Positions 1 to 64,000 of a stretch of 64,000 nt of DNA are shown here, in pieces. The notes beneath the pieces were generated by a model. That model had not been told where the DNA came from, did no database searches, and saw nothing but the letters and a program-made list of their open reading frames with translations. The DNA comes from a virus (taxonomy: Duplodnaviria > Caudoviricetes): the IMG/VR virus record IMGVR_UViG_3300037067_004891, positions 128,001 through 192,000 of that record; one strand, given 5' to 3'. How positions within the stretch are numbered: position 1 is the first letter of the stretch; each line of letters begins with the position of its first letter. The translations under genes were made by a program, and so were the position numbers.

Positions 1-134
1 AATATATGTATTCAAATATATCATAGATTTTATATATTAAAAATTTTAAAGTCTTTTTATTAAAAAATATTTTTTGTTAAAATTTTTATTAAAACTTTTA
101 ATCATTTCAATGATATAAAATATAAAAAATAATT

Positions 135-803
135 ATGAAATATTTATCAATAGATACAGAATTTTCTTCCCTCAATTTAGAAGAATCGCAATTATTAGAA
201 ATAGGAATAATATTGGAAGATACTAATACTAAATTATCATATGAAGCATGTCCAAAATTTCATTGTATCATTAATCATAAAAGTATCACAGGTTCTCCTA
301 CAGCATTGGGAATGAATACTAATATTTTGAAAATATTAGGTGGTTTAGAAAATGCTGATGATAAAGAAACTTATAAGTCATTTCACAACATATTAAATGA
401 TTATGAAGTGACACCCAAATTGTGGGAATTTTTATATTTGAATGGTTATCCCACTTCGAATGTTGATGATTTAATAAATCTTCAATATGTTAAAATGGTT
501 GATGGTAAAATGATACCCGATACCAACCAAAAGAAAATTCCACCTTTTAGATTGGTAATAGCTGGTAAAAATATATTTTCAAAAGATATACCACTTCTCA
601 AAAAATTACCAATGTGGCACAAACTAATGGATATATCACAAAAAACAATAGACCCAGCAATATATTTTATTGATTGGAAGAAAGACACAGATGTTCCAGA
701 TTTAAGTACCTGTAAAGAAAGAGCTAAAATTGAAGGAGAAGTAAAACATAATGCACTTTCTGATGCATGGGATATTATTTCTTTACTTAGAACTCGATAT
801 TAA
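135..803 (+). CDS. DEDDh 3'-5' exonuclease (DnaQ/oligoribonuclease-like)
   Basis: ExoI motif SIDTE, central GKN-x3-D, C-terminal HNALSDA. Confidence 0.85.
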   Translation: MKYLSIDTEFSSLNLEESQLLEIGIILEDTNTKLSYEACPKFHCIINHKSITGSPTALGMNTNILKILGGLENADDKETYKSFHNILNDYEVTPKLWEFLYLNGYPTSNVDDLINLQYVKMVDGKMIPDTNQKKIPPFRLVIAGKNIFSKDIPLLKKLPMWHKLMDISQKTIDPAIYFIDWKKDTDVPDLSTCKERAKIEGEVKHNALSDAWDIISLLRTRY

Positions 804-830
804 AAATATATAAATAAAAAAATATAATAT

Positions 831-2009
831 ATGAGTTTATTTGAAAATTTTGACTTACGTTCTAAAATCAACTTAATCAACGTATCACAAAACAGTAGTG
901 ATAATGAATATTCTTTAATCGCTATGAATTTTAATAGTTTACCAAACTGTTATAACATAATTCATGAAATATATTCAGCCGAGTTTTGGAGATATTTGAA
1001 AGAAAATTACAAAATTAACAATTCAGATGTTCACATATCAACAGATTTTACAGTTGATTTGAAAAATAGAGAGCAAAAAGCACATAAATATCTTATTTAT
1101 TTAAAATCTATTGATGTTTATATATCATTTTATGATGAAGAAAAAAATTTAGATGATAATGATTTTTTAGAATTGGTTGAAGAATCAGAAAAATCTAATA
1201 AAATAACTGCTATGAAAATTTATTATACTGGAATCAATAGTGAATTTGTAACTGATACATTAGTCCCAGCAATAAAAAAAATTATTCATTTTCCAAGTAT
1301 AAAAAACCAATTTTTTATTATTTCAATAAGTTCTACAGGTGGATATGAATTGAGGGGGTCTTACATTAAAAAAATAGATGTTAATTTAGATTTAAATTAT
1401 GGCGAAGGTTTTTCAAAGAAACACAAAAATATAGTAGCAGATATTAAAAAATCTACTACTGGTCTGTATTTATTTCATGGGGATTCTGGTGTAGGTAAAA
1501 CTACATATATTAGACAATTGATTTCAGAATTAAGCGAAGACAAAACCTTTATTTATATTCCATCTTATTTAATGCATGAAATGGCTAATCCTGATTTAAT
1601 TTCATTTATATCACAATTCAAAGAATCTATTTTAATTATGGAAGATGCTGAAAGCATATTAACTAATAGTATGGTGGATAGAACACAAGCAGTTTCTAAT
1701 ATATTAAACATGAGCGATGGACTACTCAATGATGCTATTAATATTCAAATAATTGCAACATTTAATGTTGAAAAGAAAATCATTGATAAAGCATTAACAA
1801 GAAAAGGTAGATTAAGAGTAAATCATATGTTTAGAAAAATGACAGCTAAAGAAGCGAATTTGATAGCTGAAAAAAATAAATTAAATAGAATATTTAAAGA
1901 AGATGTTTCTCTTGCAGAAATATTTAATTCAGAATCAACCGATTTAGTGGATGCTAATGAATTATCTAAAAGTCAATCAGACCCAATTGGATTTAAGAAT
2001 ATAAAATAA
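831..2009 (+). CDS. AAA+ ATPase
   Basis: Walker A GDSGVGKTT, Walker B LIMEDAE, LNMSDG, IATFN, DKALTRKGR arginine finger. Confidence 0.9.
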   Translation: MSLFENFDLRSKINLINVSQNSSDNEYSLIAMNFNSLPNCYNIIHEIYSAEFWRYLKENYKINNSDVHISTDFTVDLKNREQKAHKYLIYLKSIDVYISFYDEEKNLDDNDFLELVEESEKSNKITAMKIYYTGINSEFVTDTLVPAIKKIIHFPSIKNQFFIISISSTGGYELRGSYIKKIDVNLDLNYGEGFSKKHKNIVADIKKSTTGLYLFHGDSGVGKTTYIRQLISELSEDKTFIYIPSYLMHEMANPDLISFISQFKESILIMEDAESILTNSMVDRTQAVSNILNMSDGLLNDAINIQIIATFNVEKKIIDKALTRKGRLRVNHMFRKMTAKEANLIAEKNKLNRIFKEDVSLAEIFNSESTDLVDANELSKSQSDPIGFKNIK

Positions 2010-2012
2010 CAA

Positions 2013-2873
2013 ATGGAAAATAAACAACATATAATAAATGTTATATTATCTGTTTTTAATAATCAAGATAGTACTATTAAGATTAACCAATATACGTGGG
2101 TTAATATACGTAATGAATTATTAGCCCACATAAAAATTCCACCTCAACAAATTGTGGAATATAAAGAATCCCGAAAAACAAAATACTTTGACTTCATTTA
2201 TGATAAATTTTTACAGACCATATCTAATATGGAAGTTGTGAATGATAAAAAAAATGTTATTTACTTAAATAAGGTTTATGAGAATAGAATAGTGAACTCT
2301 AATAAAATGGATATTGATTTATTATATCCAAACATATTAAATTCTTTTTGGTTAAACGATAAAATCATTTTTGACGATGAATGTTTTGGTATTATAATAC
2401 ACAATATATTGGAGCATATTGATTATTTACAGAAGTCAGATAACTATAAATTAATCAAAGATTTTGTAAACTATCTATTTGTTCTTTATTATAATAAGAA
2501 AATTAATATATACCAATGTGGCTTTAATGGTCTTAACGTATTAAATCTTTATAATCAATATATTTATAAAGCTTTAATAGAATATTTCGGTGATTTTTTA
2601 GTCTTTTATAAGACAGATTGCCTAATATTTGCAAATGTTAAAAAAAGAGAATTTGAACCAGTTAGTATTGAAAAATATTTTGAAACAAATATAGGTAGTT
2701 TTTTCAAGTTCAATATAGATATGAATATTGATGTTTTATTTGTAGATGAAAATAGATATATGATAATAGACAATGGTAACGTTTCTTATAAAGGATTTAG
2801 GCGAATAAACATCTCAGATGAAAAGAGTATAAAGAATTTGTCTCGAATGGCTAAAATTAAAAACATATTATAA
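2013..2873 (+). CDS. Hypothetical protein with degenerate family-B polymerase palm-like motifs
   Basis: DIDLLYPNI resembles DxxSLYPxI and YKTDCLIF resembles YxDTDS; only 286 aa. Confidence 0.35.
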   Translation: MENKQHIINVILSVFNNQDSTIKINQYTWVNIRNELLAHIKIPPQQIVEYKESRKTKYFDFIYDKFLQTISNMEVVNDKKNVIYLNKVYENRIVNSNKMDIDLLYPNILNSFWLNDKIIFDDECFGIIIHNILEHIDYLQKSDNYKLIKDFVNYLFVLYYNKKINIYQCGFNGLNVLNLYNQYIYKALIEYFGDFLVFYKTDCLIFANVKKREFEPVSIEKYFETNIGSFFKFNIDMNIDVLFVDENRYMIIDNGNVSYKGFRRINISDEKSIKNLSRMAKIKNIL

Positions 2874-2889
2874 AAAATAAAATTATAAA

Positions 2890-4011
2890 ATGTCAACAAA
2901 AAAGGGATTTTTATCACACGATGAATTTTTAAGACTTGAAAAAAATACACTGCGTCAGAGTTACGGTGAGAGATTCGGGGCTGCTCAAAAATTGTTGTAT
3001 TATTTTTCATGGTTTGGTAATAGTATATCCGTGTTTTTAGCTTACTTTTTTGTACGTGAGTTGTTCATGGGTATTGTTACGGCTGGAAGTGGAATGTTAT
3101 TAATGAGTTTTTTAGTTGTTGTATTTCTATCTTTTTTTGAATTATTAAAAAGATATATATTCAGACAGTTTTCAATTGATTTAATTCAATCACGAACTGA
3201 TGATGAGAAAAGAACAAGTTCTATATTAGTAATTGGAGTATTTGCTGTAATTATTATTTCTTTTTATTTATCACTAAATGGGGCGCAAGAATTTATAAAT
3301 AGAGAAAAAATCGTGACAACACAAACCGAAGTTGTTGTCAACAATAAGGCTGACTCTATTAATGCTTATTATATGACAACTTATATTAATGCACTTCAGG
3401 AAGAAAATAAGAAATTGACTGACCAGAATAATCAATATACTGAAATTTCCAAGGAGAAATACGCTAAAATGTATGGTGATCTTATAAAACAAAATAATCA
3501 AAAAATTGATAAAAACTTAGAGAATATTCGATATTACGAAGATCAACGAGATGACAAAATAGCGAGTATCACACAATCTGAACAAATCAAATTGAATTCA
3601 TTTAAATCTAAAAATAAATACAATGTTTTAGTCTTTATTCTTATATCATTTATTATTGAATCTATTATTTTAATTGGTATATATTTTACACAATTTTTCA
3701 ATTATAAAATTTTGGATGAATATCGAAAATCAGTCATGGATACTCCCACTTTTAAGAAGTGGATGATGTATGATAAAATGATGGATATATTTTTCGAAGG
3801 ATTGGATATCAATGACGAACTTCCAACAGCAGCAGCCATTCAAGAAATAGCAAAACTAAGTGACCTTAAATCTTCAACTTATGATTTAGAACGGTTTTTT
3901 AAAATGGCTACTTACCTAAAATTTATTGAGCGTAGAGGAAATAAACGTTTATTATCAATGAACCTTGATACAGCTAAAAAAACATTGAAAGCTTATTATA
4001 AAATAAAATAA
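2890..4011 (+). CDS. Multi-pass membrane protein with coiled coil
   Basis: About 4 hydrophobic segments flanking a charged coiled-coil region. Confidence 0.6.
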   Translation: MSTKKGFLSHDEFLRLEKNTLRQSYGERFGAAQKLLYYFSWFGNSISVFLAYFFVRELFMGIVTAGSGMLLMSFLVVVFLSFFELLKRYIFRQFSIDLIQSRTDDEKRTSSILVIGVFAVIIISFYLSLNGAQEFINREKIVTTQTEVVVNNKADSINAYYMTTYINALQEENKKLTDQNNQYTEISKEKYAKMYGDLIKQNNQKIDKNLENIRYYEDQRDDKIASITQSEQIKLNSFKSKNKYNVLVFILISFIIESIILIGIYFTQFFNYKILDEYRKSVMDTPTFKKWMMYDKMMDIFFEGLDINDELPTAAAIQEIAKLSDLKSSTYDLERFFKMATYLKFIERRGNKRLLSMNLDTAKKTLKAYYKIK

Positions 4012-4015
4012 AACA

Positions 4016-4612
4016 ATGAAAAAATCAGAATTTACAAAAATTATTGAAAAATGGACACCAGTAATTGAAAAATTGGAAATTGACCCAGTAATAAATATTG
4101 ACAAACTATCTAAAAATGAAAAGCTATGTCTATATGCACACATTCATTTTTTATTAGAAAATTCTTCAATAGAAAATGATTATATGTATACAGGTAATGA
4201 TTTACACATTTTAAGACCACCATTCAACATAACAACAAACAAAATTTTATCGAATCAGTCTACACTTGCAATGTCTTTAAAAATTCTTAAAAAAATAGAA
4301 AAATGGGATAATATAATCATAGTAGAATCACCATATAATGATTATAAAAATTATAAAATAACAGTTAAAAATATAGAATTTACGAAGGATGTTTCTGAGT
4401 TATTAACAGAAGATGAAATATCGTTAGATGATATAAGTCAAATTGAAAATATTATCATTACAACTATGAATGAATATTTTGATAAAATAATTGAAGAAAA
4501 CATAGATAAAAAAATATTTATTTATATTGTTGTTCAATCAATATCAATTATGAAAACTGGTGAAAGTAAAATATTACTTTGGAGAAGTAAATTATCAATC
4601 AATTTAATTTAA
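4016..4612 (+). CDS. Hypothetical protein
   Basis: 198-aa ORF, co-oriented and tightly packed with the upstream genes. Confidence 0.6.
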   Translation: MKKSEFTKIIEKWTPVIEKLEIDPVINIDKLSKNEKLCLYAHIHFLLENSSIENDYMYTGNDLHILRPPFNITTNKILSNQSTLAMSLKILKKIEKWDNIIIVESPYNDYKNYKITVKNIEFTKDVSELLTEDEISLDDISQIENIIITTMNEYFDKIIEENIDKKIFIYIVVQSISIMKTGESKILLWRSKLSINLI

Positions 4613-4631
4613 AAATATATGTTTTTATCAT

Positions 4632-4661
4632 AAAAAAAAGAGGTTTTAAAGCCTCTTTTTT
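4632..4661. terminator. Intrinsic terminator (A-tract, hairpin, T-tract)
   Basis: AAAAAAAAGAGG-TTTTAAAG-CCTCTTTTTT just after the operon end. Confidence 0.7.
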
Positions 4662-4701
4662 GTTTTAAGTAAATTTATATATAAAATAAAAATATAAAGC
4701 G

Positions 4702-4821
4702 ATGAGTGAAATAATTGTATGTAATCAATGTGGTGAAGTTTTATACCTGTCAGAAAATGCCGATTGTATTGTTTGTAATATATGTAATAATGTTATAGTT
4801 AATATAAATAAAAATAATTAA
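4702..4821 (+). CDS. 39-aa zinc-ribbon peptide (not in ORF track)
   Basis: MSEIIVCNQCGEVLYLSENADCIVCNICNNV..., two CxxC motifs. Confidence 0.55.
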   Translation: MSEIIVCNQCGEVLYLSENADCIVCNICNNVIVNINKNN

Positions 4822-4826
4822 TGTGA

Positions 4827-5765
4827 ATGATATTATCTAAAAATGTTAATATAAAAGTCAATGGGAAAATGGTTAAATATTATAACGATAAAGGTTATAA
4901 TATTTTATCTAATAAGTTCAATATAATAAAAATCGAAGATTTATCTCAATCATCACACGCTTTAATAGAAGTTAAATGTGATATGTGTGAAAAAATAAAA
5001 CATATGCCATATAGAGAATATTTTGAATGTTTAAAAAGTTATAATATATATTATTGTAAACCATGTTCTCATGTTAAAGAAAAAAACACATGTTTAGAAA
5101 GGTATGGTGTAAAATTTCCGCTTAAAGATGATATTAAAGTGAAAGAAAAAAGTGATAATACTATGTTAGAAAGGTATGGTGTTAAAAATATATTTGAGTT
5201 AAAAAGTACACAAGATAAAATAAGACAAACAAATTTAGAAAAGTACGGATTTGAATATACAGCATTTAATATTCAGATTCAGGAAAAAACAAAACAAACC
5301 TGTTTAAAAAAATATGGAACTGAATATCCATTACAAAATAAAGAAATTATAGAAAAAAGTAAAAAAAGTTGTATAGAAAGATATGGAGTTGATAATATAC
5401 TTAAATGTAAAGATATTCAACAAAAAATAAAAAACACTTTAGTATCAAAAGGTTTGATAATTTCAACTACTGATTTTGAGTTATATAAAAATGATGTAAG
5501 ACGAATAACCAGAATGAATTCGGAAGAACTTTTTAATAATTGGAATGGATTAGACTATTATACTGATGAATGTATAAAAGAAAATTTTTCTTTAAATTCA
5601 AATTCTAAAAATTACCCAACAATTGACCACAGATTTTCTATTGTATATGGATTTAATAATAAAATTGATGCGAATATAATCGGTAGTATAGATAACTTAT
5701 GTATAACAACCAGAAGTAATAATTCAAAAAAGAGTTCGAAAATAGAAAAAGATTTTAAAAATTAA
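4827..5765 (+). CDS. Putative homing endonuclease (T-x-L-E-R-Y-G repeats plus C-terminal HNH-like domain)
   Basis: CxxC pairs, five (T/S)(C/M/N)(L/I)(E/K)(R/K)YG repeats, TIDH...NLCITTRSNNSKK. Confidence 0.65.
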   Translation: MILSKNVNIKVNGKMVKYYNDKGYNILSNKFNIIKIEDLSQSSHALIEVKCDMCEKIKHMPYREYFECLKSYNIYYCKPCSHVKEKNTCLERYGVKFPLKDDIKVKEKSDNTMLERYGVKNIFELKSTQDKIRQTNLEKYGFEYTAFNIQIQEKTKQTCLKKYGTEYPLQNKEIIEKSKKSCIERYGVDNILKCKDIQQKIKNTLVSKGLIISTTDFELYKNDVRRITRMNSEELFNNWNGLDYYTDECIKENFSLNSNSKNYPTIDHRFSIVYGFNNKIDANIIGSIDNLCITTRSNNSKKSSKIEKDFKN

Positions 5766-5775
5766 TAAAATAAAT

Positions 5776-6753
5776 ATGAAAAAACGTGCGTTAGTTGTTT
5801 CGGGGGGTGGTAGTCGTGGAGCATTTGGTGGAGGCTTGGTTGAAAATCTAATAAAATTGAAAAATAAAGAATGGGATATTTTCATTGGAACTTCGACTGG
5901 GAGTTTATTAGTTCCATTAATATCTATTAAAGAAATTGATAAATTAAAAGAAAAATATACCAGTGTTACAAATAAAGATATTTTTAATATTAGACCATTC
6001 AAACAAAACGGTAAAGTTAAAATCTGTAATCTTTTAATGCGAGTAATTACAGGGAAAACTTCTATTGGTCAAGGTAAGAATTTAAGAAAAAATATAGAAC
6101 ACATTTTTACTAAGAAAGATTTTAATAAATCAATTGAGTTGGGTAAAGAAATTAATATAACAGTTGGAAATATTACCACAGCTAATTCTGAATATAAATC
6201 ACAAAATGAATGTAAATATGAAGACTTTTGTGATTGGATGTTGGCTTCTTGTTCAGTACCGATTGCATTTGAAGTTATTAAGAAAGATGAATATGAATAT
6301 TTAGATGGTGGTATATATGATAATGTTCCGATTCAACGAGCCATAGATTTGGGTGCTGAAGAAATAGATGTCATTATTTTATCTGAAAAAAATAAAGATA
6401 TGTCTAAATGGAAATCTAAAAACATTTTCAATGTTATGTTTAGAATATTGGATATATTATCACTTGGAGTTACACGAAATGATATACAATTGGGAAAATT
6501 AGAAGGGGAACTTAAAAATATAAACATAAATTACTATTATCTCCCAGATAATTTTGATGTTGGAGCTGGAACAGTGGTATTTGATCCAGTTGTAATGAAA
6601 AAATGGTGGACGATGGGGTATAATTTTGATTTAAATAAAGATGGGAATAAGAAAACCTTATATGATTTAAACAAAGAAAATATCGTTATTAAATATAATT
6701 TGAAGAAATCTGATAATGGTGGTTATATAGTAAGAAAAAAATGGAGTAAATAA
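5776..6753 (+). CDS. Patatin-like phospholipase
   Basis: GGGSRG glycine loop, GTSTG nucleophile elbow, DGG. Confidence 0.93.
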   Translation: MKKRALVVSGGGSRGAFGGGLVENLIKLKNKEWDIFIGTSTGSLLVPLISIKEIDKLKEKYTSVTNKDIFNIRPFKQNGKVKICNLLMRVITGKTSIGQGKNLRKNIEHIFTKKDFNKSIELGKEINITVGNITTANSEYKSQNECKYEDFCDWMLASCSVPIAFEVIKKDEYEYLDGGIYDNVPIQRAIDLGAEEIDVIILSEKNKDMSKWKSKNIFNVMFRILDILSLGVTRNDIQLGKLEGELKNININYYYLPDNFDVGAGTVVFDPVVMKKWWTMGYNFDLNKDGNKKTLYDLNKENIVIKYNLKKSDNGGYIVRKKWSK

Positions 6754-7424
6754 TGTTAATAAAAAATTTTTTACAATTTATATTTGAGAAAGTTGATATT
6801 ATCACTCCTATAATAGCATATCATGGTAGTCGAGTTAAATTTGATACATTTTCTGAATATTATATGGGTCAAACTGATGCTGGTTATTATGGTCGTGGTT
6901 TCTATTTCACAAATGATAAAGAATACGCAAGTGAATTTTGTGGATATTTATACGAAGTAAAATTAAATATTAATAAACCGTTTATATTACCAAATGACAG
7001 TACATCAGATTCGCCTGTCATGTTTGAAGCAAGAGATAAACTGGTTGAAGTATATCCAGAAGCTGAACATCTAAAAACCATAAGAACAATTCCAAGCGGT
7101 TATCATTTAGTTAAAACCGAAGATAATTTGTATTGTGTTTATCCCAACGAAGAATTATATAATACAGATGCTGAAATATATGGAGAAGATGGTAGAACAG
7201 AATTAGAAGCTATTATAATATTTAATGATATATTAAATGGCGTTGATTGGGAATTAGGATGGGTTACCAGTATACTTAAAAATCTTGGTAGAGATGAATT
7301 TACAGACCGATTAAACAAACTCGGTTACGATATTTTAATTATTGAGGATAATAAACATGACACACTTGAATATGTTATGTGGGACAAATCTAAAATAAAA
7401 ATATTAAATATTTTAGAAAATTAA
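6753..7424 (+). CDS. ADP-ribosyltransferase-like protein
   Basis: AYHGS...F..F...YYGRGFYFT...YA and a C-terminal EYV strand. Confidence 0.6.
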   Translation: MLIKNFLQFIFEKVDIITPIIAYHGSRVKFDTFSEYYMGQTDAGYYGRGFYFTNDKEYASEFCGYLYEVKLNINKPFILPNDSTSDSPVMFEARDKLVEVYPEAEHLKTIRTIPSGYHLVKTEDNLYCVYPNEELYNTDAEIYGEDGRTELEAIIIFNDILNGVDWELGWVTSILKNLGRDEFTDRLNKLGYDILIIEDNKHDTLEYVMWDKSKIKILNILEN

Positions 7425-7447
7425 TATATACAAAAAAACATATAATA

Positions 7448-7732
7448 ATGTCAAAAATAGTTAAAACGTTTGAATCATTTATTAATGAAGAAAAATGGGT
7501 AGCAGATGTTGAACCTAAGAAAGGTAAAATGCATAAACTCCTTAATATACCAGAAGAAAAAAAAGTAAGTGATGTCTATACATCTGGTAAAAAAATAGCA
7601 CAAGATTTACTTGATGCAACTGGTGATAGAAAAGAAGCTACGAGTATGTTAGCCTTCGCAGCTAATACGAACAAAGAAGATGACATTTTCGATAAGGCTT
7701 TGAAAATCATAAAAAATTTAGAAGAAGAATAG
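7448..7732 (+). CDS. Small putative virion protein
   Basis: N-terminal KTFESFINE motif; TAATATATA upstream. Confidence 0.5.
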   Translation: MSKIVKTFESFINEEKWVADVEPKKGKMHKLLNIPEEKKVSDVYTSGKKIAQDLLDATGDRKEATSMLAFAANTNKEDDIFDKALKIIKNLEEE

Positions 7733-7779
7733 ACAACTAAAAACATTTTTTGAACTATAATATCATAAAAATGATATAA

Positions 7780-7953
7780 ATGTTTTCAAAAGAATATACA
7801 CGTCCATATTCAAACTGTAAAGGTTATAAGTATTGGACATCATTTGGATATGAATATGGTTGTGAATACAATACTATATTATCCTGTGATGAATGTAAAT
7901 ATTGTGGTGGTAAAAAAAACCCTAATGCTAAATGTAATCAAGTCCATGAATAA
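7780..7953 (+). CDS. 57-aa Cys-rich protein (not in ORF track)
   Basis: MFSKEYTRPYSNCKGY...CDECKYC...; its stop overlaps the ATG at 7946. Confidence 0.5.
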   Translation: MFSKEYTRPYSNCKGYKYWTSFGYEYGCEYNTILSCDECKYCGGKKNPNAKCNQVHE

Positions 7954-8584
7954 TGATTTTATTTTAGAATACAAATTAAATGATAAATATAAATTTTATA
8001 ATATTATAATATTTGATCCAGAATCATGTAAAATTTTGTTTGATAATAATGATAAATACTTGTTTTCATTAAACGATATTAATCAATATACTATCATCAG
8101 AAATTATAATTTTGGGATTGAAATTAAATATTATAAAAAAGATTTATCACAATGTTTTTTCAAAGGTGTTTATCAACCATTTGTTGCAACGAATTTAAAT
8201 TATTCAAATGCATTTTTTACATATCAAAACCCTGTATTGTATATTCCTTCTTCTATTGTTGATTTTCAACAGTTAGAAAATACTATAGAAAATGATGAAG
8301 ATGATTTAAATTATAAAATATTGAACAACATAAAGATGTCTTTTTATATTAATGATGATGAAGAAAAAACTACCCACACAATTAAAAATAGATTATCAAA
8401 TAATATCTTAACTGAAAGTGGTGAGCATGTTAAGAAAATCAGTGAATATCTCCAAAAAAAATATCAAATATATACTAATTCTAAAGTTATTTACAATTTA
8501 CTTCGTTCATTAAGTGATGAGGAAATTTCCAAAGACATTGCAGTTCTTACCAGAGATATTAAATTAAAAGAAATTTTAAAATAA
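7946..8584 (+). CDS. Hypothetical protein (start revised from 7844 to 7946)
   Basis: ATG overlaps the end of the upstream ORF; C-terminal RDIKLKEIL tag. Confidence 0.55.
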   Translation: MNNDFILEYKLNDKYKFYNIIIFDPESCKILFDNNDKYLFSLNDINQYTIIRNYNFGIEIKYYKKDLSQCFFKGVYQPFVATNLNYSNAFFTYQNPVLYIPSSIVDFQQLENTIENDEDDLNYKILNNIKMSFYINDDEEKTTHTIKNRLSNNILTESGEHVKKISEYLQKKYQIYTNSKVIYNLLRSLSDEEISKDIAVLTRDIKLKEILK

Positions 8585-8633
8585 TTATTTTATATTTTAT
8601 TTTAAAATATATTTGTATAATATATTTTATTCT

Positions 8634-9158
8634 ATGAGTAAAAACGCAACTAAATTAAGAAAAGAAATTGTTCAACATATTATTAGTTTATCTATATATG
8701 TGATTATTTGTATATTATTATATAAAAATCACATAATAATAACAATTTTTTCTGTTTTATCATTTATTCAAATATTTAATATTTTTATAAAAATTTTCGA
8801 TTATATTCTCGCCAAGAAATTGGAACGTGCAAAAAATCAAAGTCAAGCATTCTATGATAATTTTCGAAAATATTTTAAACAAATATATGAACAAGCATAC
8901 AAAAGGACTTATCAACATCAATATCAATTTACTTATTCTAAGAAACAATCTGAAATAACAAACTCGTATAAATTATTCAAACTTGAACCATCTTGTACAG
9001 TAGAAGATATCAAAAAAACATATCGTAAGTTAGCATCAATTTGGCATCCTGATAAATTCATTAATGAAACCCAAGAAAATCAGGAAATATCTAAAAGAAA
9101 TATTCAAAAGTTAAATGCTGCTTATGAAGTGTTTAAAAAAAATCGCAATTTTAATTAA
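8634..9158 (+). CDS. Membrane-anchored J-domain (DnaJ-type) protein
   Basis: Two N-terminal TM segments; IKKTYRKLASIWHPDK...LNAAYEV; TATATTTG box at 8608-8615. Confidence 0.88.
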   Translation: MSKNATKLRKEIVQHIISLSIYVIICILLYKNHIIITIFSVLSFIQIFNIFIKIFDYILAKKLERAKNQSQAFYDNFRKYFKQIYEQAYKRTYQHQYQFTYSKKQSEITNSYKLFKLEPSCTVEDIKKTYRKLASIWHPDKFINETQENQEISKRNIQKLNAAYEVFKKNRNFN

Positions 9159-9233
9159 AAAATCAACCCCCTTTCGAAGGTTGACCTTTAATAAACCAAA
9201 ATATACAATATACATTACAAATATAAAAATAAT

Positions 9234-9698
9234 TTATAAATATTTCACGTAATCAGGAACTAAATTTGGAAAAGGTATCTCAATTAATGGAGATTCTTTA
9301 TAAATAGTTGAATCATATTTTTTTAGCATTTTCCAAGGTAATATATTCGATTGTTGATCCCAAGCTTTTTCAAATTCAACTGAATTGTGATTTTCCTTTT
9401 TATATTTTCTTGCATAAATAGCAATAATATTATCTTTTATGATTTCTATTTTTTGAATTATACTATATTTTTCGAATCCCTTTAAAATATGATAGTATAT
9501 AATAGATTCAACATAATTAGATGGATTTTTTATCCAATCATAACCAAGAATCATTCCATTTGTGTATTCAATTATAACATCACTCCCACCAGGTATATGC
9601 GAAAGTTCATTGACTCGATAATATCGGGTTACCCATTTTACAAAATTTTTGATGTTTTCAGGTATACCAATATAAATCATTTGTATTTTCTTATCCAT
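9234..9698 (-). CDS. Hypothetical protein
   Basis: 154-aa ORF directly downstream of the tRNA. Confidence 0.55.
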   Translation of the reverse strand: MDKKIQMIYIGIPENIKNFVKWVTRYYRVNELSHIPGGSDVIIEYTNGMILGYDWIKNPSNYVESIIYYHILKGFEKYSIIQKIEIIKDNIIAIYARKYKKENHNSVEFEKAWDQQSNILPWKMLKKYDSTIYKESPLIEIPFPNLVPDYVKYL

Positions 9699-9711
9699 GT
9701 TTCTAAAATAG

Positions 9712-9784
9712 TGCGCCCAGATGGACTTGAACCACCGACCTCAACATTATGAGTGTTTTGCTCTACCAACTGAGCTATGGGCGC
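9712..9784 (-). tRNA. tRNA with CAT anticodon (elongator Met or lysidine Ile2), CCA not encoded
   Basis: Minus strand GCGCCCA-TAGCTCAGTTGGTAGAGC-AAAACA-CTCATAA-TGTTG-AGGTC-GGTGG-TTCAAGT-CCATC-TGGGCGC-A folds into a cloverleaf. Confidence 0.93.
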
Positions 9785-9794
9785 AATTCAAGAA

Positions 9795-9802
9795 CAAATA
9801 TA
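9795..9802 (-). promoter_or_regulatory. Bacteroidota-type -7 promoter element (TAnnTTTG) for the tRNA
   Basis: TATATTTG on the minus strand, 10 nt upstream of the tRNA 5' end. Confidence 0.65.
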
Positions 9803-9834
9803 ATAAATAAATTAATATTAACTAATAGAATTTT

Positions 9835-10239
9835 TTATTTTTTAAGAATTTTTGCTCCGTTATTCACTAAATTTTCTATTATATAAAAACCTGACAAACA
9901 ATCTTTATGATATATAACAATAATCAAAGAATCAGTACTATTCATCATAATAGTTTTTATTTGATATGGATATGTTATAAATAATTTAAATGATAAATTA
10001 TTCATGGTTGATGAATCTAAATTAGAAACCTTTATAAATACTCTTGTAAAATTTTTGTTTTCTACATCAAAGTTTAGATCAAAACAATTTGATGGGAAAT
10101 TTTCTTTATATTTAGTTGTGTCAAAAACTTGGTAAAAATTTGTAGAGTCAATTGTTGTTATTTCAACTTGTGTATCATTAATAAGATCACATGATATTAT
10201 AAGCGATATTATAAATACAAAAATAATAAATTTTCTCAT
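9835..10239 (-). CDS. Putative lipoprotein
   Basis: Signal peptide ending LIISC. Confidence 0.55.
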   Translation of the reverse strand: MRKFIIFVFIISLIISCDLINDTQVEITTIDSTNFYQVFDTTKYKENFPSNCFDLNFDVENKNFTRVFIKVSNLDSSTMNNLSFKLFITYPYQIKTIMMNSTDSLIIVIYHKDCLSGFYIIENLVNNGAKILKK

Positions 10240-10258
10240 AATTTTAAATATATTTTAA

Positions 10259-10456
10259 CTATTCGTCATCCAAATTATCTATAATCGGTTTCTGGTGTTT
10301 ATTTTTCCTTTTGAAATCTTTTAGTGATGTATGTGCTTTATGCACACTTTTCCATCCAGTAGAGTCTTCCAATTCGGCTTCACGAGAACCCTTTCTATTA
10401 GCTTTTATATAATCTTCGAAGCTAAAAGTTTTTTTATTTTTTGATTTTTTTGACAT
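10259..10456 (-). CDS. Small basic protein
   Basis: 65-aa Lys/Arg-rich ORF. Confidence 0.55.
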   Translation of the reverse strand: MSKKSKNKKTFSFEDYIKANRKGSREAELEDSTGWKSVHKAHTSLKDFKRKNKHQKPIIDNLDDE

Positions 10457-10503
10457 TTTTTATTATTTTCTATATTTTAAATAAAAATTTATTTTCATTT
10501 TTG

Positions 10504-11469
10504 TTAATCAATATCATTTATAAATAATTCTGGGTGTTTCTCATACATATACCAAAGAATATCACTATCTAACACGTTTGCTTTATTTTCATACATTTTT
10601 TTATATTCACTATGTAATGCTATTATTTCACATGCACTGTAAATGTGTTTGAAGTACATTTCTTGCCAAGGAAAACCAGTCATAGGTTTATAATGATAAA
10701 CATCTGATAATTTAATTTTTTTCCCCGCTAATAATTTCATCAAAAAATTACTCTCATGTAATCCAATTAAAAGACATTTTTTACAAATCCATTTAAATGG
10801 ATTGTTTCTTGTTGTATATAATTGCCAAGCGAATAGATGTCTTGCATACATTGGATAATGAACATTCATCGCAAATTTTTGTTTTTTATTCGCTTCGACA
10901 TTTATATCACCAACTTTTTCTTCGGGTGATACTTGTGTTAAACCAGTCCACTTATATAAAAATTTGTCATATAATACTGACCAAGGTGCTACAAATATCA
11001 TATCGATGAAACAAAACATAATTGACCAAAATAAACTTCCTTTTAACGCTTGCATCCACATCCACGTATCTGGTGTGAGTTGAAATTTTTTAGAAATTTT
11101 CCATCTTAAACCTTTTATGATACGCTTCATATCTTCTATATCATTATTTATTTTAAGTCCACAAAGCGCACTAATTATTTGATCTCTACTAACATTTTCA
11201 CTTTTAAAATTCGGATATCTATATGCTTGAATATATGGTTTTCCTTTTTTATCTATTTCATTTGTAAAACATGATAAAATTCCTTTCCTTAAACATTTAT
11301 CACCATATGCTATATATGCCCAGCCTGTTCTCCATAATGCATCACCATTTTCTTTACTATTTTCTTCAGAAGTATCCCAAATATAATTATGATCCACCAT
11401 CATATTTTTTTGGACATAATTATAATTATTTGGATTATATTCTTTATCAAATGGTGTTTTATGGTTCAT
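10504..11469 (-). CDS. Hypothetical protein
   Basis: 321-aa Trp-rich ORF. Confidence 0.65.
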   Translation of the reverse strand: MNHKTPFDKEYNPNNYNYVQKNMMVDHNYIWDTSEENSKENGDALWRTGWAYIAYGDKCLRKGILSCFTNEIDKKGKPYIQAYRYPNFKSENVSRDQIISALCGLKINNDIEDMKRIIKGLRWKISKKFQLTPDTWMWMQALKGSLFWSIMFCFIDMIFVAPWSVLYDKFLYKWTGLTQVSPEEKVGDINVEANKKQKFAMNVHYPMYARHLFAWQLYTTRNNPFKWICKKCLLIGLHESNFLMKLLAGKKIKLSDVYHYKPMTGFPWQEMYFKHIYSACEIIALHSEYKKMYENKANVLDSDILWYMYEKHPELFINDID

Positions 11470-12352
11470 AATGTGATATTAATATTTTTGTTTTAATATA
11501 TATTAAAAAATAAAAAGATTTTAAATGATGTATACGAACTACCACTAAACAGAAGTTTCGGAGATTTTTTGTGATTCACACATAAAAATAGGAAAAAATA
11601 AAAATATTAATTTTAAGCCACCTAACCAACTCTTACGTTGTGCATCATGACACAAGCTCACCGTTCTTTAATTGACGATTAATCACCGTAACTTATGCGG
11701 TGATTGTGATGGTTTTTCACCGCATTCTTATTTTGAATCTTAATTTATAAACATTCTAAAAAGGAAAAAACGATACTACATATTAAATAAATAACATATA
11801 GTACCGAAAATAATCTAAATATGGAAAATAAAAATATAAAAATCATAATTATATTATCATACGTTCCATCCATGTATACCACCTTGGTATCAACCATTTT
11901 AAAAATCCCAATACAAGTGTTGTAAATGAAAATGTGTATGTAAAAAATTCAAGATACACTGGTATGAAAATACTAATTAAGATCAATGATATAATAAATA
12001 CTAAAATCATTACTCCAAAAAAAATATGTTTTCTTTTCATTGTAATTTATTATTTTTTATTTCCCGTTTTGGGGTTATCGTTTTGGGGTTTCCTATCCAC
12101 ATCACGAACATTCTTTTTCCATTCGTCTTTAGGGCAGTAGTTGTAACCCATGTTTAGATAACTTTCTGTTTTTTCTTCTGAAACTCTAATAATTTCATTG
12201 TTTTTTTTCATTGTTTTCATAAAAACTCAATTATTTTAATCTTTATAGAATGAAAAAAAACAAAAGTTTGAAAATTTTAACAGGTTTCTAAACAGTTTTA
12301 AAAGTGTGCTTTGCTGAGTTCTTTTTTATTTTTAATTTTTCTCACTTTATGT

Positions 12353-12697
12353 TTACTCAGGAAAATAAATTACATGGATGTGATGTTTTATACAATCAAA
12401 CAATTCTTCATCATCTTCTGGTAAACCAAGCCAACCAGCAGCATATTCTTCTGAATAATCACTCCACAAACCCATAGCATCTCTTAAACCAGTATTTATG
12501 TAACCATTTTTGATTAACACCTTTTTTATTCTTTGACATTCATCCAATTCATCCAGTCTATACTCTGGTAATTCATCACCACCAGATAAAATGGTGCTTT
12601 TACTAATACCAATAATGTTTAACAATTCATCAGACATTATGAGTGCTGTTGAATTATCAACATATTTTTGTAAGTGTTCAATTAATTTTTCTCTCAT
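12353..12697 (-). CDS. Hypothetical protein
   Basis: 114 aa, WSDYSEEYAAGWLGLP segment. Confidence 0.6.
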   Translation of the reverse strand: MREKLIEHLQKYVDNSTALIMSDELLNIIGISKSTILSGGDELPEYRLDELDECQRIKKVLIKNGYINTGLRDAMGLWSDYSEEYAAGWLGLPEDDEELFDCIKHHIHVIYFPE

Positions 12698-12786
12698 TTT
12701 AATATATCTTCAATTTTTAACTTCCTAAATGATTGTTTACACGACATAATCATTAATATTTATATTTTCTTTCATAAATCACGTTG

Positions 12787-13251
12787 TCATTTTATATTTA
12801 TTGATTGTAATTTATTTCGTCTTTGAATTTTTTTTAAATTTTTTTCATCTTTTATATCACTTATTTTCAAATTATCGGGAATAACAGCATTCAATCGATA
12901 TGTTAGTGTTGTTTTGGGAATTTTTGTTATAAATCCACAATAAGTTAAGAATGTTAAATGTGATGTAATAGTTGATTTATTCAACCAATAAATAAAATCA
13001 TTCTGAAAAGATTGTGAAATATTTATTGAATCCCCTATTTTACACTTATTAAATAAGTCAAATATAATTTCTTTGAAATTAACTTCTTTTCCAAAAAAAT
13101 ATACATTTAGTTCTTTCTTCGCACGGGACGTATACGAATAATTATTATATGATATACAATCAGGTGTTATACAAGCACATAATACTTTTAATAATTTTTC
13201 TAAGTCTGAATCTATTTGATGCTTTAATTCCATTATAAATATTTTAAACAA
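12787..13251 (-). CDS. Hypothetical protein
   Basis: C-terminal RRNKLQSI tag. Confidence 0.55.
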   Translation of the reverse strand: MFKIFIMELKHQIDSDLEKLLKVLCACITPDCISYNNYSYTSRAKKELNVYFFGKEVNFKEIIFDLFNKCKIGDSINISQSFQNDFIYWLNKSTITSHLTFLTYCGFITKIPKTTLTYRLNAVIPDNLKISDIKDEKNLKKIQRRNKLQSINIK

Positions 13252-13305
13252 AAATAATAAAATTAAATTAATATATATAATAATTAAAAAAAAATCATTA
13301 TTTGA

Positions 13306-14184
13306 ATGAGATACATATTATCTTTAAATGAATATCGAAATCAACTTGAAATACCTTTTTTAAAAAGTCAACATCCTATACATGATAAACCAACTCATGT
13401 ACACATTATAGACAGACTGGAAGAATTATCTAATGAGTTGAAAATTAAATCAGAAACTTTCACCTCTGATTGGGATAGACAGGATATAATAAAAGCTTGG
13501 GAAAATGAAGAAAATAACGCTTTCACATATTTTAAAGATGCCGATATAGACAGCGAAACAATACAATATCAATTTAATGCAGGATTCTTAGAAAAATACA
13601 GTCCATTAGATAACCCCGAATATTATAATGATGAAATTAATAATTATATAAAAGAACATCCGAAAAGTACACTTAAAGATATTACAGAAGAATTCAAGCT
13701 ATTATATGATTTACAAGATTTTCTTATTAAAGATAATCCAGATTTAGAAAAGATTGATAATGATATAAAGATTGATATTTTTTATGAAAAATTACAAGAA
13801 AATAACGTCTTGGATATTCTAATTGATGAACAGGATGAAAATGGATTAATACCTATTTATAGAGCTGTCTCATATAGCAAGGGTGGATTTGTAGATGCTT
13901 ATACACAATTTAAAAATTTCAATGGTGTGGGTTTATTTTGGTCTTATAAAGAAGAAGGTGCAGAACCACATAGCGGTTCAAGAGAAGATTGTTATGTATT
14001 ATATGGAAAGATTAAACCAGAAAATATAAACTGGGATGCAACTGTTTATAAATCTGCTTGGAATTTGAATTACGAAAAGGAAGTTGAAGTTGAAGGTGGA
14101 AGTCCAATACTAATATATAAAATTACAAAATATGGTAGCGATGAGGGTATAACATTAAAAAAACCACTTGTAGTTAGTGTTTAA
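13306..14184 (+). CDS. Putative R-S-E clade ADP-ribosyltransferase-like virion protein
   Basis: IYRAV...GLFWS...EKEVEV triad; N-terminal ILSLNE motif; TAATATATA upstream. Confidence 0.45.
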   Translation: MRYILSLNEYRNQLEIPFLKSQHPIHDKPTHVHIIDRLEELSNELKIKSETFTSDWDRQDIIKAWENEENNAFTYFKDADIDSETIQYQFNAGFLEKYSPLDNPEYYNDEINNYIKEHPKSTLKDITEEFKLLYDLQDFLIKDNPDLEKIDNDIKIDIFYEKLQENNVLDILIDEQDENGLIPIYRAVSYSKGGFVDAYTQFKNFNGVGLFWSYKEEGAEPHSGSREDCYVLYGKIKPENINWDATVYKSAWNLNYEKEVEVEGGSPILIYKITKYGSDEGITLKKPLVVSV

Positions 14185-15020
14185 TGTTTATTTCCTATTT
14201 TAATAATTTTATCTTGAAAATATGTTCTATACCAACATGCATCTCTTTTTTGAGTTTCATCTAATGTACCTTTAAATATTACGGTTTTTCCTCGTTCTAT
14301 TTTTTTAGATTGTTCTTTAAGCAATTCGTAATTATCTTCTGAAATATCATCTATTTCGGATGATGATTTTCTCGGTTTTAATGGTAAGGCTGCTCCACAT
14401 TTATCACAAGCCCATTTTCTTTGCTCTGTAAAATCATTAATAGGTCTTTTCCACCAATCAGGTTTTTTTTCTATATCAAATCCCTTTACACCATCCAGTA
14501 ACATTGATAATGCACCAGCAACTTCACAGAAAAATCCACCATTCGGATTTATAGTACCTGACCAAGTGTTTTGAATCCAACAATTTTCAATATATTCTTG
14601 TCGTTTAACTTCATCTTCAACAACCGATTTACTGGATACCAGAATAGGGGTATGATATATATTACCTGAGTGAGAATTTAAACAAAAATAACCAAAAGTT
14701 TTTTTATTAATTTCTTTGTATTCCTCGTGTTTAAAATAATTTGACCACAAACCTCTACGAGATTGGGGGGTTATGTGTTTTTTTATAATTCTACATAATT
14801 CTGGAAATTGTGGATGTAAAGTAGGCTGTCCACCCATTACACCAATTACACCATTAAAAGATTTTAATGAAATAACAGCTTTTTCGAAATAATCGACATC
14901 CATGAAATATAATTGGTCTTTCCTATAATGTCCTATAAGTCTTGTACAATTAGAACATTCTTTATTGCAATGATTAGTGACATCAATCTGCATTATTGAC
15001 ATTTGACGGATGTTTCTCAT
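14181..15020 (-). CDS. Radical SAM protein
   Basis: CNKECSNC (CxxxCxxC), GGQPTLHP, additional C-terminal Cys residues. Confidence 0.9.
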   Translation of the reverse strand: MRNIRQMSIMQIDVTNHCNKECSNCTRLIGHYRKDQLYFMDVDYFEKAVISLKSFNGVIGVMGGQPTLHPQFPELCRIIKKHITPQSRRGLWSNYFKHEEYKEINKKTFGYFCLNSHSGNIYHTPILVSSKSVVEDEVKRQEYIENCWIQNTWSGTINPNGGFFCEVAGALSMLLDGVKGFDIEKKPDWWKRPINDFTEQRKWACDKCGAALPLKPRKSSSEIDDISEDNYELLKEQSKKIERGKTVIFKGTLDETQKRDACWYRTYFQDKIIKIGNKH

Positions 15021-15618
15021 TGAATACTATTATATTTTAGATATTCTTATATATTAATATTCAGGTTTTATATTCACCATTATTCAGCATTATACTGTTT
15101 AAAAATTATATTTGCTTCTACTTTTTAAGAAAGAAAGAATTTTTCTTCGGATGAACAAACGTTTAAAAAAATTCATTCCGATAATATTTAATAACATCTG
15201 TTCATCTTCCATATATCTTGTTGAACAGTTATCGCTTTTATTCATTAACCATTGAAGATCAGATTTTTGTGCTTCCATGTTTTTGTTTTTATAAAATTCA
15301 AAATTATTTAATTTTTTTAGTCAGTTATCGAGTGTTATTTGTCTCATCCTTTCTAATTTGGTATTCTTTCGACTTATAGTTTAACAATAATAGTGATTTT
15401 ATAAATGTTTTATAACCTATCTCAATAAGAAATATCATAATTATATTTCATTTTTATATTTAAAAACAATAATGACCGACTAAAAAAATTTCATCAAATA
15501 TAATAATTTTATTTTTAATTACTTATAAAAATAAAATATTTTTTATTGGAAATATATTAGTTGTTAATCAACATGTTAACAACTTTAATCGGTTACTAAT
15601 GGTTTATTATTAATATTT

Positions 15619-16035
15619 TTATGCTTTCGTGAAAATTACAAAACCATCTTCCAACATATCTTGGGTGAAGTCTCTAATCATATAATTAGGAAAATAATAT
15701 ACTTCACTATCAGTACGACCTTCATCAGTCAAATCACCATTATCAGCATAGTCATAACCATCCGTAATCCCAGGTGCAGAAGTCAACCCAAAACCAGCAT
15801 CACCCATATCTTCAAAATAAATATATTCAGAATTACCATGAACATCTTCAAAATATTCATAGAATTTACTTTCTTCTATTCCACCTTCTTCTTCAACATT
15901 TTTCTTCCCGTCTTCATTCAAAAAAATTTTTAGACCGTCTTCAACTTTTTCGATGTCTAAATATCTATAATGTTCAACATTACTGCCAGCATTTTCATTT
16001 AGGTAAAAACTATCATAATCTTTTATGTGATTCAT
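15619..16035 (-). CDS. Acidic putative virion protein
   Basis: N-terminal HIKDYDSFYLNE motif. Confidence 0.5.
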   Translation of the reverse strand: MNHIKDYDSFYLNENAGSNVEHYRYLDIEKVEDGLKIFLNEDGKKNVEEEGGIEESKFYEYFEDVHGNSEYIYFEDMGDAGFGLTSAPGITDGYDYADNGDLTDEGRTDSEVYYFPNYMIRDFTQDMLEDGFVIFTKA

Positions 16036-16082
16036 AACAATAATTTATTTTTTATTATATATAAAAAAATAAAAATATATTT

Positions 16083-16420
16083 TTACACACTTAGTAATTC
16101 TTTTACTATCTGACTGGATATTTTGCCATCTATTTGAGAAAATTGTGGATTCTTTTTAATATTCCCCATTACTTTACCCATATCTTTCATACCACTATAA
16201 CCACCAGTCTGTATCAAATCAGAAACAATTTTCCATGTTTGTTCCATATTCAACATTTTGGGTAAATACGTATCAAGTACGTCCATTTCATACGTATTGG
16301 AAAGTTCTTTGGCATTATCATATATTTTTCTAATAACCTTACTGGCTTCGGTATCACTTAAATCCTTACCAATTCTACTGAATTCTCCAATTATAACTCT
16401 TAATAGAGTTAATTTATATT
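16083..16420 (-). pseudogene. GatB/YqeY-domain gene, 5'-truncated at an IS end
   Basis: Frame reads KLTLLRVIIGEFSRIGKDLSD...YLPKML...MKDMGKVMG...DGKISSQIVKELL, with no start codon before the IS hairpin at about 16432. Confidence 0.75.
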
Positions 16421-16424
16421 TTTG

Positions 16425-17402
16425 TGAAAGAAAACCACGAAATCTTCAGTTTCGTGGATGAATTTCACTCTTATATATTAATTTTAAATAAAAATGTTTA
16501 CAAAAAAACCATAAAAATGTAAAATATGACTTAAAAGATTTAATATATTAGTTAAAATGAAAATTATATTTAAGTCATATAAATTTAAATTAGAACCAAC
16601 AAAAGAACAAGAAATATTGTTGGCTAAACATTTTGGTGCAGCTCGTTTTGTTTTTAATCATTATCTAAACAAAAGAAAAGAAAGTTATCTTGAAGATAAG
16701 AAATCACTTAATTATTATGACAATTCTAATGATTTAACTAATCTTAAAAAAGATGGTAATTATATTTGGTTAAAAGAAATTAACAGTCAGTCACTTCAAT
16801 CATCTTTAAGAAATTTAGATACTTCATATATGAAATTTTTTAGGAAAGAAACTAAATTTCCAAGATTTAAGTCAAAATATGACAGACAATCTTTTAAGAT
16901 ACCTCAGTCCGTTTTAATAGAAAATAATAAATTAATAATTCCTAAATTCAAAGAAGGAATTAAAATAAATTTACACAGAAAAACCAATGGTGAATTGTGT
17001 TTCGCTACTATATCAAAAACAACTACTGGTAAATATTATGTAAGTATAACTTGTAAAGTGGAATATAAACCATTTAATAAAACTGGTTCAAAAATAGGTA
17101 TTGACACAGGAATTAAAGATTTAGCAATATTAAGTGATGGCAAGGTGTATGAAAACATAAAGTCACTCAAAACCAACTTAAAGAAGTTAAAATATGAACA
17201 AAGACAATTATCCAAAAAGATAAAAGGTTCATCGTCAAGAAATAAACAAAAACAAAAACTTGCAATAATACATGAAAAAATAACTAATGTTAGAAAAGAT
17301 TATTTACATAAAGTTTCAACTGAAATTGTCAAAAACCACGACATTATATGTGTTGAAGATTTAGCTGTAAAAAATATGATGAAAAATCATTGTTTAGCTT
17401 AA
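16425..17402 (+). mobile_element. Truncated IS200/IS605 (IS1341-like) element
   Basis: Subterminal hairpin AACCACGAAATCTTCAGTTTCGTGGAT followed by tnpB; right end missing. Confidence 0.8.
16557..17402 (+). pseudogene. tnpB: TnpB, C-terminally truncated (no zinc finger or RuvC-III)
   Basis: YKFKLEPT HTH start, GIDTGIK, VEDLAVKNM; stops at NHCLA. Confidence 0.88.
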
Positions 17403-17419
17403 CATATATATAAATATGT

Positions 17420-18523
17420 TTAAAATAATTTGAAATTATGTTTTTCTTCTATTTCTTGTAAAAGTAGTATGTAAAATTTAATAGTACTTTCGATATCTTC
17501 GATAGCTACCATTTCATTAGGTGTGTGCATATATCTAAGAGGAAAAGCAATAGTTCCAGAAACAACACCGCCGTTTGAAATATAATAACTATATGTATTT
17601 GTTCCCCCAGCTCTATGTATGTCTAATTGAAATTTTATTTCATTTTTCTTTGCAACACTTTTCATGAGATTTAATAAACCATGATGAACATCCGAACCTT
17701 GGTTAAATACTATACCATCACCAATTTTGAGTGTTCCATATTTCTGTTTATCGATAAGTGGTGTTGATGTATCGAAACACATGTCAAAACATATAGCGAC
17801 ATCAGGTTTAATTGTTTCTGTAATCATAGCAGCACCCCGAAGTCCAACTTCCTCTTGAACAGTATTAACAACATATAAATCAAAAGGCAATTTTATATTT
17901 TTTTCTTTTATTTCTTTTAGAACAGTTAATAATATAAAACCACCTATTTTGTCATCTAATGATTTTCCAACTACATATTTATCATGTAAAATTTCGGGTT
18001 CTCTATCAACAACAATAAAATTACCAACTTCAACACCAAGTTCTTCAACATCTTTTTTAGATATAACACCAAGATCAATAAACAAATTATCCTCAGTTGG
18101 TTTATCTGGATTATCCTTTTTCTTTAAATGAATTGGAATCTAACCAAAAAAACCTTGTACTTTTTTTATACTACCATCATCATATCTTTGGTTAGTTAAT
18201 ATTTTTATTTTTTGTCCAATAGTTATATCATTGTCTGTTCCACCATTACGAACAATACTAATATACCCATCATCATTTATAGATTTGACAATCCAGCCAA
18301 TCTCATCACAATGTGCATCTATAACTACTTTTTTGTGAACAGGATTACCAATATCGTCACCAGTACACGTTCCCTGTATAAATGCAGCTACATTACCATA
18401 ATTATCTTTTATAATATTATCTGCATATTTTTCTGCTTCTCTCATCCATAATTTTTGAGCCTCAACTTCATATGTTGAAGGAGAATCTGTTTTTAAATAG
18501 TCTAATAAAAGTTTTATATTCAT
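17420..18523 (-). pseudogene. M42 family aminopeptidase with one in-frame TAG (18140-18142)
   Basis: AHCDEIG, LDDKIG, QEEVGLRGA, YMHTPNE; both ORF-track halves are in one frame: GFFG*IPIHL. Confidence 0.85.
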
Positions 18524-18778
18524 TTTATATTCATTTTATATTCATTTTATTTTTATTTTTGGCCAGTTTTAATATACCCGTTAACTACAAAATATGATAT
18601 TAATGATACCAAGGTGTATTGCATAACAAACAACGAGCTTGTCCACGACCACCAACATTTGATATTAATTTTGGATTAACACAAACACACCATGTAAGTC
18701 CATCATCATCAATAATTGTTTTTCTTTTACCTTTATTTCAAGCTATTTGTTTTTGATTTGTAATTTTCAATCTTATTT

Positions 18779-19309
18779 TTATTCAAAAATATATTTTGGT
18801 GGTATATTATCTGTTAACCAGACTCCGTTTTCAGATAAAAAAAAATCATAACCATCTTGTACCATCGTATTGCAATTTATTTTCAATATAATAGGTTCAC
18901 CGTGTCGAATTCCAACATCATATGCTGTTTTTTCATCAGGTGACAAATGAACATATTGTCTGTTTCTTTTATCAAGACCAGATTTTAATATTGATGATAA
19001 AAACCGTTTAGATGTACCATGATATAACACAACTGGTGGAATTTCCTTTTTGAAATGAATATCAATGTTGACTGAATGCCCTTGATTTGCTCTTAACTTA
19101 GTTTTATTTGAGTCAAAAGAAAATCGTTGTTTATCATCTAAAGCAACTATTTCTTCTATCTCAGACATACTTATATTTATATTTTTTAATATATCACTAA
19201 TTAAAACCCAACCATCTTTTTCTAATTTTAGATTTGCTTTTTCTGGATTATGTCTGAGAATATAAGACAAATATTTGCTTTTATTTATTATTGATTTATT
19301 ATCGAACAT
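18779..19309 (-). CDS. kptA: RNA 2'-phosphotransferase (KptA/Tpt1)
   Basis: SKYLSYILRH, DKQRF, RANQGHS, LYHGT, VHLS, NGVWL. Confidence 0.95.
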   Translation of the reverse strand: MFDNKSIINKSKYLSYILRHNPEKANLKLEKDGWVLISDILKNINISMSEIEEIVALDDKQRFSFDSNKTKLRANQGHSVNIDIHFKKEIPPVVLYHGTSKRFLSSILKSGLDKRNRQYVHLSPDEKTAYDVGIRHGEPIILKINCNTMVQDGYDFFLSENGVWLTDNIPPKYIFE

Positions 19310-19364
19310 TGTTTTTTAAACGTTTTAATATATTACAAAAATATAGTAATTTGTTTTATAAAAA

Positions 19365-19390
19365 CCCTCACTTTATGAAAAAGTGAGGGA
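19365..19390. terminator. Intrinsic terminator hairpin
   Basis: CCCTCACTTT-ATGAA-AAAGTGAGGG; the A-tract on its left is a U-tract on the minus strand. Confidence 0.6.
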
Positions 19391-19445
19391 AAAAGATGAA
19401 AAATCACTAACGATAAATTCATCAAATTAATTTAATTCTGATATG

Positions 19446-20231
19446 TCAAGCTTCTTTAGCCTCTATTGTGAGAGATTTTTCAACTGTTTTTTCTGGTGTA
19501 ATTGATGTTGTCCACAATTGAAATTGTTCATTAAGTCTATCTCTTAGAATAACAATTGAATTATAAACTTGATTAGACTCACCAATTTTTGTTAAAACTT
19601 TTGAAAAAATCTTGAACTCTTTGTTAACACCAACAGGTTGATATTTATTTATCAAGTGATATAACAATATAATATTAGAGATTGTTAATTCTGTTGTAAT
19701 ATCATCTGTTTTGGTAGATTTGTTATAAATGGTGTCATAAAAATAAAGACCTTCTTCAAGTAATCTTAAATATTGAAACACTTCATCAGATGTGTATTTT
19801 ATTTTACGATTTAATGTTTTATAAATAAAATCATATTCTTCGTATGTAAATGTGATTTTATATTTCATTTCATTGATATGTAATGAAAACACATTATATA
19901 AATAATTCGCAATCTTATAAAGTTTGTCTCTACCACCATTTGGCTCATTAGATAATGTTTTCAAATCGTCTTTATCTGCCGAATATCGTCTAATTAAATT
20001 TACAAGATTTTCTCTTTTGCTGTAAAAATCATCAAGAACGATTTTATCTATACATTTACTTCCATGTTCTTTAATAAAATTTTCAGATTCTAAATTTTTC
20101 AATTGTATTCTTTCAAATTCTAAATTGTTGATTACATCAAAATTTTCATCGACATTGAAAATTTCAGTTGATGAAAAATCAAATTTTTGTAATGATTCTA
20201 TTTTTTCTTTATTTTCACTCATTTCGTGCAT
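19446..20231 (-). CDS. Hypothetical protein
   Basis: 261-aa ORF in the minus-strand gene run. Confidence 0.65.
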   Translation of the reverse strand: MHEMSENKEKIESLQKFDFSSTEIFNVDENFDVINNLEFERIQLKNLESENFIKEHGSKCIDKIVLDDFYSKRENLVNLIRRYSADKDDLKTLSNEPNGGRDKLYKIANYLYNVFSLHINEMKYKITFTYEEYDFIYKTLNRKIKYTSDEVFQYLRLLEEGLYFYDTIYNKSTKTDDITTELTISNIILLYHLINKYQPVGVNKEFKIFSKVLTKIGESNQVYNSIVILRDRLNEQFQLWTTSITPEKTVEKSLTIEAKEA

Positions 20232-20240
20232 ATTTATTTT

Positions 20241-20654
20241 TTAAACATCTTCTCTATTAAGACTCAAAGAACGTTGTGTTTCTAATGCTCTTTCAACATT
20301 TTCATAACCATGTTTATTAACAAGCCCCTGAGATACCTGAATATTTGGTTTTGAAAATTTAATATCACCTGTATTATGATTGATAGTTATTTTATCAAGT
20401 TCTCTTTCAATGAGAATGTTTTTAATATCATCTGTTAATGCATCAAAATAATCTGGATTAATAGTAATTAATATTTCCGATTTTAATAAATAGGAATATT
20501 GCTCGGCTAATTTAGCAATCTTTATTAATTCTTTTTGTTTTGAACAACTTAGGTATTTATATTTTATTGTAATTGATAAATTGAGATTTGATTCAATACC
20601 TAAAACATAATTAATAATCTCTTGATCTAATTCTTTAAATTTTCCTGTATCCAT
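20241..20654 (-). CDS. Hypothetical protein, possibly an inactive phage metallopeptidase fold
   Basis: ITIN...FDAL...ILIERELDKI resembles LIxHELxHI without the His residues. Confidence 0.4.
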   Translation of the reverse strand: MDTGKFKELDQEIINYVLGIESNLNLSITIKYKYLSCSKQKELIKIAKLAEQYSYLLKSEILITINPDYFDALTDDIKNILIERELDKITINHNTGDIKFSKPNIQVSQGLVNKHGYENVERALETQRSLSLNREDV

Positions 20655-20699
20655 TTGTTTGAAGTTTTTTATGATTATATGAACAATAAAATAAAAAGT

Positions 20700-21149
20700 T
20701 TATAAAATTACAAATAAAATCGAAAATATAATTACAGAAATAAATATAGAAGAAAAAAAGATTAATCTTCTATTTGCTCTTTTTAAGAGATCAAAATGTT
20801 TATAACTTATAACTATTTTTACATTATATTCATCTATCATAACAGTTTCAATAAGAGCAGATATTTCCAATAAACCAATTGTCATAAATGTTTTATCTAT
20901 ACTGGTTAAATCTTTTTTTATCAGTTCATTTAAATATTTACTACCATAATGATAAATATTGTGCTGCTCATCTATTGGTACATTATATACTTTCCACATT
21001 CTATTTATCCAATCAATTCGAATATTATGTTTTTTATATAAGAAAACTTTGTTTTCTTTCAGTATTTTTTTATATTGTTTATATAATATTCTTTTTTTGG
21101 ACTTTTTAATACCTTTTGTACTTTTTTTAGATAAAATTATATCATTCAT
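20700..21149 (-). CDS. Hypothetical protein with C-terminal TM anchor
   Basis: Hydrophobic C-terminus. Confidence 0.6.
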   Translation of the reverse strand: MNDIILSKKSTKGIKKSKKRILYKQYKKILKENKVFLYKKHNIRIDWINRMWKVYNVPIDEQHNIYHYGSKYLNELIKKDLTSIDKTFMTIGLLEISALIETVMIDEYNVKIVISYKHFDLLKRANRRLIFFSSIFISVIIFSILFVIL

Positions 21150-21199
21150 ATTAAAAAATATTTTTATATTTATATTCTAAAAATTATATATTGTTTTAA

Positions 21200-23662
21200 T
21201 TATATGCCCAAAGATGTACTAACATTAGATGCTTTTTCTACTTTTTCCATTTTAGCCATCCAAGCATCCATTTTTTCACTAATTTCTTTCAAAATTGTAA
21301 CACTTTCATTCTTTTCAGATATTGTAGTTTGGGTGGTATTAACTGTTGTGCCACCAACAGGTGAAGTAGATACCCCACCAGACTTAGCGTTCAATATATC
21401 TTGTATTAATGAAGAACCTTGTTCATCAAATACAGTATACAATTCTTTTCTTTTATCATTTAAAGTTTCAATTACATCATTCAGTTTCGTTTCATCAATA
21501 ATTGATAATATCATAACTCCTTTAGAAAGTTGATTTAATTTATCAACATTTTTTGAATTTAAATCATCTAATGCACTGCTTAAATTCTTAATAGCACCAG
21601 CTAAAAATAGAATTGGCATAATATTTACTACTCCCAATAATGCCATTTTATTCAAATTTGTTGTAATTGCATTTAACCCATCTGCTTTGTTTTTATCTGG
21701 TAAATTTTGGAAGATATCTATAAGTGTTCTAATATTATCAATCCAAACTACATTAGGATTATTAAATAATTCAGCATGTTCATTAAAAAGTTTAGCCATA
21801 TTAACAATTTCTCTTGCTAACAATGATACTTTTAACATATCAAGAATACCTGCTGGCATTGTAGATATATATTTTCCAAACATTGTTAATGAACCACCTA
21901 CACCATTAACCCAATTTATTGATGGAAAATTTTCAAAATTCGTTTTGGAAAATAAATCATTTATTGAAAGCATCATACTAATCAAACCCATAACAATAAA
22001 TGAACCACCTATTAATGAGAACGCCCCCAATTTCATGATATCGGTCATTATCGAACCAAAAGATACTATTGCAGCATTAACACCTTGTACCCAATTAATA
22101 GCAGGATATTTTTCAAATGTATTACTTGAAAAAACTCGTGATATATTTACCATCATACCAACAATACCCATAATAGCACCAGCACCAGCTAATAATAATA
22201 AACCACCAATACCTAATGTTGCCATTATTAATGTACCAAGTGCAATCATAGGCACTATGAATGTTAATAGTGATAAACCAACTCCAGCAGCCCATTTAAC
22301 AGATGGATATTTTTCCCAATTTCCAAGAGATAATAAATGACTAACTGCCACCATAGATAATGCAACACCAATTACAGATAATAATCCAAATCCAATTGCC
22401 ACCAAACCAACACCTGAAGTTGCTATTAAACCAAGAATGACAACAGATGGCACAAAAGATAATAGTGATAAACCAACTCCAGCAGCCCAATCAACCGAAG
22501 GATATTTACTATAATTTCCAACACTTAATATATGACTTGCTACCATAATAGTACTTGAAATCACTATGATTGCCAATGCTCCCATAAATAAGGATTCTAT
22601 ATCTAATTTTAATTTTGATAATAAATAAAATGCTGGAACTATTGCTAATACAGAAATACCAATTGCAAGACTTGTTAATACAAGCCCAACAACATCATTA
22701 ATTGGTTGTAATGATTGAAACAAATAACTTGCACCAACAATAGTAGCTGCTAATATTGGTACTGCTAATGCTGTGAACAATATAGATTTCCAATCAGCTC
22801 CTTTTAAGCCCTTTGCCATTAATGAAAAAGCAAAAGATATTGGTATTAATGCAACACCAACAAAAACAGCCGTAATAAGTTGACCTATACTCATTGGTTT
22901 CATTGTTTCAAAGGCTTTAGCTGCACCTGCAACACCCATTGCTATAGCAGGTATTAAAATTGGTATTACAGCGACCATCCAAATATTTTTTGGATCAAAC
23001 GAATTCAAACCTTTCATTAATCCCCATGACACTAAACCCATAGTCAAACCAACTGCCACCGCAGTCAATAATTGCATTGGTGCTAAATCTGGCATAGATT
23101 CAAGTATTTTACTGGCTGCCAATATAGATATTGACATTGTAATTAATATAGCATTCATTACTAATATATTTTTCCAATTCATTCCTTTCATTTGAGACAT
23201 TTCTGAATATGTTTTGGACATTATTAATAATGCAACACTTAAACCTATAACAGAAAGAAAATCAACTTTTCCTATTATTTTGAAAGCCATTCCAACAGCT
23301 AAAATTCCACCAGCTATTAAAGTAACTACTTTTATACCATCAACAATTTTATTTTTATTTTCGGGATTCTCTATGTTATTGAACATACCAGCTTCTTTAG
23401 CTTTTCTGGCATCTTTTACTTCTGTTAATATTTTTTCAGTATTATTTTCAATTCTCATTGATGTATTTTTGATTTCTTCTAAATCTTCGACAATTTTGGT
23501 AATTTTTTCAGTATCCATGTTACCCAACATAGTATTAACTGTGTCAGTAGACCCAGCTTGACCACCTTGTTTATGTTGTTCTTTTAGTATTTCTACTAAA
23601 TTTTCTAAGGAATCACTAAAATTTTGTAAATTATTAATATACTTTTCGTCAAGTGTAGACAT
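21200..23662 (-). CDS. Tape-measure-like hydrophobic repeat protein
   Basis: 820 aa, Ala/Gly/Leu-rich, four (Y/F)P(S/A)(V/I)xW repeats, coiled-coil ends. Confidence 0.55.
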   Translation of the reverse strand: MSTLDEKYINNLQNFSDSLENLVEILKEQHKQGGQAGSTDTVNTMLGNMDTEKITKIVEDLEEIKNTSMRIENNTEKILTEVKDARKAKEAGMFNNIENPENKNKIVDGIKVVTLIAGGILAVGMAFKIIGKVDFLSVIGLSVALLIMSKTYSEMSQMKGMNWKNILVMNAILITMSISILAASKILESMPDLAPMQLLTAVAVGLTMGLVSWGLMKGLNSFDPKNIWMVAVIPILIPAIAMGVAGAAKAFETMKPMSIGQLITAVFVGVALIPISFAFSLMAKGLKGADWKSILFTALAVPILAATIVGASYLFQSLQPINDVVGLVLTSLAIGISVLAIVPAFYLLSKLKLDIESLFMGALAIIVISSTIMVASHILSVGNYSKYPSVDWAAGVGLSLLSFVPSVVILGLIATSGVGLVAIGFGLLSVIGVALSMVAVSHLLSLGNWEKYPSVKWAAGVGLSLLTFIVPMIALGTLIMATLGIGGLLLLAGAGAIMGIVGMMVNISRVFSSNTFEKYPAINWVQGVNAAIVSFGSIMTDIMKLGAFSLIGGSFIVMGLISMMLSINDLFSKTNFENFPSINWVNGVGGSLTMFGKYISTMPAGILDMLKVSLLAREIVNMAKLFNEHAELFNNPNVVWIDNIRTLIDIFQNLPDKNKADGLNAITTNLNKMALLGVVNIMPILFLAGAIKNLSSALDDLNSKNVDKLNQLSKGVMILSIIDETKLNDVIETLNDKRKELYTVFDEQGSSLIQDILNAKSGGVSTSPVGGTTVNTTQTTISEKNESVTILKEISEKMDAWMAKMEKVEKASNVSTSLGI

Positions 23663-23669
23663 TTGTAAA

Positions 23670-23996
23670 TTAAATTTTTAATTTTTTCAATTCTTCACTA
23701 AATAATAAAATAGAATCTTCTAAACTTTTTATATCTATTTTAAATTTATCTATTTTTTCTTTTAAAAGTTTTTGATTTTCTTCACTGAAATCATCAGTTT
23801 GCATTTTTTCTAATCTACCAACTTCTGTTTCAAGCTCAATTTTTTTTGTTTCAATTACTTTCTTAATATCTTCAATTTTATTTTGAATATTTTCAACGTC
23901 TTTTTTCTGATCTTCCACATCAATAACTTGAGCTAAATCATCTTTTACAGTATCTGCTATATCTTCATTAATGAATGATTTAAAATTTTTTATCAT
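23670..23996 (-). CDS. Coiled-coil putative virion protein
   Basis: MIKNFKSFINE motif. Confidence 0.55.
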   Translation of the reverse strand: MIKNFKSFINEDIADTVKDDLAQVIDVEDQKKDVENIQNKIEDIKKVIETKKIELETEVGRLEKMQTDDFSEENQKLLKEKIDKFKIDIKSLEDSILLFSEELKKLKI

Positions 23997-26131
23997 TATA
24001 TTGCGCTTAATTTTTGAAAATACATTTTAATTTCATTAGTGAAATTATTAATAATATTAGTATTGATTTTATTCTTTGTTACATAGTTACCACTTATTGT
24101 TTTAGGAATACCAAAAACAGGAAACATATCTACAGATATAATATTCAATTTATTTTTGTATAAATTATCATTCATTATAGCTTTTGATATGATATCTGAT
24201 GTTGTTGCTTCTTGTTGTTTATTAGTTAATGTAGGCACAAATACTTCATCTTTACCATTTACTTTCAACATGTTAAAAACATGAATTTCATTCGAAGTAA
24301 ATAATGTTGTTACTGGAAATTTTAATTTATTTTTGAAAATAAAATATGATGTATAATCAGGAACATTTTTTATACTACTTGTTTCACCAGATTCCATATT
24401 AAATGTTGTACCAATTAAAAATTGAATCAAATTAATATCTTTGGTGTTTTTTAATTTATTATTCGACACATCATAATTATCCATAAAATCTTTACTATAT
24501 GTATCAATTATACATAATGCATCAAATCCAGCTATATTCATATATTTGACGGCAACCATAGATTCGTACTCAGTTATACGTTTACTTCTTAATGCCCATT
24601 TTAAATTTAACATATACAACTCATTAATACCTTTACCTCTAAGATATTCAGCCGTAACTTGGGTTTCAGAAAGTCCCAATCTTTTTACTCTTTCTGCTAC
24701 ACCATTAGCAGTAGCTAATCCAGTGTGTGTTGCTTCAATACTTTTTTTACTTTCTTCTGATGTAGTATCTTTTTGTTCTTTATTCAAAGCAAAATCTTGT
24801 GAAAATGGATTGGCTTTATTTATATTAACTAAATCATTAAATCTTGACAATGCTTTATAAACATCCTTTTTCCAAGTGTTTTCAAGTGTTTTATCAATCG
24901 TACCATCACTCTTTATATACTGTCTTTCAGCTAATAAATGATAAGCGTATAACTTACTTAAATTTATTTTCTGAGTAGCAGATTCTTTGTTTATTTTATT
25001 CTTTTGTTGAAGAGTTAATTCTTCAATTTGTTTATTAATATTTTTAGTACCACCCATTAGAGCTTCATTTATCATTTCATCTTCCAAATAATATACAGAT
25101 TCACCAGTCGAATTATTATCTGTCGAAATTATTTTATTTTTAATATTTTTTGAAGCTGGTATAATTTTACCATCTTCAACTGTGTCAAAATCTCCATCAC
25201 CTTTGGTTTGAATATCCTCTGAACCTTTTATTTTTTGTGTATCTTGTTTCTGTATTGGTTGTAATGTTTCTAAATCAACTTGTTTACCATTTATAAATAA
25301 TTCGCCACTACCAGTTAACTTTCCACCCAATTTACTTATTTTTTCTCTTAATTTAATATATTTGAATTTCATTAATAATAAATCCGATTGATCATATATA
25401 ATACTCAATTTTGTTGATTTTAATTTATTCTTTTTAATTTCTAAATCATTCAATATTTTTTTATCGGTAGGTTTTGTCAATTCTAATTTTTTTATTTCCT
25501 CTGTTTGATTATTATATGCGGTTATTTTACTATTTATAGTGTTCGATTTGTGTCCTATATTATCACTCTTTAATACATCTTGAAATATATCATCTTTTAT
25601 TAAATCAGTTATTGTTGTTGGTTCATTTATATGACTTAATATTTCATCACCTCTTTTATCAACATCTATATTACCCTTTGTACCATCATTATTTTCAACA
25701 GATATTTTTTTTAATTCTAATTTTTTGTCACCATAAGTAAACACAAAACGATCTGTGGATTTATTTGCATCATTAGTATTATTTTCAATATCAGATGTTG
25801 TATCTGTTGTTTCAGTTGGATTCGTTTCAGTTGGATTCGTTTCAGTTGGATTCGTTTCAGTTGGACTCGTTTCAGTTGGACTCGTTTCAGTTGACCCACT
25901 CATTTTAGTTGTTCCAGATAAATATTCTTCAACACCTTCCAATACAACACTCTTAATGTTTCTAATAGAATGTAAAAAAACACCATTTGCAAATCCGTTA
26001 CTAAATAATTTTAAAATACCACCAACAGCTTTTCCCAATAAACTTTCGCTCCATGTTGTATCATTAGTGAACTCTTTGGCTTCTTTTATTTGTATAAAAT
26101 CTTTGAAACTTGTTAAATTTTTAAATTCCAT
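23996..26131 (-). CDS. Large putative virion/internal protein
   Basis: 711 aa, LTSFKDF..E motif, internal MINE, TET(S/N)P repeat. Confidence 0.55.
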   Translation of the reverse strand: MEFKNLTSFKDFIQIKEAKEFTNDTTWSESLLGKAVGGILKLFSNGFANGVFLHSIRNIKSVVLEGVEEYLSGTTKMSGSTETSPTETSPTETNPTETNPTETNPTETTDTTSDIENNTNDANKSTDRFVFTYGDKKLELKKISVENNDGTKGNIDVDKRGDEILSHINEPTTITDLIKDDIFQDVLKSDNIGHKSNTINSKITAYNNQTEEIKKLELTKPTDKKILNDLEIKKNKLKSTKLSIIYDQSDLLLMKFKYIKLREKISKLGGKLTGSGELFINGKQVDLETLQPIQKQDTQKIKGSEDIQTKGDGDFDTVEDGKIIPASKNIKNKIISTDNNSTGESVYYLEDEMINEALMGGTKNINKQIEELTLQQKNKINKESATQKINLSKLYAYHLLAERQYIKSDGTIDKTLENTWKKDVYKALSRFNDLVNINKANPFSQDFALNKEQKDTTSEESKKSIEATHTGLATANGVAERVKRLGLSETQVTAEYLRGKGINELYMLNLKWALRSKRITEYESMVAVKYMNIAGFDALCIIDTYSKDFMDNYDVSNNKLKNTKDINLIQFLIGTTFNMESGETSSIKNVPDYTSYFIFKNKLKFPVTTLFTSNEIHVFNMLKVNGKDEVFVPTLTNKQQEATTSDIISKAIMNDNLYKNKLNIISVDMFPVFGIPKTISGNYVTKNKINTNIINNFTNEIKMYFQKLSAI
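25809..25893. repeat. 15-bp coding tandem repeat, about 5.7 copies (TETSP/TETNP)
   Basis: GTTTCAGTTGGATTC x3, GTTTCAGTTGGACTC x2, plus a partial copy. Confidence 0.95.
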
Positions 26132-26136
26132 TTTTA

Positions 26137-26829
26137 TTATTCTTTAATTTTTATTCTTAAACCATGATAAGAGTATTTAATAGAATATAGTTCAAAATAG
26201 TTGTCATAAAAGACAGGTGAATAATATGATTTTTCACTATCATATAATAATTTGCCATTATAAAATAATATAATTTTTTTCCCAATATAACTATCATAAA
26301 GTTTTTTCCCAAATAAACCCTCGGCTTGAAGTGGTTGAGATGGTTTATCTATAATTAATTTATCTTTTTTAGATGAATTATAATGATAAACTTCTGTAAC
26401 AACATCAATTTCATTTTTTATATTTTCATTTTCAATTTTTTCTTCTACAATTTCTAATTTAGTTGTAGTTACATCAATAATAGTTTCTATTATTTTATCT
26501 GGTTCTTCTATTATTTGTTTTTTTTGTTCTTCGAAAATGTCATCATCATCAATCATAACTTCTGCTTCAATTTCCCTAATAAAATCACTAATACCATTGT
26601 CAATTTCAATTTCAACATTTGCTTTTTTCGATTCTATTGGTTTTTTAACCAAATTTTTGATAATTTTTTGTTCTATTTCTTCTTCAACAGTTTTTTCTTC
26701 AATAATCACTTGAATCGGAGTTTTAATAATATTTTTATTTTCATCAAGAGATTCAACCATCTTTTCTTTTACAACGATTTTCTTTGATGGGATTTTAACT
26801 TCTTCTTCTTTAATTGTTTTTTTCGACAT
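26137..26829 (-). CDS. Hypothetical Glu/Lys-rich protein
   Basis: 230-aa ORF, TAATATATA upstream on the minus strand. Confidence 0.6.
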   Translation of the reverse strand: MSKKTIKEEEVKIPSKKIVVKEKMVESLDENKNIIKTPIQVIIEEKTVEEEIEQKIIKNLVKKPIESKKANVEIEIDNGISDFIREIEAEVMIDDDDIFEEQKKQIIEEPDKIIETIIDVTTTKLEIVEEKIENENIKNEIDVVTEVYHYNSSKKDKLIIDKPSQPLQAEGLFGKKLYDSYIGKKIILFYNGKLLYDSEKSYYSPVFYDNYFELYSIKYSYHGLRIKIKE

Positions 26830-26900
26830 TTTTATAATTTTTTATTCATTTACTTATATATTAAAAAAAGATGATTGATTTTTAATATATATATATTACT

Positions 26901-27665
26901 ATGAAAATAATATCATATAACAAATATTCATACTTAAAAGAAAATTTTAATTTTTTAAATGAAAATTCTGAATTTAATCAATATCAATTTGGCATAGAAC
27001 CACATGGTATTGGACCAGGATATGGATTTGCATCCGATCCTCAAATATCAATATATTCTGATGATTCATCACCATATAGAGATAATTATTCACGATCATC
27101 ACAGATGGCTAATGATATATTCAGAATACTTAATAGTATGGGCGGTATAATAGCAAAATCGGTGTGCATTGATATGTTCATTGAAGAAATAGACGAATAT
27201 ACCAATTTTAAAATTCTTAGAATTTTCGTCAATGAAAAAAATTTAATAGATATTTATTTGTCTTTTGATTTACAAGGGGAAGAATATTTTGCTAAATATA
27301 AAGATTATAATGGTCTAAATAAACCACCAAAAATAACATCAGATTTATTCACTGATATACGATATAGACATATAGATAGAGAATATTATTTGAAACTTAA
27401 TAATTATATTTACAAAATTATTTCTAACTGGTTTATACCAGACAAGGGGTTTTATAAAAATTTAAAAAACGACCTCAATATTAAAAACAAAATGGGGGAA
27501 AATATACACCTGAAAGAAGGTACTATCATACGTGTTCTTGGATATGATATGGACAATGATATTCAACCATATTTGGTTTTAATATATAAAGATGAAAAAT
27601 ATACATTAGAAAAAAATAATTTTTTTTATTTCAAATATTGGTTTGAATCAGTTGATAATATTTAA
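26901..27665 (+). CDS. Hypothetical putative virion protein
   Basis: N-terminal LKENFNFLNE motif, TAATATATA upstream. Confidence 0.55.
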   Translation: MKIISYNKYSYLKENFNFLNENSEFNQYQFGIEPHGIGPGYGFASDPQISIYSDDSSPYRDNYSRSSQMANDIFRILNSMGGIIAKSVCIDMFIEEIDEYTNFKILRIFVNEKNLIDIYLSFDLQGEEYFAKYKDYNGLNKPPKITSDLFTDIRYRHIDREYYLKLNNYIYKIISNWFIPDKGFYKNLKNDLNIKNKMGENIHLKEGTIIRVLGYDMDNDIQPYLVLIYKDEKYTLEKNNFFYFKYWFESVDNI

Positions 27666-27672
27666 ATTATAT

Positions 27673-29241
27673 CTAATCCATTATAATATTAGCTATTTTT
27701 TTCTTTCTAATACTTATTTTGATATCTTTTAAAAAAGTATCATCATATAATTTACTATTCGAAGTTATGAATTTATTGATTTGTTGTATGGTTTCATCTA
27801 ATATTTTGGATTGTTGATGTTCTAAAATGAGTAGAACTATATACAGACTATGACTTTCTAATAATTTTGATATAATATAATGTGTGTATTTAGCAATGTT
27901 AAAAATTTCTCTTTCTAAGCAATAATGTATAATATATTGTCCCTTAGTACTTAATTGCTGTATATAAAAAGTATCCTCTGGAATTTTATAATTCGGATAT
28001 TTGTATAATAACATATCGAAGATATCAGTTTTATTTAATGTGATCGCTTCATATGCTATATAATTAGTATCATTTATACCATCATTATTTATATATGCTT
28101 GAACCAAATCGAGTTGTAGTGGGTCTGTGTGAAATATTTTGTTTCTAAATATATCACGAATTTTATCATCAATTTTTAAAACTGTGTTTTGTAAAATAAT
28201 AAATATTGTGTTATTATTTAATTTTTTTGAAAAATTATTTAACAAATAATTTTCATCTCTATAAATATTAATTTTTTTGGATTTTGCAAACACATTCAAA
28301 ATATCATCAACATTATTATTATCTATCACACTTTTTAGTGTATCAAAAATAACATCACCATTTACACAATCATATATTAATAGAGATTTAAATATTTTAT
28401 AAGATTTTTTGAGTATTGTTTTTAAAGCAATCGAAACATAATCTTCTTTAACATTGATTAAATTTTTATCTACAAAACATTCAAATGCAACATTAGAATT
28501 AGAATTATAAATTGATCTTAAAGTTTTATTTATGTTAATAAGTTTAAAAATTTTTTCGTCATTTATTAAATATAATAACGCCTTGATGTTATTGAAAAAT
28601 ATAGCAGTGTTAACAAAATTATTAATTGTTTTTTTATTAATAGTTAGCACACTGCTGTTAAAAACACTTTTATCATTTAATATAGTTTTGAATATTTCAA
28701 ATTCATCACTTTTTGAAAGTACTCTTTCTATATATCTGATTTTTGATACTTTTGATAATCTTGGACTTAAAAATAGTGGTTTTATAATATCAAAATTTAT
28801 ATGTTTTTTCTCTGATACATATTCAAAAATATAATAGTGATATTTTTCATCATCAATTAAAAATCTATTGTCATTTATGATAAGATTTATTAAAAATGCT
28901 TTATTTAATTTTATAGCAGTATTATATAAAAACCAAAGATTGTCATTGATATTGTTTCGTTCTTCTGTGTGTATATCTGTATGAAATAAATATTTTTCTG
29001 TATTAATATAGCTAAGGTCTTTTATTAAAACATTTTCATTTTTATAAGATTTAATATAAATATGTTCGACTAAATCATCATTATTAGATTCATATAAACA
29101 AATATTTAAAAATTCATAAGAATATAAATAGCGTTCCCCAATTATTTCTTTTAAAATAATTATACGTTCATCAAGTGGTTTAAATGATAAATTCCGTATT
29201 ATTACATTTATTAATGCAGTAGAAAATATAAGATTTGTCAT
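27673..29241 (-). CDS. Helical-repeat (ankyrin-like?) protein
   Basis: Recurrent A(I/L)xxNxxxxxxxL(L/I) segments; C-terminal RKKKIANI tag. Confidence 0.45.
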   Translation of the reverse strand: MTNLIFSTALINVIIRNLSFKPLDERIIILKEIIGERYLYSYEFLNICLYESNNDDLVEHIYIKSYKNENVLIKDLSYINTEKYLFHTDIHTEERNNINDNLWFLYNTAIKLNKAFLINLIINDNRFLIDDEKYHYYIFEYVSEKKHINFDIIKPLFLSPRLSKVSKIRYIERVLSKSDEFEIFKTILNDKSVFNSSVLTINKKTINNFVNTAIFFNNIKALLYLINDEKIFKLININKTLRSIYNSNSNVAFECFVDKNLINVKEDYVSIALKTILKKSYKIFKSLLIYDCVNGDVIFDTLKSVIDNNNVDDILNVFAKSKKINIYRDENYLLNNFSKKLNNNTIFIILQNTVLKIDDKIRDIFRNKIFHTDPLQLDLVQAYINNDGINDTNYIAYEAITLNKTDIFDMLLYKYPNYKIPEDTFYIQQLSTKGQYIIHYCLEREIFNIAKYTHYIISKLLESHSLYIVLLILEHQQSKILDETIQQINKFITSNSKLYDDTFLKDIKISIRKKKIANIIMD

Positions 29242-29339
29242 AAATATTCAAATATATTCAACAAATATAATGAAAAGAATTGAATGAAAAAGTATTGAGT
29301 CTGACAAATTTAATATATAATTGAAAAATTTCGTAATAC

Positions 29340-30521
29340 GTGAAATGGAATTATGCAAATTGTAAAAAAGAAGCCAATAAATACAATTATAAAACAGATT
29401 TTATAAAAAACTCTAAAAGTGCTTATAATTCAGCTATTAGAAATGGTTGGTTAAATGAAATATGTTATCATATGAATAAAATAGGTAACCGATTTTTTAG
29501 GTGTATATATGTCTGGGAATTTGAAGATAATTCTGCATATGTTGGTTTAACTTACAATATAATTAAAAGAACAATTGAGCATAAAACTGAAAAAGACAGT
29601 CCAGTGTATAAAAAATTAAAATATTCAAAAGGATTTTGTACACAATTAACTGATTATATACCATTAAAAGATGCAATAAAAAGTGAAATATTTTTTATTG
29701 AAAAATATAAAAAGAACTGGAATGTTTTAAATAAAAATAAAGGTGGCAGTTTAGGTTCATCTTATTTTGAATGCACGGTGGAAGATTGTATAAAATATGC
29801 GTTATCGTGTAGAACTAAAGCAGAATTTCAAAAAAAGTATAAAAAATATTACAATTATAGTGTAGCAGTCGATATTTACAATACTTTATTTGACCATTTA
29901 AATTATTCCAAAAATAATTCTGGTTATTGGTCAAAAGAAAAATGTCATGAAGTTGCACTAAAATGTAAAAACAATAAAGAATTCGAAATTAAATATTCAA
30001 GCGCATATGTTATAGCCAGAAAGAAAAAATGGTTTAATGAAATAACAACACATTTTATTGAAATTAAAAAACCTCAAAAATTCTGGTCGATAGAAAAAAG
30101 TTTAGAAATAGCTAAAACATATTCAAGTAGAAGTGAATTGAAGAAAAAATACTATCAAGCATATTTTATTTTGAAAAACAATAAATTATTAGATGGTATA
30201 TTCGGTAAGAATGAAAATAATAAACCTAATTCCTTAACTAAAGGAATATGTCACGAATACGCTCTTAAATGTCAAAATAGAGGTGAATTTCAGAAAAAAT
30301 ATAAAACATATTATAGTAAAAGTTTAAAAAATAATTGGATAAACGACATATGTTCTCATATGACAACAATTAAAAAAGATAAAGGATTCTGGACAATTGA
30401 AAAAGCTGTAGAAATCGCTAATATTTGTGAAAATAAAAAAGAATTAAGAATAAAATATAGTAGAGCATATAATTTATTATTGCAAAATAATTTGGTACAG
30501 ACTATAATGTTTAAAAATTAA
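29340..30521 (+). CDS. GIY-YIG homing endonuclease with C-terminal helical repeats
   Basis: CIYVWEFEDNSAYVGLT..R..H, E..I..Y, LNKNKGG; repeated W...C..xAxK.....F...Y..AY..A....W. Confidence 0.8.
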   Translation: MKWNYANCKKEANKYNYKTDFIKNSKSAYNSAIRNGWLNEICYHMNKIGNRFFRCIYVWEFEDNSAYVGLTYNIIKRTIEHKTEKDSPVYKKLKYSKGFCTQLTDYIPLKDAIKSEIFFIEKYKKNWNVLNKNKGGSLGSSYFECTVEDCIKYALSCRTKAEFQKKYKKYYNYSVAVDIYNTLFDHLNYSKNNSGYWSKEKCHEVALKCKNNKEFEIKYSSAYVIARKKKWFNEITTHFIEIKKPQKFWSIEKSLEIAKTYSSRSELKKKYYQAYFILKNNKLLDGIFGKNENNKPNSLTKGICHEYALKCQNRGEFQKKYKTYYSKSLKNNWINDICSHMTTIKKDKGFWTIEKAVEIANICENKKELRIKYSRAYNLLLQNNLVQTIMFKN

Positions 30522-31414
30522 CGTTTACCAACAAAATTATAAAGTTGAAATTCAACTTGACCCTTTATATTCTTTTTGTATGTAAGTTCAGAAGCAAAAG
30601 ATGAGAATATAGTTTTATATGAACCTAATAATTTTTTATCTTCGAAAAGCTTAACTGTTCTACCAGGTGTACCCAATGCTCCAGCAACTGCAATATATTC
30701 ATTTCCAAACACACTTTTCAAGAATGTAATCTTTAAACTCTTAACCTGTTTCTTATCCAACAATGTATTCTCCCACATATTTTTCATATTCAATATAGTA
30801 TTGGTATTCTTGACATCAATAGCAGTTGCTAATGCGTTTGATTTACCAGTTATTTCTTGTTCTTCGGCTTTTTGAATTTTATCAGCCTGTATTAATTTAT
30901 ATTGATTTTTTCTTATTTTATTGAAATCTGCTCTTGCTATTGTAGTTTCGGTCATTACTCGGTCATTCATCTTGTATCCTTTTGGTGGCATACGATAGAA
31001 TTCCCCAATAAATGTCATACTCTTTATATTAGAAGCTTTAAATAAACGCCAAACCTTCTTAGTATTTTTTCTTTCTTTTATTGAATAACCATCCATGTGG
31101 AATGCCCTAATCAGTAAATTACCAGTATTTTTATTTATACCCATCACGAGAGGGGCTATAACACGCTCTCGACCGCCCTTCCAAGAATCAGCTTCTCCAC
31201 GATACAATATACGGATCAACATACCATACTCAATAGCTTTAATCATTTTATCTCTATCAAATTTAATAGGGGTGTTTACAGGAAAATCTGGAATGAATTT
31301 ATCAATATTTACACCTTGAATAACATCTTCATTGAGTGTATTTTTTAGTGTATAGAATTCATCATACTTAATATCATTAATAAAATGTGGTCGAATAGAA
31401 TCTTGTAATAACAT
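30518..31414 (-). CDS. WYL-like domain protein
   Basis: I.Y.G...GRERVIAPLVMG...LIRAF...WRLFK..NI pattern. Confidence 0.55.
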   Translation of the reverse strand: MLLQDSIRPHFINDIKYDEFYTLKNTLNEDVIQGVNIDKFIPDFPVNTPIKFDRDKMIKAIEYGMLIRILYRGEADSWKGGRERVIAPLVMGINKNTGNLLIRAFHMDGYSIKERKNTKKVWRLFKASNIKSMTFIGEFYRMPPKGYKMNDRVMTETTIARADFNKIRKNQYKLIQADKIQKAEEQEITGKSNALATAIDVKNTNTILNMKNMWENTLLDKKQVKSLKITFLKSVFGNEYIAVAGALGTPGRTVKLFEDKKLLGSYKTIFSSFASELTYKKNIKGQVEFQLYNFVGKR

Positions 31415-31446
31415 TCAAAGTTTTGTTTTTACTATATATTAAAAAA

Positions 31447-32661
31447 TCATTTTATAATTGGAAATAAAACATCTAACCAATTATTTCTTCTTGCTGAATC
31501 ATAAGCTGCACTATATTTTAAATGAAATTCTTTACGACCATTACATTTAATGGATTTTTCTTTACAATTTTCCAAATTCCAAAAATTCTTTTTATTAACA
31601 ACTTTAATCATATGAAAACATATATTATCTAACCAATCATTTCTATAAGCTAAATTAAAAATATATTTATCATTTTTCCTAAAATCTTGTTTAAATTTAT
31701 ATTTTTTAGCTATACTGTTGCAATATTCTTTTGATAGTATATTACTTATATCAATTGGAAATAAGTCATCTAACCAATTATTTTTATATGCAATATTATA
31801 CGCACTACTACATTTTAAATGAAAAACTGTTCTTGTGTTATATTTTAATGATTCTTTTTTAATTTGAATATAATCCCAATATCCTTTTTTGTTTCTAATT
31901 TTATTCATGTGAAAACAAACAACATCTAACCACTTATTTGATAATGCAGCATCATACGCACCACTACTATACTTCGAGAAATCCATTCTATTGTTATATT
32001 TCAACGCTTCATTTTTAACATTTTCAAAACACCATTTATAATTATATGGTGTGGGTCGTGTCATATGAGAACAGATATTATCAATCCATTTATTTCTTAT
32101 TGTAGCTTGATATATGTTTTTATTTTTATATTTGAATTCGCTTCTATGTTTATATTTCAAAGCTTCTTTTGCACAAGTTTCAAATGTATATTTAAGTTCA
32201 CTTCCACCTAATGCACCAGCTTTTACCTTGTTTAAAACACTCCATCCATTGTTTTTATATTTTTCAATATAAAATGTTTCTAATTTTTGAGCTTCTTTTT
32301 TATCGATATATTCAGTTAATTTATAACAAATACCTAAACATGAAGATAACTGTTTATAAACTGAACTTCTTTTATCTACTGAATGATTATATTTTCGTTC
32401 TTCAAAATTATATGTTAAACCAATATATGCTGAGTTATCTTCAAATTCCCAAACATAAATACAACGTTTAACTCTATTACCAAGTATTAACATATGTGAA
32501 CATACGATGTCATACCACTTATTAGATTTTGCAGCACAGTACGCACCATTGCTATATTTTTTGAAATCTTTTTTATATTTATATTTTAGAGCTTCTTCTT
32601 TAACTCTTTCAAAATTCCAATAATACATTGGTTTATTAACTTTATTCATTAAAAACGTCAC
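31447..32661 (-). CDS. GIY-YIG homing endonuclease, paralog of 29340..30521
   Basis: CIYVWEFEDNSAYIGLTYN; same repeat architecture. Confidence 0.8.
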   Translation of the reverse strand: MTFLMNKVNKPMYYWNFERVKEEALKYKYKKDFKKYSNGAYCAAKSNKWYDIVCSHMLILGNRVKRCIYVWEFEDNSAYIGLTYNFEERKYNHSVDKRSSVYKQLSSCLGICYKLTEYIDKKEAQKLETFYIEKYKNNGWSVLNKVKAGALGGSELKYTFETCAKEALKYKHRSEFKYKNKNIYQATIRNKWIDNICSHMTRPTPYNYKWCFENVKNEALKYNNRMDFSKYSSGAYDAALSNKWLDVVCFHMNKIRNKKGYWDYIQIKKESLKYNTRTVFHLKCSSAYNIAYKNNWLDDLFPIDISNILSKEYCNSIAKKYKFKQDFRKNDKYIFNLAYRNDWLDNICFHMIKVVNKKNFWNLENCKEKSIKCNGRKEFHLKYSAAYDSARRNNWLDVLFPIIK

Positions 32662-32751
32662 ATTTTTTATTATATATAAAAATGTGACCAGTTCGTTCTA
32701 TTCTAAAATACTTTCAATAATATGGTTTCGTTTTATATTTTATGTATAAAA

Positions 32752-33000
32752 TCATAATTCTAAAAATTCTTTAATTTTTTCTTTTCTTATCAATCTTTTT
32801 ATTTTTATTAGGTCAGAATCATTCTCAATCAAATATAAGTATTTGTCTATTATATACACATTTTCGAATGGTATATCAGATTTTTCAATAAAATTTTCTT
32901 TTAAACAAATCTCAAATTCATTATCAGCTATTCTAATAAAAATTTTACGGTTTAATAAATGTTTGCTATTTATTTTATATCTTTTGTGAAAGAAATCCAC
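32752..33000 (-). pseudogene. Hypothetical gene, 5' end replaced by an IS-end scar
   Basis: Annotated GTG start lies inside the IS hairpin; C-terminal RKEKIKEFL tag. Confidence 0.45.
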
Positions 33001-33067
33001 GAAATCTTTAGTTTAGCGGTAAGTTCATAATCTGGAAAAAAATTTAAGATTTTTTAATTCCATCCAA

Positions 33068-34060
33068 CTATGTATTATAAATACGTTTAATATTATTAAA
33101 TTCATCCTTTACTGTTTCAGAATTTATATTTTCACTAATAATAGTATCCAAATCGAATATATCATAAGTTTTTTCTTTTTCAATGCACACTTCATCTTCT
33201 TGTTTGATATAATGTATGTTTTTTATATTTAACAATGAAAGTTTCAATTGAAATTCCGAATTATCAGAAAGTTCAGAATTAATATTCAAATTGACAAAAT
33301 TATTATTAAGATAATCTTCATCCAGATTTTTTAATTCTTCTATCGAATTTATATGTTTTGTTTCAAATTTGAAATTTATAGTATTTGGTATAAACATATT
33401 TTTACCTGTTTTTACATCTAATACATTTAAACCATTGAATTTTGATTTGAAATTTAATGAATATGGGGATTCTATACACATTATATTGTCTTTAATGTTA
33501 TCATTAACACCAGTATAAATATATTTATATTCAATTAAATTTAAATTTGATATTTCATTATTAACAAATAAAAATTCACTATCAGAATATTGTTCAATTT
33601 TTTCAACAGGTTCTAATATTTTATTGAAATGATTTAAAAAAATATTTTTATTTTCTATTTCTTTTTTTATGTTTTTGTGATAAGCGTATAACTGAACTTT
33701 ATTATCATATAATGTTGCTGATTTGTCAATAATATAAATATTTTTGATATTCTTTAATATAGACAATGTGTTCGAGTTACCATAAATATCATATTTACTC
33801 AGTAAGACGAAAATAGGTATTTGTTCTGATAATTGTTCAAATATAGAAACTGTTTGATGGATTGTTTTAATATTTATATTTTCACTTCTATTAAAGAAGT
33901 TACCCAAATGAATTAGGCAATCGTTTTCTTTTTTATATTTTTTAATAAAAGGTATTAAATATTCAAAATAGAATTTTCCTGATTCTTCCAGAGATTTGTT
34001 CAAATCAAAAAATTCTTTATATCCGAACGTACTATTACCTATTATGAAAATTTTAGACAT
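33068..34060 (-). CDS. Degenerate Mre11/SbcD (gp47-like) metallophosphoesterase paralog; start revised to 34060
   Basis: IFIIGNSTFG, LIHLGNFFNR and LLSKYD align with DxHxG, GDxxD and GNHD but lack the metal ligands. Confidence 0.6.
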   Translation of the reverse strand: MSKIFIIGNSTFGYKEFFDLNKSLEESGKFYFEYLIPFIKKYKKENDCLIHLGNFFNRSENINIKTIHQTVSIFEQLSEQIPIFVLLSKYDIYGNSNTLSILKNIKNIYIIDKSATLYDNKVQLYAYHKNIKKEIENKNIFLNHFNKILEPVEKIEQYSDSEFLFVNNEISNLNLIEYKYIYTGVNDNIKDNIMCIESPYSLNFKSKFNGLNVLDVKTGKNMFIPNTINFKFETKHINSIEELKNLDEDYLNNNFVNLNINSELSDNSEFQLKLSLLNIKNIHYIKQEDEVCIEKEKTYDIFDLDTIISENINSETVKDEFNNIKRIYNT

Positions 34061-34061
34061 A

Positions 34062-34349
34062 TTAATTTTGTAATTCAGTTTCTCTAATTCCCCACCACTG
34101 ATCGAAATCATATGGAAAATTTTGTTTATATTCTTCATCGTCATCACATTTCATGAGTTCATCATATTCTTTTTTCTTCTCATATCTATGAAATTCCATT
34201 GCGGTTTCAGCACCTTGCCTTGTTCTATGAATACTCATAGTATGAGCTGTACTTTCGCAACAAGAACTATTATATAAAAATTCATAAACTATTTTCATTG
34301 TTAAAATATTATTATATATAAACAACACAATATTTCTTTCTAATAGCAT
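34062..34349 (-). CDS. Hypothetical protein
   Basis: CCESTAHTMSIHRT.QGAE.AM...W.IRE; true start is probably the internal Met of MKIVYE. Confidence 0.55.
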   Translation of the reverse strand: MLLERNIVLFIYNNILTMKIVYEFLYNSSCCESTAHTMSIHRTRQGAETAMEFHRYEKKKEYDELMKCDDDEEYKQNFPYDFDQWWGIRETELQN

Positions 34350-34626
34350 CTTTCAAAGCCCTTGATGCTTTACTATAATAAAGACTTTGGAAACTGTAAA
34401 TATAACCAGCATCACAACAAGCCACATATCTATTAGCTTCTTCTTCAGAAATATCGGATACTTTACACATTTGGATTAGGTTCATTGGTTTCTCATATTT
34501 ACACAACCAACTATCAGCATAATCCAACGTATTAAATCCTTTTATTTTATATGGTCTATTAAAAAAAACCTTTTCTTCAATATGAAGAAACCTACAAACT
34601 ATTCTATTAATAACTCTACGTATCAT
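34312..34626 (-). CDS. Hypothetical protein; its start codon lies in the degenerate terminal repeat of array 2
   Basis: Minus strand GGTGAGGTGAATATAACAAAAT-ATG. Confidence 0.55.
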   Translation of the reverse strand: MIRRVINRIVCRFLHIEEKVFFNRPYKIKGFNTLDYADSWLCKYEKPMNLIQMCKVSDISEEEANRYVACCDAGYIYSFQSLYYSKASRALKDAIRKKYCVVYI

Positions 34627-34845
34627 ATTTTGTTATATTCACCTCACCGATCTTATTGAATTTATCTTCCTATATACAGTTGTGTCAACCCTCATTTTTG
34701 TGTGTTCACTCACTCAATTGTTAATGCCCCACCACTTGCAGCATGTTGTGTCAACCCTCATTTTTGTGTGTTCACTCACCTATTTACAACTCTTAAATCA
34801 TATTTTTCTGTTGTGTCAACCCTCATTTTTGTGTGTTCACTCACC
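34623..34845 (-). CRISPR. CRISPR-like mini-array 2: 3 full 36-nt repeats, 1 degenerate repeat, 3 spacers (29, 30, 30 nt)
   Basis: GTTGTGTCAACCCTCATTTTTGTGTGTTCACTCACC at 34810-34845, 34745-34780 and 34679-34714 (last base T); degenerate copy ends at 34648. Confidence 0.88.
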
Positions 34846-35111
34846 ATACCCTTAATTAATTCATTAATAGTTAGATCATTAAGATGATATTTCGTTTCTA
34901 AAACTTGATAAATTTTATAATAATTATAAAATAAAACATATGTTTTCTTATCGTAACTAAAATAAACAACGTCATTTTTCTTTCCAACTAAAATATCAGA
35001 ATTATACTTAGAAGCAAACCACTCAGTATCTTTAATTATTTGCCATAAAAAATACTTAGGACTTCTCGCTTCTTGTATCTTTCGAATTACATCTAATATA
35101 TCTTCTTCCAT
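34776..35111 (-). CDS. Array-fused small protein, copy B (start revised to MEEDILDV)
   Basis: Paralog of 52598..52984; C-terminus MVSEHTKMRVDTT is encoded by the first repeat; TAACTTTG box at 35172-35179. Confidence 0.75.
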   Translation of the reverse strand: MEEDILDVIRKIQEARSPKYFLWQIIKDTEWFASKYNSDILVGKKNDVVYFSYDKKTYVLFYNYYKIYQVLETKYHLNDLTINELIKGMVSEHTKMRVDTTEKYDLRVVNR

Positions 35112-35323
35112 TTTTTCTTCTTCTACTCTTACTTCTCTAAGACTGTTCAAAAAATCTTACACAAAGTTTAACAAAGTTAAACAATTTGTTTAGATTTAAT
35201 TTCTTGCTTTATACGCTCGTTCTCAACTATGACCTTGATATAAAACAATTGGTTACCCATGTGTTTTATTGAACACTACATCCCAGTCACCATCTTCAGA
35301 TGTGAAATTTTCATAAACTTTAC

Positions 35324-36421
35324 TCAATTCCATTCTATTATATTTTTTGATTCATCAGATTTACTAATCAAAACGTGTTTAATATTTAAAATGTTACTTA
35401 TTTTCCGAATGAAGTCATCTTCATTTGAAGATACTATTATTTCATTTTTATATGTAAATCTATATTCATCTACAATGTGGTCAAGACATGTAATAACGAG
35501 TGTTTTGTTCAAACAAAACCGAATATAAGGGTCTTTATTTATACTATATAATAATAAATCCAAATTAAGTAATGCCCGTCTAAATTCTCCTTGGTGTGGA
35601 TGCGTTACATTGGTTTCATTTGGGTTTATTAAAATATTATGTGGTATATCCTCACCGACCATAGCACCATTACCATGTCTTGTTTGATAAGCTCTTGTAA
35701 TTAAATATAATTCTGGATTAATTCCAGTATCCAATATATTTTTAGTACTTACACAACTTCTGGTGACATGTGGAAAAAACCCTATATTTGGGTCTAATAA
35801 TAACCCCTGAGAACCTTCAAAAATATAATTTCCATAATAAGGAAAATCATATGCAGGTTTTATATTTTTAGAAGATATGATTCTTTCTACACTTTGAAAA
35901 AATCTATCTAAACTATTGTTAATTTTTAAATTGTAGAACTTTTTTATTTCATCTAATTTTATTCTCAGTACTGGTTCATAATATAAATCTCCGAATTGTA
36001 AAGAATAAAACTTTTCTTCTCTGTTTATTGTTGCACCAACACCCACGCCAACACTACCATGTTGGTTAATTTTCTCTAATTCTTGATTATAATAAATATC
36101 AAATGGTGTTGTAATAGGGCATCTTTCATCAATATATAATAATGGTTGAACTCCTTTTTCAATTAAAATATCTAATTCTTTTATTAGTCCAACTGGGTCA
36201 ACAGTACAACATTTCGCCCAATACGATGGAACACCACGTAATGTACCAGAACCAAAATTTGAAAAGACGTGTCTTATACCATTTAAAAATACAGTATGAC
36301 CACATTGCTGACCACCTGAAAATCTAATAACTAAAGTATTATTAGAATGGGAACAAAGGTAATCGGTTGTTATGCCCTTACCCTCATCCCCATACCCTAT
36401 GCCAATTACAGCTCTATTCAT
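35324..36421 (-). CDS. Adenylosuccinate synthetase-like protein (divergent PurA family)
   Basis: GYGDEGKG, RFSGGQQCGHTV, FEGSQGLLLD, PHVTRS, YQTRHGNG, ITCLD. Confidence 0.85.
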   Translation of the reverse strand: MNRAVIGIGYGDEGKGITTDYLCSHSNNTLVIRFSGGQQCGHTVFLNGIRHVFSNFGSGTLRGVPSYWAKCCTVDPVGLIKELDILIEKGVQPLLYIDERCPITTPFDIYYNQELEKINQHGSVGVGVGATINREEKFYSLQFGDLYYEPVLRIKLDEIKKFYNLKINNSLDRFFQSVERIISSKNIKPAYDFPYYGNYIFEGSQGLLLDPNIGFFPHVTRSCVSTKNILDTGINPELYLITRAYQTRHGNGAMVGEDIPHNILINPNETNVTHPHQGEFRRALLNLDLLLYSINKDPYIRFCLNKTLVITCLDHIVDEYRFTYKNEIIVSSNEDDFIRKISNILNIKHVLISKSDESKNIIEWN

Positions 36422-36433
36422 TAAATAATTGTT

Positions 36434-37333
36434 TTATAACATATCACTTGGACTAAACTCGGTTGTGTCAGAAACTGTGATTGAATTAGATGAACTGGGT
36501 GTATAATCCTGTTCTTTAACTTTAGGGTTTTCACTTTTTTGAACTTTAAGAATAGTTTCAGAAATAATATTTGCTACATCATTCTTATTTTCAACAATAA
36601 TGAGTTTATCACCCATAAGTTGTTTCCAACCATTAATAGTCTCTTGGCGACCACCAGCATTTGTTTGTTTTATATGTAAGTGATAAACATGATATTTTTC
36701 ACAAGCTTTTTCTAAAAGAGAATCAGATGTGTAATCACTATGTTGTCCTTCACCTATCAGTTCTTTAACAGCATTTTTGGGTAAATTCTTTAAAGTTGGT
36801 TCGTCACCGATAGTGAATATAAATCCTTTGTTGTTTCTCTTTTCAAAACAATCAATTGAAGTATGATATGCAGCAAAATACCATGCAAGTAAATAACTTT
36901 CACCTTCGTTACCACCACCACCACCTTCAAGATATACATCAGTTAACCATTTATCAAGTAATTCATCACTTGACTCGAATTGAGCCACCTGTAAGGGTGA
37001 ATTATCTTCTTCGTGGTCTCCAATGGCAAGAAAAAGCACTTGTGGGTCAGCTATACCGCCAGTGATAATTTTTTCCATTATATTGGGTAATCCTTCTTTC
37101 ACAAGAAAATGTGGAATAGACCCCATAGAACCAGTAACATCTAAACCCAGTATAATTGATACCGAATTTGGGTGTTCATTAGAATCTCTCGACTCTCTAA
37201 TAGCGACTCCAAATGGATTCATTGCATTATTAATGGAACGCTGTTTGAAAATCTCATGAGTTGATTTAGTCTTATATCCTAAATCAGCAGCCCTTACTGA
37301 ACGAGAATGTAAGGAATACTCACCACAACCCAT
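36434..37333 (-). CDS. vWA-domain protein
   Basis: MIDAS DVTGSM, GGGGNEGESY, FTIGDE. Confidence 0.82.
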   Translation of the reverse strand: MGCGEYSLHSRSVRAADLGYKTKSTHEIFKQRSINNAMNPFGVAIRESRDSNEHPNSVSIILGLDVTGSMGSIPHFLVKEGLPNIMEKIITGGIADPQVLFLAIGDHEEDNSPLQVAQFESSDELLDKWLTDVYLEGGGGGNEGESYLLAWYFAAYHTSIDCFEKRNNKGFIFTIGDEPTLKNLPKNAVKELIGEGQHSDYTSDSLLEKACEKYHVYHLHIKQTNAGGRQETINGWKQLMGDKLIIVENKNDVANIISETILKVQKSENPKVKEQDYTPSSSNSITVSDTTEFSPSDML

Positions 37334-37686
37334 TATTCAGACCCTCCAAATAAAAATTCATACCTTTTCTTGGCAATTTCTAACATGATTTCAGTATTGC
37401 GAATTTTCAAACCTAATTCAAGGTCTTTATCAACAAATTCAATACTCTTGAAATCACTTGCTACAATAAGTGATTGTGCATTTGTTGGAGAAAGGTCAAG
37501 CATGTTTTCGAGTTCCCTTTTCATCCTTTTTAAAGATGTTTCCAAATCCTCAATCTTACGCTTGTAAATCATTTGTGTATCTTCAACAATAGCAAGCGCA
37601 CGGTCATCCCGTATCTGTTTGTTATTGCGTTTTAACGAGCTGTAAAATGCACCAATCGTTTCCATTTGATCTTTTGAATTTTCCAT
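37333..37686 (-). CDS. Coiled-coil hypothetical protein coupled to the vWA/PurA-like genes
   Basis: TAATG stop/start overlap with the vWA gene. Confidence 0.65.
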   Translation of the reverse strand: MENSKDQMETIGAFYSSLKRNNKQIRDDRALAIVEDTQMIYKRKIEDLETSLKRMKRELENMLDLSPTNAQSLIVASDFKSIEFVDKDLELGLKIRNTEIMLEIAKKRYEFLFGGSE

Positions 37687-37721
37687 AAAAATTGTTTTAA
37701 TTTTTGATTAATAATAATTAT

Positions 37722-38012
37722 AAATGAACAACCACTAAACTAAAGATTTAGTGGTTTCCTGCTAACCTCAGTCATAATATCTCGCAAGGCGTGTATTTCA
37801 GTAGTTCTTACCGTATTTGTTTTCAACCACCTCACACAACCATGTTTGCTAATCAAGATTTCTTGTTCGTGATTCAGTAGATTCTATATTTATAAGTTCT
37901 AAACATTTTATATTATAGTTATATTTTTGTAAAAAAGTTTACTTTATTTATAATTTTATTTTATCTGGTCAAAATTCATCCCACGAAGCTAAAGACTTCA
38001 GGGATTTCTTTT
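37722..38012. mobile_element. Non-autonomous IS200/IS605 derivative (two end hairpins, no ORF)
   Basis: ACCACTAAACTAAAGATTTAGTGGT near 37731 and AATTCATCCCACGAAGCTAAAGACTTCAGGGATTTC near 37973; the latter resembles the 16432 IS end. Confidence 0.6.
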
Positions 38013-38131
38013 TAAATCAATAAAAATGTTTTTATTTTTTAGAGAATTATTTATGTTCATTATAAAAAAGATTTTGGTATATATCCTTAATTTGGTATAT
38101 TCACTTACCATACATTTACCAGAATAACACA

Positions 38132-38389
38132 TCAATTATTATTGATAAAAGAAATTATTTCATCCCAAGTTTCAATATCAACATTTTCAAGTTCGAAATC
38201 ATGATAATATGAAGAATTTGTATCATCATCCTCAGATAACCTACCACTGATACAAAAAATATCACCATAGAATCTGAGATTTAAAACCAATATTCCTTCA
38301 TCAATATTTATTGTTTGATTCGAATCTCTTTTAGATTGAACAGAACCATCAAAAGCATTAACAACATTAAGGACATCATTCTTTTCCAT
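38132..38389 (-). CDS. Hypothetical protein
   Basis: 85-aa acidic ORF. Confidence 0.5.
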   Translation of the reverse strand: MEKNDVLNVVNAFDGSVQSKRDSNQTINIDEGILVLNLRFYGDIFCISGRLSEDDDTNSSYYHDFELENVDIETWDEIISFINNN

Positions 38390-38474
38390 TTGAATAGTTA
38401 TTTACCATCATCATCCATAATACTGATAAAGTCGTTTTTAATTGAATAATCTAAAGTTAACATGTGTCATATTA

Positions 38475-40445
38475 TTAGTAAGTTTCTAAAAATTCATTTT
38501 TAAACATGATTGGGATGCCAAGTTGTGTAGCCTTTTCAAATTTACTTGAACCACTATTTTTATCCTTTACCAATAGGTGTGTAGTGTTTTTGGAAACTCC
38601 AGAAGCATTTTTGCCCCCATTTTCTTCAATCATCTTAGATAATTCAGCATCTCTGAACCCAGTCATACAAACATTGAAACCATCATATTTATTACTTTTT
38701 AATTCTACTTTTGGTGATTTAGCGTATGCAACTTTTATTGGTAAGTTCTGATGATAAAGATTATATTCTTTCAGACCAACGTAAAAAGCTTTGGCTTTTA
38801 TTTCACCAATACCTTCTATTTCACAAAGCTGCTCAATTACATTCGAATCATCAAAATCACCTTTGAAATTATCGAATACCCTTTGTGAATCCTTCTCACC
38901 AAGTTTACCTTCAAATAAATCGAGTGCGTGTATAATTTTAGCTAATGGTAAACCATCCCGATGAAGTTTATCAAACTGTGTTAATAATTTTGTTATGGAT
39001 TTATCAGCCCAACCTTCAAATTTATAAAGTTCATCATAGGTGATATTCAATAATTTTTTCGGGGTGTCATATCCAGCATTAAATATTTTTTCTATTTCTT
39101 TTTCACCAAAATTTTCAATTTTTATATTGGTGAAAAAAGATATTTGTTTATTAAGTAGCCGTTCGGGACACTTTATGTTATTACACATTAATTCGGTGTG
39201 AGTTTCATCCCAATAAGTTTCAGAACCACAACAAGGACATTTTTTTAATTGTTCCCTTAATTTATCGATTTCACTCTGATTATGGGTAAACGTTTTAAGG
39301 TGTTTTGGAATCACATCTCCAGAACGAGTTATTTCAACAATTGAACCAGCAGCAATATGATTTTCAAAAACATAATTCATATTGTAACAAGTAAAATTTG
39401 AAACCTCGACATTGGTTATTATAGTAGGTTCAATCTGAGCAACTGGTTTAATTTTACCCTGTTTAGAAACCCCCAATCTTAAAGACAAGCAATTAACTTT
39501 AACTTTTGTAGACCATTCTGGTAATTTTAATGCACGGGCGTAGACAGGATTATTATTTCTTTCTCGACCAAGTTCTTCACGAAGGTTGTTATCATCAATT
39601 TCAATCACCAAACCATCAATTTCGAATGTCTCACTTATTTTATTGTATATATTATTGAAATTTTCAAGTGTGAAATCATCCATATTCATCAATTCATAAT
39701 AAACTGGAATTTCATTTATCTGATTTACTAAATCCAATTGGTCAGATTTGTTCAGACATGTACCATCAGTATTTTCCACACCATAACGAACATATGTTCC
39801 ATGTTTAAGAAGTTCTTTATTTACTGATTTTTTAGTGTTTATTTGTCCAGCAATTGTGTTTCTTGCTGCTTTAAATGGTTTACCGTCTCTCGGATTTAAC
39901 TTTCCTTCGAAATTTTCCTTCCAATCTTTTTTGGTGATAATACATTCACCGTAGGTGACATCATTTTCTGTTATAAAATCTGATATGTTTTTACCAGTTT
40001 TTAATATTAAATAATGTTCATCTTTAATTTCACCAGTGATTCCTTTACCCCTTGTCCAACATTTTTTAATAATTTCTTTTGTGCAGAGAGATAAACCATC
40101 ATATTTACCAGTTGCGATGAAAATAGTATCCTCTGGTATCCCCTTACTTTTACACCACGATTTAATTTCTTCTATACTATGAAATTTATCCAAAGAATAC
40201 ATTTTAATTGGAAGTAATTCAGCATCTTCTAACGATTGCTCTATAACGCCATCGGCTGTTATATCTTCATCATCTGGATATTTTTCGACAAAATCATAAT
40301 ACACCTCATCATATTCAGCATCAGTTACTGTCGTATTACCACTACGATATTCTTTGTCTCTGGTTATAATCCACTCTTTTTGTTCTTCTCGTGTCATATA
40401 ATTATTTATTTTAATATTTTGTGTAATATTGAATCGCCATCCCAA
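38475..40445 (-). CDS. ligA: NAD-dependent DNA ligase (probable start at MTREEQK)
   Basis: DAEYD, MYSLDK, KYDGLS, TRG.G..GE, IDGLVI, RSGDVIP, Zn finger, HhH, BRCT (VSKNTTHL). Confidence 0.95.
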   Translation of the reverse strand: MGWRFNITQNIKINNYMTREEQKEWIITRDKEYRSGNTTVTDAEYDEVYYDFVEKYPDDEDITADGVIEQSLEDAELLPIKMYSLDKFHSIEEIKSWCKSKGIPEDTIFIATGKYDGLSLCTKEIIKKCWTRGKGITGEIKDEHYLILKTGKNISDFITENDVTYGECIITKKDWKENFEGKLNPRDGKPFKAARNTIAGQINTKKSVNKELLKHGTYVRYGVENTDGTCLNKSDQLDLVNQINEIPVYYELMNMDDFTLENFNNIYNKISETFEIDGLVIEIDDNNLREELGRERNNNPVYARALKLPEWSTKVKVNCLSLRLGVSKQGKIKPVAQIEPTIITNVEVSNFTCYNMNYVFENHIAAGSIVEITRSGDVIPKHLKTFTHNQSEIDKLREQLKKCPCCGSETYWDETHTELMCNNIKCPERLLNKQISFFTNIKIENFGEKEIEKIFNAGYDTPKKLLNITYDELYKFEGWADKSITKLLTQFDKLHRDGLPLAKIIHALDLFEGKLGEKDSQRVFDNFKGDFDDSNVIEQLCEIEGIGEIKAKAFYVGLKEYNLYHQNLPIKVAYAKSPKVELKSNKYDGFNVCMTGFRDAELSKMIEENGGKNASGVSKNTTHLLVKDKNSGSSKFEKATQLGIPIMFKNEFLETY

Positions 40446-40783
40446 GTAAATTGTGCAGTTGTTATATCATAATTAAATATGTAAATATAGGTATTTACAT
40501 TATTTGGTATAATATATTCACCAGCTATTGAAAATGTGTAATTTTCGGTAATTATAAATGTTGCTGTTAATGTATCTTTAAAAAATTTTTCAAAAATAAC
40601 AGTACTTTTAATAAATCCAGCATTTATTGTATCACAAACAATTTTGTGTGTAGTATCTTGTAATATAATATTTGATGTTTTTTGCTGTTTAGATAATATA
40701 GAGAAACTACAACTCATCAATGATAATGATATTACCAATGATAAGAAATAAAAACATTTGTAATTTTTTTTCATTAAATTCAT
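40406..40783 (-). CDS. Putative lipoprotein
   Basis: Hydrophobic signal ending LMSC. Confidence 0.45.
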   Translation of the reverse strand: MNLMKKNYKCFYFLSLVISLSLMSCSFSILSKQQKTSNIILQDTTHKIVCDTINAGFIKSTVIFEKFFKDTLTATFIITENYTFSIAGEYIIPNNVNTYIYIFNYDITTAQFTWDGDSILHKILK

Positions 40784-40941
40784 TTTTTATAGCACCACAA
40801 AAATAATAAAAAAATAAATATAATAATTAAATATTAACTTATTTTTTAACAATTTTAAAATTTTATTTCAAAAATAAAACATTTTAATACATTTGCAATA
40901 TATCAACCGATGATATTAATCATGATAAAAATCATACTTTT

Positions 40942-41157
40942 ATGTACGATAACATTGATAAAATTTATGGTGTTCCGATTAAAGAAATAGCTTGTCCAAG
41001 TTGTGGCAAAAAATACGGACACCACAAAACAAAGGTAGACACGTTATCAGAAGAATGTAGTTCTTGTGTAAAGGATGCTGGTTACAAAGAAACTAATTTT
41101 GTATCAGCAAAAGAATTTATTGAAAATATACTCGGATATAAACCATATATGTATTAG
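40942..41157 (+). CDS. Small zinc-finger protein
   Basis: CPSC...CSSC; TACATTTG box at 40888-40895. Confidence 0.6.
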   Translation: MYDNIDKIYGVPIKEIACPSCGKKYGHHKTKVDTLSEECSSCVKDAGYKETNFVSAKEFIENILGYKPYMY

Positions 41158-41852
41158 ACTACAAGATTCATAATATGAATCGAATCTATTAAATCATCAA
41201 ACGGTTTAGGTATTTTCTTCGAACCAAGTAATATACTCTTATTTAAATTTACATAATATAATATAGGACTTTGAATGTTTGCATCAAGCATAGCAATTAA
41301 CATATCTGATTTTTCAAAATCCCCACCTTTAGCACCATTTGGACTCATTGATATCATAGGGTCTTTTAGTGTTTGACCCTTCTTACCTATTGGTGCTGGT
41401 AAATAACCATAAGTATTAATACAAGTTTGTAATTTGACGGTGTTGGGAGATATTATTTCGATATGTACCTTGGGTATTCTAACTAAAATTTTTTGTCTTA
41501 TTAAAGTTGAAAAACCAACTATATCTATCAAAGAATTTGTGTTTTTATTATTAAAAGAATACCCCTCAATATTTACAATGGTGTCTTGGTAAGGGTCAAT
41601 GTTGTTCAATATATCATCTAAAATTAAATCCGAAGATTCTTCGAAATCTTTTAATTTATTTATTTCTCTTTCGGAATACTTTTCAACATCTTCTCTACAT
41701 ATTAAAAATCTAAAATTTACAATTTTTTCAATTTCTTTAACCCATTTGTTATTTGGTTTTGTTGTAGTATAGTTAAATAGTTCTATTTTCTCATCCGATT
41801 TCAAAGACATAGCAGTGGATGATAAAGATATATCCAAACCAATTTTATTCAT
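41154..41852 (-). CDS. RuvC-like Holliday junction resolvase
   Basis: IGLDISLSSTA, IEGYSF, PNTVK, DDLIDS. Confidence 0.75.
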   Translation of the reverse strand: MNKIGLDISLSSTAMSLKSDEKIELFNYTTTKPNNKWVKEIEKIVNFRFLICREDVEKYSEREINKLKDFEESSDLILDDILNNIDPYQDTIVNIEGYSFNNKNTNSLIDIVGFSTLIRQKILVRIPKVHIEIISPNTVKLQTCINTYGYLPAPIGKKGQTLKDPMISMSPNGAKGGDFEKSDMLIAMLDANIQSPILYYVNLNKSILLGSKKIPKPFDDLIDSIHIMNLVV

Positions 41853-41861
41853 TTATTAATA

Positions 41862-42143
41862 TTATTTTTTTATTATGATACAGTATGGTGAATCACTTTT
41901 TTGAATGATGTCATAATATTCATTCCTTACTATATCAGGATTAATATATCTTTTCGTTGTTTTAATTTCATCTTTTGAAACAAGAATTTTTTTTAATATT
42001 TTGTAATTTATTTCTTGTGGAATTCCCTTATAAATTACTTTATCAAGTTGACAATCAAAAATCAAATTTAGAATATATTCTCTTAACTCCTTTTTCGTTT
42101 TTATAGGTTTGTAAACAAGATTGTTTTGAAGTTCTATATCCAT
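41862..42143 (-). CDS. Hypothetical protein
   Basis: 93-aa ORF. Confidence 0.5.
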   Translation of the reverse strand: MDIELQNNLVYKPIKTKKELREYILNLIFDCQLDKVIYKGIPQEINYKILKKILVSKDEIKTTKRYINPDIVRNEYYDIIQKSDSPYCIIIKK

Positions 42144-42312
42144 AACAAAAATTTCGTTTTATTTGTTTACGAAAATTCGTAAACAAAATTACAAAAAAAT
42201 TAACATATTTCCAAAATCACAATACTTTTTTTAAAATAATATATAATGATATATGTAGGATTTTTTTTATTTAATAAAAATGAGTTATTTTGAAGTATAA
42301 AAAATTATAAAT

Positions 42313-43821
42313 ATGAGAAACTATAAATCATTCATCGCAGAAAACTTAGAATCAGAAGATAATAAGAAAGACGTTAAACTTTCATATGAAATAAATACAT
42401 TCACTATTGAGTTGTCTCAAAATAAGCTTTCTACGTTTGATAAGTTAATGAAAAATATTAAACGTTATTCAAAACAGATTGGTCTGCCTATGCCAGTCAT
42501 AAAAGATTTACCACCAAAAAAATATTATATTTTATCTAAGATTTATTTAGATAACAATTTAGATAACAAAACACATTTTTATAAAGAAACAATAACTGAT
42601 GATGATAAAAAAGCATCAAATTTTAAAACCGAATACATAAAGAAATCACCTAAAACAAATTTTCAAATATTTTCAACTGAGGTATATTCAAAAACAATTG
42701 AATTAGTTGCCGAAATAAAACCACAAGATGAATGGGTTATTTTAGGTGTTATTAACCACATTGATGGTATTATAAAAGCTGCACCTAATCAACAAATACC
42801 TTTTGATTTAATACCTTCTGATTTACACAATTCTTGTACTTGTGACCATTGTAATACAGAAAGAACCCGCAACAAGACCGTCTATATTAAAAATTTAAAA
42901 GATGGTAAAACCATTAGAGTTGGTGGTTCATGTATCAAATACTATCTTGGTTATAAATATGAACACATTTTGGATTATTTATCGGATTTACAGTTGTTTG
43001 TAACCAGCTTCAATAATATGTCAAATGATGTGTATGATGAATTTGACGGTTATAATGGTGATAGATATATTCAAACGCAAGTAGATATCAAAGATTGTGT
43101 TAGATATTTCTCTTGGTATATTAAAAAACACGGTTATATATCTAAAAGCGGTGCTGAGAAAATAAATAGCAAAAAAATAGAAAAAGCTACTGGTGATATA
43201 GAACCTAAATTAGTATCATCAACTGGTGGTGTTGTATCAAATACATTATCATTTGTGAACTCTCCCCCACCTGAAAATGATTATGTATTATGGGCAGAAG
43301 AAGTTGCTATGGTAAATGATGTTATATCAAAAGAAAATGATGATTTTTATAATAAATTAGTTCCTTTTGTTGAAGCTGAATATAAAACCAATAATTTTCT
43401 TTTCAATATACATAACTTTATAAACAAGGGTGTTGTTGATTTAAAATGTATTAGTTACATCATTGGAGCTTGCTCAATGCTCCAAGGTAAAATATCTTAT
43501 GAAGAATTTAAAAATAAATCAAAAGAAGAACAGAAAGAATCGAATTGGGTTGGTAATGTTGGTGAAAAAGTTAAATTAGAAAACTTAACCATTAAACATT
43601 TTTCTGGTTTCGAGGGTCAGTGGGGTTGGACTTCCATTTTCAAGTTAGAAGATGAAAATGGAAATCAATACACCAGATTCGGTGATATTCCTAAGAAATT
43701 CTTAGTGTCTGGCGAAGAAGTCATCGTTGGAAGTGTTGTTAGTTTTACGGCTGAAATTAAGAAACACGATACTTATAATAACAATAAGCAAACAGTCTTA
43801 GGTAGATTGTTCAAAGTATAA
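42313..43821 (+). CDS. Hypothetical protein with Zn-binding motif and C-terminal OB-fold-like region
   Basis: CDHC..R.R...VGGSC; WVGNVGEK...KHDTYNNNKQTVLGR. Confidence 0.55.
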   Translation: MRNYKSFIAENLESEDNKKDVKLSYEINTFTIELSQNKLSTFDKLMKNIKRYSKQIGLPMPVIKDLPPKKYYILSKIYLDNNLDNKTHFYKETITDDDKKASNFKTEYIKKSPKTNFQIFSTEVYSKTIELVAEIKPQDEWVILGVINHIDGIIKAAPNQQIPFDLIPSDLHNSCTCDHCNTERTRNKTVYIKNLKDGKTIRVGGSCIKYYLGYKYEHILDYLSDLQLFVTSFNNMSNDVYDEFDGYNGDRYIQTQVDIKDCVRYFSWYIKKHGYISKSGAEKINSKKIEKATGDIEPKLVSSTGGVVSNTLSFVNSPPPENDYVLWAEEVAMVNDVISKENDDFYNKLVPFVEAEYKTNNFLFNIHNFINKGVVDLKCISYIIGACSMLQGKISYEEFKNKSKEEQKESNWVGNVGEKVKLENLTIKHFSGFEGQWGWTSIFKLEDENGNQYTRFGDIPKKFLVSGEEVIVGSVVSFTAEIKKHDTYNNNKQTVLGRLFKV

Positions 43822-44189
43822 AAAATTTTATTCTTCAAAAATTTCTTTTATTTTATATTTTCGCAAATCAGCATTAGTGATATTATATTCCACCTGAAGT
43901 TTTTTTGTGTCGTGTTCCTTGAAATAAATACTAATATTAAATAATGTTACTTCATCTTTAAAATAATGAATATCCTCATAGGTTTTTCCTTTCATTATAA
44001 CAGTGTTTGAGTGTAAAATTATCTCATTGTAATCCCTGAGAGTGTTTTCAATCTTTTTTATTTTTCGTATCTCATGAGTTCATATTTCTTCGAATATTGG
44101 TTTTTCATACACAAATATAATATTTTATTTTTAGATGTATATTTTTTAATATATAATATAATTCTAAAAAAATAATATTTTCAAGCTTA

Positions 44190-47100
44190 GTGAAGAATCT
44201 CAGATTTTACAATAAAGAGGGTTATCCTTACAACTTCCAATATAATGACGATACTGAAAAATGGGAAGGTAAAATGTTATTCGACCCAAATAGTAGCGAT
44301 TTATATAAAACAATAGGTATCTATTTATTTGAACATGTAGAACCGATCTCGTTTGCTGATTATTTCAATTTCAACAAATTTGAAATTTACAATGATAGTG
44401 GAATAATATTCAAGGGATCGACAAAACAAGGTTTAAATATCGAAAATATTCAAAAAACTAATAATTCATCAGCATTTAAAACAAAATGGATAAAGGGTAA
44501 AGGATTTCATCAGATATTTCCTGAAGGAACGGTTGTTAGATTCGTGTTAAGTGGCGCAAATTATACAGATTTCGCAGATGACTTATATTTTAATGTATTG
44601 GAAACCCGAAAAAATGAAATATTAGTTCAAACACAAACCACGAATGATATATTTGCAGCATTCACATACACATCTGGAAAAATATACAGTTGCGATGTTA
44701 TAAAATACCCAGATTATAATCAAGGATATGGTGCAATGTTTAGTTCAAAAATATATGTAGGTAAACAACTATCCGTAGTAAATTCAGATAAAAATTCAGG
44801 TGTAGTTGAAGTTAAAGATTATGAGGTCTTAAAAAGAAATATATATGATTTCGAATTATCAGGAACTACTAATGATAAATTAAATCTTGAAATTACATTA
44901 TTAACAGATAGAATTTTATTACACAATGGTGTTGTGAATATTATTGGAAACAAATTCATATTTAGTCAACCATTTGGTGATACTTTTAATATTGGACAAA
45001 ATATAATATTTGAAGATTATAATGGAAACCAATTATTAAACGGATATCAATATACAATCACATCAATATCGGATAACATCTCGGTCAAAACTGGAGTAAA
45101 TTTAGAATTCTTTGAATATTATGATGAAAACACAACGGACGAAACTGAATATTATATTAGAACAACATCAACACTCAATGTTCAGTTAGTAGCAAATGAT
45201 ATAATATACTTCACTGGTGCATCTTTAAATATCCAAAAGGATTTCAAAGTTTTATACACTTATCAAGAAGATGGTTATACATATATTCAACTCGAACAAC
45301 ATGTTCATGAAGAAAATGTGACAAACATGTCAATTGTAAAACGATTAAGATTTTATGAATATTTTACTTTAGATGCTTCTGGAATACCACTCACTCAAAC
45401 AATTGATGGCAATTGTTTTTTAACAACAAATATTTTAAACTATAAACAAGACATTATACCCGCAGCATCAGGTTATACTACTTATCATGAAACAATAAAT
45501 GCTTTTGTAAAAAATTTTAATAACGATTTAAATAAACTTGGTATCAATTCATATCTGTTAAATGATAAACTAATAATTGAAGGATTGTATGATTATACAT
45601 ATGCGCCATATTTCACAGTTACTCTGTATTTAGAAAATGATGGAGTAAATGTTGGAACAATTCCAAATCAAAATACATATTCATCTGCATCTGTTTCAGA
45701 TATACATTATATATTCACCGAAGAAAAAATATACAATGAAAAAATTTATTTATATGAAACAAATAAATTATCAAGTAATTATAACGAAGAAATAATATTT
45801 GATTTATATAATGATGTTTTAGATTACGGTTTTAATTTAACTTTAAACGATGTAGAATATTTCATTAATTACCAAGATAGTACTGGAACAACAAACAACA
45901 CACAAGAAACCATTAAAGACTTTGTTGAAAAATACTACACAGCATTGTATAACAAAGGAATAGAAATTTTTACTGGTACGACAGTGGATAACAAATTATA
46001 TATTCAAACATTATATCCAGATATTCAAATATTGAGTTTAAAAATTAAAGTAAACACATATTCTTCTTACAATATATTATATCAATCAGAAAACGAATTC
46101 AAAACAAATGGCATTATCATATCTGGTAATCAACTGGATATATCTATGATGGGTTCAACGAATTTATTTGATATTGGATTGTCAACTGGTATGATATTTT
46201 CAGTATCGGGTAGTTCATATAATGAAAACGAAAAAGAATATAACATATTAGGTTTAACTACTAATACAATACAATTGTCATATCAGGGTGCATTTTTTGA
46301 AGAAAATAATATTCTTTTAGATATTGATTCAAGAGAATATATTCGTAAGCCAAGACTATCATACAATAAAGATATTTATTATAGATTTTCGTGGATAACA
46401 AGCGATGAACATCTTATTGATGAATCTATATTTTTCTATGATATCTCTGGTGAACAACTTCAACCACCAAAAGATAATTCTGGAAACTATATTGAAAAAT
46501 TAAGATATATAGGACAAAAACCAATATGGGATTCAAAACAACAAAATATCATTAGATTAAATAAAGAACCAAATAATAAATTGGAATATATTTCAAACCC
46601 GAAATATCAACAAACAATATTTTCAGAATTAAACTTTTTATTACCTCAACTGGATTCTGATGATGATTTCAACTATCTACCAAAACCATTTGAAATTTTT
46701 ATTGGTTATAATACGTTAAACGAAGGTGTTAATTATAACATGATGAAAATAGAAAAGGTTGAAAGTGTTGTTTTTAGTGGCATAACGGGTGTTTCAGATA
46801 ATTTTTTTATTTTTAATACAGATGGAATAATTGAATTTAAATCAAACACTTTTGATAATTTTATAAATTTGGGATTTGAAATTGGACAACCAATACAAAT
46901 TAAAATGACCGATACTAACCCATATGATCAGTCATTATTCAAAAATTATGAAACATATACTATTATAGATATTTTAAAAAATAAAATAGTAGTTGATATT
47001 TCTAATATTAATGATTTCGTATATTTCAATTCGTCTGGTAAAACATTCAATTACTCAATTAATGTTCAACCAAAAGAAATTGGTCGTTTTTCTATTTATG

Positions 47101-48179
47101 GTGAAACTGAAATCGAAGATGAACGCTTTGATATAAATTTAAAAAACTTAGGTATCCGAATACACAAAGAAGAAGAAATGATTTTCAAAGATTCCGACTT
47201 AGAAGAAAATGGTATAGATTATTCTTTGTTAAATAGAAAACGAAAAGAAATGTTAATAATGTATCCACATATTTATAATTATATTGGTGCATATAAATCT
47301 CTTATGGGAGCTATTAATTTCTTTGGGTATAATGATTTGGAACTGTATGAATATTATAAAAATGTCAACTCCAGTTCTCCTTTTTATAAAAAATATATGA
47401 GAATATACATTCCTGATATATTTGATACCACAGTAGATGGATGGAATGAAGTCGATTTTATTAAAAATAAAGGAAATAGAAATAATTATGTCAAAAGTAA
47501 TTTATTCAATTTGACTTACAAAATAACTGATGAAGATGGTTACAATTTGAATTTATATTCATTAAAAGAAGTTCAAATAAAACTTCAAAAATTGAAATTA
47601 TGGTTAAGAGAAAACGTCATTCCACTTTCAACAAACATTATTGATATAACAGGCTCGGCTAAAATACCAAATACTAATTATTTAGTGCATGATACATCAA
47701 ACCAGATAAAAAAATTAAAAACTGAAAAAACAGGAATTGTTATAAATTTTAATCATATTACTACACTTAATTTCAGTACAAATTATTTATTTTCAATTTT
47801 TTTCTATACAGTTAGTGGGTTTATTCCAGATCATTTTGAATTGATAATAAAAACTTTCACCAAAAATGCAGAAGGAAAATTAATACCCGTTCAATATTTT
47901 AAAGTATTTAAAACAGACCTCGAACCATTTAATTTTAATATAGATAAAGATGTAGACCCATATATTTACATCGAAACATCATATTATGGTGATTATGGTG
48001 TTGGTTATCGTAATACTGAATTGTTTAATTTTGATGAACCAAAAAACTATTATTTAATCAATAATAATTTTAGATATAAATATTATCCAAGAATAAGTAC
48101 CAATGAAGGATACTATATTATAGATGATGATGGCAGTCTTTGGATTGTAGAAGAATATAGCAATGTTATAAATAGTTAA
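44190..48179 (+). CDS. Very large putative structural (tail/baseplate) protein
   Basis: 1329 aa, beta-rich, YIGAYKSLMGAINFFGY segment, TAATATATA upstream. Confidence 0.55.
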   Translation: MKNLRFYNKEGYPYNFQYNDDTEKWEGKMLFDPNSSDLYKTIGIYLFEHVEPISFADYFNFNKFEIYNDSGIIFKGSTKQGLNIENIQKTNNSSAFKTKWIKGKGFHQIFPEGTVVRFVLSGANYTDFADDLYFNVLETRKNEILVQTQTTNDIFAAFTYTSGKIYSCDVIKYPDYNQGYGAMFSSKIYVGKQLSVVNSDKNSGVVEVKDYEVLKRNIYDFELSGTTNDKLNLEITLLTDRILLHNGVVNIIGNKFIFSQPFGDTFNIGQNIIFEDYNGNQLLNGYQYTITSISDNISVKTGVNLEFFEYYDENTTDETEYYIRTTSTLNVQLVANDIIYFTGASLNIQKDFKVLYTYQEDGYTYIQLEQHVHEENVTNMSIVKRLRFYEYFTLDASGIPLTQTIDGNCFLTTNILNYKQDIIPAASGYTTYHETINAFVKNFNNDLNKLGINSYLLNDKLIIEGLYDYTYAPYFTVTLYLENDGVNVGTIPNQNTYSSASVSDIHYIFTEEKIYNEKIYLYETNKLSSNYNEEIIFDLYNDVLDYGFNLTLNDVEYFINYQDSTGTTNNTQETIKDFVEKYYTALYNKGIEIFTGTTVDNKLYIQTLYPDIQILSLKIKVNTYSSYNILYQSENEFKTNGIIISGNQLDISMMGSTNLFDIGLSTGMIFSVSGSSYNENEKEYNILGLTTNTIQLSYQGAFFEENNILLDIDSREYIRKPRLSYNKDIYYRFSWITSDEHLIDESIFFYDISGEQLQPPKDNSGNYIEKLRYIGQKPIWDSKQQNIIRLNKEPNNKLEYISNPKYQQTIFSELNFLLPQLDSDDDFNYLPKPFEIFIGYNTLNEGVNYNMMKIEKVESVVFSGITGVSDNFFIFNTDGIIEFKSNTFDNFINLGFEIGQPIQIKMTDTNPYDQSLFKNYETYTIIDILKNKIVVDISNINDFVYFNSSGKTFNYSINVQPKEIGRFSIYGETEIEDERFDINLKNLGIRIHKEEEMIFKDSDLEENGIDYSLLNRKRKEMLIMYPHIYNYIGAYKSLMGAINFFGYNDLELYEYYKNVNSSSPFYKKYMRIYIPDIFDTTVDGWNEVDFIKNKGNRNNYVKSNLFNLTYKITDEDGYNLNLYSLKEVQIKLQKLKLWLRENVIPLSTNIIDITGSAKIPNTNYLVHDTSNQIKKLKTEKTGIVINFNHITTLNFSTNYLFSIFFYTVSGFIPDHFELIIKTFTKNAEGKLIPVQYFKVFKTDLEPFNFNIDKDVDPYIYIETSYYGDYGVGYRNTELFNFDEPKNYYLINNNFRYKYYPRISTNEGYYIIDDDGSLWIVEEYSNVINS

Positions 48180-48449
48180 ATTATTTGAAGAATAATTAAT
48201 TCAAATGTAATATTTCTTCTCTTATGTGTTTAATATGTTTATACTTAAAATATCTGATAGCATCTAACACCATCGCATAGGGTAAACATCCACCTATTAT
48301 AAAAAAAATAGTCACAACGACAGGTATACATATCATAATAGAAGCTTGTTGCAGAATAGGTTTATTAATTATAATATTTTCAAATTTTATATAATTTCCA
48401 TTAATTAAATAATTAGTGTTTTTCATAATTTAAAATATTCTAAAAAAAA

Positions 48450-48938
48450 TTATTTGAAATTTTTGTTTTTTAATTCTGAGCGAACATTCATAAGAACTTT
48501 TCCAAGTAAGTTTTGTCCTTTCCATTTTGTTTCATCAAGAATATCAGGGTTATTTTCATCCATAGCAATACCCCAAATAGAATCTCTTGGGTTAACTTCA
48601 ACAAGTATTTTATCACCAGTTGCTAATAACTTGTTTTTCAAGTCCTCATTTTGGTTATATTTAAGAAAATTAACTTCATACATTACATCAAACCTAACTT
48701 TAGACCAATAATCATCGTTATAATCTTTGACTTTTCTACCCAATGCTTTAGCTTCATATGGTACTGGAGTTCTGAGTATTTCTTCGGCTGTTTCAAAATC
48801 TTCAAAAAACATTGCCTTATGATACATAAACATTTGCTCAGTATTATTGAATGTTTTATCACCATCTTTGATAATACAAGCTTTGAAATTACTTAGCCAT
48901 TCTTTCAAAAAGAATATGTGGGTATCCGTTGTTTTCAT
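48450..48938 (-). CDS. NADAR (YbiA-like) family protein
   Basis: LSNF, EQMFMYHKA..F.D, AKALGRKV, LLATG..LVE..P.D.IWGI, GQNLLGKVLM.VR. Confidence 0.93.
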   Translation of the reverse strand: MKTTDTHIFFLKEWLSNFKACIIKDGDKTFNNTEQMFMYHKAMFFEDFETAEEILRTPVPYEAKALGRKVKDYNDDYWSKVRFDVMYEVNFLKYNQNEDLKNKLLATGDKILVEVNPRDSIWGIAMDENNPDILDETKWKGQNLLGKVLMNVRSELKNKNFK

Positions 48939-48947
48939 AAGTTATTT

Positions 48948-49748
48948 TTATTTTTCTATAATAAAATTTAATGGTGCAATATTATTATTTTTAAATGAAT
49001 CTACTATTCTTTTTTCAATTATTATAAAATCATCTGAATTTTTTTCAATTAATATAAAATCTCTATTCAAATTTATACAAGCCTCACCAAGTGTTCCGCT
49101 ACCAGCAGTATTATCTAAAACTAAAGCACCTTCATCTGTATATGTTTTGACAATCCATTCTATTAATTTAACAGGTTTTTGTGTTCTATGAATAGCTACA
49201 CTTGGATGAGGTTTTTGAAATTTTAATATACTCGTTGGGTGCTTCATATCTCCAAGAATTTCAGCGTTATCAACAAACTCGGCATGACCATAATTATTAT
49301 TGGCGACTTTTTTTTCCTTACCCCTTGAATGTGAAACTGCACCTTTTACTTTTTGTGGGTTATAAATGGGTTGTTTTCTATAAAACACCATAATATCTTC
49401 ATGACATCTTAAAGGCATTCGGTTTGCATTCAACACACCCGTAACCAATTCTTTATCCCATATAAGATTATACTTGTGATTTTTATCACTCAACATCATT
49501 TTAGCCGTGAATTTATCCTGACCAAATAAGACAACTGGAGCATTTAGTTTTGCAATACGCCAGTATTGTTCCCATAATTTTGATGGGTCAATCATAATAT
49601 CTAACTTATTAGCAGTGACACCAAATGGTAAATCAGCACATATTAAATCAATACTATTATCTGGAATATGAGCCATCTTTTCCAAACAATCACCCCATAT
49701 TATTTTACTTTTATTAAAAAGATACCCACTCATAAAACCAAATCCCAA
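48948..49748 (-). CDS. DNA methyltransferase (N4/N6 beta class)
   Basis: GDCLE, DLPFG, HRTQKPV, VLDNTAGSGT. Confidence 0.92.
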   Translation of the reverse strand: MGFGFMSGYLFNKSKIIWGDCLEKMAHIPDNSIDLICADLPFGVTANKLDIMIDPSKLWEQYWRIAKLNAPVVLFGQDKFTAKMMLSDKNHKYNLIWDKELVTGVLNANRMPLRCHEDIMVFYRKQPIYNPQKVKGAVSHSRGKEKKVANNNYGHAEFVDNAEILGDMKHPTSILKFQKPHPSVAIHRTQKPVKLIEWIVKTYTDEGALVLDNTAGSGTLGEACINLNRDFILIEKNSDDFIIIEKRIVDSFKNNNIAPLNFIIEK

Positions 49749-50030
49749 AAATGTTTTTTAACAAAATTCTTTTTATTATTAGATGAATCAAAATGTTTCT
49801 CCATTAAAGCTTCCATAGCTTTAGCACCAGCTACAAATGCTTCATATGCAACAGCCTCTACATCACCATGTGACTGATGAATTCTGTTTTCATTTTCTTC
49901 ATACCACTTTTTGTAAATATTTTTATTGTCCGTCATCTTCTAATTGTTAACATTTAAACTTGAAAACGAATCAAATTCGGCTTCCTCAATTTTATAAATA
50001 GCGTATTTTTTAACGAGCATATTCAATTAA

Positions 50031-50579
50031 TTAAAATATTAAATAATCGGTTTTTATATTTTTATTCTCAATGTTTGTTAAAGTTTTATTTATTTTCTTC
50101 ATAACTTGTGAATCAAATCTTTTTATAAATAATGTTCCGAATATGTGATCGTATTCGTGTTGTATAATTCTTGCTATAACACCTTCATATTCAACACATT
50201 TACTTTCAAATTTGTCATTTAGATATTCTATTTTTATCTTATCAGATCGAGAAACATTCTCTAATAAAGATGGAAAACTTAAACAACTTTCAATAGCGAT
50301 GTTTTTAGTATCACTTCTTTCTGTTATAACTGGATTTATAAAAACTTCTTTAAACCCAAAAAACGAATTTTCTTCTAATCCTTCTGTTGTATCAACAATA
50401 AATAATTTTATTGGGAATCCAACTTGGTGTGCAGCAAGTCCTACACCTTTTGATGCATGTAGAGTTTCAAACATATTTTGGATTAAATCTTGTATTTCAT
50501 TTTTTTCTTGTTCTAAATTTATAAGTCTTGGTTGCTGAATTAAAACATTTTCACCATAGGTGTATATTGGTAATATCAT
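50031..50579 (-). CDS. def: Peptide deformylase
   Basis: GVGLAAHQ, ESCLS, QHEYDH. Confidence 0.95.
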   Translation of the reverse strand: MILPIYTYGENVLIQQPRLINLEQEKNEIQDLIQNMFETLHASKGVGLAAHQVGFPIKLFIVDTTEGLEENSFFGFKEVFINPVITERSDTKNIAIESCLSFPSLLENVSRSDKIKIEYLNDKFESKCVEYEGVIARIIQHEYDHIFGTLFIKRFDSQVMKKINKTLTNIENKNIKTDYLIF

Positions 50580-51059
50580 TAAATAATATTATTTTTAATT
50601 ACTATTATCGTAATTTGACTTTTATATAATCAATTACGTAATGTTTTAATCTTCATTTGATTTCGTTTCAGATTGAATTATTTCTAAATATTTTGTATTT
50701 AATAAATGTTCCAATTGTCCACAAATAGGAAGTTTTCCAATTCTGGAATCATTCAGATTAGTACATCTGAACCCGACATTAGGTATAAAATTTAACATGA
50801 TAGAAGAATTTTGATCTATTATTGCACCTCTTTGTAACATATAAGCAAGTTGTTCATCACCAAATTGGTTTATCAATGTATGAACTTTGGAATGATATTC
50901 AGTTAGTTTGTTGTGTTCTAATATTAGATTTAAACATGTTTTTAGCATATTTCAATGATTATTTTTTGTTATATATTATATAATTAGTGTTTTGTTTGTA
51001 GTTTATAATTTTTTTATAATAAATATTATGCATATTTTTGTTGAATTAAAATAATTATT

Positions 51060-52008
51060 ATGAAGGAAAAAATGTTTTATAATGACATTTTTCAAATTGA
51101 AAGTTCTTGCGAAAAATGTAAAGAAGAAATTCACGAAACATTATTTGGTATTGATACCAGTGGGATATTTGATTTTAATCAAGAACAATCTCACAAATCA
51201 AATGAAGAACTTAAACGTGAAGAACGTAAAGCAAAAATTGAAGAAATATTTAATGATGAATTATGATAACAATAAATGACATACAGGAATTATATGATTA
51301 CAGAAATTCTAAACCTCAGAATTTTTCATTCAATTTCAGAGTAGTCGATAGCAAAAATAATCTGGATAGAACAGTAGAAGTCTATGCGACCAGTTTATTA
51401 GTTGCCAAAGAAAATCTTCAGAATGAAATCGGTCATAATTTTAATATAATAGAACTATGATAGTAGGTCAAATTTATACTTTTAAAAGTTTTTCCTTCCT
51501 GAATAAATTAGGTGGAACTGGTATGAGTAACTGGGAGCATGATGAAAAATTCGAAAAACCAGCAGCAGAATTCCAAATCATAAAAGTTTGGGAAGATTAT
51601 GAAATAGGTGAACGTGCGTGGGGTATTCCAATTGATGACGAAGTAAAAGAATATCTCAGTAGAGTATCCAATAAAGGTATTGATGTTTCTATGGGAGAAG
51701 GTGAACCTGAAATATTATTTCAGAATACATATGTTGTTTTTGTTGGATGTTCTGATTTTTTATTAGTTGAATATTAATAACCCATCGATAAAATGAACAC
51801 AATAGACACAAATTTAAGTAGATTAAACATCAGAAGTTTGGTAAGATGTATTTATGAAAAACAAAAACACATTTCAATTCTCAAACAATTAATTCCACAT
51901 CATAATAATGATTTGGAAACATCAACAAAAAAGAATGAAATAAAAGAATTGGAAAAACAAATCACTACCTATCAGGCAGAAATAAAAAGAAGATATAATA
52001 AAATTTAA
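51060..52008 (+). other. Run of four small hypothetical ORFs (51060-51266, 51263-51460, 51457-51777, 51793-52008)
   Basis: ATGA stop/start overlaps among the first three; co-oriented. Confidence 0.55.
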
Positions 52009-52020
52009 TATTTTTATTTT

Positions 52021-52596
52021 ATGAAACCACTCGATTACATTAAAAAATATAACCTTGATAAAGGTGTAAACTTCAGTCATAATGAATTCATTTCAGACTT
52101 GACAATGGATTTTATTACACTTTTAGAAGTGGGTAATGCACGAGGTAATATTAAAGGTTATAATAACGCTGTCAATGCTATTCGAATGAAATGGGATGGC
52201 ATAGATAAAAAAACGGCTGGTCAATTACCTGAAAAACTCTGGAAATATTTTTTCGCTTCTGTGATAGCTAAATTGCGTGAAGAATTATTTCCAGAAGAAA
52301 TGAAAAGGCAACGACAAGAAAAAGAGGATTGGAAAAGAAGAAAAGAAGAATGGGAGCGCATGGAAAGAGAACACGATTCTTGGATATTTGGTTTCTTTTT
52401 ACATTCTTTATTTTCTAAACAAAAACCAGTTTCCAGTTTCCAAGTCCTCGGACTAACATCTGACGCAACGCTGGAAGACGTGAAAACAGAATATCGTAAA
52501 TTATCAATGATTCACCATCCTGACAAAGGTGGTAACAGAGATAAATTCATTGAGCTAACTGAGGCTAAAAACAAATGTTTGGCATTTTTATCATAA
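52021..52596 (+). CDS. C-terminal J-domain protein
   Basis: FQVLGL...VKTEYRKLSMIHHPDKGG...F.EL.EA. Confidence 0.88.
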   Translation: MKPLDYIKKYNLDKGVNFSHNEFISDLTMDFITLLEVGNARGNIKGYNNAVNAIRMKWDGIDKKTAGQLPEKLWKYFFASVIAKLREELFPEEMKRQRQEKEDWKRRKEEWERMEREHDSWIFGFFLHSLFSKQKPVSSFQVLGLTSDATLEDVKTEYRKLSMIHHPDKGGNRDKFIELTEAKNKCLAFLS

Positions 52597-52597
52597 A

Positions 52598-52984
52598 ATG
52601 GAAGAAGACATATTAGATATAATAAAAAAGATACAAGAAGCTCGTAATCCCAAATATTTTTTATGGCAAATAATTAAAGATACTGAGTGGTTTACTGCTA
52701 AGTATAATTCTAATATTTTAGTTGGAAAGAAAAATGATGTTGTTTATTTTAATTACGATAAGAAAAATCACACTTTATATTATGATTACAACAAAATATA
52801 CACAGTTTTAGAAACGAAATATCATCTTAACAGATTGAATGCTAATGAAATAATTGGTGGTATGGTGAGTGAACACACAAAAATGAGGGTTGACACAACC
52901 AAGGTGCAGGAGTACAGATATATAAGAATGGTGAGTGAACACACAAAAATGAGGGTTGACACAACTCATTTATATCAATTTTAA
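52598..52984 (+). CDS. Array-fused small protein, copy A
   Basis: 88 codons precede repeat 1; reads through repeat 1, spacer 1 and repeat 2 and stops in spacer 2. Confidence 0.75.
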   Translation: MEEDILDIIKKIQEARNPKYFLWQIIKDTEWFTAKYNSNILVGKKNDVVYFNYDKKNHTLYYDYNKIYTVLETKYHLNRLNANEIIGGMVSEHTKMRVDTTKVQEYRYIRMVSEHTKMRVDTTHLYQF

Positions 52985-53351
52985 TATCTTCCTTAGGTGA
53001 GTGAACACACAAAAATGAGGGTTGACACAACTATTCGCATTGCAATCGCCTTCTTCATGTTCGGTGAGTGAACACACAAAAATGAGGGTTGACACAACCA
53101 AGTATAAACCCGTTGTGCTTCATCATTAGGTGAGTGAACACACAAAAATGAGGGTTGACACAACTGGTGTATTGCGTTTCTCTATTATGTGGGCAGGTGA
53201 GTGAATATACAAAAATGAGGGTTGACACAACATTAGAGAGTTTATAAATGCGAAAAAAGGGGGTGAGTGAATATACAAAAATGAGGGTTGACACAACTGT
53301 TCTATGGTGGTTCAACAGACAACACATTGGTGAGTGAACACACAAAATGAG
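52864..53351 (+). CRISPR. CRISPR-like array 1: 7 full 36-nt repeats, 1 truncated repeat, 7 unique spacers (30,30,31,30,31,30,31 nt)
   Basis: GGTGAGTGAACACACAAAAATGAGGGTTGACACAAC at 52864, 52930, 52996, 53063, 53129; variant GAATATAC at 53196 and 53262; 5' part only at 53329. Confidence 0.95.
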
Positions 53352-53732
53352 TGAACTTTTAAAAATTAACAAAACAAATTATAATAAATTCAAAATGAAT
53401 TCGACTGATGAAAAAATGTTGGAATTGTGTTTTGCACAAATTAAATCTTATTTTAAAGATGAAAAAGATTTAGAATTGTATAAAAAATTAACTGACCCCC
53501 CCATTCTATTGGTGGTAGATTACGTAACGAATTAAATCTATGGCATGACAGTGTAATTGCAAAATGGTTTAAATCATTAGGTATATATCACGGTGATGAT
53601 ATGTCTGGAATTATATTAGTTTCTTATCATCGAAAGTTAAATGATATACCTATAAATTTGGAAGAACAAGTTAAACACTATAAAGATTGGTGGGCTAAAT
53701 CAGAAGAATACCGATATGGACAAAAAAACTAA
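53347..53732 (+). pseudogene. DUF6794-like gene frameshifted at a C7 tract (53496-53502)
   Basis: Shifted frame reads HSIGGRLRNELNLWHDS...LGIYHGDDMSGIILVSYHRKLN...QVKHYKDWW. Confidence 0.65.
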
Positions 53733-54051
53733 AAGATACGTAAAACTTCACGAATTAAACAAATCTGAAGAACGATTAGAAATCGAAAGAACTCATACAC
53801 TTCACATGGGTATTGTAGATGATGAAGGTGTGGAAGGAATCGTAGAAATTGATAAAAAAAATCCAGATCAAAACGATATAAATCGATGGAACTTCGTTGT
53901 CGAATGAATGGACAGAGGAATGACATTGTTTGTGGTTTCTGGGTTGATAATATCATGTTACCTCATATAAAAAATAAAACAAATTCTGAAACTTCACAAA
54001 ACTATTTGAAAAAAATAGCATATAAGATATAAATTAAAACATTTTATATCT

Positions 54052-54345
54052 ATGGATAATATTTCAGGAAATGTGAATTACACAGAGATGACAGATGAGT
54101 TTCAGAAAAGAAAAAATAAAGAAACTCCAAAAGAAAAAACAAGTTCAATCCAAAATTATAACAAAAAAGAGTTCACAAAAGTTTTAAAAGAATTAACAAC
54201 AAATTTTTATAAGGTATTAGAAAATAGTGAGAAACTTTATGAAATGAGAAGTTTAAAAGAATTAAACGATTTCAAAGTAACTGTCAAATCAGTCGAAAGA
54301 GATTTAAATAAAGTTCACGATATAAACGAAAAAAGTGGGGAATGA
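54052..54345 (+). CDS. Hypothetical protein
   Basis: 97-aa ORF ending at the terminator. Confidence 0.55.
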   Translation: MDNISGNVNYTEMTDEFQKRKNKETPKEKTSSIQNYNKKEFTKVLKELTTNFYKVLENSEKLYEMRSLKELNDFKVTVKSVERDLNKVHDINEKSGE

Positions 54346-54365
54346 CCATGACCCCCACTTTTTTT
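54330..54365. terminator. Bidirectional terminator between convergent genes
   Basis: AAAAAGTGGGG...CCCCACTTTTTTT. Confidence 0.7.
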
Positions 54366-54387
54366 ATTATACAATATCACTTATTAA

Positions 54388-54759
54388 TTATCGAAGAAGT
54401 GCTTGTAATTCTTCCTCAGACATATCTCTAAGTTTACCTTCTCTTTTTTCTGCAATTAAAGTAAGAATCTTTTGATTATGTGCTTTATCTTCAGCAGCAT
54501 TTCTAAGTTCTTCGGCCTCTTTATTCTTAGTAAGATATACATCTTTCAGAATATCGAAACGAAGCTGATTTTCAACATCAACAACCTTGGTATCTTCAAG
54601 GAACGACAATTCATCATCATCGCTCTTTTTCAACACCTTTTTAACTGCTTTTATAGCATTTGAAAGTTCAATTTGAGATAAATCCCAAAGTTGTTCCACT
54701 GATAAGTTTCCTTTACCAGTTAAAACTCTTAATCCTAATTTTGAAGCCTCTTTATACAT
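54388..54759 (-). CDS. Phage coiled-coil protein
   Basis: KGNLSVEQLWDL...LRFDILKDV...MSEEEL. Confidence 0.7.
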   Translation of the reverse strand: MYKEASKLGLRVLTGKGNLSVEQLWDLSQIELSNAIKAVKKVLKKSDDDELSFLEDTKVVDVENQLRFDILKDVYLTKNKEAEELRNAAEDKAHNQKILTLIAEKREGKLRDMSEEELQALLR

Positions 54760-54804
54760 ACGTTTTAATTTTTAATTATTATACTTAATTTTTAAAATTT
54801 TATT

Positions 54805-55368
54805 TCAATGATGTCTTCTTGAACTATTTTCACTAACAGATATCCATCTACAATTTTCAGGTGTATAATTTCCATCGGAATTAATTCTATCTATTGATAA
54901 TTTATCTTTAAATGGTGTGTTTTTTGGCTGTTTAAAATAACCATTACTAATTGACCAATCCCTAAATTTTGTGAAATCGTTTAACTATTCATTACAAACT
55001 ATAATACCTTTACCACCATAATTATGATATTTGAGTGATTTTGGATTATAACATCTTTGTTTAATAGTATTCCAAACAAAAAATAAAGATTTATATTCAT
55101 TATATCCATTGGGTGTATTACCATGTGTTTTTGAATTTTCACCAATTCTTTCACCATTCACCTCTTTCATATAACAACCACAAGACACACTTCTATTATT
55201 CCTTAATGAATATAATAATACATTTGAGATATTACCACATTCACATATACATATGAATACTCTACAAAGTTTTCCACAAGGTTGTCTATGAGATGGTGCT
55301 TCTTTTAATATAGACCATCTTCCAAATTTTTGACCTGAAATTATCAAGATTGGTTTAGCCATTACCAA
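54805..55368 (-). pseudogene. HNH-type endonuclease with in-frame TAG at 54985-54987
   Basis: GQKFGRW, C.CECG, SCGC, RCYNP...YGGKGI.VCNE*LNDF..F.DW...SIDRINSDGNYTPENCRW. Confidence 0.8.
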
Positions 55369-57520
55369 ATTTAACTTTTATTGTTCGTTTAAATGAACCA
55401 GAAAGTTTTAAAATTACACACTCAGAAACAGTAGCATTAAATCCAACACCTGATAATTGTTTTTCAGTAGGTTCAATCATGGTAGTGTTACCTAATACTT
55501 CAAGAACCTTACGATGTTTAGCCAGTTCAGGTATCAAGTTTTCATTATGAAAACTACGAATATTCACAGGGCATTTACAACCGTCAAGCATGATCAAATA
55601 ATGTTTATTACCTACATTATTATCACCCCAATGATTAGGACTTAGACACACCAAATTAACTTTATGAAATTCATTTGTTTGTAAACCATAAAGTTCTTTA
55701 GATGATGCAATTTCAGGTAGTAAATGCATAATGCTAAATTCCCCATTATTCAAAGTAACTTCAGCTACTTGTACATTGCCTGATACGGGTTTATTATATT
55801 CATAAGAATAATTTTCGCCCCCGAATTCAATTTCAGCTTTGAATCCTTTAGAACCCCTGCTGGCATATTGGTTAATCCACAATTTGTAAACACCATCTTT
55901 CATTCTTTTGATATCAGTCCAAGCGATATTCTCAACAATATTTTTATTACTAAAATTATTAGGTTGAGTTATATCAATATCCAACTGTCCAGACATAGAA
56001 GTTCTATGATTTCCTCTGTCTTTTCTGTAATCAGACGAATAATAAATATGAGTACCATTTGGTTCTTGTGCATGAGCATCTAAATCGGAATTATCTGTTG
56101 GGTCATTTTCTGCCCACATAATAGAGAAACGCAATACACCATCAACCTTACCACCTTTAGCTTCAACAGCATCTTTAATCATCGATTTACCAGCCAAGTT
56201 ACCATTGAATGTCCAACTGTAATTGTTATTCCATTTGAATATAGGTTTGCTTTCTTTATTGTTAGCTGTTGTTAAAGAAACAAGATTACCTTCATATTTG
56301 TTAGACAAATACGCTTCAACTGAAGTACACGAAGGAAGAACATCCGACATAAACTTTTCAATAGTTACTTCTTCCACATTATCAAATTCACTTCCTTTGT
56401 GACGAGTAGAAGTCGATTTAACATTGTCGAATATAGAAACAGTTTTTAATTTACCGTCTCCAACATTGATGTGTTTAATTTCCGAAACTTTAATATCATC
56501 AATTGTGGCAAATCTTCTATTAAAAGATTCTTCATAACCATTTTCTTCAACGAATTTTTTAGCTTCTTCAATTTGTTTCTTGGTAATCGGAGCAACAGTT
56601 TTCATATAATTAACTGGGTCAACTCTTTTATTCCAAGACTGACATGCTTTGTTTAAATCTTCCCCCTCTGCCAATTCGGTGCATAAAGTACCAATTAATT
56701 CATTTTTGAACTTAGCAAATGGAAGTTTATAACTGTTAACCCAACACCAATTATCCCTTTTATCCTCGGATAATTTATCATATTGTTCCTTTAATGGTAT
56801 GATTTGATGTAATTTATACAAATGAGTTTGTCCATCCAGCAGTGAACCTTGGTTAATAAGGTCTTTCACCAGATTGAGTGTATCAAGCGGTATCACTTGC
56901 ATAGCCTTTTGAAAAACATTTTTGGCATCTCGATAATTAGCCATTATTTTTTCAACTGAATCATCACCCATATCTACAAATACCCTTGGTAGATTAAGAT
57001 GTAAATGATTAAATGTTCTAATTTCTTCAGGTTTAACTATGAAAGAATCATCTGAATTTTTATACAATTCAGCTTCATCTTTTGTGTATTGCTTTACGTT
57101 TTTGTCAATACCCAATCTGAAAATTTCATTTGTTTTAGAACATTTCTCATAAGGTAAAGAATTTAGCTCGCTGAAAGTTTCAAAGAAAACACCCGAAACC
57201 GTAGCCGATTTTAGTTTAGAATCTACCACTTTAGCTACTGCACTGTATTCTTCATTTGCATCAACATCAAACATCGTAACAACATTGAGATTTTCATCAA
57301 TGGCAACGATATTACCATATCTACGAATAAAGTTATTACAGTGATTACAGTTATGTGAAGAACTGTCTGGACTTCTGAATATGGGATTGTGTTCTTTTGG
57401 AAAACTTTTAATATACAAATCCCACACTTCTTGACCAGTCAACGAACTACGAAATAACTTACCCGTTTCACACATCTTGTTGAATTGGGCTTGAATTAGT
57501 TTGTTAAACTCAATCATCAC
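55355..57520 (-). CDS. Large hypothetical protein (721 aa) carrying the protospacer of spacer 5
   Basis: HNCNHC, LRFSIMW...DLDAH..EP, LDID, VENIAW, SPNHW. Confidence 0.8.
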   Translation of the reverse strand: MMIEFNKLIQAQFNKMCETGKLFRSSLTGQEVWDLYIKSFPKEHNPIFRSPDSSSHNCNHCNNFIRRYGNIVAIDENLNVVTMFDVDANEEYSAVAKVVDSKLKSATVSGVFFETFSELNSLPYEKCSKTNEIFRLGIDKNVKQYTKDEAELYKNSDDSFIVKPEEIRTFNHLHLNLPRVFVDMGDDSVEKIMANYRDAKNVFQKAMQVIPLDTLNLVKDLINQGSLLDGQTHLYKLHQIIPLKEQYDKLSEDKRDNWCWVNSYKLPFAKFKNELIGTLCTELAEGEDLNKACQSWNKRVDPVNYMKTVAPITKKQIEEAKKFVEENGYEESFNRRFATIDDIKVSEIKHINVGDGKLKTVSIFDNVKSTSTRHKGSEFDNVEEVTIEKFMSDVLPSCTSVEAYLSNKYEGNLVSLTTANNKESKPIFKWNNNYSWTFNGNLAGKSMIKDAVEAKGGKVDGVLRFSIMWAENDPTDNSDLDAHAQEPNGTHIYYSSDYRKDRGNHRTSMSGQLDIDITQPNNFSNKNIVENIAWTDIKRMKDGVYKLWINQYASRGSKGFKAEIEFGGENYSYEYNKPVSGNVQVAEVTLNNGEFSIMHLLPEIASSKELYGLQTNEFHKVNLVCLSPNHWGDNNVGNKHYLIMLDGCKCPVNIRSFHNENLIPELAKHRKVLEVLGNTTMIEPTEKQLSGVGFNATVSECVILKLSGSFKRTIKVKFGNG
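56111..56141 (-). other. Protospacer identical to array-1 spacer 5
   Basis: Plus strand TGCCCACATAATAGAGAAACGCAATACACCA is the exact reverse complement of 53165-53195. Confidence 0.97.
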
Positions 57521-57668
57521 TTTTTATTTATTAAATTATTACTGTCCAGTACTACTACAATTTCATAACTGGAATTATTAATATACAAATGTATAATAAA
57601 AAATAATATACACATGATAAGTATCTTTATTTTTTTTTATATATACCTAAAAAATATTAATAAAAATA

Positions 57669-58160
57669 ATGTTGAAATATATTGATTTTATAAATGAAGA
57701 AGTTTCCCACGCTGATTATCTTAGTTGGAAAAGAAAAAATGTAACTATAAGAGGAATAAGAGATGTTTATGCTGAAGATAATGGTGGTTCAGCTATGTTA
57801 GGTAGAGGTTTATACACAGCAGCTTTATCAAACAAAGCTCTTGCAAAACAATATGGAACAGTACAATTTGTATTTAATGCCATACCTAAAAATCCAAAAA
57901 TATTCAATACTTTAAACGACTGGGAAGTGTGGTTTTATAATACATTAGTTTTTAAATTTTCCAAAGAACAAGGAAAAGATTATCCTGATAAGAGAGATTT
58001 TGAATCTAAATCATCCATTGAAGCTGAGATGATGAAACTCGGATATGATGGTGTAATTATTAAGGGACGTGAAATGGTAAACTATAAACCAGAGAATGTT
58101 TTATATTTTCAAACAGAACAGCAGTTAGAAAATTACTATTATTTCTTAAATGAAAAATAA
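57669..58160 (+). CDS. ADP-ribosyltransferase-like putative virion protein
   Basis: LKYIDFINE motif; TIRG...LGRGLYT...AKQYG...GYDGVII..EMV. Confidence 0.5.
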   Translation: MLKYIDFINEEVSHADYLSWKRKNVTIRGIRDVYAEDNGGSAMLGRGLYTAALSNKALAKQYGTVQFVFNAIPKNPKIFNTLNDWEVWFYNTLVFKFSKEQGKDYPDKRDFESKSSIEAEMMKLGYDGVIIKGREMVNYKPENVLYFQTEQQLENYYYFLNEK

Positions 58161-58197
58161 TATTTTTTTTTTAATATATACAAAAAAAAGTTTACAC

Positions 58198-58791
58198 ATG
58201 AAATATATCAAACCATTTTTATTAATAACCGAATCAACTACATTCGAATCTGAATATGCTCAGAAATATAAACCAGAAGGTTATAATTTAATAGCAAGAA
58301 ATGAATCGTATTGGGGATGGGAATATGATACTTCCTATAAATATGCTTTTCTTTATATGAACGATGCTGGTCTTTTAATTTTAAAAATCATAAATGTACA
58401 TATAAAGAGTGGGATTGGTGCTGGAACAAGAGTGTCGTCACTTTTTGAAGGGAAAGTTGGAAATATTAATAAACCTGATATTAAAACAATTCAAGAAAAT
58501 CTTAAAAAATTCGGTCATGATAAATCGAGAGCTGGTTGGCCATTTAGTAGAAATAATTGGATGTCTGTATATTCTGAAGAAAAAATGACACTTGGTGATA
58601 TATTAAAAGATCCCAAAACATCAAGAATGGCTAAAGTTGCAAACATATTAAAAGATGAAACAACAATAAAAAATAAACCAGAAGCATCTGGTGAAAACCG
58701 TGAAAAAATATCATTCATATATAATAATTTAGATAAATTAGATAATTTATCTGATGTTGAACTTGATGATATTATATCTAAATTAAAATAA
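58198..58791 (+). CDS. Hypothetical putative virion protein (start revised to MKYIKPF)
   Basis: TAATATATA at 58172 precedes ATG 58198; MKYIKPFLLITE motif. Confidence 0.55.
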   Translation: MKYIKPFLLITESTTFESEYAQKYKPEGYNLIARNESYWGWEYDTSYKYAFLYMNDAGLLILKIINVHIKSGIGAGTRVSSLFEGKVGNINKPDIKTIQENLKKFGHDKSRAGWPFSRNNWMSVYSEEKMTLGDILKDPKTSRMAKVANILKDETTIKNKPEASGENREKISFIYNNLDKLDNLSDVELDDIISKLK

Positions 58792-58795
58792 AAAT

Positions 58796-59479
58796 ATGAA
58801 ACATATAAATTCTTTTTCCGATTATAATTCATTAAACGAAAGCATATCAACTGTTTATAATGATAGAGATAAAATACCTGTTATTACTGATATTGAAGGT
58901 GCAATAAAATTATTTACTGACGGGGTTGATGAATTTAGATATTTAGATTTTTTGTTTGCAATTAATAGAGAAAAACTTACAATGGGCATTTTAAAATTGA
59001 CACCCAAGGGAAAATATTCTGGATATAAGGTTGTTCAAAATTATAGATATGGTAAAATTGAAAGAATAACAGAGGTTATAACACAATTTATACAGAAAGA
59101 AATTGATTTTGCAAATAGAAAAGAAGAAGAAAAAACCAAGAAACAACAGCTCCGTAAAGATATAGTGAATCCATTTAAATTGGGTGATTTACTTTATAGT
59201 TCTTGGGGATATGAACAAACAAATGTCGATTTTTATCAAGTGACAAAAGTTGGGGATAAATCAGTTTGGGTAAGACCAATCGCAAGTGAAATGGTTGAAG
59301 GCACTGCTGGACATGACAGCTCCAATGTTAGACCTATTAAAGATGATTTCAGAGGCGAAGAAGTATATAAACCATTGGTTGTTTCAACATATTCAGATAA
59401 ACCATGTCTCGGTGGCCGTTATCCACTTCGTCCATACACAAGTGGGGATAAAGGTGTTTATTCATCTTGGGGATATTAA
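58796..59479 (+). CDS. Hypothetical protein
   Basis: MKHINSFSDY..LNE motif; GDLLYSSWGYEQTNVDFYQV. Confidence 0.65.
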   Translation: MKHINSFSDYNSLNESISTVYNDRDKIPVITDIEGAIKLFTDGVDEFRYLDFLFAINREKLTMGILKLTPKGKYSGYKVVQNYRYGKIERITEVITQFIQKEIDFANRKEEEKTKKQQLRKDIVNPFKLGDLLYSSWGYEQTNVDFYQVTKVGDKSVWVRPIASEMVEGTAGHDSSNVRPIKDDFRGEEVYKPLVVSTYSDKPCLGGRYPLRPYTSGDKGVYSSWGY

Positions 59480-59501
59480 ACAAATTACATAATTACATAA
59501 T

Positions 59502-59535
59502 AAATGCACGATTATACATACTATCGTGCATTTTT
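59502..59535 (+). terminator. Intrinsic terminator
   Basis: AAATGCACGAT...ATCGTGCATTTTT. Confidence 0.7.
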
Positions 59536-59601
59536 CATTTTATATACACATGATTTTTTTATTAAAAAAATATTATTTATTTTTATAACAAATTATTTTA
59601 T

Positions 59602-60105
59602 ATGTTAGACATAAAAATATACAAACAAAAAACTCATTACACTTGTGGTTGTGCCACACTTCAAATGGTATTGGAATATTTCAATATGTCAGTTCCTTCA
59701 GAAGAAGAAAAGATTTCTTTATTGGGAACTAAACCAGAAGAAGGTACAGCATATGAATCTTTAGTAAATGGTGCTAAAAGTTTAGGTTTACAATGTCAAT
59801 TCGGTGAAAATGGAGATTTCGATAAATTAAATGAATATATAGAAGATGGATGGCTTCCTATTATCGCTTATAGTCTGGATGCCCCTCATTATTCAGTTTT
59901 TCTTGGGCATAATGGAAACCACATCAGATTGGCTGACCCCTTCTCAGGTCAAAACCAACATTATCTTATAAAAAAATTTATAAGAAATCAATGGAAAGTA
60001 GATGAGAAAGATTATAAACAGATAATTCAAGAATTTGGGTTATCTTTCAGTTATAATATAAACACTGTTAAATGGTGGGCTATTTTTAAAAAAATGAACA
60101 AGTGA
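59602..60105 (+). CDS. C39-family cysteine peptidase-like protein
   Basis: Q...TCGCATLQMVL.YF, GT...L, HYSV, LADP. Confidence 0.82.
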   Translation: MLDIKIYKQKTHYTCGCATLQMVLEYFNMSVPSEEEKISLLGTKPEEGTAYESLVNGAKSLGLQCQFGENGDFDKLNEYIEDGWLPIIAYSLDAPHYSVFLGHNGNHIRLADPFSGQNQHYLIKKFIRNQWKVDEKDYKQIIQEFGLSFSYNINTVKWWAIFKKMNK

Positions 60106-60597
60106 ACAAATCATTATGTTGTAATTCCGAAACAAAGGTTGGGAGTTACGATATGTCCCAACGACCTGATATTCATGGACATTTTGTACATGGATTGACA
60201 CAAGCAGTTCCAGTTAATGGAACATATTGCACTAAATGTGGAAAACTATGTGATTACAAAGACACAGAAGAAGGTATCAATTATCTTACAAATGACCAGA
60301 TTAAATGGAATACACTAAGACCATAATAAATACCACATATACTATTTCTGATTCAGGAGTCGTCAAAAACAAAATGGGTCGTATAATAAAACCTCAAATT
60401 AGGGGTTCTAATACGACTTTTTTATTAACAGATGAAAATAAAAATATTATTTGTTATCGTTTAGAAAAATTACTCAATATTTATTTCGGTGTTGAAGAAA
60501 AAATAATAGATCATATTTCTGATTTACCAGAAGAAATTTGGAAGCCAGTTTTAAATTTTGAAGAATTATATGAAATATCCAATTGTGGACGGGTTAA

Positions 60598-62006
60598 CCA
60601 ACTGCTAACAAAAATATAATAAAATCTACAAATATTTAATAAAATTAAAACAAAACGTTTTAATTTTAATATAAATTTAATGTTAAAAGCGATAAAAATA
60701 AGGTTGTACCCTAATAAAAATCAAGAAGTTTATATTAATAAACTTCTTGGTTGTTACCGCTTTATGTATAATAAATGCTTAGAGTTAAAGAAAAATAAAT
60801 ATACTGAAGAAAATATTTCTTTAGGTTTAAAAGATTTAGGAAAACATTTTCATCAAAATTTAACTAAAAATAATGATTATATTTTTCTTAAAGAACACAA
60901 TACCAAGGTTTTAAAACAAGCAATTATTAATCTTTTAGATTCTTACAAAAACTTTTTCATAAATGGAACTGGTTTTCCTAAATTTAAATCAAAGAAAGAC
61001 AACAAACATTCTTGTAGGTTTCCAGCAGAAAGTGTAAGTAAAAAGAATAATTATTTATCTGGGAAATTAACTTTAACCAGTCAAATTAAAGATATAAAAT
61101 TCAAATGTTCAGATAATTATAAAAATTATTTAGATAAATATAAAAATAATATTCGGTCAGCTACTCTTACTAAAACTGCTTCTGGAAATTATTTTTTAAG
61201 CGTTTTAGTTGATGGAAATATTGAAAAACAACTACCCAAACCTATAAATGAAATTGTTGGGATAGATTTGGGAATAAAGGACTTCGTGATTAGCTCCGAA
61301 GGAGCTGTTTACGAAAACCTTAAAACCCAAAGAGCCAACGAGAAGCAGCTCATTAAATTGCAAAAACAACTGTCTAAAAAAGTTATAGGAAGTAGAAACA
61401 GAAACAAAGCAAGAAAAAAATTAGCTAAAAAATATGATAAAATAAATAACAAGAAAGAAAAATATTTACATTTTGTTGCAAACCAATTACTTAATGATAA
61501 TCAAATTATAGTGTTGGAAGATTTAAATGTAAAAGGTATGTTGAAAAATCACTGTCTATCAAAATCAATACAAGAACTGTCACTAAACAGGTTTAAAAAT
61601 ATTTTAAGTTATAAATCTGCCTGGTATGATAGAAATTTAATTGAAGTTGATCGGTGGTTTCCTTCATCAAAGCTCTGTAACTGTTGTGGTTATAAAAAGA
61701 AAGACTTGAAATTAAATGATAGAGTGTGGGTCTGTCCCAACTGTGGGGTCGTTCACGACCGTGATTTTAACGCTGCTATAAATATAAGAGAAGAAGGGAA
61801 AAGAATTTTTAACAGTAAAATAACTGACTTTCAATCAAAAAAAGATTTTCAAGTAGGCAACCGTTTTGCCGAATTTACGCTTGTGGACTCCCCAACTATG
61901 GATGACCCAATCAGAAATGGTTTGCTAAAAAGTAGTGAGAGTGTGAAACAAGAAGAAATATTTTTAACAAATTTGTAATTTTTGTTAGATTTTTTTGAAC
62001 GGTTAA
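60598..62006 (+). mobile_element. TnpB-only IS200/IS605-type element (1409 bp)
   Basis: Boundaries defined by the restored host frame; GGTTAA at both junctions (60592-60597 and 62001-62006). Confidence 0.85.
60680..61978 (+). CDS. tnpB: RNA-guided endonuclease TnpB, intact
   Basis: KAIKIRLYP, GIDLGIK, LEDLNVKGM, FPSSKLCNCC...CPNC...DRDFNAAINI. Confidence 0.95.
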   Translation: MLKAIKIRLYPNKNQEVYINKLLGCYRFMYNKCLELKKNKYTEENISLGLKDLGKHFHQNLTKNNDYIFLKEHNTKVLKQAIINLLDSYKNFFINGTGFPKFKSKKDNKHSCRFPAESVSKKNNYLSGKLTLTSQIKDIKFKCSDNYKNYLDKYKNNIRSATLTKTASGNYFLSVLVDGNIEKQLPKPINEIVGIDLGIKDFVISSEGAVYENLKTQRANEKQLIKLQKQLSKKVIGSRNRNKARKKLAKKYDKINNKKEKYLHFVANQLLNDNQIIVLEDLNVKGMLKNHCLSKSIQELSLNRFKNILSYKSAWYDRNLIEVDRWFPSSKLCNCCGYKKKDLKLNDRVWVCPNCGVVHDRDFNAAINIREEGKRIFNSKITDFQSKKDFQVGNRFAEFTLVDSPTMDDPIRNGLLKSSESVKQEEIFLTNL

Positions 62007-62599
62007 ATCTATTAATTTCAATAATGAAAAACATTCTCAATTGATAAAACAATCTGTATCCAAAAAAGGATACCTAAGAGTTAGAATCAATAAAAATAAT
62101 AATAGATACACTCTGAATGTTCATCGGATGGTAGCTACTGCATTTATACCTAATTCTGATAATAAGCCTCAGATCAATCATTCTGATGGGAACAAGAAGA
62201 ACAACTACTTCACCAATCTCGAATGGTCAACCAATCAGGAAAACCAAGATCATGCAAGAGGAATGGGATTGATACAACCACCACCAAGAGGATATGATAA
62301 CACTTGTTCATTGGAAGTATTACAGTATGATAAATATACATTGGATTTAATTAAAAGATGGGGCAGTATTGGAGAAGCATCAAGAGATTTAAAAATACCG
62401 ACTACAAATATATCAAAATCGAGTAGTCGCAAACGAATGATAGCTGGTGGTTTTATTTGGAGATATTCAGATGATGAAATAAAATTTCCAAAATGCCCAT
62501 ATTGCAATAAAGAAAATAAAAATTTAAATTATTCTAATACTCAACATAGAAAAGTAATATGTTCAAATTGTGGTTATAATTTTTTGTTAATTTTATAAT

Positions 62600-62744
62600 A
62601 TGGATGATACTTTTGATATAATAAAAAAGATACAGGAAGCCAGAAGCCCGAAATATTTTTTATGGCAAATAATTAAAGATATTGAGTGGGTTGATTCTAA
62701 GTATATTTCTAAATATTTATACAAAAAATGAGGGTTGACACAAC
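62600..62744 (+). pseudogene. Third, internally deleted copy of the small-protein/repeat cassette
   Basis: MDDTFDIIKKIQEARSPKYFLWQIIKDIEW... (stop at 62731) joined to the 3' part of the repeat, ACAAAAAATGAGGGTTGACACAAC (62721-62744). Confidence 0.85.
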
Positions 62745-63009
62745 TATTGGATTTTATTCTCCATACTTATTATAAACCAGAAACTGGTGAATTAATCGTA
62801 CCAGAAAAATGGAAGAATTTTTCGGTAATAGACCCAAACAAATTACCTGCTGCCACACCAAGAGAACTTCTAAAAAAGAAACTGGAACAATTTCTTACAA
62901 GAGATGAATGGAATCAATTGGATATTTATTAAAAAATATAATTAAATAATATTAAATTAATATTTGTCTAATTCAAAAATTATGTTTTACTTTACACAAA
63001 AATAATGAT

Positions 63010-64000
63010 ATGATAGTAACATCATCAATGAAAATAAAAATAATACCAGTGGATGTAATATCCAAAAAGTGGATATTTGATATTTTTAATGTATCTTATA
63101 AGATTCAGAATCGGGCTTATGATATATCACGGATGTTACATCAATATCCAGTAATAATGTTACCTGTTACACCACCCAAATCACAAGTATATAATTTAAC
63201 TACTCAGGAATTTCCTAAAGTTATTACTACTTATCTGAGAGATTGGGTATATCAAGCAGAAAACAATTATAAAAGTGATGTTAAAGCTGGTTTATTATCA
63301 GGTAAAAGAAGTCCAAGACTGTATAAGAAATATGGTGCTACACGTTTTCAATTTTTGAAAAAATCTAATCCAAAATTAATAAAAGAAAATGGTGATTTTT
63401 TTATTCTTATTAACAGTAGAACAAATATCAAATTTAAAATACTATTCGACAAAAAAACAGGACATCTTAAAACTATGTTAAATAGATTTTTGGATTTAGA
63501 AAATAAAAAATACAATCTTAACTCAACTTTTTATATTAAAAAAACCAATAGAAACGAACTGATGTTAATCATATCCTATGAACAAGACATCCAAGGTTAT
63601 GTTGGCATAAATAATAGAGTGATGGGTATTGATATGGGTGTGAGAAGATTTATTTCTTTAAGAATAAATGACATACCAAGATATCAGAAGTCTATTCATA
63701 GTGAGAAATTAGTTCAACAGAAGTATGGTATTGCTATGAAAAATAAAAGGGTACAGGAATCTTCTGTATTAGCTAAATCAGGTCATGGTAGAACAAGAAA
63801 AATGCAGGTTTATAATAAAGTAAAAGATTCTGAAACATCATTTACTAATAATGTACTGGATAAATTATCAAAAGAAGTAATTGAATCTGCTGCAAAACGA
63901 AAAGTTCAACAGATAAACATGGAACGTCTTGATAAGAATTCTATGAAAGAACAAAATTCTTATCTTGGAAGATATTGGAGTGTTATGACTTTGATGAATC
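63010..64000 (+). CDS. Cas12f-like (type V-F / TnpB-derived) RuvC effector, runs off the window end (not in ORF track)
   Basis: Open for 330 codons: GLLSGKRSPRLYK, LIISYE, RuvC-I VMGIDMGV (D208), SGHGRTRK, LSKEVIESA, RuvC-II INMERL (E305), YLGRYWS. Confidence 0.8.
   Translation, partial: MIVTSSMKIKIIPVDVISKKWIFDIFNVSYKIQNRAYDISRMLHQYPVIMLPVTPPKSQVYNLTTQEFPKVITTYLRDWVYQAENNYKSDVKAGLLSGKRSPRLYKKYGATRFQFLKKSNPKLIKENGDFFILINSRTNIKFKILFDKKTGHLKTMLNRFLDLENKKYNLNSTFYIKKTNRNELMLIISYEQDIQGYVGINNRVMGIDMGVRRFISLRINDIPRYQKSIHSEKLVQQKYGIAMKNKRVQESSVLAKSGHGRTRKMQVYNKVKDSETSFTNNVLDKLSKEVIESAAKRKVQQINMERLDKNSMKEQNSYLGRYWSVMTLMN

Follow-up and report, generated by a model that had tools for sequence, protein, structure and literature searches.

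CRISPR leaders are regarded as non-coding. The occurrence of Cas9 and orphan arrays in huge phages is already known (PMC7162821), and short virus-borne arrays have also been described in Bacteroidota-infecting landfill megaphages, which share their habitat with the phage analyzed here (PMC12607003). We examined a 64-kb stretch of DNA, hereafter the window, which comprises bases 128001-192000 of one 421,673-bp IMG/VR virus contig. Each array of 36-nt repeats in this contig follows a small-protein gene whose 3′ end doubles as the first repeat, an arrangement that is well supported for every array of the genome and for all relatives examined. We refer to the gene and its array together as a cassette.

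Among described systems, type II-C arrays are similar in having 36-nt unstructured repeats, spacers of about 30 nt, a 3′ PAM, a degenerate terminal repeat and growth at one end, and the cassette repeat matches the Cas9-array repeat of a related phage at 21/36 positions. Unlike type II-C arrays, the cassettes have a translated gene as leader, with repeat 1 coding for part of its predicted fold. They also lack adjacent cas9, cas1 and cas2 genes and any cognate tracrRNA that we could find, and they occur as 7-13 dispersed arrays per genome, some spacers of which target the phage itself perfectly. Virus-borne mini-CRISPR and orphan arrays are likewise short, lie away from cas genes and have at least one spacer matching a related phage (PMC7162821; PMC12607003), and the landfill megaphages represent the same phage lineage and habitat (PMC12607003). 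Those reports describe the mini-arrays as non-coding, however, and mention no gene 3′ end that serves as first repeat (PMC7162821; PMC12607003), and for the cassette repeat we found no matching host repeat in the genomes scanned.

The omega-RNAs of TnpB and IscB provide a precedent for guide-scaffold sequence that doubles as a coding 3′ end. The overlapped gene in that case is the RuvC nuclease that uses the RNA, whereas the cassette protein has about 100 aa, is not a nuclease, adopts a different predicted fold and has no Pfam, PHROG or NCBIfam match; cassette guides would also be arrayed spacers acquired next to a PAM, not transposon flanks. RNA anti-CRISPRs and solitary phage repeat units resemble the cassettes in that a phage encodes CRISPR repeats but no cas genes, perhaps with a small protein on the same transcript. 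Unlike them, the cassette arrays appear to gain spacers, their repeats are coding, and no host repeat that they would mimic was found.

Cassettes in the phage genome and its relatives

The contig belongs to a megaphage with 25.7% GC and is 59% complete according to CheckV. ORF statistics are normal with table 11, so the standard genetic code fits and an alternative code was dropped. DNA of this phage is present in landfill and groundwater metagenomes; a megablast search against a phage collection gave no match.

We found seven intact cassettes and one truncated cassette in the contig. The gene of cassette D (52598..52984, + strand) encodes 128 aa as read: codons 1-88 precede the array and codons 89-101 are repeat 1, after which the frame crosses spacer 1 and repeat 2 and stops partway into spacer 2. 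Array D (52864..53351, +) consists of seven 36-nt repeats (GGTGAGTGAACACACAAAAATGAGGGTTGACACAAC; copies at 52864-53297 with a period of 66-67 nt) separated by 30-31 nt of spacer, and terminates in a degenerate repeat from 53329; repeats 6-7 are of the GAATATAC variant. The ATG of cassette D lies 1 base past the stop codon of a DnaJ-domain protein gene directly upstream (52021-52596, +), and a peptide-deformylase-like gene, assigned by motifs only, is found further upstream (50031-50579, -). The gene of cassette C (34776..35111, -) encodes 111 aa and runs through repeat 1 and spacer 1 to a TGA stop at the start of repeat 2, within array C (34613..34845, -). Array C contains three repeats and three spacers, two of them full, and terminates in a degenerate repeat. 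In both cassettes, repeat 1 begins after codon 88 of paralogous ORFs (starting at 35111, -, and 52598, +); it is read in frame as (M)VSEHTKMRVDTT, and the repeat translation in the two arrays is MVSEHTKMRVDTT. The truncated cassette (62600..62744, +) fuses the first ~42 codons of a paralogue to the last 21-24 nt of a repeat and has no further repeat.

Every array of this genome is preceded by the small-protein ORF at the same codon. Arrays of 2-10 repeats follow six of the seven intact ORF copies and a single degenerate repeat follows one, and the repeat abuts the same codon in 7/7; the array-less intact copy lies at genome position 23267. The seven copies share 63-88% protein identity and contain no stop codons, and one has an in-frame 4-codon insertion. 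At 26% GC, chance cannot account for seven gene/repeat junctions that share one codon position. One solitary degenerate repeat (38073..38109, -), which reads CMVSEYTKLRIYTK, has no small-protein gene before it and trails an unrelated 85-aa ORF just downstream of a DNA ligase gene; it is absent at the syntenic site of a complete relative. Two further features were observed in passing. A 15-nt tandem repeat (GTTTCAGTTGGATTC, ~7 copies) at 25794-25908 of the window is probably within a gene, and a GC-rich, tRNA-like structured segment (L015, genome ~59560-59720) is located downstream of array B on the opposite strand, converging on it.

The complete relative (G001; 639,979 bp with terminal repeats) carries 11 intact and two decayed cassette copies. 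Ten of the 11 intact copies precede 1-5 repeats, the array-less copy at position 69721 is itself intact, and every cassette-type array found in the relative follows the ORF in frame. Several of its cassettes are syntenic with cassettes here and have different spacers. Two neighbouring cassette spacers at 4381-4476 of the relative are identical, which indicates that a repeat-spacer unit was duplicated. In further IMG/VR and JGI metagenome contigs with this repeat, the ORF was upstream and in frame in all cases, and zero spacers were shared with this genome.

More distant homologues have the same organization. All 16 close homologues in a 90%-identity database continue into the same motif, beyond which their tails vary. 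An exhaustive profile-free search of phage metagenomes yielded 50 homologue clusters at 50% identity, with identities to the query down to about 25-30%; the alignments mostly reach into the repeat-encoded motif, which several proteins contain two or three times. The four homologue contigs that were read as DNA (L002, L003, L085 and L086) all have 36-nt repeats with a 66-nt period starting at the motif, L085 with two tandem cassettes. The in-frame order of gene and array extends to distant homologues of 30-50% identity, and even at about 30% identity the codon of the gene/array junction is unchanged. Most family members have short arrays, and DNA contigs from sequencing runs break at the repeats. 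L003 (6001-8283), from an unrelated 148-kb phage contig, has five head-to-tail gene-plus-mini-array cassettes in one 760-codon frame. All eight of its spacers are open in frame (p about 0.01), which may be an ascertainment effect.

The original prediction, made from the two arrays in the window, was that the 36-nt repeat starts after codon 88 of paralogous ORFs and that gene and array behave as one repeated cassette. Both arrays bear this out, the same codon is used contig-wide, and the unit recurs in 7+1 copies here and 11+2 in the complete relative. The anticipated association of homologues with arrays at the same motif was found in every homologue contig read as DNA. The prediction also knew of no CRISPR locus with such an architecture, and we likewise found no paper on a coding leader or a coding first repeat of a CRISPR array.

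A conserved protein gene at the leader position

Pairwise dN/dS across the 88-codon part of the seven copies is 0.16-0.41, with substitutions among the paralogues concentrated at third codon positions. The 12 repeat-encoded codons have a pN/pS of 0.38 when read in the ORF frame, compared with 1.34 and 1.09 in the other two frames. These substitution patterns indicate that both the 88-codon part and the repeat-encoded codons are under purifying selection. In several copies, only a few bases separate the ORF start from the stop codon of the preceding gene, which places these copies inside operons.

AlphaFold2, given a 57-sequence alignment, predicted the structure with high confidence (pLDDT 95.2, pTM 0.82). 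The predicted topology is two helices, a four-stranded sheet and two helices, the last of which (residues 79-94) extends into the repeat-encoded residues. In this model, part of the fold (the last helix and strand) is encoded by repeat 1, which places a single 36-nt sequence under coding and repeat constraints at once. Searches of Pfam, PHROGs and NCBIfam gave no family match for the small protein, a Foldseek search of the PDB gave no match to a solved structure (E > 0.4), and the best unrelated match in a wide structure search with VIA reached a Z of only 4.2. Known Acrs showed no match in sequence or fold (AcrF10, Z 3.2), and only viral hypothetical clusters, none of the named ones, were matched in the ESM atlas.

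That the gene is a real protein gene of ~100 aa, present across many phages, is well supported. Gene and array are linked strictly and have been so since ancient times, which argues for a protein role tied to the array. The array-less copies noted above (genome position 23267; 69721 in the relative) have stayed intact, so the protein may not need the array; together with the near-neutral pI of the family, they argue for a protein function of its own.

These results agree with the original prediction, which had argued for a real protein from synonymous Ala-Arg codons (GCT CGT, GCG AGA and GCC AGA, all of them present); the dN/dS values, the third-position excess and the confident model now add to them. 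Its proposal that spacers rewrite the C-terminal tail also held, in that the tail after the repeat is spacer-encoded and differs in every copy. We considered whether the spacers are translated for a purpose, as RiPP-like or diversified tails, and rejected this; stops in the ORF frame are not depleted (36/47 spacers vs 34 and 29 in the other frames), and the 65-67 nt spacing breaks the frame. We also observed that the repeat start GGTGAGTGA (52864-52872, and every repeat start) puts a TGA in both non-ORF frames, so that an out-of-frame ribosome would halt immediately after a 28-, 29- or 31-nt spacer; after a 30-nt spacer, it would read through the repeat. This feature is missing in distant homologues.

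The predicted leader position of the ORF was corroborated by array polarity. In every array that has a degenerate or older-type repeat, this repeat is ORF-distal. In array H and contig L074, Ile-type repeats are gene-proximal and the older Ser-type repeats distal, and the Ile-type change is also present in the coding repeat of both. Variants of the coding repeat thus appear to have been copied into the proximal repeats while distal ones keep the older form, which points to growth at the gene end. We consider array growth at the gene/repeat junction to be well supported by these repeat comparisons.

Spacers, protospacers and CRISPR type

The arrays have much in common with canonical CRISPR arrays: near-identical direct repeats of 36 nt, within the 23-55 nt range; unique spacers of similar length (28-32 nt, with 28 of the 47 measured being 30 nt); growth from one end, the distal repeats being degenerate or of an older type; and a conserved protospacer-adjacent motif, 3′ NAAAA. 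In place of a non-coding leader, they have a gene under selection whose frame includes repeat 1.

Spacers C1, D5 and G1 perfectly match the phage's own genes, and some of these self-matching spacers are gene-proximal, at the newest end of the array. The C1 protospacer is at genome position 256664-256692, outside the window, and the D5 protospacer is at 56111..56141 (-) inside a 721-aa gene, with the 3′ flank GAAAAT. For spacer D2 the match, with 2 mismatches, is to a gene of the relative, and three first spacers of the relative match its own genome with 0, 1 and 3 mismatches. The motif 3′ NAAAA flanks 4/6 good protospacers against a background of 2.7% (p about 8e-6), and the uptake of spacers next to a PAM is well supported by these flanks. 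Spacers have 35.5% GC, compared with 23.8% in PAM-flanked 30-mers of the phage (p 1e-8), which suggests that they derive mostly from foreign DNA; their GC resembles that of the spacers in the relative's Cas9 array. No protospacer was found for four foreign spacers in IMG/VR or JGI metagenomes.

The cassette repeat is unstructured (fold z-scores -0.5 to 0.85) and has no match in Rfam. Read in the ORF direction, it agrees at 21/36 positions with the crRNA-oriented repeat of the Cas9 array in the relative, compared with ~16/36, counted by eye, in the opposite orientation. This difference suggests that the ORF direction is the guide direction, in which case the PAM lies 3′ of the protospacer, a type II arrangement. 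An unstructured repeat related to known type II repeats is characteristic of that type, and a sampled Bacteroidota 36-nt II-C repeat has a central TTCAAAT core in common with the cassette repeat. Repeat and PAM features therefore class the arrays as type II-like.

The relative encodes a Cas9 of 1130 aa (Pfam RuvC_III and HNH_4; TIGR01865 at 297 bits). Its locus (L033:4683-8960, corresponding to G001 284560-288937) has a canonical 11-repeat array upstream of cas9 and, directly downstream, a tracrRNA candidate with a terminator after it; this candidate pairs with the repeat of its own array at -30 kcal/mol. The repeat of this array differs from the cassette repeat, and none of its spacers match the relative's own genome. 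Cas9 was not found in the 59%-complete fragment studied here, and cas1 and cas2 had no Pfam match in either the 422-kb fragment or the complete 640-kb relative. The locus syntenic to the relative's cas9 (genome 421090-421673, beyond the window at the contig end) is occupied instead by an ORF for a small membrane protein and by the first part of a gene for a P-loop ATPase, which suggests a variable defence-type hotspot.

A scan of intergenic DNA found no anti-repeat to the cassette repeat in either phage, and the same scan ranked the Cas9 tracrRNA top; pairing between that tracrRNA and the cassette repeat is poor (-13 kcal/mol). Ungapped tracrRNA scans were unreliable. The solitary repeat at 38073-38109 was rejected as a tracrRNA candidate because the relative lacks it. 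When 185,579 bacterial species genomes were scanned with two degenerate patterns, only single chance matches and no array with the repeat were returned. We also rejected RNA targeting of type VI-B, whose Cas13b repeats the cassette repeat resembles: seven self matches are sense and two antisense to ORF-direction transcripts, which is the wrong way and not significant.

Possible roles of the cassettes

The reading that we favour, with confidence and doubt about evenly balanced, is that each cassette is a type II-like CRISPR mini-array with a protein-coding gene as its leader. New units form at the gene end by copying of the coding repeat and insertion of about 30 nt. This step would be catalyzed by Cas1-Cas2 supplied in trans, most likely from a Bacteroidota host, and the integrase would recognize the gene's final codons as the junction of leader and repeat. 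Transcription of the gene, often within phage operons, would yield a hybrid mRNA/pre-crRNA. The guides would be used by an effector of the Cas9 class, which some relatives encode themselves and the host would provide in other cases, in conflicts with other mobile elements including related phages. The protein would work together with the array that it precedes, for instance by acting on the effector or on the repeat as RNA or DNA. The lack of cas1/cas2 and a cognate tracrRNA in both phages, and of Cas9 in the fragment, weighs against this explanation, as do the intact array-less copies and the failure to find the repeat as an array in the bacterial genomes scanned. So do the perfect, PAM-flanked self-targets, which would be expected to be lethal under active interference; presumably they are tolerated through some protection, or there is no active effector.

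If a conserved translated gene serves as leader, a single 36-nt sequence must suit a protein fold, an integrase and a guide-RNA scaffold together. This raises the questions of how leaders are recognized, how orphan phage arrays gain spacers without cas1/cas2, how perfect self-targets are tolerated, and what role is played by a widespread small phage protein without structural match. The cassettes may reveal a new CRISPR accessory protein or an anti-CRISPR. A bolder proposal, which we put forward only tentatively as the less likely case, is that gene and array form a self-contained unit, in which the protein, carried on the same transcript as the guides, recognizes its own repeat and replaces a tracrRNA- or Cas-accessory step such as guide loading, processing or integrase recruitment. 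Such a unit would represent a previously unknown class of CRISPR accessory, with a CRISPR repeat and a protein fold co-evolved in one sequence.

The absence from the phage of cas1, cas2 and a cognate tracrRNA could also be read as a sign that the arrays work against CRISPR. The repeats could mimic a host type II repeat and soak up Cas9, tracrRNA or Cas1-Cas2, as a sink for adaptation on a genome that replicates to many copies, with a co-transcribed Acr-like protein neutralizing the self-targeting guides. The many dispersed copies, the short arrays of most family members and the tolerated, PAM-flanked, self-derived spacers at the newest positions are consistent with such a decoy, and a small protein without structural or family match is typical of Acrs. 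We nevertheless consider it improbable. The genome scans gave no matching host repeat, the spacers are mostly foreign with GC like that of the true Cas9 array, and the repeat-encoded part of the fold is left unexplained; conservation this wide, or 7-13 copies, is rare for Acr genes, and the near-neutral pI of the family also counts against this role. Alternatively, the arrays could be passive. Ectopic integration at repeat-like sites occurs, and the 3′ end of a multi-copy gene for a protein with a CRISPR-unrelated function could be a good substrate for host integration, where functionless neo-arrays form and decay. Purifying selection that persists in array-less copies, tiny arrays in most homologues and newest spacers from the phage, whose DNA is the most abundant in the infected cell, would all fit such hitch-hiking. 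What makes it unlikely in our judgement is the constancy of the junction, which stays at the same codon to about 30% identity with repeats in every homologue read as DNA, together with repeats that remain near a type II-C-like consensus across the divergence of the homologues and arrays that here reach 7-10 repeats with mostly foreign spacers.

The neighbourhood of the truncated cassette points to a different candidate effector, a miniature nuclease of the TnpB/Cas12 type encoded by the phage. A divergent TnpB-family gene lies 270 nt downstream of this cassette (63010-63999, +; 5′ part of a 423-aa protein; NCBIfam guided_TnpB, 116 bits), the contig has 7-9 TnpB-family loci, and the protospacer flank read on the opposite strand would be a 5′ TTTTN PAM. 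We regard service of the arrays to such a nuclease, for example the 423-aa protein, as very improbable. Read in reverse, the arrays have a polarity that does not suit type V, a hairpin at the 3′ end of the repeat is missing, and no homologue of the 423-aa protein was found in the complete relative, which has retained 11 cassettes. The remaining TnpB genes are ordinary IS605-type copies; the one within the window (60680-61978) is typical of these, with an HTH domain, and an HNH endonuclease gene (62041-62598) separates it from the divergent gene. The 423-aa TnpB-family gene is thus probably unrelated to the arrays.

Follow-up and report, generated by a model that had tools for sequence, protein, structure and literature searches.

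Spacers that match their own genome make up well under 1% of the spacers in bacterial arrays, far below the frequency reported here for a megaphage, and are usually tolerated because effectors are lost or inhibited, PAMs are degraded or the match is imperfect. Ectopic 'neo-CRISPR' arrays were reportedly described by Nivala et al. in 2018 as products of Cas1-Cas2 integration at pseudo leader-repeat sites. In viruses, mini-arrays are used in conflicts between related viruses, for example the portogloboviruses SPV1 and SPV2 (PMC11656645, PMC7162821), and huge phages carry compact arrays without acquisition genes that are aimed at other phages (PMC7162821, PMC11656645). In Flavobacterium columnare, type VI-B arrays acquire spacers in trans via a type II-C machine; many of their spacers do not target mRNA, and self-targeting spacers keep the PAM (PMC8092290).

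The DNA analysed here, a stretch of 64,000 nucleotides (the window), belongs to a 421,673-bp virus record (G000) that is only 59% complete and whose relatives are megaphages of 640-676 kb. It contains a CRISPR array, joined to the end of a protein gene, whose fifth spacer matches another gene of the same phage. The features concerned are:

52598-52984, plus strand: open reading frame of a small conserved gene; its body (52598-52863) encodes 88 aa and reads in frame into the first repeat.
52864-53347, plus strand: CRISPR array of seven full 36-nt repeats, seven spacers of 30-31 nt and a truncated terminal repeat.
53165-53195, plus strand: spacer 5, self-matching, with an exact 31/31 counterpart at 56111-56141 on the minus strand.
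55355-57520, minus strand: target gene of 721 aa, phrog_1735 (function unknown), E=9.8e-218.
56111-56141, minus strand: protospacer in the 721-aa gene, sense relative to the plus-strand reading of the array.
56106-56110, minus strand: PAM-like flank that directly follows the protospacer, reading G-AAAA in the sense direction of the gene and TTTTC on the plus strand.

The exact self-match of spacer 5 is not a chance event. Its sequence has one further occurrence in the window, with 0 mismatches, a second match appeared in 0 of 100 shuffles, and the match extends to 32/32 when the first base of the next repeat is included. The initial annotation had reported this match together with its codons (D-G-V-L-R-F-S-I-M-W-A, confirmed by frame arithmetic from the ORF start at 57520) and flanks (on the sense strand of the gene, aaggttga precedes the site and gaaaat follows it), and all are borne out. 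Its statement that the guide has the same sense as the mRNA holds for the plus-strand reading of the array, and its view that at least one spacer was captured from phage is supported, spacer 5 being phage-family DNA. The ten spacers that it counted are reached only when the three of a second array in the window are added to the seven of this one. It had also found no match for the other nine; this is true inside the window but not across the genome, where spacer 34781-34809, the first of that second array, equals 256664-256692 of G000 at 29/29, in a glycosyltransferase gene outside the window, and spacer 53298-53328 matches 370514-370544 at 27/31. In total, three of about 34 spacers in G000 match their own genome perfectly, with the 27/31 case as a fourth match, and the perfect targets are the 721-aa gene and two glycosyltransferases. 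One of about 31 spacers is a perfect self-match in the Cas9-encoding relative G001, and self-matches also occur in G003.

The initial annotation had named a chimeric assembly as a finding that would refute this result. It is hardly credible that array and target come from two co-existing strains merged into one contig, even though the record is a metagenome assembly and Logan contigs do not bridge the array itself, where the repeat exceeds the assembly word size. The contigs tile 53268-56300 without any difference, and depth is equal at the distal flank of the array and at the target (25.5 vs 26.3 and 4.4 vs 4.27, in runs from two studies and habitats). No target variants were reported in runs from two studies. 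Moreover, the three self-matches in G000 are independent, and others recur in G001, a second and complete genome, and in G003.

The array has the general layout of a CRISPR array, with 36-nt direct repeats, unique spacers of 29-32 nt and a period of 66-67 nt. Its full repeats span 52864-53297, and the truncated eighth repeat (about 53329-53347) closes the array on the side away from the small gene, where it runs over the start codon of the ORF that follows. The arrays grow at the small-gene end, which acts as the leader (acquisition) end: here the repeats are intact and the spacers match perfectly, whereas repeat degeneration and mismatched spacers are confined to the opposite end. Among the family matches, position 1 holds five of the eight spacers with at most one mismatch, and all four matches with at least four mismatches are terminal spacers. 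The repeat itself has no stable fold in either orientation (MFE -3.1 kcal/mol, z=0.85), its short terminal stem is not preserved among repeat variants, and a search of Rfam gave no match to a CRISPR-DR or tracrRNA family.

Read as coding sequence, the first repeat is M-VSEHTKMRVDTT, the last 12 codons of the small gene. At least six scattered arrays with one common 36-nt repeat are present in G000, each of them continuing in frame from the 3' end of a conserved gene of about 100 aa; six paralogs of the small gene, each followed by an array, were found in this genome. Similarity among the paralogs begins exactly at the ATG, a 12-nt indel between them keeps the frame, and substitutions fall preferentially on third codon positions. 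Besides the cassette of spacer 5, the window holds:

34648-35111, minus strand: second cassette, a small-gene paralog (34846-35111) with three repeats and three spacers (array 34648-34845).
62601-62744, plus strand: cassette remnant, a further, truncated small-gene paralog joined to the 3' part of the repeat.

Gene annotation covered the two cassettes of the window and showed no neighbouring cas gene; orphan arrays of this sort are a recognised class. Cassettes of this type are also present in four related viral records, of which two are megaphages at 98-100% completeness, with 6-11 scattered arrays per genome (11 in G001) and with 7-12 copies of the cassette maintained in diverged relatives. 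Spacers differ between related genomes and between orthologous arrays, and the self-matches are not conserved. GenBank phages gave neither near nor distant matches to the locus or to the spacers of the array, and a scan of 185,579 species genomes for the repeat returned six single chance matches (Acidobacteriota, Anaerolineales) and no array. Stop-codon recoding was rejected, and the standard genetic code fits.

Compared with the virus-borne mini-arrays described before, these arrays are likewise short, they lack acquisition genes, and many of their spacers match genes of related viruses, including accessory genes. In contrast, they are scattered at 6-11 sites in a genome, at each of which a protein gene reads in frame into the array, and no host array with their repeat is known. 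In addition, about one in 11 spacers here matches the carrier perfectly with the flank intact, whereas the described cases spare the carrier. The size and low G+C of these genomes resemble those of the huge phages of more than 634 kb predicted for Bacteroidetes (PMC7162821), a placement and a host that we infer here. As with bacterial self-targeting spacers, there is a perfect match to the own genome and no recognisable cognate effector; unlike them, the carrier is a lytic-type megaphage and the PAM-like flank is intact.

An AF2 model of the small protein has a pLDDT of 90.5 and places the residues encoded by the repeat within the last helix (79-94). No solved structure with a related fold emerged from Foldseek (best E=0.13) or VIA (best Z=3.8), an Atlas search returned unnamed phage clusters only, and a metagenome scan gave three short contigs. 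The gene has 146 homologs at E<1e-3, and both paralogs and distant homologs without arrays retain the same C-terminal peptide. Since array-less homologs keep this peptide, the gene end probably came first and conservation of the repeat would need no RNA function. This would fit arrays that are by-products or decoys, with host Cas1-Cas2 inserting spacers ectopically at a small-gene end that resembles a leader-repeat junction. Spacers could then come from any DNA in the infected cell, phage DNA included, their RNAs would never be loaded and self-matches would be neutral; with so many copies, the sites might also absorb integrations that would otherwise give the host immunity. The predicted position of the repeat within a folded protein points in this direction, as do the lack of a cas gene beside the annotated cassettes and of a tracrRNA pairing with the repeat, and the self-matches show no sign of avoidance. 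We nevertheless regard this explanation as rather unlikely. Only about 13% of the spacers of the complete G001 resemble G001, although phage DNA should dominate an infected cell, some spacers look directed at accessory genes of relatives that are absent here, and the cassettes are kept in multiple copies across diverged phages. Like the neo-CRISPR arrays, those of the megaphages are seeded inside an ordinary gene whose own sequence is duplicated as the repeat; unlike them, the site is conserved, multi-copy and kept across diverged phages, with an ordered polarity and a PAM.

The origin of the spacers is clearest within the family. At least eight match other family members with two mismatches or fewer, and about one fifth are traceable to the family gene pool, including genes of relatives that are absent here; about 80% have no known source. 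One spacer of array 4 shares its target, a 478-aa gene of relative G004 that is largely missing from G000, with a spacer from the separate array of a Cas12f-like gene. Around the protospacers there is a conserved flank. N-AAA(A) follows the protospacer at all four G000 self-match sites, and AAA occupies positions +2 to +4 in 5 of 12 independent protospacers from family genomes, against a background of 0.061 (p=4.7e-4). The traceable spacers come from mobile-element DNA with a conserved flank, and the T-rich flank seen by the initial annotation in the opposite orientation is a real, family-wide motif. Its suggestion that a PAM mismatch explains tolerance fails, because all four self-match sites, including the target of spacer 5, share the consensus flank.

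Why spacer 5 in particular matches its own genome is suggested by the surroundings of its target. The 721-aa protein has no Pfam match and no PDB sequence match, and its gene overlaps or adjoins two features:

55675-57575, no strand: putative recombination tract, 96-100% identical to relative G002; adjoining DNA is 74-87% identical.
54985-55368, minus strand: HNH homing-type endonuclease gene, phrog_374 (E=7e-29), separated by about 0.3 kb from the stretch of near identity.

Identity with G002 is 100% over at least 400 nt around the protospacer, and only 55-66% with G001 at the protospacer. The HNH gene is missing in G002 and in related strains of runs X3 and X4, whose contigs skip 54663-55427. 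Judged by these identities, the 1.9-kb tract near the mobile endonuclease gene is the mark of a recent recombination. Spacer 5 would therefore match self because its target lies in a piece that is nearly identical to an otherwise much more diverged relative: a kin-directed spacer and a kin-derived allele may have been united in one genome, or the spacer may have been taken from near-identical kin or from own DNA. The earlier proposal that the gene was acquired from the targeted relative after the spacer is supported by the tract in the case of spacer 5 alone, since neither of the remaining perfect self-targets has an identical copy in the relatives at hand.

Turning to possible effectors, no Cas1 was found in five related records, and no cas9, cas13 or cas1 in the 421 kb of the 59%-complete G000. 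PADLOC gave 0 matches for seven of the eight ORFs of at least 950 aa in G000, the 2297-aa ORF being left out. Two RxxxxH motifs occur in only two large ORFs, a ribonucleotide reductase and a conserved core protein whose motifs look unlike HEPN; the ORFs of 1329 aa and 1124 aa encode core proteins with 77-82% conservation and without HEPN-like motifs. In the family, the nucleases that were found have intact catalytic residues.

One of them is the Cas9 of a type II-C system in G001, which comes with an adjacent array of its own and a tracrRNA, and whose best solved relative is Neisseria meningitidis Cas9. The scattered arrays share with this system the phage family, a 36-nt repeat, 30-nt spacers and 21 of 36 repeat positions. 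They differ from it in that its array adjoins cas9 and its tracrRNA pairs with its own repeat (-30 kcal/mol) and not with the scattered repeats, for which the duplex (-8 to -13 kcal/mol) is at the level of shuffled sequence. The spacers of the Cas9 array have no match within the family. With its own array, and with a tracrRNA that does not pair with the scattered repeat, this Cas9 was rejected as the partner. In G000 the site syntenic to cas9 is at the contig end and holds the beginning of a P-loop ATPase gene. Outside arrays, no anti-repeat for the scattered repeat was found in G000, G001 or G002, whether by ungapped, gapped, seed or duplex search; these searches returned only the arrays' own terminal repeats and the cassette remnant.

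The second nuclease lies 10 kb from the spacer 5 array:

63010-64000 (continuing to 64281), plus strand: Cas12f/TnpB-like gene of 423 aa, PF07282 (E=1.6e-15), with intact RuvC motifs.

This protein is a candidate partner of the scattered arrays. In a type V reading, to which the initial annotation had pointed by the T-rich flank, the arrays would be transcribed from the opposite strand, the Cas12-like protein would recognise a 5' TTTTN PAM, and the phage's own DNA would be protected in some other way, such as modification, compartment or timing. N-AAA-A is indeed the reverse complement of TTTTN, so that on the other strand TTT(T)N stands directly 5' of the protospacer. The gene has a 93% identical ortholog in G002, and the cassette remnant lies just upstream of it. 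Its own array, six copies of a different repeat just past the window (window coordinates 64499-64865), has a repeat that agrees with the scattered one at about 25 of 36 positions (z=4.5); at one position, G000 and G002 show the same difference in both repeats. Against this, the scattered repeat is no more like the Cas12f-like repeat than like the Cas9 repeat in either orientation, no anti-repeat for it was found near the gene, and the possession of a separate array, together with the lack of an ortholog in G001 with its 11 scattered arrays, also argues against a common system. The polarity of the arrays, moreover, places the motif on the leader-distal side, which would agree with type V only if the acquisition end had been misassigned. 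The motif noticed by the initial annotation is real; its assignment to type V is improbable.

A leader-distal motif corresponds to type II-A geometry and not to that of type V, type I or II-C/VI-B (PMC8092290, PMC12080349). If transcription starts from the small-gene side, the motif is a 3' PAM in guide orientation, as in type II, with II-A-like geometry, but no tracrRNA anti-repeat complementary to the scattered repeat was found. For type VI-B, the repeat lacks a hairpin.

An RNA-targeting effector, for example a Cas13b supplied by the host, deserves separate mention. The scattered repeat of 36 nt may resemble Cas13b repeats, the 30-nt spacers have the same geometry, and the array lies within a run of plus-strand genes and would be transcribed from the small gene. 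Being of like sense with its target mRNA, spacer 5 would be unable to pair with it and would be a harmless passenger. All four perfect self-matches (three in G000, one in G001) and the 27/31 match are sense, and the antisense family matches have at least one mismatch to self or concern relatives only. This strand bias was rejected as evidence for RNA targeting. Four out of four in sense amounts to only p of about 0.06 and was noticed post hoc, and the initial pattern disappeared on inclusion of relatives (of the 12 best protospacers, 8 are sense and 4 antisense), so that an all-sense pattern is left only in the subset of perfect self-matches. Two antisense spacers, moreover, have just one mismatch to the record that carries them. 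As in the type VI-B arrays of F. columnare, there is a cas1-less array with PAM-associated spacers, many of them unable to target mRNA, and an intact PAM at self-targets (PMC8092290). Unlike there, no Cas13b was found by PADLOC among the seven large ORFs scanned in G000, the repeat is without a hairpin, and the PAM end faces away from the leader. We therefore consider RNA targeting doubtful at best.

Guides that match self could also act in regulation, through an effector that binds without cutting and so tunes the 721-aa gene and the two glycosyltransferases during infection. Several perfect self-matches with an intact flank motif would suit this role, and there are precedents in non-cutting effectors of phages and plasmids and in the idea of repression by phage arrays (PMC7162821). 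The self-matches, however, are not conserved between related genomes, their targets lie inside coding regions at no particular position, and the nucleases of the family retain their catalytic residues, which makes such a role very improbable.

Taken together, the whole is best explained, although only tentatively, by a kin-directed CRISPR memory that is silent on its own genome. The arrays would serve as a memory when related megaphages co-infect and compete, which is the established role of virus-borne arrays. An adaptation machine of the host probably inserts the new spacers, given that no cas1 is present; that host Cas proteins also use the guides is our assumption, since no bacterial genome with the repeat was found. 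The presence of family-derived spacers in both orientations is in favour of this memory. With no cas9, cas13 or cas1 in the 421 kb, and with the family's only Cas9 not pairing with the repeat, the match of spacer 5 would be silent: tolerance would come from a guide that has no working partner acting on phage DNA, rather than from an absent PAM. The record being only 59% complete, an effector could sit in the missing part, and, if the arrays really act against kin, a perfect, PAM-flanked self-match should be costly when an effector is present, yet three occur in G000 and one in the Cas9-encoding G001; the three perfect self-matches with flank motif in G000 also go against a memory that spares its carrier. 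With these points weighed, the self-match of spacer 5 is probably a silent by-product of warfare between related phages and of gene exchange, and not a suicide or a control switch.

Virus-borne arrays are thought to spare their carrier, and in the megaphage studied here several spacers match its own genes perfectly, with the motif in place. One such match lies in a freshly exchanged segment near a mobile endonuclease gene, which brings kin warfare, gene flow and self-targeting together in one place. Scattered arrays without adjacent cas genes can evidently turn over fast in phages without acquisition genes. There is a slight prospect that these phages own a new system, in which the coding end of a multi-copy gene is a dedicated site of spacer integration, served by an unrecognised effector or acting as a sink for host acquisition, with self-matches that are intended or neutral. 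If this were true, the perfect self-matches would reflect kin recognition, a decoy or self-regulation, and not an accident. If an effector exists, this family would reveal how a carrier escapes killing itself; if there is none, it would offer a natural example of arrays seeded inside a protein gene.

The 31-nt spacer at 53165-53195 (spacer 5) recurs in the window with 0 mismatches, inside a 721-aa gene (phrog_1735), and a second match was obtained in 0 of 100 dinucleotide-preserving shuffles. The initial annotation had reported this 31/31 identity, which was found again, and the flanks that it gave for the target showed the same bases on re-reading. Its count of ten spacers holds only if the three of a second array are added, the array of spacer 5 alone having seven. 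Spacer 5, on the + strand, has the same sense as the mRNA of the 721-aa gene. The features concerned are:

52864-53297 (+): array of spacer 5, seven full 36-nt repeats plus a truncated eighth, with seven spacers of 30-31 nt
34648-34845 (-): second array in the window, three spacers
56111-56141 (-): protospacer of spacer 5, inside the ORF 55355-57520 (-), 721 aa

An assembly artefact is an extremely improbable explanation of the match. Logan contigs of two runs from different studies, X1 (groundwater) and X2 (landfill), one of which may be the source sample, tile 53268-56300 with zero differences. Depth was nearly equal in the distal flank of the array and in the target (25.5 vs 26.3 in X1; 4.4 vs 4.27 in X2), and no variant of the target was reported in either run. 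The contigs do not cross the array itself; a chimera joining array and target is unlikely.

The window corresponds to bases 128001-192000 of an IMG/VR record. This megaphage record (G000) is linear, with 421,673 bp, a completeness of 59% (CheckV) and a G+C content of about 26%; the standard genetic code fits. It encodes a NAD-dependent DNA ligase, a peptide deformylase, a DNA methylase, HNH endonucleases and many PHROG families. Four related records were retrieved through the small gene linked to the arrays: G001 (639,979 bp, terminal repeats, 100% complete), G002 (675,678 bp, 98% complete) and the fragments G003 and G004. Al-Shayeb et al. described huge phages of >634 kb, predicted to replicate in Bacteroidetes (PMC7162821); in size and low G+C the phages studied here fit this group, to which they may belong. 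A classical IS605-type TnpB with HTH, OrfB and TNB domains lies at 60680-61978 (+), and with 8 and 9 TNB domain matches in G000 and G001, respectively, these phages are rich in TnpB elements. About 5 kb upstream of the spacer 5 array, a 1329-aa ORF (44190-48179, +), 81-82% conserved in G001 and G002, is a core protein without matches in Pfam, PHROG or PADLOC.

Six arrays with the same repeat or close variants are scattered over G000, two of them inside the window, and eleven, one, one and one occur in G001 to G004, respectively. A paralog of one ORF of about 266 nt precedes each of the six and reads in frame into the first repeat, which, as the end of the gene, encodes M-VSEHTKMRVDTT. Similarity among the six loci starts exactly at the ATG, one paralog carries an in-frame 12-nt insertion, differences accumulate at third codon positions (327 vs 242 and 166 at the other two), the protein is modelled with high confidence (pLDDT 90.5) and has 146 homologs at E<1e-3; these observations indicate that the ORF is genuinely coding. 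The proteins closest to it in structure are unnamed ones from phages. The residues encoded by the repeat form part of the last helix, and the same C-terminal peptide is kept without an array in distant homologs and in some paralogs; therefore, the repeat is the coding end of a gene that came first. At the other end of the spacer 5 array, the truncated eighth repeat overlaps the ATG of the next ORF. The scattered repeat has no stable fold and no Rfam family. That the arrays are ectopic by-products or decoys is rather unlikely. A truncated eighth copy of the small gene (first ~38 codons) is fused to a 3' half-repeat at 62601-62744 (+) and followed by an unrelated reading frame; the whole stretch, 62601-62930 (+), is a decayed cassette just upstream of a Cas12f-like gene.

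The self-match of spacer 5 is real and one of several. When all ~34 spacers of G000 were compared with the whole record, three matched it perfectly, the other two being:

G000 256664-256692: glycosyltransferase gene, matched by the first spacer of the array at 34648-34845
G000 338395-338423: 785-aa ORF, matched by the first spacer of the array at G000 403883-404183

The terminal spacer of the spacer 5 array also matches a GT2 gene of G000 at 27/31. G001 has one perfect self-match and one with one mismatch, and G003 one with one mismatch. At all four G000 sites (4/4), N-AAA(A) stands directly after the protospacer, and PAM mismatch, which had been offered as a reason for tolerance, is thus contradicted by the site of spacer 5 itself. 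A flank comparison, suggested initially, bears this motif out: among 12 independent spacer-protospacer pairs from G000 and its relatives, AAA at +2 to +4 occurs in 5 (background 0.061, p=4.7e-4) and AAAA in 4 (p=1.7e-4), with no signal in the 5' flank. Eight of these pairs are sense and four antisense to the matched genes. Self-regulation is a very unlikely explanation of the self-matches.

Of the eight spacers with no more than one mismatch, five stand in first position beside the small gene, and each of the four matches with four or more mismatches involves a terminal spacer (4/4); the small-gene end is therefore the acquisition end. The flank motif thus sits at the spacer end that points away from the leader, an arrangement that among known systems belongs to type II-A. 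By contrast, type I, type V, II-C and Flavobacterium columnare VI-B arrays have the PAM end turned towards the leader (PMC8092290, PMC12080349). This polarity weakens the initial type V reading, although the T-rich motif behind it is real, and it is improbable that a type V effector uses the arrays in the opposite orientation. An RNA-targeting effector, to which sense spacers would be harmless, is about as improbable, the VI-B arrays of F. columnare having the opposite polarity and a third of the pairs being antisense.

Cas1 was found in none of the five records. A PADLOC search that covered seven of the eight G000 ORFs of 950 aa or more, all but one of 2297 aa, gave no match. The effector loci considered are:

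G001:283321-289566 (L120): Cas9 module, type II-C-like, no cas1/cas2
63010-64281 (+; the window ends at 64000): Cas12f/TnpB-like gene, 423 aa, PF07282, E=1.6e-15

The Cas9 of G001 (1138 aa; TIGR01865, E=2.5e-88) has intact RuvC and HNH residues, and its best solved relatives are Neisseria Cas9s. An 11-repeat array, with a repeat different from the scattered one, lies directly upstream, and directly downstream comes a tracrRNA that includes an anti-repeat, hairpins and a terminator. This tracrRNA pairs with the Cas9-array repeat at -30 kcal/mol (shuffled, -8.3 +/- 2.6) and with the scattered repeats at -8 to -13 kcal/mol, a level that shuffled sequences also reach. Given its own array, its own tracrRNA and this weak pairing, the Cas9 is not supported as a partner of the scattered arrays. 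No anti-repeat for the scattered repeat was found outside the arrays in G000, G001 or G002, and the ten spacers of the Cas9 array have no match in the phage family. Neither G000 nor G002 has a Cas9. The syntenic site in G000 is the contig end (421499-421673), with the start of a P-loop ATPase gene, and G002 has there a 590-aa membrane-type protein; the site is a hotspot of variation that may take up defence or counter-defence cargo.

The Cas12f-like gene has intact RuvC motifs and a zinc ribbon. Just past the window lies its array of six 36-nt repeats and ~30-nt spacers (64499-64865, G000 192499-192865; L030:2499-2866), separated from it by ~200 nt, a possible tracrRNA region; it looks like a complete miniature type V locus. 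G002 has an ortholog, 93% identical, with its own array at ~513.2-515.0 kb, and G001 has none, although it carries eleven scattered arrays. The Cas12f-like protein is a possible partner of the scattered arrays; its repeat resembles the scattered repeat (z=4.5), which shows an equal similarity to the repeat of the Cas9 array. Unrelated repeats make up further arrays at 177.8 and 185.0 kb in G001 and at 130.4 kb in G002; one repeat ends in a Cas12a-like stem (…TCCTACTATTGTAGGT) and another array adjoins a TnpB-like gene. An 8-repeat array of G002 has a repeat like that of the G001 Cas9 array, though G002 lacks Cas9. Class 2 CRISPR modules appear to be exchanged among these megaphages.

G000 and G002 are 100% identical over the 151 nt that surround the spacer 5 protospacer, whereas neighbouring DNA is only 74-87% identical. 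A sliding comparison delimited a tract of ~1.9 kb (55675-57575) with 96-100% identity to G002, which rises to 100% over >400 nt around the target; identity to G001 is no more than 55-66% at this place. The tract is the product of recent recombination and falls in the region of the 721-aa gene that varies most. The elevated-identity alignment starts beside an HNH endonuclease gene (54985-55368, -), its 96-100% part ~0.3 kb further in. The HNH gene sits between a 123-aa gene and the 721-aa gene and is absent from G002 and from related strains in sequencing runs X3 and X4; it plausibly encodes a homing endonuclease, and co-conversion of its flank during homing may have produced the tract. The proposal that the gene was later acquired from a targeted relative fits spacer 5, but the targets of the other two perfect self-matches differ between G000 and the available relatives, and gene exchange is therefore not the whole story. 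Spacer 5 may have been aimed at a relative's allele and then met that allele in one genome, or it may have been captured from near-identical kin DNA or from the phage's own DNA.

In the fourth array (G000 207742-208177), one spacer has a 29/30 match in a 478-aa gene of G004, and ~100 nt away the same gene is matched at 27/30 by a spacer of the Cas12f-like array; G000 keeps only a 44-residue remnant of it. Virus-borne arrays that take part in conflicts between viruses have been described with this pattern (PMC11656645, PMC7162821). This kind of system is already known; what is new here is that the arrays are fused in frame to a multi-copy gene, that they are scattered, and that intact self-matches occur at such a frequency. 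Taken together, we tentatively favour the view that the scattered arrays, which have no cas genes beside them and turn over fast, hold a kin-directed CRISPR memory, in which self-matches would come from sampling near-identical DNA, with gene exchange in the case of spacer 5, and may be tolerated because no cognate effector acts on G000.

What the first reader, a model, noticed from the sequence alone, without database searches (positions are those of the whole stretch)
63010..64000. Unannotated phage-encoded Cas12f-like effector, candidate partner of the dispersed arrays
Seen: an uninterrupted frame from ATG 63010 to the window end with RuvC-I GIDMG (D208) and RuvC-II MERL (E305). Established knowledge: the motifs G-x-x-S-x-x-x-YK, ISY, MGIDxGV, GHGR-x-(R/K) and I-x-ME-x-L followed by a Trp occur in the same order in AsCas12f1-type proteins. 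The protein does not resemble the two IS1341-like TnpBs in this window. A repeat remnant lies 266 bp upstream. Inference: a miniature type V system with guides supplied in trans from arrays about 10 and 28 kb away, with no cas1/cas2 in view.
Basis: partly seen in the sequence, partly recalled or inferred. Interest (0 to 1): 0.85.

Follow-up and report, generated by a model that had tools for sequence, protein, structure and literature searches.

The report
Jumbo-phage Cas12f-like nuclease with own array
The open frame is the first 330 codons of a 423-residue Cas12f-like RNA-guided nuclease of a published 421-kb landfill/groundwater jumbo phage; just past the window's end it has its own guide-RNA scaffold and six-repeat CRISPR array, and two of its spacers match a rival virus from the same sample, so it is a real but not unprecedented miniature phage CRISPR system.

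Summary
ATG 63010 opens a frame that runs past the window's end to a 423-aa protein with D208/E305/D388, a Zn ribbon and GHGR. By sequence and by predicted fold its nearest characterised relatives are validated Cas12f nucleases (CnCas12f1, Al3Cas12f, AsCas12f), not TnpB.

The 'guides in trans' interpretation is mostly not supported:
- 217 nt after the stop codon lies the gene's own array of six 36-nt repeats. These differ from the dispersed family-A repeats.
- A 98%-complete relative carries gene plus array and has no family-A repeats.
- The spacer between gene and array holds a conserved tracrRNA-like scaffold, found in five loci. Its pairings with the repeat covary.
- Array spacers 1 and 2 match a 38.6-kb virus (30/31 and 29/29) with 5' ATTR flanks. 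That virus occurs in the same groundwater run.

A family-A spacer hits the same virus but behind a different flank, so cross-use stays open and unlikely.

The gene-scaffold-array module sits at different sites in two related phages.

The genome (421,673 bp) and a speculative 'Cas12f1-like' call are already published (PMC12607003). Neighbouring-window notes of this scan saw the same locus. Verdict: a new member of a known kind, of moderate interest.

The parts
62952..63009 (+). Upstream 58 nt that travel with the gene: left edge of the conserved module and presumed promoter region
   Evidence: Homology to the L005 phage begins at genome 190952 (= window 62952). This stretch is 76% identical, against 96% for the CDS.
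63010..64000 (+). cas12f-like gene, 423 aa (P0001). Only residues 1-330 lie in the window. The gene really ends at window-equivalent 64281 (genome 192281; L001 1501-2772).
   Evidence: ORF. Pfam Cas12f1-like_TNB 1.6e-15; NCBIfam guided_TnpB 116 bits (cut-off 100). PDB sequence hits CnCas12f1 6.6e-36 and Al3Cas12f 1.8e-32. Foldseek top 20 are all Cas12f. D208/E305/D388 and the Zn-ribbon cysteines are invariant.
64000..64000 (+). BEYOND THE WINDOW (placeholder coordinate): candidate tracrRNA at window-equivalent 64274-64498 (L001 2765-2989; genome 192274-192498). Elements: 5' GTTCTTTGA overlapping the stop codon; loop TTGGGT (64299-64304); GGTGAG (64355-64360); CACTCACTAA (64456-64465); anti-repeat blocks ATACCTTT (64466-64473) and GTGGTTTAA (64480-64488). 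A 140-nt block at 64256-64395 has no substitution against the L005 phage.
   Evidence: 0 differences in 140 nt, against 4.3% in the CDS and 6.5% at third codon positions. It folds into three hairpins, z = -2.9. The same ordered elements occur in five loci. Loop with repeat 3' hexamer: 28/30 cells paired, against 6-18/30 in slid registers, with 2 positions changed on both sides. Only one such scaffold exists in the 421-kb record. Expression was not shown.
64000..64000 (+). BEYOND THE WINDOW (placeholder coordinate): CRISPR array B at window-equivalent 64499-64864 (L001 2990-3355; genome 192499-192864). Six identical 36-nt repeats (GATGGG...GCCCAGC) and five spacers of 29-31 nt, in the same orientation as the gene.
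   Evidence: The repeat is unique in the genome. Spacer 1 matches virus G002 at 30/31 and spacer 2 at 29/29.
62601..62745 (+). Decayed family-A cassette: N-terminal ~44 codons of the small leader gene fused to the 3' 24 nt of a family-A repeat (62722-62745), with no further repeat. It is probably not part of the Cas12f-like module.
   Evidence: It lies outside the segment shared with the L005 phage.

Best explanation
Window 63010 is the start of a 423-aa Cas12f-like (type V-F-like) RNA-guided DNA endonuclease. It belongs to a self-contained, cas1/cas2-less miniature CRISPR module of a Bacteroidota-type jumbo phage, laid out as promoter, gene, tracrRNA-like scaffold and a six-repeat array.

Inferred mechanism:
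1. The scaffold RNA starts at or near the stop codon.
2. It pairs with each repeat through an anti-repeat placed right after a conserved CACUCACUAA motif.
3. A hairpin loop (UUGGGU) also pairs with the last bases of the repeat.
4. The protein, probably a dimer like characterised Cas12f, binds this duplex and cleaves double-stranded DNA that matches the ~30-nt spacer next to a 5' T-rich PAM (ATTR in both known targets).

Its natural targets include a co-occurring 38.6-kb virus, so its role is competition between viruses in a shared host.

Shown: the gene, the catalytic residues, the array, conservation of synteny and scaffold, and the spacer matches. Inferred: expression and ends of the RNAs, the PAM, cleavage and dimerisation.
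For: The full ORF has the D-E-D triad and Zn ribbon invariant across the family.

Nearest characterised proteins are validated tracrRNA-dependent Cas12f nucleases. By sequence: 8HR5 CnCas12f1 6.6e-36, 9NZO Al3Cas12f 1.8e-32, 9NZP RhCas12f 1e-30 (identities confirmed in PMC13186708). By fold: the top 20 Foldseek hits are all Cas12f at TM 0.59-0.71, with TnpB ranked 21-28 at TM 0.45-0.52.

The array lies 217 nt downstream. The same gene-gap-array layout, with a shared repeat 3' signature, occurs at 93%, 39%, 27% and ~33% protein identity.

The scaffold has 140 nt unchanged while the CDS differs by 4.3%. The anti-repeat (67% identity) and the repeat (64%) diverge together. Pair tables with slid-register controls support the pairings.

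Spacers 1 and 2 match G002 at 30/31 and 29/29, with flanks TATATTG and TATATTA. 31 reversed-spacer controls gave 0 hits. The target's flanking letters equal loose ends seen in groundwater run X1, which also holds the phage.

There is no self-targeting and no Cas1 or Cas2 in the record.
Against: No RNA data exist, so the tracrRNA, its ends and crRNA processing are predictions. The anti-repeat duplex energies are only modest against shuffles (z about -2 in two loci, not significant in L007). The PAM rests on two protospacers. The curated NCBIfam Cas12f2 model is far below its cut-off (91.6 vs 450 bits), and the only curated cut-off passed is the superfamily model guided_TnpB. Identity to any characterised Cas12f is 35% or less. 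Spacers 3-5 have no known target.
Confidence: 0.8

Rival explanations
1. One reading: the effector, with its single scaffold RNA, also or mainly uses crRNAs from the six dispersed family-A arrays supplied in trans.
For: Family-A repeats share the 3' signature TGAG-GGT...CACAAC with the repeats of this effector family. The record holds only one effector and scaffold of this type. CACUCACU occurs only twice in 421 kb, both times in this scaffold, and is complementary to the family-A repeat's 5' GGUGAGUG. The leader segment pairs with the family-A repeat nearly as well as with its own (-17.3 vs -19.9 kcal/mol). A family-A spacer hits the same virus as array B. A decayed family-A cassette lies 265 nt upstream.
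Against: The gene has its own array, and the module exists in a 98%-complete relative that has no family-A repeats. The family-A protospacer has a 5' ACAGT flank, and a marginal second one has TGTAC, not ATTR. The family-A repeat end ACACAA mismatches the local loop UUGGGU at its centre. Family-A arrays have their own conserved leader gene and no similar scaffold.
Confidence: 0.17
2. It is a transposon-type TnpB whose 3' flank encodes an omega-RNA, and the adjacent repeats are incidental.
For: It passes the NCBIfam guided_TnpB superfamily cut-off, and JGI names the homologue an IS605 OrfB transposase. The scaffold overlaps the 3' end of the ORF, as omega-RNAs do. The module sits at different sites in two related phages, and in L005 flank homology resumes exactly after the last repeat.
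Against: The six repeats carry five distinct spacers, two of which match a foreign virus. The array is conserved in four lineages. There is no IS200_TnpB model hit for P0001, whereas the six canonical TnpBs of the same genome score 245-358 bits against guided_TnpB. P0001 is 22% identical to the neighbouring TnpB. By sequence and fold, Cas12f ranks ahead of TnpB.
Confidence: 0.04
3. The protein is a binding-only or regulatory Cas12f derivative (like dCas12f/'dCas14') that silences targets rather than cutting them.
For: Nuclease-dead Cas12f relatives exist in Bacteroidota and in huge phages (9n9c hit; PMC7162821). Both array-B protospacers are antisense to the target ORFs.
Against: D208, E305, D388 and the Zn-ribbon cysteines are intact and invariant. 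Two protospacers give no real strand statistic (p = 0.25).
Confidence: 0.05

Closest known systems
Type V-F Cas12f nucleases of the CnCas12f1 / Al3Cas12f / RhCas12f / AsCas12f group (PDB 8HR5, 9NZO, 9NZP, 7WJU)
   Same: Similar size (415-497 aa), WED-REC-RuvC-TNB architecture, D-E-D triad and Zn ribbon. The gene-tracrRNA-array order is the same, as are the ~36-nt repeats and the T-rich 5' PAM-like flank. They are the best matches by sequence and by fold.
   Different: Identity is only 20-35%. The N-terminal REC region is shorter than in Cn/Al3. The curated Cas12f2 HMM cut-off is not met. The system is encoded by a jumbo phage, and its close family has only three members among 1.84 billion cluster representatives. 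Activity, dimer state and tracrRNA are untested.
Phage-encoded type V-F/Cas14-like systems of huge phages (Al-Shayeb et al. 2020, PMC7162821; landfill survey PMC12607003)
   Same: A compact effector next to a short array, no Cas1/Cas2/Cas4, and spacers against other phages. This very genome (421,673 bp) and a 'Cas12f1-like protein' are listed in PMC12607003.
   Different: Those reports give tool-based or tree-based labels only. The scaffold RNA, the ATTR flank, the identified target virus and the module's changed position are worked out here.
IS200/IS605 TnpB with omega-RNA (ISDra2, PDB 8H1J/8EXA)
   Same: Shared RuvC-TNB core. The guide scaffold begins in or at the 3' end of the ORF, and the unit moves as a compact element.
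   Different: There is a multi-spacer array instead of one flank-derived guide, the tracr and crRNA parts are separate, and no TnpA or IS ends were found. The match is much weaker (no phmmer hit at E <= 1; Foldseek TM 0.45-0.52).

Membership tests
Cas12f (type V-F effector) | Split RuvC domain with a D-E-D triad, plus a C-terminal Zn-ribbon (TNB) domain, in a protein of about 400-700 aa | tested here: met
   423 aa. D208/E305/D388 and C355/C358/C371 are invariant. Pfam Cas12f1-like_TNB scores 57.4 bits against a cut-off of 26.3.
Cas12f (type V-F effector) | Encoded next to a CRISPR array | tested here: met
   Six repeats lie 217 nt downstream. The same layout occurs in L005, L007/L008, L027 and L028.
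Cas12f (type V-F effector) | Nearest characterised relatives are Cas12f rather than TnpB or other Cas12 subtypes | tested here: met
   phmmer against PDB chains and Foldseek against PDB. No reference-labelled phylogeny was built.
Cas12f (type V-F effector) | Passes a curated subtype HMM | tested here: not met
   NCBIfam CRISPR_Cas12f2 scores 91.6 bits against a cut-off of 450. No other Cas12f subtype model matched.
Cas12f (type V-F effector) | tracrRNA with an anti-repeat that forms the guide together with the crRNA | tested here: inconclusive
   A conserved scaffold has covarying pairings, but duplex energies are modest and no RNA data exist.
Cas12f (type V-F effector) | 5' T-rich (or C-rich) PAM and cleavage of double-stranded DNA | tested here: inconclusive
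   Two protospacers both have a 5' ATTR flank. Cleavage cannot be tested with these tools.
Cas12f (type V-F effector) | Works as a homodimer on one guide RNA | not testable with these tools
   The one complex-prediction job returned no verdict.
IS200/IS605 TnpB | Curated TnpB models | tested here: inconclusive
   The superfamily model guided_TnpB is passed (116 vs 100 bits). IS200_TnpB gave no hit and IS607_TnpB scored 27 vs 350.
IS200/IS605 TnpB | Lies in an IS with TnpA and/or left and right ends, with a single omega-RNA guide taken from the flank | tested here: not met
   There is no TnpA or IS end at the module edges. The guide region is a five-spacer array with foreign targets.

The most novel reading that the evidence does not exclude
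The module is a mobile, transposon-like CRISPR unit whose terminal repeat forms its right edge. Its single miniature effector and scaffold RNA also serve the six dispersed family-A arrays, whose first repeat is read in frame by a small leader gene. One 423-aa nuclease would then be programmed by two repeat families against the same rival virus.
Probability: 0.12. Interest if true: 0.8.

Novelty: new member of a known kind. Interest (0 to 1): 0.45.

Why it matters
At 423 aa, with an apparently complete guide system in about 1.9 kb, this is among the smallest array-associated type V effectors and belongs to a very sparsely sampled branch, so it is a reasonable genome-editing candidate. Biologically it gives a concrete, sample-resolved case of a jumbo phage aiming CRISPR spacers at a co-occurring smaller virus. 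The module's different position in two related phages bears on how TnpB-like units became CRISPR systems. None of this changes the picture set by earlier huge-phage surveys, and the genome, with a speculative label for the gene, is already in print.

Tried and rejected
- Homodimer prediction: no verdict, so it is not used either way.
- Sequencing runs: no RNA holder is listed, so there is no expression evidence.
- Rfam at E <= 1 on the locus: no family, CRISPR-DR models included.
- Array B against INPHARED phages: no match.
- Array-B spacers 3 and 5: no match in viral or metagenome contigs, nor in G002.
- Three leader-proximal family-A spacers: no viral-contig match.
- An L005 spacer found only its own array.
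- A second family-A spacer matched only 23/29 in a 49%-GC bacterial-looking contig. I treat this as marginal.
- The whole records behind L005 and L007 could not be searched; the IMG/VR copy G001 was used instead.
- The supplements of PMC12607003 hold nothing that ties its 'Cas12f1-like' call to this exact gene.
- A window-wide duplex scan gave no long anti-repeat. My first automatic picker for the loop motif chose the wrong ATTG in two loci; this was corrected.
- Family-A leaders hold no scaffold like this one.
- The distant relatives L011 and L012 showed no clear array in view, and L013 has an array of another repeat type.
- The idea that the flank after the terminal repeat acts as a homing guide was considered. 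The corresponding empty site has TTTT, not ATTR, before it, so it is not claimed.
They are now given as placeholders at 64000, with the true positions in the text.

Full report
**Observation.** The + frame from ATG 63010 is open to the end of the window. The window is bases 128001-192000 of a 421,673-bp virus record. Read in that record, the frame ends at window-equivalent 64281 and encodes 423 aa (P0001). G98, Y105, D208, G258/G260, E305 and W323 are invariant across 13 family members. So are RuvC-III D388 and the Zn-ribbon cysteines C355, C358 and C371, which lay outside the window.

**What the protein is.** The truncated piece only grazes Pfam OrfB_IS605. The full protein matches Cas12f1-like_TNB (57 bits, cut-off 26) and passes the superfamily model guided_TnpB (116 vs 100). 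It fails the curated Cas12f2 model (92 vs 450).

Against all PDB chains the best matches are 8HR5 (6.6e-36), 9NZO/9NZR (1.8e-32), 9NZP (1e-30), then AsCas12f and Un1Cas12f. PMC13186708 identifies these as CnCas12f1, Al3Cas12f (from Alistipes), RhCas12f and OsCas12f. All are active, tracrRNA-dependent nucleases. ISDra2 TnpB is not hit by sequence.

An AlphaFold2 model (pLDDT 81.7) gives Cas12f structures as its top 20 Foldseek hits (TM 0.59-0.71). TnpB structures rank 21-28 (TM 0.45-0.52). P0001 is 22% identical to the canonical TnpB 1 kb upstream. The genome's six canonical TnpBs score 245-358 bits on the model where P0001 scores 116.

The close family is tiny. Among 1.84 billion cluster representatives only P0002 (94%) and P0003 (41%) are near, and only 8 proteins reach E <= 1e-30. 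One of the next relatives is a 488-aa Alistipes protein of the Al3Cas12f kind.

217 nt after the stop codon lie six identical 36-nt repeats with five spacers of 29-31 nt (L001 2990-3355 = window-equivalent 64499-64864). This repeat occurs nowhere else in the genome.

The dispersed arrays use a different 36-nt repeat, family A. It is found at six sites, plus the half-repeat remnant at 62722-62745.

The gene-gap-array layout recurs in the other lineages:

| Locus | Protein identity to P0001 | Contig | Array |
|---|---|---|---|
| L005 | 93% | 678,337 bp | 5 repeats |
| L007 / L008 | 39% | 233 kb | 10 / 7 repeats |
| L027 | 27% | 44 kb | at least 5 repeats |
| L028 | ~33% | 305 kb | 3 short units |

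All these repeats end in a shared signature, TGAnnGGTAnnCnCArC.

**Guide scaffold.** Between the window phage and L005 the CDS differs at 4.3% of sites (6.5% at third positions). In contrast, 140 nt spanning the last 26 nt of the ORF and the following spacer (L001 2747-2886) have no change. The 27 nt before the array are 67% identical and the repeat is 64% identical. The unchanged stretch folds into three hairpins (z = -2.9).

Five loci share the same ordered elements:
- GTTCTTTGA, which overlaps the stop codon here and in L007 and follows a TAnnTTTG promoter-like motif in L027 and L028.
- A hairpin with loop ATTGNN.
- GGTGAG.
- A distal CACTC(A/G)CTAA.
- Directly after that, 7-8 of 8 bases complementary to the repeat's ...GGTAT region.

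The loop hexamer pairs with the six bases before the last base of the repeat: TTGGGT with GCCCAG or ACCCAA, TTGTAT with ATACAA, and TTGTGC with ACACAG or ACACAA. That is 28 of 30 cells paired, against 6, 18 and 10 in slid registers, with compensatory change at two positions.

Duplex energies of the leader segment against its own repeat are only modestly better than shuffles (z about -2 in two loci, none in L007). No RNA run holds the locus. The tracrRNA is therefore a well-supported prediction, not an observation. The genome contains only this one scaffold.

**Targets.** Spacer 2 matches IMGVR_UViG_3300037067_012589 at 29/29 and spacer 1 matches it at 30/31. This record is 38,576 bp, with 33% GC against the phage's 25.7%. 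The two sites are 7.7 kb apart on one strand, inside ORFs, one of which is weakly tail-like. Their 5' flanks are TATATTA and TATATTG, that is ATTR, the kind of T-rich PAM that I recall for AsCas12f-type enzymes (from memory: NTTR).

The target's flanking letters are the loose ends seen in groundwater run X1, which holds the phage at 100% identity, so the two co-occur. 31 reversed spacers gave no hit. No array-B spacer matches the phage itself. Cas1 and Cas2 are absent from the record.

**The trans-array idea.** Against it:
- The module is complete on its own.
- The 98%-complete relative G001 has the module and no family-A repeat.
- The one good family-A protospacer, which lies in the same virus at 30/31, is preceded by ACAGT.
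- The family-A repeat end mismatches the local loop at its centre.
- Family-A arrays carry their own leader gene and no such scaffold.

For it:
- The two families share a repeat signature.
- There is a single effector and scaffold of this type in the record.
- CACUCACU occurs only in this scaffold and is complementary to the family-A repeat's 5' end.
- Both families target the same virus.

I put it at about one in six.

**Mobility.** The module (58 nt upstream through the array) is 94% identical between the two phages. In L005, however, it lies between flanks that map to genome 160,979 and 161,056 of the window's phage (window 32,979-33,056). That is 30 kb from where the window phage carries it, and those flanks are only 71-86% identical. 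In L005 flank homology resumes at the base after the terminal repeat. In the window phage the module sits in a variable island that holds unrelated content in G001. No TnpA or IS ends were found. The base before the empty-site 'target' is T, not R, so I do not claim homing.

[quoted passage not shown] Its 678,337-bp SO_2017_megaphage_1 equals the L005 contig length and falls in the Mahaphage clade, with Bacteroidetes as predicted hosts. PMC7162821 had already reported new type V-F subtypes in huge phages, the lack of adaptation genes, and phage-on-phage targeting. First-stage notes on the adjacent window saw the C-terminus, the 217-nt spacer and the six repeats.

**Verdict.** This is a real, intact, array-associated Cas12f-like system: a new and divergent member of a known kind.

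Noticed in passing
genome 207743-208177 (window-equivalent 79743-80177), minus strand; target G002 position 31694: The leader-proximal spacer of a family-A array matches, at 30/31, the same 38.6-kb virus that array B targets. The match lies in the sense strand of a virion-structural-like ORF and follows a 5' ACAGT flank. Two unrelated array families of one phage therefore aim at one rival.
   Followed up: partly
window 32979-33056 (genome 160979-161056): This is the 'empty' counterpart of the site where the L005 phage carries the Cas12f-like module. The 77-nt gap loosely resembles the 5' two-thirds of the L005 repeat (AGTTTAGCGGTAAGTTCATAATCTGGAAA), so it may be a deletion scar rather than a never-occupied site.
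   Followed up: partly
window 52598-53351 and five other sites (genome 59.4, 162.7, 207.7, 403.9 and 409.8 kb): Each family-A array is preceded by a conserved ~110-130-aa ORF that reads in frame into the first repeat. No effector for these arrays was identified in the record.
   Followed up: partly
genome 321076-322209 (L002 3077-4210), plus strand: A stand-alone, divergent 377-aa TnpB/Cas12-like gene (guided_TnpB 93 bits, below cut-off) with no array beside it. It may be the paper's 'Cas12b2-like' call.
   Followed up: no
whole record: Completeness estimates disagree. IMG/VR/CheckV here gives 59%, while PMC12607003 states >95%. The near relative is 676-678 kb.
   Followed up: no
L007 7415-8044 vs L008 7415-7846: The same locus in two samples shares spacers 1-6, but L007 has three more units at the gene-distal end. 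This points to loss, or gain, at the trailer side.
   Followed up: no
L027 4024-4096: Two full repeats abut with no spacer between them (start-to-start spacing 37), and the first repeat is internally degenerate.
   Followed up: no
L013 4337-4549: A 501-aa distant relative (P0010) is followed at once by an array of a quite different, GC-rich 30-nt repeat (GTGTCACCCACGCGCGCGGGGAGAGGTCGG, spacing 61).
   Followed up: no
If this holds, it may reflect shared host adaptation machinery. It was not tested.
   Followed up: no
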